Below are positions 1 through 45,035 of a stretch of 45,035 bases of DNA, one piece after another. Under the pieces are notes generated by a model. The model ran no database searches, was not told the DNA's origin, and worked only from the letters and a program-made list of their open reading frames with translations. Made by a program: the position numbers and the translations under genes. Origin of the DNA: Salpingoeca rosetta (lineage: Eukaryota; Protista; Choanoflagellata); the NCBI GenBank assembly GCA_033442325.1, contig JAWQFM010000020.1, positions 154,878-199,912 on the forward strand, written 5' to 3'. Every line of letters begins with the position of its first letter. Position 1 is the stretch's first letter.

Positions 1-2301
<2,301 letters not shown>

Positions 2302-2701
2302 GAATGAATGAATGATCGACTGCGCTGCTGTTTGCTTGGCTTCCTGTGCCTCGTTTGCCTCTTCCTTTGCCTCTTGCTTTTCTTGGCGCTTTTGCTTGGC
2401 AACTCAGCCGTCGTCGTCGTCGTCGCAGCTGCACAGCACGCCCAATCTGGCAGTGGGAGTTGTTACAACAGCAAGCAGCAAAGAGGGCAAAGGAAGGAGG
2501 ACGCTGCCCTTGTTATGGGTGGGTGGCGGCAGTGCTGTGAAAATGCGGACTTTTGCTTGCTCGATTTGCCAACAAACAACAACAGCAGAGCGAAACGTTC
2601 GTCGACAGTGCACACAACGCCCAACCAACCAAAAATAGAGGCACGCCAAAACAGGTCAGGACTTGAATTTTGCCGAGTCAGCAAATCCGTAGAAAGCAAC
2701 G

Positions 2702-2962
2702 ATGGGCGACACCACAAACAGGGGCCAAGATGAAGCAGCGGAAACGGCTGCGGCGGCCGAGGCAGTGGCTGACTGTATGCTGGACGTGAGCGTGGATGTG
2801 CCAGCGAATGCGGAGCGGGCCTTCAAGCTGTGGCTGGACCATGTGTGGCTTGGTGGTGGTGGTCTGGGCAAGCCTGCCATCCTGGAAGAAGGAGACACCA
2901 ACCACCATCGCCTTCACTGCGTGAGAAGGTGTGTGTGTGTGTAGATGTGTGTAAGAGACCTT

Positions 2963-2996
<34 letters not shown>

Positions 2997-3537
2997 GCTT
3001 TGTGTTGCTCCTCTGTCTTCGCTTCGCCATGCATTCATCCGACAACCTCGCCCCGCACGCTCTCTGTTTGCCTGATCTTTTTTTTCTCTCTCTCTCTTTC
3101 TTCAAACAGAGTTGCTGGCGGCGTGAAGGAGAAGATCACGGCGGTCGATCCGTTTGACGCCATCTCCTATCGCATCATCGGTGGCCCGTTCCCTGTTCGC
3201 TCACACCATGCCACCGTCCACTTTCGTGAAAAGGGCCCCAACGTACGTGTCAATGTTCACATGTGCGGCTCATGGGTGCTTGTGGACCCACAAGGCATCA
3301 GAGTGCTTGTGCTACAGAATTCCACACACACGCACACACACACGCACACACACACTCTCTCTCTCTCATACAATCACACACAATCACACACTTACACACG
3401 TGTAGGTGACAAATGTGCACTGGCACTGTGAGATGGACATTCCCTGGGGACTGCAATGGATTGTCACGGCCATCACTCGATTTGCATTCAATCGAATGCT
3501 CTCTGCTCTCGCAACGGCCGCAGCCACGTCCCCGTGA
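2702..3537 (+). CDS. SRPBCC/START-like (polyketide cyclase/dehydrase, Bet v1-like fold) small protein, ~163 aa
   Basis: Phase-consistent exons 2702-2928, 3110-3242, 3406-3537. Pattern VSVDVPANAERAFKLWLD...VKEKITAVDPFDAISYRIIGGPFPVRSHHATVHF...TNVHWHCEMD followed by a C-terminal helix is typical of SRPBCC proteins. Confidence 0.75.
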
Positions 3538-4093
3538 CACTGCACACACTGCACACACGCAAAAGAAGCAACTGACACTCATTTTTGTTACTCTCGCCCT
3601 CTTCCTTGCTCTCTCTCTCTCTCTCTCTGTCATCATCGTGTGTGTCCTTGTCTTTCTCCTTTTCGCCAACATCAACCGTCACAAAACAACATAGCAGGCA
3701 GTGAGTGCATCTCCTCTGCTTTCTCCGTTCGTGCTGCGCACTTGGTTGCGCTCGATCACAACTGTAATAAAGAACCTCATGCACGCGTGTCTTCTCTCAT
3801 GCTGAAAGTTCAATGAAAAGGTGCCACCCAAGCACAACACACTGAGAGGCCGAGATAGCTGACCCCACACGCACTCGTGTCGAATCCCACCACACATCAT
3901 GTCATGTCACGCACAAGCATACGAGGCACAGTCAGACACAAGTGAAACACATGCACTCAAACGCAAGCACACGATCACAATCACACACACACACCATCAC
4001 ACGCACACACCATCACACGCACACACCATCAAACGATAACACACACACACACACACACTCACAAACACATCACATCACACACGCACGCGTCGT

Positions 4094-4828
4094 TTAGTTG
4101 CCATGGGGCTTGATGTCCCTGAGCTCGGCCATGTTGAACGTCTTCTCTGTCCGTGTCTCCTCGTATCTAAACATCATGAGAGTATGGGTGAGCTTGAACG
4201 CCTCCATGTCACGGTCAGAGGCACATCTACAGCAGCCCAGAAAAAGCAAACCAATACAAAGCACGGAGACACACTCACACACACACACACACACAAAAAA
4301 AAAAAAAAAAAGGCGTGCATCCACACACACACGCATACACCCTCAACACGTAAGCACTCACTCACACACGCATACACACACAACACCTCCACAAGCTGTC
4401 ATACCTGTGGAAGGCGTAACCCAGCGCGAGGCCAGACACAGTGCACGCAGCAAGCATGCCAGGACCTGCACCATTTCACCACCACAAGGTTTGTGTTCGT
4501 TTGTGAGCAAAAATCGCCCACCAAGCGCGCGCACACACACACACACTTATTTACACACACACACACATACACACTCACACACAAACACACACATACACAC
4601 ACACACACACACAACACACAACACACACACACAAACACACACACACACACAGGCGAACACACAGACGAACACAAACACACACACACAGGCGAACACACAG
4701 ACGAACACACAAAATCTCTCTCTCTCTCTCAACTCACTGGCGAGCACAGGGCGTCTGCGAACGGCGTTGGCATACACGCCTGTGAACACGCCGCCTGCGG
4801 TGAAGTACACGATGCTTCCCAGGCCCAT
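4094..4828 (-). CDS. NDUFC2: NADH:ubiquinone oxidoreductase subunit C2 (B14.5b)-like, 94 aa
   Basis: Exons 4828-4738, 4465-4405, 4226-4094 (285 nt). Protein MGLGSIVYFTAGGVFTGVYANAVRRRPVLASPGMLAACTVSGLALGYAFHRCASDRDMEAFKLTH... has two hydrophobic helices separated by NxxRRRP and followed by DRDM, as in NDUFC2 (NLIRRRPIA...RDREM). Confidence 0.72.
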
Positions 4829-4974
4829 CTCGACGGTAATGTGTTGCTTGGTGTTGTGTGCTCGGTGTGGTGGCTGTTGTCTTCGTCGTGTGTGTGTGGA
4901 GAGTGCGAACGTCAATTTTGACTTGACGCTCAAAAGCAAAAATTGCCTTTGCTGCGCGAAGGACCTCTGAAGAG
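4829..4974. promoter_or_regulatory. Probable compact bidirectional promoter (NDUFC2-like / TPR gene)
   Basis: Divergent start codons only 146 bp apart. Inferred from gene geometry; no specific motif identified. Confidence 0.45.
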
Positions 4975-7561
4975 ATGTTTGCGTGCTGCAGAAGAGGGGG
5001 AAGATCTTCACCACCCGCTTCTTCTTGTCCTTCTTCAACCTCGTCTTCAGCGGTAGTGGATCCGCCCACCCCTGACCAGACGACAGTGGAAGCAACAGCG
5101 GAAGAGATAAGAACAACCAAGATCGGAGAACAAGGCGCAATCAACGACGAAGGTGCCAACGACAACAATAACCACAACAACTTAAACAACAACTTAAACA
5201 GCAACTTAAACAGCAACTTAGACAACTCCGAGGGCGTCATGGACTTGCCAACGCAACAGGGTCAACCTGCGCAGACAACTCAAGCACCCCAACCAGCACC
5301 GCCTCCGCCACCACCACCGCCACCGCCGCCGTACTACACTCCGCCAGCTCCGCCACCGCCACCCCTGCCCCCACAACAACAACAACAACAACAACAACGC
5401 CAGCCTCCATTTCGATCCAACACAGCCAATGCAAGCGTGCCTTCTTCCCAAGCAGAGGCAGAAGAGGCAGCAATGAGCTTGTTGGGCGTGTCTTCGGCCG
5501 GGTTACAGCAGTTCAAGGACTCCCTTGTCGCGCAGTTCCCAGACACGGCTGGCAAAATGACCACCCACGATGCCTGCAAGAACTTTGTCATGCCTAAGAC
5601 CAAGGAGCAGTGCTGCGCCTACGTGGAGCGGATGGACCCCAACCATGTGGCCAAAGCAACCGTGTTTGTCTCCCACGCTTGGCGATACAAGATCGTCGAC
5701 GTCCTCGACACTTTACTCGACTATGCCAAGGAAGAACACCAAAAGGGCAACCCAGAGCCTTGGTTCTGGTTCGATCTCTTCACCAACAACCAAAACATCG
5801 CCGCCAACCTCCCACAAGACTGGTACGATAGATGCCTGTGTGTGGGCATGTACGTGTGTGAGTACATGTGCGTGTACCTGTGAGGAAAGGCAATGCTGCT
5901 CGCTGCAATAGGATCTCTCCTCAGTGTCCATCTGCCGGCTACAACACTCACTCGCACACACACACACACACTCACTCACTCACTCACTCACTCCGCACAC
6001 TCGCTCGCACACTCACACACACACGCACTCACACACACACTCACACACACACACACACTCTCTCTCTCTCCGCACACTCACACACACGCACTCACTCACT
6101 CACTCTGCCCACACACGCACTCACTCACTCGCACACACACACACGCACTCACTCACTCACTCACTCACTCACTCTCACACATCTAGGTGGAGCACGACGT
6201 TTATGAAGTCAATCAAAGCGATTGGCCGCGTGCTGTTGGTGTTGACACCGTGGCACGACCCCGTGCCGCTCACACGCGCATGGTGCCTGTGGGAGATCTT
6301 CTGCAGTGCGAGCCAGGAGGGGGTGGAGCTGGCCATTCGGCTGCCCAGTGCGCAGCGCAACGCATTGCGACACGCGCTCCTTAACGAACACAACGCCATC
6401 ACCGCAGCCATGGTGCGTGTCCAAGCTGAACGGGCCCAGGCCTGGGACCAAAAGGACAAGAACATGATCTTCCGTGCCATCAAGAACACAGTGGGCTTCC
6501 CGCACCTCAACAGGATGGTGAAGGACCGCATGCGACAGTGGTGTTTGGAGCAGGTGATGCAGTTTGTACACGATGTCGAACAGGCCATGCACAACCCCAG
6601 TGACAGCAACACCACCACCGACACGACCACACCGACCACCAGCAACGACAGCAGCACACCCACTGCCAGGGGCCTCACGCGTCTGCTCGGCGACCTATGC
6701 TTTCGGGCAAGCCAGGTGATGTGCACCTTTGGCGAGAACGACAAGGCCATCGACCTGTGTGAGAAGAGCCTGGCTGCCACGCGTGCGCACTACGGTGACA
6801 CACACCCGAACGTCGCTTCGTGTTATTCGCAGCTGGGAGCTGTACTGCATCGCGTAGGCAAGATCGAGCGAGCCCTTGAGTGCTGTCAGCGCAGCACGCA
6901 CATGTATGAGGAGACCAACACCGACAACAGCCTCTCAGCAGCCAACGCCTACTCCACGCTCGGCGACACGTACCAGCGGCTCAACGACCTGGACAAGGCC
7001 TTGGACGCGTACAAGCGCTCGTTGCAGATCAAGGTGGACGCGGCGGGCCCACGCCACGCGTCCACCGCGCTCGCATACAACTCGCTCGGGCAGGTGTACA
7101 AGGCCAAGGGCGACGGGGACGAGGCGATTGCGCACTTTGAGAAGGCGTTGGAGATCAGGCTGGCCACCGTGGGGAAGAACCACCCGGAAACAGCCATCAC
7201 CTACAACGACATTGCAAACGCGTATTCTGCCAAGGGCGACCGAGAGCGCGCCATCGATTACTTGCACAGGAGCTTGGAGATCAAGGTGTGCACGCTTGGG
7301 GAGAAGCATGCCGAGACAGCTGCCACATACAACAACATCGCCATTGCGTACAGCAAGATGGGCGAACACGACAAGGCGGTGACAAACGCCCGCAAGACGG
7401 TTGAGATTTGCATGGCTGCAGTTGGTCCAAAACACCCGCACACACAGCTGGCTTTGAAGACGCAGAAGTGGGTGCAAGACAGGAAGCACCAACAACAAGA
7501 ACAACAAGAACTACAACCACCACCGCCGCCTCCGCCGCCTCCGCCGCCTCCACCACAATAG
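4975..7561 (+). CDS. TPR-repeat protein (kinesin-light-chain-type TPRs) with an N-terminal HET/TIR-like alpha/beta domain; choanoflagellate 'Mbre TPR' type
   Basis: Exons 4975-5822 and 6187-7561 (junction QDW|WSTTF). Motifs [18 protein letters not shown] and [11 protein letters not shown], then about six 42-aa repeats ([57 protein letters not shown]). Poly-Pro and poly-Gln linkers. Confidence 0.85.
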
Positions 7562-7566
7562 GCTTG

Positions 7567-7568
<2 letters not shown>

Positions 7569-7605
<37 letters not shown>

Positions 7606-7905
7606 TTTGTGTGTGTGTGTGTGTGTCTTTGTGTGTGTGTGTGTGTGTGTGTGTGTCTTTGTCTGTATCTGTGTGTGTGTGTGTGTCTTTGTGTGTGTGT
7701 GTGTGTGTGTGTGTCTTTGTGTGTGTGTGTGTGTGTGTCTTTGTCTGTATCTGTGTGTGTGTGTGTGTCTTTGTCTGTATCTGTGTGTGTGTGTGTCTTT
7801 GTGTGTGTGTGTGTGTGTCTTTGTGTGTGTTGTGTGTCTTTGTCTGTATCTGTGTGTGTGTGTGTTTGCCTTTGTCTGTGTCTGTGTGTTTGTCTGTGTC
7901 TGTGT
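7569..7905. repeat. Compound (TG)n microsatellite with interspersed TCTTTG/TCTGTATC units, immediately after the TPR gene stop
   Basis: Directly visible. Confidence 0.9.
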
Positions 7906-8088
7906 GATTTGGAGTCTTGTGTCGCTGTTCAACGCTTACAGCCATCTCTTGTTTGTTGAGGAGTAGTTTCCTTGAATCAAATTGAACAAATAAAAGAGAC
8001 AACGAGCGAGAGTTGTGGTATGGTGTGAAAGAAGCATGCATGTTGTCGAAAGCACGCGACACAACTCACCCCAATCGTCTCCATATAA

Positions 8089-8131
<43 letters not shown>

Positions 8132-8158
8132 CAAAAAGCAAGAAAACATGTTGCGTTA

Positions 8159-10195
8159 TTAGAGCATGCGGGCGCACGTGGCGTGGTTGGTGGAGTAGGA
8201 AAAAGCCGCCACCTCCATAAGCGAAACCCCGCCCTCATACAGCCCAGCCACCTTCTCTGCAGAGGCATCCACGGCCCACGTGTTGAGGATGGCCTTGAGT
8301 TGTGCGTCCCCTGCAGATGGCGTGTGCACCTGCTGACTGCCAACACGCGCTGCGCTCGGCCGCCGCCAAACCAGCCGCCCGTCAACAACAAAATCCACGC
8401 CATCCTCCGTCCACAGGAACCCATATGTGTGGAACTCGTACGTGGCGTCAAAGCCAAGGTTCACCACGTGCTGCGCAGCCAACTGCCCGTTGGTCCAGAT
8501 GATGAGATACAGCCGCGTCGTGTCTGCGCCACGAAACTGCAGACTAATCTCGTTGTGCTCGCCGTTCCCGCCGTTGTCCAGCGCGCCGCTAAACGCCTGG
8601 AACGACGCAACAACGCCAGGGGTGCGACCGGGTCGAAGCACAGACCGGTAGCAGCCGTACCCCAAAAACTCCTGCGTGCGCACCTCCCCAGCGCCGCACG
8701 CATAGCGCGTGTGCGCAGAGGGACCGACGCTCAGCTCAAGGTTGCGGTGCGGCTCGGAGGACACTTTGGTCCCTTCAAATGGACACGCGTACGGAGAGCC
8801 ATTGGCCCAATTGGCCACCTCCCACACAGCGGGATCAAGGCCGTGCACAGGAAACGAAATGGTCGTGGTCGTCGTCGTTGCCTGGCTCGGCACATCACGT
8901 CGCTGCTGTGCATCCACACGTGCTGTCGGGGCTGCATGCAGCACAGTGCCATCATCGCTCCACCGACCACCACCACCACCTCCTCCTCGCCGATCAGCGC
9001 CACCCGCCCGCGCTGACTGCTGCTGCTGCTGCTGCTCGCGTTGGTGCTGCGCATTCTGCGTGAGCGAAGGGCTGTCATCTGGCCGCGTAGATGGCATTCC
9101 ACGTGACTGCTGCTGCTGCTGCTGTTGTTGTGGTGGTGCTTGTGTGCGTGGTGGTGGAAGCGCTGTGTCACGCTGATACTCGTGCTGATGTTGCTGCTGA
9201 TATTGTGGCTGCTGCACAACAGGCGGCGGGGAGAACGTGTCGCTAGGTGGTTCGGGCGCATCCATTGTTGCGGTGTAGGCGGTTACGGGCGGCGGAGTTG
9301 GTGGTGAAGAACTTGAACCGGAGTTCGTTGCCGTGGTTATTGGTACCTCTTCACCTGTCGTCCCACCCTCAGTGCTGGGACCACCACTACCACCAACAAC
9401 ACCACCGTCGGATGCACTACCTGCACTTGCATCGTGGAGCGTCTCGGACGTAAGTGGGGTGGACAGCGGGTCCAGCAGTGTGGCGTTACCGTCCACCGTC
9501 TCGGTCTCGTTGATGTCAAACACTTTGTCCAGGTCCAGGCCACGGTACCGCTTGCTTGAGTTTGGCATCATGATAATGTCAGAGTCGAAGAACGCCGCCG
9601 CCACAATGTACGACACCGCCACGGCGATGGTGGCTGCGACGAGAAAGTGGCTGAGGTTAATGTGGCCCGAGGTGAAGAGGCTGTAGACGTTGGCTGGACG
9701 CGATGCCCGCAACTGCTGCAGTCGAATCTGCGCCTGAAGACGTCGGCGCTCGTCAGCGATACGCGATTGTGACGTGTCCTCGGACGCAACTGCACTCGCA
9801 CGTGAGGAAGGGGGGGGGGTTGAATGTGGCGTGTTGTACGTTGTGTGTTTTGGTTGTGAAGGTGAGCGGTGCTGGTCAAAGGATAAAGGGGGAGGAGTAG
9901 GCAGTAGTAAATGGTGTGGCAATTGTCATAGAACAACAACAACAACAACTTAAACAACAACTTAAACAACAAAAACAAATTAAAAACAAAAACAACTTAA
10001 ACAACTTAAACAACAACTTAAACAACTTAAACAACAACTTAAACAACAACTTAAACAACAACAAGACGCGCACCTTCGTCCTGCGGGGCAAACGAGACGG
10101 ATCTGCCAGTCTCCCGGGCAATGACGCCCTTGCGCAGCGGTGTGGGCACCGGGTCTTCATCGCCATCAAGCTCCTCTTCGAAATCGAGCCCTTCT

Positions 10196-10230
<35 letters not shown>

Positions 10231-11355
10231 TTCTTCGTCTGCTTCCTCCGCCCCCTCCTCCTGAGTTTCTCGGGCCCTGGCGTCGGCGCCCTCGTCCTCC
10301 CCCGTGTTTCCAGCACCGTTGTGTGCTGTAGATGCGTCTGTATCGACCGGTGCGCTCGCCTGCTCATCAGTCTCCTCATCAACGGCTTCTTCAATGGCAT
10401 TCATTGCGGGCTCCTGCTGCCGCTGTTTCTGTTGCTGTTGTTGTGCTACTGCTGGTGCCGGTGCTGGTGCCGTTGGTGCTGCTGGTCGCGGCGACGACTG
10501 GTTGGACTTGGACCGGAATGACGATGACGACACTGCGCTTGCGTTTGGACTGCGTGCAGGCGTGCCCATGCGCGATCCTACCGCTGACGATGATGGTGTT
10601 GCTGCTGTGCGCGGTGCCACACCCTGCCGTGGCGTGGACGTGGACATACCACCACCAGCAGCAGCAGCGCCGGTCGAGCTGATGTTGAGGCCTTTGCTGC
10701 CGCTGAGACTGGTGTCGTTCATGTGGCCCCACGTGTCGTTGCGCACAGACAGAATCTGCTCGTAAAAGTTGCCCGCATCAACCGTACCCCAGAACCTGGG
10801 GATGCCAACAAATTGCAGCGGTGGTCGTGGTGATGGGTGGTGTTGGTGAGAATAAGTGGTGTCAAAGGTAAGGGGATGTATGGTTGAATGTGTGGCAGAC
10901 CATGAGAAGTGTGGGTGTGGGTGAAGGGGGGGAGGGGGTGGCGGGTGGCGGAGGAAGTGCAAGTGACAACTTGGTTTGGGGATGGGTGCCACACTACTCA
11001 CTTCTCCATGGCGTCTCTGGTGGCGAGTGTTGGGGCAACCTCGGCCGGGACCTTGCAGGCAATGAACTTGAACTTGTCGTCCTTCCGTCGCTGCTGCTGT
11101 TCCTCCGACACGGGCTTGCGGTGGATGGTCACCGTGATGCTCTCCCCTGCACGTGCATCGTGTAAGGTCGTGGGTGCAGTGTGAACGCGTGCACATGTGT
11201 ATAGATGACGATGATGCACAGATGCGTGCATGTGATGTGTGTGATGTGTGTGAAGAAACAAATATATTGCACGCGTGCTCGTGTGCGTGTGCAACCCGGC
11301 GGGCGACCAACTGCAGGTGAGACAGGACGCGTGGAAGTGCAATTTCGGACAACTT

Positions 11356-11421
<66 letters not shown>

Positions 11422-11779
11422 CCTTTTATACCAATGGCAAGGGCTGACCTGTTGGGATGACGGTGAGCTTTGGCTTGACGCGGTAGCGGTCGGAAGATGT
11501 CGTGCGCACACGATAGATGATGGTGCTGTCGCATGTGTTGCTGATCTCAACCATCTCAACAGCATCCTTCTCCAGACTGCCCGAAAACACAATCTGCCAA
11601 AGACGGATACGTGTGTGTTGTGAGAGAGCGCTCATACAAATGCCACTTGCGTGCGTGTGTGTCTGCAGCATTGGTTCCATGATGTCACAGCTGACACGAA
11701 TTCAGAGAAATGCGAATTCTCTCCAACACGCCAAGCGGGCACCCATGCGCAACCACCCAAACACCCACACACACACACA

Positions 11780-11822
<43 letters not shown>

Positions 11823-11920
11823 TACACACACACATCACACATTATACACACACACACATCACACATTATACACACACACACATCACACATTATACACCCA
11901 CACCCACACACACACCCACA

Positions 11921-11998
<78 letters not shown>

Positions 11999-12789
11999 TT
12001 GCACACTCGCTCGTGGCCAGCGCACCTCCCATTCCGGGTTGAGCTTGAAGAGACGGAAGCTGTCAAAGTCGTACATGCCGAGCTCATCCACCTCGTCCAT
12101 CGTTGCAACGCTCTCCACATCCATCCACATCTCCGACGGCGGGCCGCCTGGGAAGCCGCGTAGGTGTGTGTATGTGTGTGCGTGCGTGTGCGTTGTGTTT
12201 GGTGATGCAAGGGTCACTATGAGTGAGGAGGTGTTTGGCGTTGTTGTTGTTGTTCGCAAGCATGACCAAGGAGACAAGTGCCAAACTCGAATATCTGCAC
12301 CCAACAACTACACACACACATACACATGCCGCAATCACTTGTGGGACGAGTATTGATTCAGCACGATGCAACTCACTTGCGAGTGTTTTGCTCCACTCAG
12401 CAACCTTCTGCTTTGAGAAGCTCCGGCGTGCTTGAGCGCGTGCCGAGACTACAGCGAGTGAGGAAGGGAGAAGAGGAAGAAAAACGTGGTGGTGGTGGTG
12501 GTGGTGGCCGTGGTGGTGGTGCAGCAGCAAGGGACAGGGAGGACAAGGCGACAACAAGTGGCGGGTGCACCAGCAGAACGTCATACACGTACACACTCAT
12601 AGACAAACGACCAACAATATCAAATGGCTTATACACACAACTCACCCTTTTCTGAGCCTGTGCAAGGATTGGCATCATTGCATGGTTCAAGAGACAGAGC
12701 GCGTGCATTGTATGTGTGTGTGAGTTGGCGAGCGATGAATGTAATAAAGGGATGATCGCTATGCACGTGCACGTTAAGAATTAAGAGGG

Positions 12790-12848
<59 letters not shown>

Positions 12849-13224
12849 AAGGACTTACGCAGCTGCAAGAGAGGGGGCGGTGTGTCTGGTGCGGAGGGAA
12901 GCTTGCGACTTGGCGTCTTGCCTGTATTGTAAAGCATGAATCAGATGAGCATGGTAGAAATGGCACATTCCTGACCTTCCTTGTGTTACCTGCATACACG
13001 CACACGCACGAATGCAAGTAGACACCGCTTGTCCAACAAACAGCCTTGTGTGGACTCACTGGCTTCGTTCGGCGACCCAAAGTGCTCGTCAGCGTGCGTG
13101 CTGCGTCCCTGCACGTTTGATAGCGGGCTGCGTGGCGGTGCCCGGCTCTCTGGCGCTGGTCGTGCACGTGGTGCAAATGCGAGGGTGGCGTGGGATGGCA
13201 TGGGGTTGGTGAGTACATGTGATC

Positions 13225-13300
<76 letters not shown>

Positions 13301-14937
13301 CTGTTTGCTTGTATCAATGTGCGCGATCAAGTGTGTCTTGTCCGTGCGCGTTGAGGATTGAATGCATATGCGCGCGAGCATTCGCTCTGCAAATCCTTCA
13401 TTGGCTCGTGTAGACAAGCACGTGTCCGCTTACGCTTCAGGTGGCCCTTGTGGTTATCGAGGCGGTTGTTGACGTCAATGTACGTGTCCAGTTCCTCCAC
13501 ATTCACCTGCGCAAATGCCTCCAGCTCCTGAACCAGTGGATGTGGATGCGACGCGTTGCATGTGAGATGCAAATGAAGTGCGCGCTCACAACCTCACCGA
13601 ACGCTCTCTCTCTCTCTCTCTTGCAGGGAATTGGACCATGCAACCATACACACAACACGCACACAACACACGCACACAACACACACATACACATACGACA
13701 CACACACACAACAGGCACACACACATACACATATGACACACACGCACACACACAACACGAACCAGTTCTGTGAGCCAGTGCTTGACGAGGTCCCAGAGGC
13801 CACTCGTGAACCATGGTTTCTCCAGCAGCAGCATCAGCCCAAGCACACCGGGGTAAAAATCGCGGAAGATATCAACAAGAAACCGGAAGTACTCCACGTC
13901 GATGTTTGCAGGGCCTGCAGCGGTGGTGGTGGCGGCGGCAGGTTGGCTCGGAGAAGAAGAAGAGCACCCGATACACAAGACGGACGAAATAATTGACACA
14001 CGCACACATACAGTACTTGAACACAAACTTGAACACATTCATGAACACATCCACGAACGCACGCACACACACACACATGTGTCACCGGCACTTACCGCAG
14101 CCCTCCATGTCGACAACGATGGTGATTTCCTCCGGTTCTCCACGGGCACGCAGCGCCTGCAACTGCTCCTCAATCACCAAGATGGTGAGCGCCTTCATGG
14201 AGGCGAGGCGGTGCGAGTCGCCCTTTTGGTGGCGGGCCATGCGCAGCGTGCCGACGGGGCGGCCGTCACGGTCCCGGCCCAGGAAGAAGAACGCGTTGGC
14301 GGCAAGCACGCTGTCGTCCACAATGCTGCGGTTGAGTGTCGACACAAACTGCTTGCGCCACCGCAGGCACCGCTCGAGCATGGCAAACGCCTCGGAGCGC
14401 TGCATGCTCTTGGCCAGGACAAACGAGGCCACATACTCCGGGTCGTTGCGAACGCGGTCGACATCTTGCGGGTCGTACCGCGCCTGCATCTTGCTGGACA
14501 GCGCTGTGGACCACCCCCATGGTTGAGAGACGCGAAAGGTACACGCACAACAACCGTGCATGTTTGACGGTGAGTGTTGTGGCATTGACTGACCGTCTTC
14601 GCTCATCAGCCATTTGGGCGGGAATCGACATGCCCAACATTGCGTACACACACGCACGCACGCACAAACAAACAAACAAACAAACAAACAAACAAACAAA
14701 CAAACAAACAAACAAACAAACAAACAAACAAACAAACAAACAAACAAACACATGCGTACCTTCATAAGTGGAGAGGAACTTCTTTTGAATCCATGTGATG
14801 GATTCGTGTTCGACCTGCTCAACACCAGCCGGGATGAGGCGCGGGCGGGGATAAACGGGCACAAGACGGTGTGAGTCAAAGTGGGGGAGAAGGAGAAAGA
14901 GGACGAGAGGGGAAAGGGTGAGACGACGTGACCGAGT

Positions 14938-15017
<80 letters not shown>

Positions 15018-15171
15018 CACACGTGCAAACGAGAGTGCAGGTGTTCTCTGTCTCACGCACCTGGTCCATCTTGTGCTTCAATTCTGCAGCTCTTTCGTTG
15101 TGAAACACGTAGCTGGGCACGTTGCGCCCTGTTGGCTGCTGTTGTTGTGGGCCATGCGATGGTACAGACAT
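8159..15171 (-). CDS. MOSPD2-like protein (CRAL-TRIO + MSP + coiled coil + TM) with C-terminal GH16 lichenase-like domain; ~1275 aa, 14 exons, 5' end uncertain
   Basis: All-GT/AG, phase-consistent exons 15171-15061, 14814-14760, 14503-14096, 13914-13763, 13527-13434, 13155-13060, 12921-12859, 12657-12646, 12448-12377, 12147-12026, 11593-11449, 11146-11002, 10795-10074, 9789-8159. CRAL-TRIO motifs: CLRWRKQF, GRDRDGRPV, IVVDMEGCG..NIDVEYFRFLVDIFRDFYPG..WDLVKHWL. MSP motif: YRVRTTSSDRYRVKP, ..KDDKFKF..KFW. TM segment FLVAATIAVAVSYIVAAAFF at ~9646-9587. GH16 at ~8860-8190. Confidence 0.8.
8190..8860 (-). other. GH16 (beta-1,3-1,4-glucanase/lichenase-like) domain with degenerate catalytic motif EISLQ
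   Basis: GEVRTQEFLGYGCY..PGVVASF..HNEISLQFRGADTT..WTNG..VNLGFDATYEFHTYGFLW..FVVDG parallels Bacillus-type lichenase (WDEIDIEFLGKDTT..YTNG..LGFDAS..FHTYAFDW..WYVDG). Motif at 8551-8537. Confidence 0.85.
9933..10062. repeat. AACAACTTA(AAC) minisatellite inside the last intron of the MOSPD2-like gene
   Basis: Directly visible tandem 9/12-bp units. Confidence 0.85.
14664..14750. repeat. (CAAA)n tetranucleotide microsatellite, intronic
   Basis: Directly visible. Confidence 0.9.
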
Positions 15172-15940
15172 GACGGCACGCACGCCGTGTTATGGGCGCG
15201 TATCGATGGTAGGAAAGCAGGTGATGAGCCAATGGAAGATGGTAAGGTGCGTGTGGAATGAGGAAATGGGAGGTGGGCAAGTGTACAAATGAACAATGCT
15301 GACAGAGAAGGTGGAGGTGGGAGTTCTCAAGGGTCCACGCACGCTGACCACAAAGTAGAGAGTAAGGGTTGCTCCCCCCCACACAAAGGGCACATCAGAA
15401 TCACAACCACAACAAACGACACGGTTGCATGTGTGCGTGCTTGCGTGCGGTGTGCTGGTGGTGATTGAGACGTGCGCATTCAAACACCATCTCAGCAAAC
15501 GGAAAGCCTCTCTCGCGTGTGACACGCTTGCTTGCTTGGCGCTGCACATCCCAGCACATCCCAAATGTCACATCCACCCAACCAGCACACACCAGCACAC
15601 TCAGCACATGAACACACATCACCCATCCCTCATCATCATCATCATCATCGTCATCCACCCCTTGTTTTCATCCATCCATCCACATCATTCATCATGAACA
15701 AGACACAGAAGTGTTTGTGTGCAGCGTTGCAGAAGGAAAAAAAACGGTGGTGGTTGTTGCGCGTGTTGAATGCTTGGGTGGTGCTGTATTCGCCACCATT
15801 CGGTGCACCGACCTGAACGCGATGACGCGACGTCGTTGTTTGACGGCACTGACTGGCGGGAATGAATGAATGAATGAAGGAATCGATGTAGATGATGGAC
15901 CCCTCTCGCGGAACAGGTAAACGCGTGCCGGCTACTCTGC

Positions 15941-15976
<36 letters not shown>

Positions 15977-16079
15977 GAGAGGAGGGGTAAAGAATAGGAT
16001 GTCGCAGTGAGTACACGAGCAGACCTTCCCACAAGATCGGCCTTCAAGCTCACGCATTCTTGGCAAACATGCACGCGTG

Positions 16080-16152
<73 letters not shown>

Positions 16153-16221
16153 ACACGTGCACGCACACGCACACACACACACACACACACGCACACACAC
16201 ACACACACGCACACACACACG

Positions 16222-16252
<31 letters not shown>

Positions 16253-16904
16253 GCACGCCGGTTTCATGAACCTACATACCCTGGTTGATCTAGTGTGACA
16301 AGGAACCTGCACTACTGCACCACAGCGTGATGTGGCAAAGCGTGTTCGTGGAACAGGCAGTAGGAAACGAGCGAGCGAGCAGCGTGTATGCGTCTGGCTG
16401 GGTACTGGTTATCTGTGGCGATCTGAGTGTCAGCCCTGCGCAAGAACACCACCACTTGCCTGGTGTCTCTGCTCTGCCCGTTCTTCTTGTCTTGGCGACA
16501 GCGGATTTGATGGATGACTTCCGTGACCATTCGCCAAAGAATAGCCACAATTTTCGCCATCATTTTGCACGCAGACCAACAACATGGCTGGTACGGCGTG
16601 GCACCACCACCCTGACGCTCACAAGACGAGCTGAGCCATCAGTCATGAAGATTGGAACACGCCTTTGAGCAATACCGAGGGGGGAGAGGGACATTTTGAC
16701 AATTACGAGGATCGTGTTGACAGTGTTTACGGTCTTGTTTGTACAGACAGCAAAAGAGCACAGAGAAGCAACACCAGGATGTTCACCGCGCGCAAAGGCG
16801 TGTGTGTGTGTATGTGTGTGTGTGTGTGTGTTTGCTTGGTTGTGCCTGTGGCATTGTGTAGCATGTCAAGTCATGCCATGTGTCATGTAGACCCGCATGC
16901 GCGT

Positions 16905-17430
16905 TTATCGTGGAATATCGGCCTGGGGGAAATCGTACTGCTTCAGCAAGTCATCCAAGTCGCCAAACCCTTCCTGCTTGTCGCCTCCATCCTCCGCACC
17001 CTGCAAGGGAAAGGACGACGTGTACGTGTGTCGGCAGCGCGCATGTGTCAGTAGTGTGCACATGTCAGCAGTCCACCGCAGCGACACACACACACACGCA
17101 CACACACACGCACATACCTCAGCACCAAGCACAGACACACACATACATACACACGCGTACACACCTGTGAGAGGATGGTGGCAATGTTCGCCACGGGCTC
17201 GTGCACCATCTGCAAGTCCATCAGCCTTTGGCGAAGACCTGGCAACACGTGAGATGGGCAACGAGGACACCACAGGTGACTTGAGCGGTCGACACTGCAC
17301 TGCTCCAAACACGAGCGAACGGTGCATTGGTGGAATACATTATGCATGGGATTGCGGGCGCCACTCACGGCTGAAGTTGGGACGGTTGCCTGGTGACCGG
17401 CGCCAGCAGCTGCGCAACAGATGAAAGCGT

Positions 17431-17491
<61 letters not shown>

Positions 17492-18160
17492 AAGCGTGTG
17501 TGGGTGCTTGAGAATGTGTACATGCCAGTGTGCGACAAGGCAATGCAACCGTGGGACAAGGCAACACACACTCTCAAACACGCACACCGTCTCGATCGAG
17601 GCAAGGAAAGGGCACAACCAACACCCTCCCGAGGGCTCCGAGCACCACGTCAACCAACCTCTGCATGACGGCGAAGACTTCGTGTGGGGTGCCCTGGGGT
17701 TGTTCAAGGCGCAGTCCCTCCAACAGCAGCCGCTGCAGCTCATGCAGGCGATACGTGTGGTATGGCATGCGCCCGTACCTGGATGGCGCACATGCACAGA
17801 CGGACACGGTGTATGTGTGTGTGTGTGTGGATGAGAGGAAGACAAGTGTGTTTAGAGAGCGTGCTTATAAATATGTGTGCGATGAGCGGTCGACGAATGG
17901 CAGCACTGCGAGGTAGAGGCGTCAGCACAAGCACAAGCACGCGTGTTCCGCGAACGTACGTGGCAATCTCCCACATGGTAACGCCAAAGGCCCACACGTC
18001 ACTAAATTCTACATCGTGAAGGCACGCAGGGATTTGGGGGCGGGGGAATGACAAGGCAGCATGTTTGGCACGGATGAGCAAACACGTCACTTACACATCA
18101 AGCTGCATTGCAGAAATACAAAGCACACGACAACACAAAAAAAAAACAAGCTTCAAAGGT

Positions 18161-18191
<31 letters not shown>

Positions 18192-18789
18192 ACACACACA
18201 CACGCACACAGACATAGACACACAGACACACAGACAGACACACACTCAGACACACACACACAACAAACAAAAAGCCTGCTGACCAGAGAGGCGCTTGGGC
18301 GGGGGCTGGAGAGCCTCGACAGCAATCCAGCGAATGGAGAGCTTGAGAGTGCGGCGCAGGCGGAAGTACGGCTTGCCGGCGTCGTAGGGTTTGGCCAGGC
18401 CTGATGGGTAGCGGGTGGGTTAGAGCCGGGGGGGGGGAGGAAGCGTGAGGTGTGGGTGCAATTGTAGCCGTGTAAACAGGACATGTACCAGACAGACAGA
18501 CAAGACAGACGTACACACATAAGTGACACACACACACATACACGCACATGCACGCACATGCACGCAAATACACGTGCATACACGCAAACAAACGCACAGC
18601 ACACACACACACACACACGCACCGAAATCGGCGACTTTGATGGTTCCATCAGCACCAATGAGGCAGTTGCGGGCGGCAACATCGAGATGGACATATCGCT
18701 GGTGGGGGACAGATGAGAGACACGTGAAGGGGTGCGGTGTTAGGAATTGTTAATGCAGCAAACATACACACACACAGAACTCACACACA

Positions 18790-18863
<74 letters not shown>

Positions 18864-19068
18864 CACACGTACACACCTTTGATGCGACAAACTCGAGGCC
18901 TGCGGCGATGTTCTCTGCAATGCGCAGCTGTTCGCCAATGGAGAGGGCGAGACGGCGTTCGCGAAGAGCACGCAGCGCACCATGCAGATCGCCGTGGGGG
19001 CAGAACTCAAGCACGACCAGCCAGGGCCGATGCTGTGCACAGATGCCGGCCAGCGCAACCTGACACGT

Positions 19069-19128
<60 letters not shown>

Positions 19129-20925
19129 TGCAGGGACGCATGGCATGGTCGCAAAAGGCAAAGCGAGGTAGAAGAACGATTGAAAACACACGGGCATCTC
19201 CCACCCCAACACACGTGCCCCACAAACTCGTACGATGTTCTGGTGTCGCATGATGTTCATGACGGCTGCCTCGCCCATAAACTCCGCCTTGTCCGCGGTG
19301 GTGGCCGCCCCTCGCAGCATCTTCACTGCCCGCTTCACGCCCTCCTGCCCATCACCACCGTCAGTCGCTTCCAATGCAAGGAACACCTCCCCAAACTGCC
19401 CGGCACCGAGCGGGCGTATGGCGTTGAGGCTGCGGCGCGGCACCTGGCACTCCGCCAACGCGCCCTGAAGCAGGTGTTCGCGTGTGCGCGCGCGCGTATG
19501 TGTATGTGTGTAGGTGTGTGTGTGTGTACGTGTGTAGGTGTACGTGTGTGTGTACGTGTGTAGGTGTGTGTGTGTATTCTCAAGGTGAGAGAAGGGCAAG
19601 GGCAAGGCCTAAATGCCGGCGCCAGCGCAGGCTCAGCCGGCGCACAGCCCACATGCATCAGCCCACACCACAGCAGTTACACAGACCTTGACGGGCTCTG
19701 TGAGAGATGACATGGGCATGAAGGGGTTTCCTTCTCGCGCCTTCACGTCCTCCTTGGCAACCTGCCCACGTGCGTGCGTGGTTCATGTTGGGGTGAGGTG
19801 GAACGGGTCAACAGCGAAGGGTAGGCGTGGTAGTGGGAGCGACGCATCAACAGCACTGACGTGTGAACACGTGCGTGTGTGCCAACGTGCGTATGTGCTC
19901 TGGTTCGCTTACACACTCTCACATTCAAGCACAGGATGCATACCTTGAATGCCTCCTTCACAGTGTTGCAGATTTGTTGCGCCTGAAAAAGAGGAAGAGA
20001 GGGCATAACCAGGATGTGGAGCACAATGTTGTCAATGGCGAGCACACACGATGAGGTTGCTATGAGGGTGAGACGAAAGAAGACACAAAAAACATCAACA
20101 ACACAATCAACCACTTGTGTCCCATCTGCACATTCACACCAACACAGCTGCAATCGTCACCTCATCGTCCAGACACTGGAAGAGCTGACAAGTCTTCTTG
20201 TTCAGCCGCCCGTCCTATGTCGATGGTGAAGACAGCCATGTCCATGGGGGTTAGGAGCCCAAGTGGAGGCTGAAGGTGTGTGACATCGCCAACGGCGGCA
20301 AGTAGTCGATGCAGTGGGCCGACGACAAATACGCCGGCAGTGGCGGCTAAGGAAGGATTCACGTGCCTGCAGGCAACAAACAGCCGTGACCACACGATAC
20401 CTTGAAGATGATGGCAAAGTACCGGTCCTTCTTCACCATCACCTTGGTCACATAGCTGATTTTCTGTCAGCATGCAGGCACGGGGGGAGGAGAAGAAGGA
20501 CATGGTGTGTGTGCAGCAGCGATATGAGGGCTGGACGGCATGGATACAACACGCAGCGGTGCCTCTGGCATGTTGTGGCTGATTGCATACCACTGTAGCA
20601 CATGTGTGTATGTACACGTGTGTGTATGCATGTGTGTGCTTGCGTGCGTGCGCGTGCATGTGCGTACAGTGATGTAGATGGAAGTGATGACTTCGCGGCT
20701 GAGTGCATCCACAATCCTGGGCAGCGGTTTGCACGAGGAAGACGCGTCAGAATGACGAGTGATCGCATGACCTACACCGTAGATGCGACGCAATGCCGGC
20801 AGTCACAACAACAAAGAGAGTGTGGTACCACAAATCGAAGGTGGTGTCGCACACACACATACACAAACAAACAGACACACACACACACACACACACACAA
20901 ACAGACACACACAAACAGACACACA

Positions 20926-21009
<84 letters not shown>

Positions 21010-21995
21010 AACGCAGGGGGGTTGTTACCTGATACCCTCTGAAGAGATGACCATGACCACGCGATCAGCATTGGCAGGCAGCTTCTTTTTCTTCTCTTTC
21101 TTCTTCTTCTCCTTCATGGCCGCTCGCAAGTCCTCCACCACCTGCCCAACAAACTCCTCATTCTTTGTGTGCGCGGCGACAGCGCAGCAGACCATGCCCA
21201 AAGTGGTGCGAGAAGAATGAGGCAGCGACAACAAGAGTTGATCGACGCCAAAGTCGCCAACCACTGCCACCATCTCGACATCATCGACTCACATCATGCG
21301 CATACATCCCTCCTCCATGGCATCAAACACCGCCGCTCCCCGACTTACCGAGGTGTGCTCGTTGCGCGGCTTGGTGGCAGACCCCACATAGTCTGTCTCG
21401 AAGATGCCGAGTGTCGCGCCTGTCGCCTTCTCGTGCCTGTCCGCCTCCGACACCTCGTCAACGGGTTTCGCCTGCACCAGCCGCTGCACAGCGCCGGCAA
21501 TCTCCTGGCACACCTGTGCGTATGTGTGTATGTGTGCGTGTGTGTATCGGGAGGTTGAGTCGGTTGATTGCACGTTCTCCGAAACACATATACATTCACA
21601 CACACACACACATACATACATATATATGTATATATACATTCACACACACACTCACTCACACTCACTCACACACACTCGCACACACACTCACACATCACTC
21701 ACACACTCACACACACACTCTCTCACGCACACGCACGCACGCACAGAACCTTGTCCTTGGTGGAGAAGACGTGGCAGTAGATGAGGCCGAGCTTGGAGTA
21801 GTGCGAGAGGACGGCAACCCGCTTCTTGTCGCTCGCATCAACAGCACTGTACACCACTTGCTCCATGGGCTCGTTCTCAATCACTTCCTGCGTCGCCGTG
21901 TTGATGACCTATGGAGAGTGTCACAGAGGTACGGAGGGCCGTGACGCGTCAGCCGCAAAGCAAACGCAGCAAACGCCACGCGATTAGCTTTCCTC

Positions 21996-22075
<80 letters not shown>

Positions 22076-22350
22076 GATGCCACTGGCAGAGATGGTGATC
22101 ATGGCTTCGACGGGCTTGAGCTTGAGGGCCTTGAGACGCGGCCCTGCCGTGGAGATGACCTCTTTTCCAAAGAGATCCCACATGGTTGCGGTCAGCTTTG
22201 CAGCTGCAACAGGAACGCTGCCCAGGTACTTGACAATGTGTGCATGCTCGCTCATCTTTCAAAGACGGAGGTGAGGTTGAGGAGTAGGGTGAGGTTGGGG
22301 AGTAGGGTGAGGTTGGGGAGTAGACGTGACACACACACGAAGACACAGAC

Positions 22351-22441
<91 letters not shown>

Positions 22442-22959
22442 CACACACACACCAACCACACCTCTTGAATCTGAAGACGAGCCTCCTCTGCCGTCATTTC
22501 TCCTGCTTGGAACATGTCAAGGAAGGACGCCTGTGGCACGGGATCGTATGTGGGGTGTATCGCAAGCGTGCATTGACGAGGGCACAGTCAGTCAGTCAGA
22601 CGGAGGACAACAAAGGACAGGTTTGCCGTGCTTGAAGCGTGTGCATGAGCGAGAAGAAGGGATGAGGCTCGAGGGGGAGGGGGGAAGGAGGCAGACACCA
22701 GTCCAGCTGACCCCAGGTGCCCAAACAAAACACCTTTGTGGACGTGCGTGCGTTTGAACAACGCCCAGAGACCAACACACCCACGACACCCCTCGCACGA
22801 TTGCTAACTCTGCCTCCTCCCTGCGCGCACCTGCTGGGCCACGTCGAGCTTGCTGAAGGCATCGTTGAAGTCGTGGAACTCTGGCGGCGCTTGAGGCGTC
22901 TCCTCCCCCTTGCTGCCCCTGGACCCTTTGCGGGCGCTCTTGCTGTTGCGCCGGCTCAT
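16905..22959 (-). CDS. Cytoplasmic tyrosine kinase with two N-terminal PTB domains; HMTK-like (choanoflagellate non-RD TK family)
   Basis: Multi-exon; starts MSRRNSKS at 22959. PTB1: VKYLGSVPV..ITISASGIR|VIN..YCHVF. PTB2: FETDYVGS..VMVISSEGIR..AQQICNTVKEAF. Kinase: LGAGQFGEV, AVKML, EFMGEAAVM, LEFCPHGDL, YVHLDVAARNCL (18698-18660), KVADFG, IRWIAVE, SDVWAFGVTMWEI, CW..RPNF. Ends QYDFPQADIPR* at 16905. Some internal PTB2 exon boundaries are not resolved. Confidence 0.87.
22350..22441. repeat. (GACA)n tetranucleotide microsatellite, intronic
   Basis: Directly visible. Confidence 0.9.
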
Positions 22960-23013
22960 CGCTGTTGTTTGTTTGTTTGTTGTTGTTGTGGGTGTGGCAG
23001 TGATTTTGATGCG

Positions 23014-23055
<42 letters not shown>

Positions 23056-23098
23056 TGCTGGCATGTTGCTTTTCTCCCGTCATCCATGCCTCAAGGCT

Positions 23099-23168
<70 letters not shown>

Positions 23169-23589
23169 CTGTGTGCCCTTGCGCTTGATCGTGCGAATGC
23201 GTGGTGCGGGTATCATTGGTCAACAGGACAACAATTGCACTGACAGATAAACAGACAGTGGTGACAGACAGACAGACAGACGAAAACACAGACGGCTGCT
23301 TGGACTTCTCATATCTTGGGCATGGACCCACATGCGCACGCACGTACGCAGGGCGCCCACGTCAGCAACAGGTGAGGAAAGCAGAAGAGAAAGCACAAAC
23401 AACAGTAAGGCGACGAAGGTAAGGGCACGAAGGGAAAAGCGAAAGCGGTAGGGACAGACGGTGCAGCAGTAGCCGCAGCAGCGGGAGGAGGAGGAGGAGG
23501 AGAAGAAGGAGGAGGAGGAGGAGAAGGAGAAGGGAGGGAGGCCTGGACCTTTAAGAGCAACGACGAGCGGGCCGACGATTCAGGGCGCC

Positions 23590-26500
23590 TTACTGCTGGC
23601 TGTACATCTTGTCAATCTGTGGTGGTGGTAATGTGTGTTATGTGTGTGTGTGTATACGTGTGTGACGTGTATGCGTGAAGGAAAAAAAAGCATCGTCTTT
23701 GCAACATGGCCAATCCAGACGCACGCCTGCAAAGGCGAGCACACGTGCGTAGGCGAGCACATCAGCGGCGTACCTCTGCCTTGTAGCGGGCCTTGAGCTG
23801 TGGGCGGCGGAGCTTGAAGGAAGGCGTCATGCACCCGTTCTCGATGGTGAAGCCCTGGTTCAGCTCGTTCACGTCAGACTGCACAAGACGAACGCCAGGG
23901 TGAAGACAAGCGGTGGGTTATGTGAGCAACAGCACGATGATGATGATGATGATGATGACAATGGGTTTGACCTCACACATCAACCATTATGAGCACGTCG
24001 CCAACATGCCATACACACACACATGCACGCGCGCGCGCACACACACACACACATGCACGCACCTCGACGAAGATGGCCTTGGGGACCTTGAACCCGGCGA
24101 GCTTTGCGTTTGCGCCCTCCTTCTTGATCTCCGCAAGAAGTAGATCGCGCACCTGCACCGCCGAACACGAGCAGTGCACACGCGGTGATCAGGCAACAGG
24201 ACGCGGGAAACAATGCACTTGAGCAGCTTACACACATGCACACGCACACGCACACGCACACACACACACACGCACACACAGGCACAGACCCACAGACCCA
24301 CAAGAACGTACCTTTGGGTCCTTGGCAGCGACGTTAAAGTCGCCCTCAATGCCCTGCTCGCTCATCCAGGGACCGACCGTCTCCACGTCCGGCACAACAA
24401 TGGCCACGAGCGTGGACTGCGTGCTGTCGCCGTACACGAAGATCTGGTTGATGTACTTGCTGCGGTGGAACACCATCTCAAGCTCTGCACACACACACAC
24501 ACACACACACATACAAACAGAGTGTCAGGGTGAGGGTTGGTCGCTCAGGAATGAAGCAACAAGGGATGAAGAGAACCTATTGCGACACCATGACTCAAGG
24601 GCTGGAACAACCGAGCCGGCTGCGTGTGCATGCTGTTGTCACCTTCGGCCGCGACGTATTCGCCCTGTGCGAGCTTAAAGATGTTCTTCTTGCGGTCGAT
24701 AATCTGCAGCGAGCCGTCCTCAAGCACCTGCAAACATGGCCAGGAGTTGGGGGTTGGGGAGTTGGGGATGAGATGGACCGTATGAAAGCGATGACACCGC
24801 GATGGAGGCAAACAGCTGCTGCACACAGACAGATAGACAGGCGCACGCGCGCACACACACACACATACACACAGACAAATGATGGTGCCGGCACCTGGCC
24901 AATGTCGCCGGTGTGGAGCCAGCCGTCGACGAGCGTCTCGGCTGTCTTGTCGGGGAGGTTGTGGTAGCCGTGGAACACATTGTGCCCGCGGATGCAGATC
25001 TCACCGCGGGGGAACGGCTTGTCTGCAGGATGGTGGCACAACACACACGGCATGACAAGGTGGCATGCGCGTGCACGGGGGGGGGGCGGGACATAAAGCG
25101 CCTCGGCGTTAGTCACGATGAACAAGAACAAGAACAAGAACAATAACAAAAGCCAAAACAAAAACAACAACATCGTCATGGGCGACGCACCACTGGAGGT
25201 GTACTCGAGCTCCGGCACGTCCTCAAGCTTAATCTCGCAGCAGGGGACGGGCTCGCCAATGGTGCCTGCGCGCGTGTACCCGCCAGGGGTGATGACGGCG
25301 GCGGCAGCGTTCTCCGTCATGCCGTAACCCTGATGCACCTCGCAGCAGAAGACAACCTTGAGGAAGTCCATGATGTGCGCGGGCAGCGGCGCAGCCCCAG
25401 AGGCCATCAGGCGCACACGGCCTACAGATCATTGTGTGTGTGTGTGTGTATGTGTGTGTGTATGTGTGTGTGTGCGTACGCGCGCGCGTGTGTGCTGTGC
25501 ACATGAGTGCTGACGGGGGAAGAAGCGCGCGCCATGCACGCCCTAAATCATCCACCCACAAGTGTGTTTTCAGCGATCCACCTCAGCTTCCACGACAACA
25601 ACTTGCAGCAACAACTTGCAACAACAACAACAACAACAACCACACCGTGCACCCGTTCACTGTGCGCAGCTGCCGCGCACCTCCAAGATGGGCCTTTGTC
25701 TTGTTGAAGACGAGGTTGTCCCAGAAGGCGTTGCGTGTGCCCTTGCGCACGTTGTCCAGCTGGTTCTCAAAGGCCGTGTTGAACATGGTCTTCTTCACCC
25801 AGCTCGACGCCTCAATCGTTTGCATCACCTGCGCAGCACCAACCACACCACCCGGCCGCACATGAGCACGCAGCCGGTAAAACGGTAAAACGGCAAAGCA
25901 CAAACACACACAAACACACACACGCATACACACAAAATGCGCTCATCCTTGACACAGCCAGTGCACACACACACACACCCAGTGCACACACACACACACA
26001 CACATTCAGCACTACGCCACAACACCTTGTCGTAGAAGCGGGAGTAGACGCGTGGCACGCCGGCAAAGACGGTTGGGCGAAGGGCCTGGATGTCGTCCAT
26101 GATGAGGCGGATGTTGCCCTGGTAGAAGCCGACAGCGGCGCCCGAGCACAGCCCAAGGATCTGCATCACCGTCTCGAAGATGTGCGCAAGCGGCAGGTAG
26201 CTGAATTGGAGGGGCGCACGCAATGGGAGCGAGGAGCGAGTGGGCACGCGTGTGAGTGCACGAGGGATGGGTGTGAATGTCAGCACAATTAAAGGGCGGT
26301 CAGATGTGTTGTGAGGGTGGCGCAGACACACAGTGACACATGGATGGCACAAAGAGTCAAGACAGGTAAACAAAGGGGCAAGACAGCGAGTGGGACCTGA
26401 GGTAGACGTCCGTCTGGAGAATCTCAATACCCATGCCGATAAGGCCGGCAACAGAGGCAGTCACGTTGCCGTGGGACAGGCGCACGCCCTTGGGGTTGCC

Positions 26501-26640
26501 CGTCGTGCCAGAGGTGTACATGATGTCTGATGCGGCGGAGACCAGCCGGGGAGTGTGTGATGTGTGAAGTGGGGAGCGTGACCGAGGGGAAGGGGAAACG
26601 AAGTGTGAGTTGAAGGTACGGCGTAGGAGTGGATGGCACA

Positions 26641-26696
<56 letters not shown>

Positions 26697-27076
26697 GTGA
26701 CAGAAACAGGAAAGGCAGCCAATCTTGGCAGCCAGCACATTGCAGGGACCAAAAGATGATCCTCAAAACAAGGCATACGCGAGATGGATCAGCAACACTA
26801 CACCACAACACCACCATCAAAATCAACAGCAGCATTGGCGGGCGTACATGCGAGGCCGTCCTTGGCGCAGGGCGTGGCGGCGGCGTCCGCATCGCCAGAG
26901 TCCATAAACTCATCGAGCGACATCAGTGTCAGGCCCTCGGGCGCCTGGTCGTGGTGGTTCGCGTGGGCGGTTCACGTGGGCGGTCCATGGTGGTGGTGCG
27001 TGAGTGAGTTGCACGTGTGCAGGGTTGTGCACAAGCAGTGATGTTACCGGAACATTATGCACGGGAACACGGCAAG

Positions 27077-27146
<70 letters not shown>

Positions 27147-28039
27147 CGACAAGACAAGACCCCGTGCACACCTTTGCCTTGTCGTCATCGGAGACAGGCT
27201 CAAACTGGACAATGGTGGTGATGCCGCAGTCCTGGGCAACGTCAAGCACCTGCGCCAGTTTGGCGTGCGCGCAGAACACCGTGGTCACGTCTGCGTCCTT
27301 GAGAATGAACTTGGTGGACTCCGCGCCAAGCGTGTCATACAGCGGCACGCACACGCAGCCCTGGCGCCATGAGCCCAGAAGCGACTTGATCCACGCGGCA
27401 GAGTTGATGCCGAAGATGCCAATTGTCTTGCCCTCGCCGTAGCCGAGCTTGGCAAGGCCGGCGCCAATGCGGTCCACCTGCTTGCTCACGGTGGCGTAGC
27501 TCTCAAACTGGTAGGGGCCGGCCGTGCCGTCAGCCTCAATCGTGCGGTGGCCAAGCATGTCATTGTTGCCGTACTTCTCCACCGCCCTGCAGATGTGTGT
27601 GTTTGTGTGTGTGTGTGTTTGTGTGTGTTTGTGTGTGAAGTGTGAATGTGCGTGCGCATACATGCGCAAGCGTGTGATTTGGTGTTGCGAAAGGACAAAG
27701 GACATGCACGGCCGATTGGTCCATGGTGTCGCACCTGGCGAAGATCTTGAAGCACGTGTCAATCTCGGGCTCATCCTTGAAAGGCACGGAGATGAGCTCC
27801 TTCGGGAAGTGCCGGTTGCGGATGACAGCACTCGAGTTCTGTCATGATTGGATCACGCAACAAACAAGAGGGGGGGGGCGGTGACCGACATCGGCAAGTA
27901 TCTACGAGAACGCATGCACACGACCTTTGTCTCTGCACAGACAGACTGACAGACACACGCGAGGCGCACGCACCTCGGTGGCAGAATCGGGGACTTGAAA
28001 CCCGATGTGCTCAACAAGGGCAGATGGACCAGCTCCCAT
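23590..28039 (-). CDS. Long-chain fatty acid--CoA ligase (ACSL/LACS family, AMP-binding)
   Basis: Multi-exon. Motifs [97 protein letters not shown]. Start MGAGPS at 28039; stop after IDKMYSQQ at 23590. Confidence 0.93.
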
Positions 28040-28152
28040 TGTGTTGGATGGTGTTGAAGGGTCGATCAACGTTGAACGTCACAAGGCGCAAAAAGAGGGT
28101 CTGTGTCGGTGCGTGTGCGCAAATGGTGCAAGAGAAAGTGCGTGGTGCGTGC

Positions 28153-28260
<108 letters not shown>

Positions 28261-28750
28261 AATGGACAAAGCCGTGACGTGAGATGTATGCAAAGACACA
28301 TCCAAACAAGCAAACAAGATGAATGATTCATGTCATGTATGTCATAGCATCGCAATGTACACACGATCAGACTGACGACAAGAACGTGAGTCAGTGTGTG
28401 TGGCGATGCCTCATCTATTCTTGTAACCCATTACAACACACCCACAGAAATGTTCCCCTCTCCTCGCTCTGCGCCCTTGCCACGGTTGTCTCACGGCCTG
28501 CACCCACACGCTCACGCGGGAACAACCGATACCACCACCAACAAACACCAGCTCGCATCTGCATGCGTGCAGACTCACCACAGTGTGCACGAGAAAGGAG
28601 AGCTCAAGGAAGTGTTGTTGTTTTGTTGTGTTCTCTCCTCCTCCTCCACAAACACAAAACAGAACAGACAGGCTGGCGTACAATATATGTTTCGCACAAG
28701 GTTATCTTTACTGGTGCGCACGAAATCACGCAAACGCACGATCCACCACA

Positions 28751-29964
28751 CTACAATCGCCTGGCCTTCTTTGGGCGGCAGCCATTGTGAGGAACCTGTT
28801 TGCAGTGTGACAAGTGTGTACGAGTGAGTGAGTGGGTGAGTGAGTGATTAAGTGTGTGAGTGAGTGGGTGAGTGAGTGATTAAGTGTGTGAGAGAGAGAG
28901 TGTGTGTGATTAAGTGTGTGTGTGTGAGTGTGACAAGTGTGAGCAACAGGGAGAGCAACAGAGCAATTGGGAGAGCAACAGAGTAACAGCGACAAGGCAT
29001 GTATCAAGCCGTACCGGGGTGACGTCTGCCACTTGGTCGATCATGAGCTTGCTCTCCACAAGCCCCTTGAGCGCATTCTAAGCACACAGGGTGGGCGATG
29101 GGCATGCGCGATCGAGAGGCAGCGCGGCACGGTGAGTGAGCGCACTTGATGGTGAAGAGACACAAGCAGCGAGGTTGCATGTGCATGTGCGTGTGTTTTC
29201 GTGTGCTTTCGTGTGTTGTCGTGTGTGCATACGGACACCTACACTCCCACACACACCCACACACATTCTCTCACACACCCACAAGCGCACGCACACACGC
29301 AAATGAACACCCCCCCCCCACACACACACAAATGCAAACAAATGTAAACAACCCACAACGCACTCACCACGCGACCAGGGCCAAGGCCTTTGACAAGAAC
29401 GCTAACAGTCATGACACCCTTGTTCACGGCAGCCTACACACATGCAACCAGAACCAAACAACAACGACAGCAGCAGCAGCAGCAGCAGCAAGGGTGGAAA
29501 CAATGAGGATGGTCACAATGGTGAGTGCTTGCCACGACGAGCATGCACATACAAAACGCACGCAAGCAATGCAATGTACGCACACGCATGCGCGCGTACT
29601 CACTCAATCACAACCACACATCCGCACGCAAATACACACATACGCAGCAATATACACACAAACACACGCAGCAATACACACACAAACACACATACGCACG
29701 CGCACGCACCTCTCCAGCTTGCTGGGCAACAACCCGCGCTGCATATGTGGTGCTCTTGCGCGCCCCCTTGAAGCCGCACATGCCCTGCATCGACACACAC
29801 CAACGGTGACGTGGAAATAGCGGTGAGGAGTTGCATGAAGCATCAGGCAGAATCTACATAAACCAAAAGCACACGCACTCACAAAGCGCAACACGCACGT
29901 ACCGCTGACTTGGTGACGATGGGATCGCCTGATGAAGAACAAACATGCACACGCACAGCGTTAG

Positions 29965-30017
<53 letters not shown>

Positions 30018-30850
30018 GCTGACCAACAACATAATTCAAACAAAAAGCCATGGCAAGCTCGTGCGCTGGACCGGAACCAAGATATTACGCCGAGATGCAT
30101 TGTATTGCATTGCATTGCGTGCGCGACTCACCGTCAAGTGTTGTGATGGTGACAATGGTGTTGTTGTGGGACACCTTGATCCTTGCCAGCGCACGCTCCA
30201 GCTTCGAGTCAAATACCGCTTGGCCTTTGCGCCTGTCAACGCGTGTTAGAAGGAACACAAGCAAGCCAGCACAACACAATCAGCACCACATCATCGATGG
30301 CTTGCGATATCACATATTGACGCGAAGCACGCAAACGCAAGTACAAGACAAGCACAAACGAACACACACACGCGCACAAGAAGAAGTACACACAATACAC
30401 AAGAACACACAAGAAGAAGCACACACAATACACAAGAACACACAAGAACAAACACAAGAACAAACACAGGAACGCAGCCTGTCCAGCTCACATGACACGT
30501 CGCACTGGGGCGTGTGAGGCAGCGTCTGCCAAGTTTGGGCCTTTGGCATCGGGCAGCATGGCGTCCAGGAAATCTGTGGAGAAGCTGCTGCTGCTGCTGC
30601 TTGTGTTGTTGGGCTTGTTGGTGTTGTCCTTGTTGCACTGTGTTGTGGCGCGACTCAGGCATGCCCTCTGCTGCATCTGCACACCAACTACTCCTCTCAA
30701 CGCTGTCCATGCGGCTGCACTAACTCGGTTGACCCCTGCGGCCGCCATCTTGACAGTGGTGGCCGATGGCTGCTGCTGCTGCTCCACAGCCAAGCACCCA
30801 CACCGCACCACAGCACCCACCACCCGCTTTGCCAGCACGTTCATCACCAT
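28751..30850 (-). CDS. MRPS11: Mitochondrial ribosomal protein S11 (uS11m) with N-terminal presequence-like extension
   Basis: Seven short exons give ARIKVSHNNTIVTITTLDG..SAGMCGFKGARKSTTYAA..VLVKGLGPGR..DVTP|VPHNGCRPKKARRL*, the bacterial/organellar uS11 signature. The N-terminus is Arg/Ala-rich. Confidence 0.92.
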
Positions 30851-30982
30851 CGTGGTTGTAGAGAAATGACGAATACCTCCATGCAATTTTCAGCAAGCCA
30901 GGCAAGGGCGAGCAAAGAAGCTTTGCTTGCTTCTTCTTGCTGACTTGCTGACTGACTTGCTTGCTTGCTATCCCAAGCAAGC
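30851..30982. promoter_or_regulatory. Probable compact bidirectional promoter (MRPS11 / TRIM37)
   Basis: Divergent ATGs 132 bp apart. Inferred from geometry. Confidence 0.45.
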
Positions 30983-38739
<7,757 letters not shown>

Positions 38740-39413
38740 CACAGGATGGCTTGCAAAAGATTGTGTGTGTGGGGGGGGGGGGCAAGTGCGTTACATGGGC
38801 ATCAACCATCAGAGACACGCGTATCGTTTGGAGAGAGAACAGTGAGGACGGCAGCGAAATGCGGCATAAGCCGACGAGCAGTGTGACAGACACGTTGAAT
38901 AGCTTGAAGGCGCATGTACGATTTTGGGGTTCCTTTGTCGTTTGTTGGACCTGAGCGATTTGTTCATTTGAGGAGTACGAATGCTGTTAACAGTAAACTA
39001 TGGCACATATTAGAGGCACCTGACGATGACGACACACATGCACGCAGAACACGAGTCATGCATGTGCCCAGCAGCATAACATACGACGGGCACCAGCCTT
39101 GGGCAGACACATACAAACAGCATGACATCAGCACGTTTGCAAGCTTGGTGAAGACGGTAAAGGTAACAGCCACAGGTAACATCACACATTAGCACAAACT
39201 GACAGACATGCAGACAGACACACAGACAGACACAGACACACGCACACACGAGGAGAGAGGAATAACGAGCAAGGCGGCGAAAACAATCGCGCGTGCTCAG
39301 GGCAGAGGGAAGAGTCGCCAGAAGAGAACAAGGGGGTAGACAAGATTCGAGAAGCACACGAAGACAAAACCACAATACGCAACCGTGCAGTACAATCGTA
39401 CAATGGTACAAGC

Positions 39414-39542
39414 CTACATGAACATCATCCGTTCCAAGTCTGAAACAGACATGTGTTCTGCAAACGCACACAGGAAGAAGAGAAGGCGGTGAGGGAGGTG
39501 GTTGCACGTGCCATTTCACACAGCAAAACAATAAGGGCGGTG

Positions 39543-39629
<87 letters not shown>

Positions 39630-40176
39630 GATTGGAGAGAGTGAGACGGCATACGAGGAGTGAAATGCGCACCTCGACTGGATTGAGAGGTGAGCTCTGT
39701 GGATGCAAACAACTCTGCCGCCAAACGCGCCGTTGCAGCACGCTCCTCCTCCTGTTTTTTCAATCCTGCAAGTGTGTGTGCGTGGATGTGTGTGCGCGTG
39801 CGTGCGTGTGTGAATGGCGAAAAAGGGAAAGTGGTTTGTGGTGAGCCAGGGTCGACACCAGAGCAAACACCCCGCGGTGCACGACAACGAGGTAACGTAC
39901 GTTGGCGCTGCACGTCCTCCTCAATCTCTTTTCGCGCCTTTGCAGTCTCCTCCTTGCACGCCTCCATCAGGCGATGCTCGTTGCCAACCGTCAGAGCCGT
40001 GTCAGACAAGTTGTTCTGCACACGCGACAAAACCACACATGCAAATGAAGACGTGATGAGCCAAAGCAAAGGGGACGCCGAGGGTGTGGCACTGTGTGTG
40101 TGTGTGTGTGTGTGTGCGTGTGTGTGCGTGCGTGCGTGTGTGTGTGTGTGTGTGTGCGTGCGTGTGTGCGTGTGTG

Positions 40177-40208
<32 letters not shown>

Positions 40209-40439
40209 CTCTCACCGCCGCAACGCGAAGAGCGGTTGCCTGGTACTCGCGGTGGAGGTTGTTGACGCGCGATTGCAGCATGTCCGCCGCACGCGTGTAA
40301 ATGTCCTCAGCTGCGGTGTTGCATTCAAGCACGCAAACAAGAGAGCCAAGAGCGCAACCAGGATGAGCAGTGTGCAAGGTGGGGGTGTTGGGTAAACACC
40401 TAAAATATGCCTCAACTTGGCTCTCTCGAACCGCTGATG

Positions 40440-40480
<41 letters not shown>

Positions 40481-40876
40481 ATACGCAAAGCGTACCTGTA
40501 TCTGTCTCTTCCTCTGCTGGCACTTCGAAGGAGAGCGCGTGATATGAAAGTAGCCTGAATTCAAAACCGGCCACGAGCAAGCCACGAGACAGTGCATTTG
40601 GTTAACACCCACAAAGGTCATGTAGACACCAGCACGTTTGTCGCAATCAGCAACACGTCAAGAATAGGTATGGCCACAATGCACTCGTCAACGAGGCAAG
40701 CTGCAGGGAATATGTGTGTGTGTATGTGTGTGATGACTGCCATTACGTCAACACCTTTTGAATGCGTCGGTCACAGTTGCAAACGGGGGCGGGTCTGATT
40801 CTTCAACGACGTGGTGATCAGAGAGCTTGGCGCGCTTTCGTCTACAGTCAACAGGAACAAGCAACGGCAGCAAACA

Positions 40877-40924
<48 letters not shown>

Positions 40925-42073
40925 AGGGATGGGCAGAAAACGTGTGTGTGTGTCAGGGATGGGCAGAAAACGTCATCAATCGATCAATGAGTCGGCCAAT
41001 CAAGCAATCCTCCAATGCGCACCTCTCGACCTCCTCCAACGTGCGCTTGAGCGGGTCTGGCTTAAACGTCTTCCTCCTCCAACGTGCACTTGAGCGGGTC
41101 TGGCTTAAACGTCTTCTCAAAGCTAAGCTTCGGCTTTGGCTCGGCCTTCTTGCGCCTTGCCGCCATCACCTGGTGGCAAAACACACACACACACACACAC
41201 ACGCACACACGTCAGCGCTCAGCATGCCCAAACACATGATGACACATCAACACGCCCACACGTGAACACATGAACACATCAACACGCATTCAGGCCTTCA
41301 CATGAACATGCATACACAACACACGGCACGTGTGTTAAACGTTACGTATGCAACACATACGAATGTACAGCAGCTGAGGCGCACCTTTGCTTCGTTGCGG
41401 GCGTGCTTCAGACGCTTCTTGATGTCTGCCTTGAACACGTCCATCGCAACAACAGTCGGCGTTGCTGAGATGCGTTGCCCTGCTGTCGACCGGCGGCCGC
41501 GGTTTGAAGAGCGCGATGTGGTCTTGGACCCGTAATTCACGTTCCTGTGGCGCACACGCAAAGCAAATGGGCAAATGGGCAAATGGGCAAATGGATGAGC
41601 CACAAGAAAACAATCACGGGCACGCAGAAATACACACAAACACACAAACACACAAACAAACAAACACACAAAGACACAAAGACACAACGCGAGCGTGTTG
41701 ATTTGTGACTGGGTGTTTTCAAAGGGCAGCCGGTCGTGGACAAACAAACTAACAACAAAACAACACGAAACAAGCTGCGCTGCCACGAAACAGCAAGCTC
41801 ATCGCTGCACCAAACCATGACGTACGCTGTGCTGCTGACTGCGCCGCCGCGACCACGAGATCCACGGCCCGTCGGCCTCTTCGCTGCAGCCACAGCAGCG
41901 GCTGCAGCCGCTGGTGGCGTTGGTGCTGCTGTTAGTGCCTGCTTCGGCTGCGCTGTCGCTGTTGACGGCGCTGTTGCAGACCGAATGGCACCGCCAAGCT
42001 GGTGGTCGCCATCGTTAACGAGCACGCGCAGGTGTGTGCATATGCGTGTTGAGTGGAAAACGCAAAGCGAGAA

Positions 42074-42108
<35 letters not shown>

Positions 42109-43471
42109 GTCCACATGAACATAGCACAAATCGCTGCCAACACCAGATACACCAAAGGCACGTCTCAAGCAGACAAAGACACAACATGCACACTCACACA
42201 ATACACACACCTGTGAGGCGCGGGAGAGGCTGGCCTGCAGCTGCGTGTAGCGCCGGGTAAGCTCGTTCAACTGACTCTCAACACCCGCAAGAGCAGTGCG
42301 CGCAACCTGTCATGCACGCACGCACACACACATACATGGGACAAAGCAACACAGCGACAGCATGAGACAGCGACAGCATGACAAAAACGAAAGGCAAAGG
42401 GCATGAGGCTGGCATTGGAAGAACGCGGCAATGGAGCACAGGCAACAACGGTAGACAACGCAAGCAGATGCATCACGGGAAGATAAAGGCATGTGCATGC
42501 ACAACGCGTGATATGCGGAACATCACATGTCGACACGGGTGGTGTGCTTACCGCTGCCTGCTGTGGGGTGCACGACGGGATTGAGCGCTGCAGGTGGCCC
42601 TTCTTCGCCGACAGAGTGGCAATAGCCGCTCGCAGCTGGGACAAGTGTGTCGCTGATGCAAGCAAATTCAAGCACACAAGCACACAAACCGCAGTAGCAC
42701 GAGGAAACAAAAAGGTGAGCAACCACAAGAGAAAATTGAACGCAACAAAACCCTGCGTGTAGACACGACACGCCACAACACGACACAACACAACACGACA
42801 CAACACAACACAACACAACACAACACAACACAACACATACACATACACATGCACATACACACACAAAGCACTCGATACGTGGCTTCTTCGCTCCATCGCG
42901 CACGTACATGCATCTGCTGTCTGAGGTGCCGTTGCACTACCGGCAGAAGCGGCCCGCTGCGAGCGAATGGCAACAGCAGCAGCGGCCGCCGCCGCCGCGG
43001 GATTGGATGCGATGGTTGACGGAGCAGAGGCGCGGCTGCTGCCAGACATCACGCCACTAGCAACGCGGCTGAGGTGCTGGTGTTGTGGCTGTTGGTGTTG
43101 CTGGTTTGCAGGGCGCGGTGCACCCGTGGCTGTCTGGCCTGGGGTGAAGCCCTGTCGTGCCGCAGCAGACAGGTGTGCAGGCTTGCGACCACCGGGCTGC
43201 TGGTGCTGCTGGTGCTGCTGGTGCTGTGACAGTGGGTGTTCGGTCTTTGCGCCACCCTGGGCAGCAGAGCGCTGCTGGTGCTGGGCGAGCGACGTGGACA
43301 GCGTGTGCTGGAGATACTTACGCAGCACACCAATGTCCCACCGCATGATGGTGCCCACAATGTTTGGCTGCTTCTTCAGCACGTAGCGCAGCGTCGCCGC
43401 CTCGGCCGACGGGAGCTGCACAACAACAGCCTTGTACCACGCTTCAAGCTCCTGTCGACGCTGCGGCGGTG

Positions 43472-43504
<33 letters not shown>

Positions 43505-43937
43505 CTTGCGTCGGCTGCGACTGCTGTTGCTGTCCTTGTGTTGCCTGTTGCTGCTGCTGCGCCAGTGCTGCTTGTGGCTGTTGCTGCTGTTGCTGCTGCT
43601 GTGACCTATGGCCCTGCTGTGCGTACTGCTGGTGCTGTCGTTGCTGTGCCACAGCGCCCGGCCCAACTGACGCGGGCGCAAATGATGTGGATGCCGACGA
43701 GGATGATGGCATTGCTTGTCGACCGTACGCCTGGCGCTGGAGCGGCGCCTGGTGCTGTCGCTGGCCCGCATAGTGGGGCCCAGTGCTGGCACCTGTCACG
43801 CCTGTGTTGCCATGCTGCCTCAACATGCCAGCTGCGGATGCTGCTGTTGTTTGTGGTTGTGGCTGTGGCTGCCGTGGTATCTGGCTTGCCTGCGACAGGG
43901 GCAGGGGTCGAAAGGACGGGTGGGAGGTGAACTTGGA

Positions 43938-43985
<48 letters not shown>

Positions 43986-44793
43986 GGGAGGGGATGTGTG
44001 TTGGCGCTGCGCAGCCTGCTGGTAAACAGAGGCGCTAGATGTGTTGATGGCGCCTTGTGCTGGTTGGTAACGGGGCACGTACGAGTGTGACATTGGCGGC
44101 TGTCCGCCTTGCCGCTGTTGCTGTGCCTGCTGCGTTTGTTGTACTTGCTGCTGGCGCTGCTGAAGAAGCTTGATGAGCTGCTGCTGTTGAGATGACGACA
44201 AGCTTGCAGCACCTGCGAGCGGGCGAATGGGAACAAGTACATGGCCACTTGGCGGGTGAGCACACCACAGCTGGAATACATGAACAAATGGGGGGGGGGC
44301 GCCAAAGGCCACGAGCAAGCAGGCAAACGAGCGAATAAGACGCGAGGGGCAAGGGACGCGAAGAACAATGCACTGTACAATGCATTGAACAAAACAGTCG
44401 AAGGAGGGAAACGTGTGAAAATGATCGCGTGTGTGGGTGCTCAGGGGAAGAACAGACATTGTCCCTCACTACCGTACCTTGCTGTGGCTGTGTCTGTGGC
44501 CAGCGCGAGGAGGCGGTGCCGAGCGAGGTTGGCGGTGCGCCGGAAGGGATTCGAAACTGCGGCTGCTGTGGCGTTTGCGATGTGGCTGGCGACGGGCGCC
44601 ATTGTTGTTGCTGCGGTTGGCTCATTGCGGCGTGTGTGCCGCCGTTGGAGCGGGTGCTTGGCTGGCTGGTGGCGGCGCTGCTGCTGCCGTTGTTGCTTGA
44701 GATGGCTGACGGTTTTGAGGGAAGACCATGGGTTGATGACATGCTTTGTGGGTGGGGTGGCGGGTGCTGCTGGGTTGGCGGCCTGCCATCCAT
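39414..44793 (-). CDS. Gln/Pro-rich protein with C-terminal GLTSCR1-like domain (BICRA/BICRAL-like, putative ncBAF subunit); start uncertain; one exon carries a 43-bp duplication
   Basis: 3' exons (41169-41023 or -41090, 40554-40496, ~40310-40216, ~40016-39901, ~39766-39673, 39439-39414) give ..[58 protein letters not shown]. This resembles the GLTSCR1 motif (EDALHRLLPYHV..QAMLNKYR..DRMFIQEE). N-terminal ~800 aa are low complexity. Start taken as MDGRPP at 44793; upstream exons are possible. Confidence 0.6.
40914..40973. repeat. 30-bp tandem duplication, intronic
   Basis: (gtgtgtgtgtcagggatgggcagaaaacgt)x2. Confidence 0.9.
41030..41115. repeat. 43-bp direct tandem duplication (1 mismatch) within a coding exon
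   Basis: 41030-41072 and 41073-41115: cctcctccaacgtgc(g/a)cttgagcgggtctggcttaaacgtctt. Confidence 0.95.
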
Positions 44794-45035
44794 CCCAGGC
44801 GGTTTCGGGTTGATGGTTGTTGGTCGAGTGGTGTGGCAAGGGCGGGTCGTTGGTGTTGCTCCGCACCGCGTCACCTGCGCACGCTCACCGAGCGCACAAG
44901 AACACCTGAACAAGACAAGGGATGTGACATGATTGGGGGGGGGGGGGTGGGGGTGGAGGAGAAGGCAAACACAGAGAGAAAGGGAGAGAGACAGAGAGAG
45001 AGAGAGACAGAGAGAGAGAGAGAATGTGTGTGTGT

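What the first reader, a model, noticed from the sequence alone, without database searches (positions are those of the whole stretch)
8190..8860. Intron-less, bacterial-lichenase-like GH16 pseudo-enzyme (ExDxE -> ExSxQ)
Seen: the motif at 8551-8537 reads E-I-S-L-Q, with the flanking lichenase hallmarks intact (GxDTT, TNG, LGFDA, FHTY, VDG). Established: GH16 catalysis uses nucleophile E, helper D and acid/base E. Catalytically dead GH16 domains serve as beta-glucan pattern-recognition proteins in invertebrates, but those derive from the laminarinase-type branch. Inference: two of three catalytic residues are lost while the fold is retained, suggesting an independently evolved glucan-binding lectin. 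The domain sits in one uninterrupted exon in an otherwise intron-dense gene and resembles Bacillus-type enzymes, compatible with horizontal acquisition and exon capture.
Basis: partly seen in the sequence, partly recalled or inferred. Interest (0 to 1): 0.75.

Follow-up and report, generated by a model that had tools for sequence, protein, structure and literature searches.

The report
Dead bacterial-type glucanase domain in choanoflagellate
The last exon of a choanoflagellate membrane-tether gene ends in a domain that most likely came from a bacterial sugar-cutting enzyme, has lost its cutting residues but been kept by selection, so it probably now binds rather than cleaves something; what it binds is unknown.

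Summary
Window 8162-8860 (minus strand) encodes a 233-residue GH16 beta-jelly-roll (Pfam E 4e-19; AlphaFold pLDDT 95; TM 0.8-0.9 to bacterial lichenases). Its catalytic strand reads E-I-S-L-Q at exactly 8551-8537.

- **Gene context:** the genome is Salpingoeca rosetta. The domain ends a 1.6-kb terminal exon of an intron-rich gene (about 15138 to 8159) that also encodes CRAL-TRIO, MSP and one transmembrane helix, a MOSPD2-like layout.
- **Family:** ExSxQ (one ExAxQ) occurs in the Barroeca monosierra orthologue and in four environmental relatives, which form one clade. All but one of the other 232 aligned domains keep E-D-E.
- **Origin:** the nearest active relatives are bacterial GH16_21 enzymes of the ExoK-like branch (His, not Trp, before the nucleophile), not the Bacillus branch. 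Bacterial origin is well supported, but an AU test did not prove nesting.
- **Function:** the cleft is not intact. The -1 Phe varies, the +1 Trp is Val in all members and an invariant Arg was gained. A beta-glucan lectin is therefore unsupported; a remodelled, non-catalytic luminal or extracellular binding module is likeliest.
- **Selection:** the domain has dN 0.23 against 0.98 in the adjacent linker.

The scan has one other first-reader note on this same window and none on other DNA.

The parts
8162..8860 (-). GH16 (GH16_21/ExoK-like) pseudo-enzyme domain, 233 residues (residues 355-587 of the open frame 9922-8159)
   Evidence: Pfam PF00722 E 4e-19. PDB lichenases E 9e-31. AlphaFold2 pLDDT 95. 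Foldseek TM 0.81-0.90 to 3wvj, 1gbg, 3i4i, 3o5s and 1u0a.
8537..8551 (-). Former catalytic strand E-I-S-L-Q. The nucleophile Glu is kept, the helper Asp is Ser and the acid/base Glu is Gln. The next cleft-facing residue is Arg (8531-8533), where bacteria have Leu.
   Evidence: Sequence read. Column counts: 231 of 238 aligned domains have E-D-E, and only the six family members have E-S-Q or E-A-Q. Arg is invariant in the family.
8159..8161 (-). Stop codon TAA, followed by a (GT)n microsatellite in the 3' flank
8861..9517 (-). Low-complexity Ser/Thr/Pro/Gln/Gly-rich linker between the membrane helix and the domain (residues 136-354)
   Evidence: Translation. Only 27% identity to the Barroeca orthologue, dN 0.98.
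9587..9646 (-). Single predicted transmembrane helix (20 hydrophobic residues, Phe93-Phe112 of the open frame), with an Arg-rich coil on its N-terminal side
   Evidence: Translation. A hydropathy scan of the orthologue P0151 finds exactly one segment, 809-834, which aligns here.
8159..9789 (-). Terminal exon (1631 nt) encoding coil, transmembrane helix, linker and GH16-like domain
   Evidence: Acceptor AG at 9791-9790 and donor GT at 10073-10072, phase 1, making codon G+TT = Val. The Barroeca contig L003 has an intron at the same place, and the EukProt model P0151 joins the same residues.
9790..10073 (-). Last intron (284 nt), made largely of a GTTGTTTAAGTT-like tandem repeat
11001..12157 (-). 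Exons encoding the MSP (major sperm protein) domain
   Evidence: Pfam PF00635 on exon pieces 11438-11599 (E 1.1e-8) and 11001-11189 (E 1.1e-3). tblastn of P0151 residues 352-493.
13435..14823 (-). Exons encoding the CRAL-TRIO lipid-binding domain
   Evidence: Pfam PF00650 on frames 13589-14038 and 14085-14879 and on 13763-13915. tblastn of P0151 residues 32-270.

Best explanation
Window 8162-8860 encodes the C-terminal domain of a roughly 1,300-residue single-pass membrane protein of Salpingoeca rosetta. The layout is CRAL-TRIO, MSP, an acidic disordered region, a basic coil, one transmembrane helix, a 219-residue disordered stalk, then the GH16-like domain.

The domain descends from a bacterial GH16_21 enzyme of the ExoK-like branch. 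It was acquired before S. rosetta and Barroeca monosierra split, and probably earlier, because environmental relatives branch deeper.

After acquisition it lost the acid/base Glu (to Gln), the helper Asp (to Ser), the +1 Trp (to Val) and the constraint on the -1 Phe. It gained an invariant Arg on the cleft face and an invariant Cys pair.

It therefore cannot work as a normal retaining glycosidase. It acts as a non-catalytic binding module with a remodelled cleft, displayed in the ER lumen or outside the cell on a flexible stalk, while the CRAL-TRIO and MSP domains face the cytosol.

Shown here: the fold, the substitutions and their conservation, the gene structure, purifying selection, and closest kinship to bacterial ExoK-like enzymes. 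Inferred: loss of hydrolysis, the topology, and that the remaining function is ligand binding. Unknown: the ligand.
For: - **Motif and fold:**
- **Family-wide substitutions:** six members in one clade (100/99 support) have ExSxQ or ExAxQ plus an invariant Arg, while 231 of 238 aligned domains keep E-D-E.
- **Selection:** the domain has dN 0.227 against 0.98 in the adjacent linker, with dS saturated. GC3 is 0.73 in S. rosetta and 0.39 in Barroeca, so each copy matches its host.
- **Kinship:** the best per-domain scores (135-145 bits, 38-43% identity) are to His-Asn-Glu-type bacterial enzymes of Steroidobacteraceae, Anaerolineales and Vibrionaceae. Shared markers are the DNGGNGxHNEI loop, loop length 11, GYGC and a W-x-VD...AG tail. 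The careful tree places the clade inside a 48-row His-type set (97/92) and a 30-row set (99/98). The reduced tree places it inside a 27-row core His-type set (97/93).
- **Literature:** PMC8711696 splits GH16_21 into a Firmicutes licheninase clade and an ExoK clade with the same His/Trp marker. It lists only Neocallimastigomycota and charophyte EG16-2 as eukaryotic offshoots.
- **Architecture:**
- **Topology:** an invariant Cys pair (positions 26 and 55) sits where the 1gbg Cys residues align and is absent from the His-type bacterial group. This fits an oxidising compartment. The Arg-rich flank lies on the N-terminal side of the helix.
Against: - No assay exists, so loss of activity is inferred from what is known of GH16 catalysis.
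- The nucleophile Glu is invariant in all six members. A pure lectin does not obviously need it.
- With distant outgroups, the AU test did not reject a tree that holds all 79 bacterial rows together (p-AU 1; that tree scored 85 log-likelihood units higher). Nesting inside bacteria, and hence the direction of transfer, rests on taxon distribution and shared markers, not on a decisive tree.
- The clade has a long stem (0.9-1.75 changes per site), so long-branch effects are in play.
- Sugar-binding positions of lichenases (equivalents of E63, R65, F92, Q119, N121, E131) vary within the family. The domain may therefore not bind any glycan.
- Localisation (ER or cell surface) is untested.
- The four environmental members have no known organism.
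Confidence: 0.7

Rival explanations
1. The domain is kept as a non-glycan module. It could be a protein-protein interaction or oligomerisation domain, or a bulky luminal spacer or anchor for the tether, with the old sugar cleft simply decayed.
For: The -1 Phe, the +1 Trp and several polar sugar-binding positions are lost or vary among the six members. Only about 22 positions are invariant in the family, and many of them are core residues.
Against: E104, S106, Q108 and R110 alternate along one strand and so face the same side of the sheet, the former cleft. E104, Q108 and R110 are invariant in all six members, and position 106 is Ser in five and Ala in one. W122 is invariant, and W195 is kept in the five members that cover it. 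This points to a conserved site in the cleft rather than decay.
Confidence: 0.2
2. The domain is still an enzyme with non-canonical chemistry. The retained nucleophile Glu would act on a substrate with a good or anionic leaving group, held by the new Arg. This would resemble GH1 myrosinases, which work with Gln in place of the acid/base. Alternatively it could act as a transglycosylase.
For: The nucleophile Glu, the Gln and the Arg are invariant in all six members. The analogy to myrosinase is from my own knowledge and was not tested.
Against: The helper Asp, the -1 platform and the +1 Trp are also gone. No GH16 enzyme with this chemistry is known to me. According to PMC6827312, only about 1% of GH16 members outside GH16_4 have lost one or both catalytic residues.
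Confidence: 0.07
3. The domain was not acquired from bacteria. It is an old, vertically inherited eukaryotic GH16 lineage, sister to all GH16_21, that survives only in a few choanoflagellates.
For: The AU test did not reject all bacterial rows as one group, with the clade next to the outgroup.
Against: In a search of 1.84 billion representatives, no hit outside the six-member family carried a eukaryotic label among those whose sources were looked up. Scores to the His-type bacteria are far higher than to the Trp-type bacteria. The clade shares a loop insertion and the GYGC marker with one bacterial subgroup. The grouping with the outgroup joins the two longest branches in the data set.
Confidence: 0.05

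Closest known systems
Bacterial GH16_21 ExoK-like endo-beta-1,3-1,4-glycanases (for example Ensifer meliloti ExoK; His-Asn-Glu-Ile-Asp-Ile-Glu type enzymes of Proteobacteria, Chloroflexota and others)
   Same: Same fold, no beta-bulge, 35-45% identity, His instead of Trp before the nucleophile, the DNGGNG loop, GYGC and the W-x-VD tail. The clade definition is from PMC8711696.
   Different: The Asp and the acid/base Glu are replaced, the +1 Trp is Val, and an invariant Arg and a Cys pair were gained. The domain is eukaryotic, fused behind a transmembrane helix, and scores far below the NCBIfam ExoK equivalog cut-off (72.6 bits against 350).
Firmicutes licheninases (Bacillus licheniformis 1GBG, B. 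subtilis 3O5S, 3WVJ)
   Same: These are the best solved structural matches: TM 0.81-0.90, rmsd about 2 A, E 9e-31 by sequence.
   Different: They form a separate clade (34 rows, Trp-Asp-Glu type) in the tree, with a shorter loop before the nucleophile. They are active, with Phe92 and Trp192 platforms (PMC6827312).
Invertebrate beta-1,3-glucan recognition proteins (betaGRP, GNBP, LGBP; GH16_4)
   Same: GH16 domains that lost catalytic residues and were kept as non-catalytic proteins. About 9% of GH16_4 members lack one or both catalytic residues (PMC6827312).
   Different: They come from the laminarinase-type, beta-bulge branch. They are secreted immune proteins and are not membrane-anchored. 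The choanoflagellate domain derives from GH16_21, so the loss is independent.
Mycobacterium tuberculosis Rv0315 (PDB 4WZF), described by its depositors as a pseudo beta-1,3-glucanase
   Same: A GH16-fold protein without glucanase activity. It appears among the Foldseek hits (rank 48, TM about 0.7).
   Different: It is bacterial, of the laminarinase type, with only 16% identity, and is not membrane-tethered.
Animal MOSPD2 (CRAL-TRIO + MSP + C-terminal membrane anchor; ER contact-site tether)
   Same: Same order of CRAL-TRIO, MSP and a single transmembrane helix. It is the only CRAL-TRIO-plus-MSP gene detected in the genome; only two MSP hits were found genome-wide.
   Different: From my own knowledge, MOSPD2 is tail-anchored with almost nothing beyond the helix. 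Here about 475 residues (stalk plus GH16-like domain) follow the helix, which implies co-translational type II insertion.
Charophyte EG16-2 and Neocallimastigomycota lichenases (other eukaryotic offshoots of GH16_21)
   Same: They are precedents for transfer of GH16_21 genes from bacteria into eukaryotes (PMC8711696, PMC6827312).
   Different: Both are described as enzymes in those papers. The choanoflagellate family has lost two of the three catalytic residues and is a module of a membrane protein.

Membership tests
Glycoside hydrolase family 16 (fold and sequence family, Pfam PF00722) | Profile match above the curated cut-off | tested here: met
   69.2 bits against a cut-off of 22, E 4e-19.
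Glycoside hydrolase family 16 (fold and sequence family, Pfam PF00722) | Beta-jelly-roll fold superposable on solved GH16 enzymes | tested here: met
   pLDDT 95. TM 0.81-0.90 and rmsd 1.9-2.6 A to nine lichenase chains.
Glycoside hydrolase family 16 as an active enzyme | Catalytic ExDxE (or ExDxxE) triad | tested here: not met
   The motif is E-I-S-L-Q. The same holds in all six family members.
GH16_21 (licheninase/ExoK subfamily) | Bulge-less spacing of the catalytic strand, and closest similarity to GH16_21 members | tested here: met
   The spacing is E-x-S-x-Q. The best PDB, NCBIfam and genome hits are all GH16_21-type.
GH16_21 (licheninase/ExoK subfamily) | Phe platform at subsite -1 and strictly conserved Trp at subsite +1 (PMC6827312) | tested here: not met
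   The Phe92 equivalent is Gln88 (Q, Q, Y, M, F, M across the family). The Trp192 equivalent is Val204 in all five members that cover it.
GH16_21 (licheninase/ExoK subfamily) | Assignment by the CAZy subfamily HMM or similarity network | not testable with these tools
ExoK-like clade of GH16_21 | His instead of Trp at the cleft position before the nucleophile (PMC8711696) | tested here: met
   His102 is followed by Asn-Glu. 156 of the 232 aligned bacterial-type domains are His-type and 64 are Trp-type.
ExoK-like clade of GH16_21 | NCBIfam equivalog score (NF052392, cut-off 350 bits) | tested here: not met
   72.6 bits.
Invertebrate betaGRP/GNBP (GH16_4 pseudo-enzymes) | Descent from the laminarinase-type (beta-bulge) branch | tested here: not met
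   Laminarinase structures score TM about 0.75 at 16-18% identity, below the lichenases. The catalytic-strand spacing is bulge-less.
MOSPD2-like tether | CRAL-TRIO, then MSP, then one transmembrane helix | tested here: met
   Pfam on exon pieces and on the orthologue P0151. A single hydrophobic segment.
MOSPD2-like tether | Tail anchor, meaning the helix lies at the extreme C-terminus | tested here: not met
   475 residues follow the helix.
MOSPD2-like tether | FFAT-motif binding and ER localisation | not testable with these tools
   This needs experiments.

The most novel reading that the evidence does not exclude
In the S. rosetta / B. monosierra lineage of choanoflagellates, the only MOSPD2-type contact-site tether has become a transmembrane coupling device. 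A re-tooled bacterial ExoK-derived module on the luminal or outer side would recognise a specific, possibly acidic, glycan such as a bacterial exopolysaccharide or a secretory-pathway glycan. That would link glycan recognition to cytosolic MSP/FFAT tethering and CRAL-TRIO lipid handling. It would be a receptor built from a prey-derived enzyme.
Probability: 0.12. Interest if true: 0.8.

Novelty: new variant of a known kind. Interest (0 to 1): 0.55.

Why it matters
Catalytically dead GH16 domains are known, as are bacterial GH16_21 genes that moved into eukaryotes. I found no report of a GH16_21/ExoK-derived pseudo-enzyme, and none in choanoflagellates.

The published survey of horizontal transfer in S. 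rosetta lists only the other, laminarinase-like GH16 gene, at least in the part of its supplementary table that is held.

[quoted passage not shown] It is attached to the far side of the membrane of a protein type (VAP/MOSPD2) that is normally tail-anchored with no luminal part. S. rosetta is genetically tractable, so localisation, ligand and knockout phenotype can be tested directly.

Tried and rejected
- **First impression:** I first took the window for a trypanosomatid genome (long open frames, CA repeats).
- **Word-index protein search:** with the domain alone it found nothing, and with the Barroeca full-length protein it also found nothing. That tool misses relatives at 35-45% identity, so these blanks say nothing. 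The exhaustive representative search was used instead.
- **Genome scan:** the first scan failed for lack of a conserved stretch. It was repeated with a tighter alignment. The patterns used favoured His-Asn-Glu-type sequences, so the set of 80 loci is biased towards that group.
- **AU test:** it did not reject 'all bacteria together' and found a better-scoring constrained tree. I report this as a failure to prove nesting, probably caused by attraction between the two longest branches.
- **dN/dS:** it could not be computed because dS is saturated. I used the contrast of dN between the domain and the linker instead.
- **False lead:** a regular-expression hit suggested a bacterial E-V-S-L-N pseudo-enzyme (P0119). 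In the alignment that protein has a normal E-I-D-I-E.
- **Metagenome scan:** it gave only one further family member.
- Exons were searched separately by reference.
Full report
**1. What is in the sequence**

The 233-residue stretch encoded by 8162-8860 matches Pfam Glyco_hydro_16 at E 4e-19. It matches the NCBIfam BglS and ExoK models at E 5.9e-31 and 3.3e-20, both far below their equivalog cut-offs.

It also matches solved bacterial 1,3-1,4-beta-glucanases at E 9e-31 (3wvj) and 2e-24 (1gbg). In those alignments EIDIE lines up with EISLQ column for column. An AlphaFold2 model built on a 67-sequence alignment has mean pLDDT 95 and pTM 0.91. Its best Foldseek matches are nine lichenase chains at TM 0.81-0.90 and rmsd about 2 A. 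Laminarinases, XTH, EG16 and Crh come clearly behind.

**2. Which genome and which gene**

An earlier follow-up of this scan identified the genome as Salpingoeca rosetta. Consistent with that, the only close relative found is 71% identical in the domain and carries the EukProt label Barroeca monosierra.

The open frame 9922-8159 is not a whole gene. A splice acceptor (AG at 9791-9790) follows a pyrimidine-rich tract. A donor (GT at 10073-10072) in the upstream frame 10051-11592 joins it in phase 1, giving G+TT = Val. The Barroeca genomic contig L003 has an intron at the same point, and the EukProt model joins the same residues.

The 1315-residue Barroeca protein has CRAL-TRIO (122-259), MSP (389-480) and GH16 (1117-1270). 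It aligns colinearly to the window in twelve blocks from 15138 to 8195. Separate S. rosetta exon pieces hit CRAL_TRIO and Motile_Sperm.

The orthologue has exactly one hydrophobic segment, which corresponds to window 9587-9646. The terminal exon (9789-8159) therefore encodes, in order:
- a basic coil;
- the transmembrane helix;
- a 219-residue low-complexity stalk;
- the GH16-like domain.

However, the domain does not have an exon to itself.

Only two MSP hits exist in the genome and only one copy of this GH16 type. This looks like the organism's single MOSPD2-type gene.

**3. A small family, all with the same dead motif**

An exhaustive search of 1.84 billion representatives gave 1027 hits. 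Apart from the Barroeca orthologue, four representatives carry the same altered strand:
- P0003 (NEISVQ);
- P0007 (IEVSLQ);
- P0008 (NELSFQ);
- P0025 (QEIALQ, from a marine metatranscriptome).

In an alignment of 238 domains, 231 have Glu-Asp-Glu at the three catalytic columns and one has Ala-Asp-Glu. Only these six have Glu-Ser-Gln or Glu-Ala-Gln. The six form one clade with 100/99 support. A metagenome scan added one more, a close relative of P0007.

P0007 has the same coil-helix-stalk-domain order as S. rosetta. P0007 and P0008 lie in tandem on one 3.3-kb contig.

**4. Selection**

Between S. rosetta and Barroeca the domain is 71% identical with dN 0.227. The coil-helix segment is 64% identical with dN 0.30. 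The stalk is 27% identical with dN 0.98. Synonymous sites are saturated.

GC3 is 0.73 in S. rosetta and 0.39 in Barroeca, so each copy has the composition of its host. The domain is a maintained part of both genomes. It is neither a decaying relic nor a contaminant.

**5. Where it came from**

Per domain, the best-scoring active relatives are not the Bacillus or Clostridium enzymes, which score about 70-90 bits per domain. They are enzymes with His-Asn-Glu-Ile-Asp-Ile-Glu, from Steroidobacteraceae, other Gammaproteobacteria, Anaerolineales, Vibrionaceae and others, at 135-145 bits and 38-43% identity over nearly the whole domain.

S. rosetta shares with them the DNGGNGxHNEI loop (length 11, against 8 in most Trp-type enzymes), the GYGC motif and the W-x-VD...AG tail. 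Shinohara and Nishitani (PMC8711696) split GH16_21 into a Firmicutes licheninase clade and an ExoK clade that differ at exactly this His/Trp cleft position. They list only Neocallimastigomycota and charophyte EG16-2 as eukaryotic offshoots.

Three tree analyses bear on the origin:
- **Careful tree.** An IQ-TREE analysis (87 rows, LG+C20 PMSF, rooted on two Vibrio GH16 paralogues) puts the six-member clade inside a 30-row set (99/98) and a 48-row His-type set (97/92). That set is sister to a 34-row Trp-type set.
- **Reduced tree.** A 48-row tree without outgroups puts the clade inside a 27-row set made only of core His-type bacteria (97/93).
- **AU test.** The test of 'all 79 bacterial rows together' did not reject that arrangement. 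The constrained search in fact found a tree 85 log-likelihood units better (p-AU 1). That tree joins the clade's long stem (0.9-1.75 changes per site) to the very long outgroup branch (2.8), the classic long-branch situation.

I conclude that kinship with the ExoK-like bacterial branch is solid. Every neighbour whose source I could look up is bacterial. A bacterial origin is by far the most economical reading. Formal nesting, and the donor lineage, are not established.

Those structures score E 0.05 and 1e-6, against 1e-31 for lichenases.

**6. Is the sugar cleft intact?**

I used the HMMER alignment to 1gbg for numbering and column statistics over 232 bacterial-type domains.

Changes found in every family member:

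| Position in this domain | Bacterial residue | Residue in the family | Role in GH16_21 |
|---|---|---|---|
| 28 | Trp | Phe | conserved Trp; role not examined |
| 106 | Asp | Ser (Ala in P0025) | helper Asp |
| 108 | Glu | Gln | acid/base |
| 110 | Leu | Arg | next cleft-facing residue |
| 204 | Trp | Val | strictly conserved +1 Trp (PMC6827312) |

Other positions:
- The equivalent of the -1 platform Phe92 is Gln in S. rosetta and reads Q, Q, Y, M, F, M across the family.
- The equivalents of E63, R65, Q119, N121 and E131 also vary.
- Kept in the family are the nucleophile Glu104 (invariant), the equivalent of Tyr123 (Trp122, invariant) and the equivalent of Trp184 (Trp195, in all five members that cover it). 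Asn20 is kept in three of the four members that cover it.

The structural hallmarks are therefore intact, but subsites -1 and +1 are dismantled. At the same time a new, invariant Glu/Ser/Gln/Arg face has formed on the old catalytic strand. This does not look like a preserved mixed-linkage-glucan binding site. It looks like a remodelled site, or, less likely, no glycan site at all.

**7. Topology**

The Arg-rich flank lies on the N-terminal side of the helix. All family members that cover the region carry Cys at positions 26 and 55, where the two Cys of 1gbg align. From my own knowledge these form the Cys32-Cys61 disulfide of Bacillus lichenases. The His-type bacterial group lacks both Cys.

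A gained disulfide and a Ser/Thr/Pro-rich stalk fit a luminal or extracellular location for the domain, with CRAL-TRIO and MSP in the cytosol. This is inference. From my own knowledge, MOSPD2 and VAP are tail-anchored. A 475-residue extension beyond the helix would require co-translational insertion.

**8. How the fusion arose**

The domain shares its exon with the helix, so 'exon capture' of the bacterial piece alone is not what is seen.

In the P0007 relative, two contigs agree on a conserved GTAAG donor-like site, a short poorly conserved gap of about 60-75 nt, and a YAG acceptor-like site. After that the frame stays open into the coil, helix and domain. In L092 an ATGATG lies just before the donor, only about 330 nt downstream of the neighbouring gene's stop. 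That would make the helix-plus-domain unit a free-standing gene there, later fused to the MOSPD2-like gene in the S. rosetta/Barroeca lineage. This is a lead, not a result.

**9. Comparison with what is known, and novelty**

Dead GH16 domains are known:
- the invertebrate glucan-recognition proteins within GH16_4, where about 9% of members lack catalytic residues, against about 1% elsewhere in GH16 (PMC6827312);
- Rv0315 of M. tuberculosis (4WZF).

Bacterial GH16_21 genes have also entered eukaryotes before (PMC8711696).

I found no paper that mentions this gene, a GH16_21-derived pseudo-enzyme, or MOSPD2 in choanoflagellates. The S. rosetta horizontal-transfer survey lists only the other GH16 gene, PTSG_07675, in the part of its table that is held.

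I rate it a new variant of a known kind and moderately interesting.

Noticed in passing
L092:15-2313 (JGI metagenome 3300037348 contig) and L096:1-1439: Two ExSxQ-type GH16 genes (P0008, then P0007) lie in tandem on one strand of L092. Upstream of P0007's coding frame, L092 and L096 share a GTAAG donor-like site, a gap of about 60-75 nt and a YAG acceptor-like site. In L092 an ATGATG sits just before the donor. The helix-plus-domain unit may therefore be a free-standing two-exon gene in this unknown organism.
   Followed up: partly
L002 (G000:C20:388729-388842, outside the window): This is a second GH16 gene of S. rosetta, of the laminarinase type and split by introns. Only a 46-residue exon scores. 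It is probably PTSG_07675, which Matriano et al. (PMC7971027) list as a transfer candidate.
   Followed up: partly
window 9790-10073: The last intron of the gene consists largely of a tandem GTTGTTTAAGTT-like repeat. A (GT)n microsatellite follows the stop codon at about 8095-8150.
   Followed up: no
window 5924-7561 (+): The neighbouring open frame has a long TPR array resembling kinesin light chains. It is preceded by a His/Thr-rich stretch encoded by CA repeats. Another note of the scan covers it (s1-439012).
   Followed up: no
P0002, P0004, P0005, P0006, P0009, P0011 (proteins): The highest whole-protein scores in the representative search come from proteins with two or three tandem GH16 domains. 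P0002 also carries a dockerin and P0004 a CBM11, and P0005 is from a Clostridiaceae genome. Their rank reflects summed domain scores, not closeness: each domain scores only 70-105 bits.
   Followed up: yes
L006 and L024 (Photobacterium rosenbergii), L012 and L018 (P. satsumensis), L021 and L027 (P. lutimaris): Several marine Vibrionaceae carry two ExoK-like GH16_21 genes about 85-120 kb apart on the same contig.
   Followed up: no
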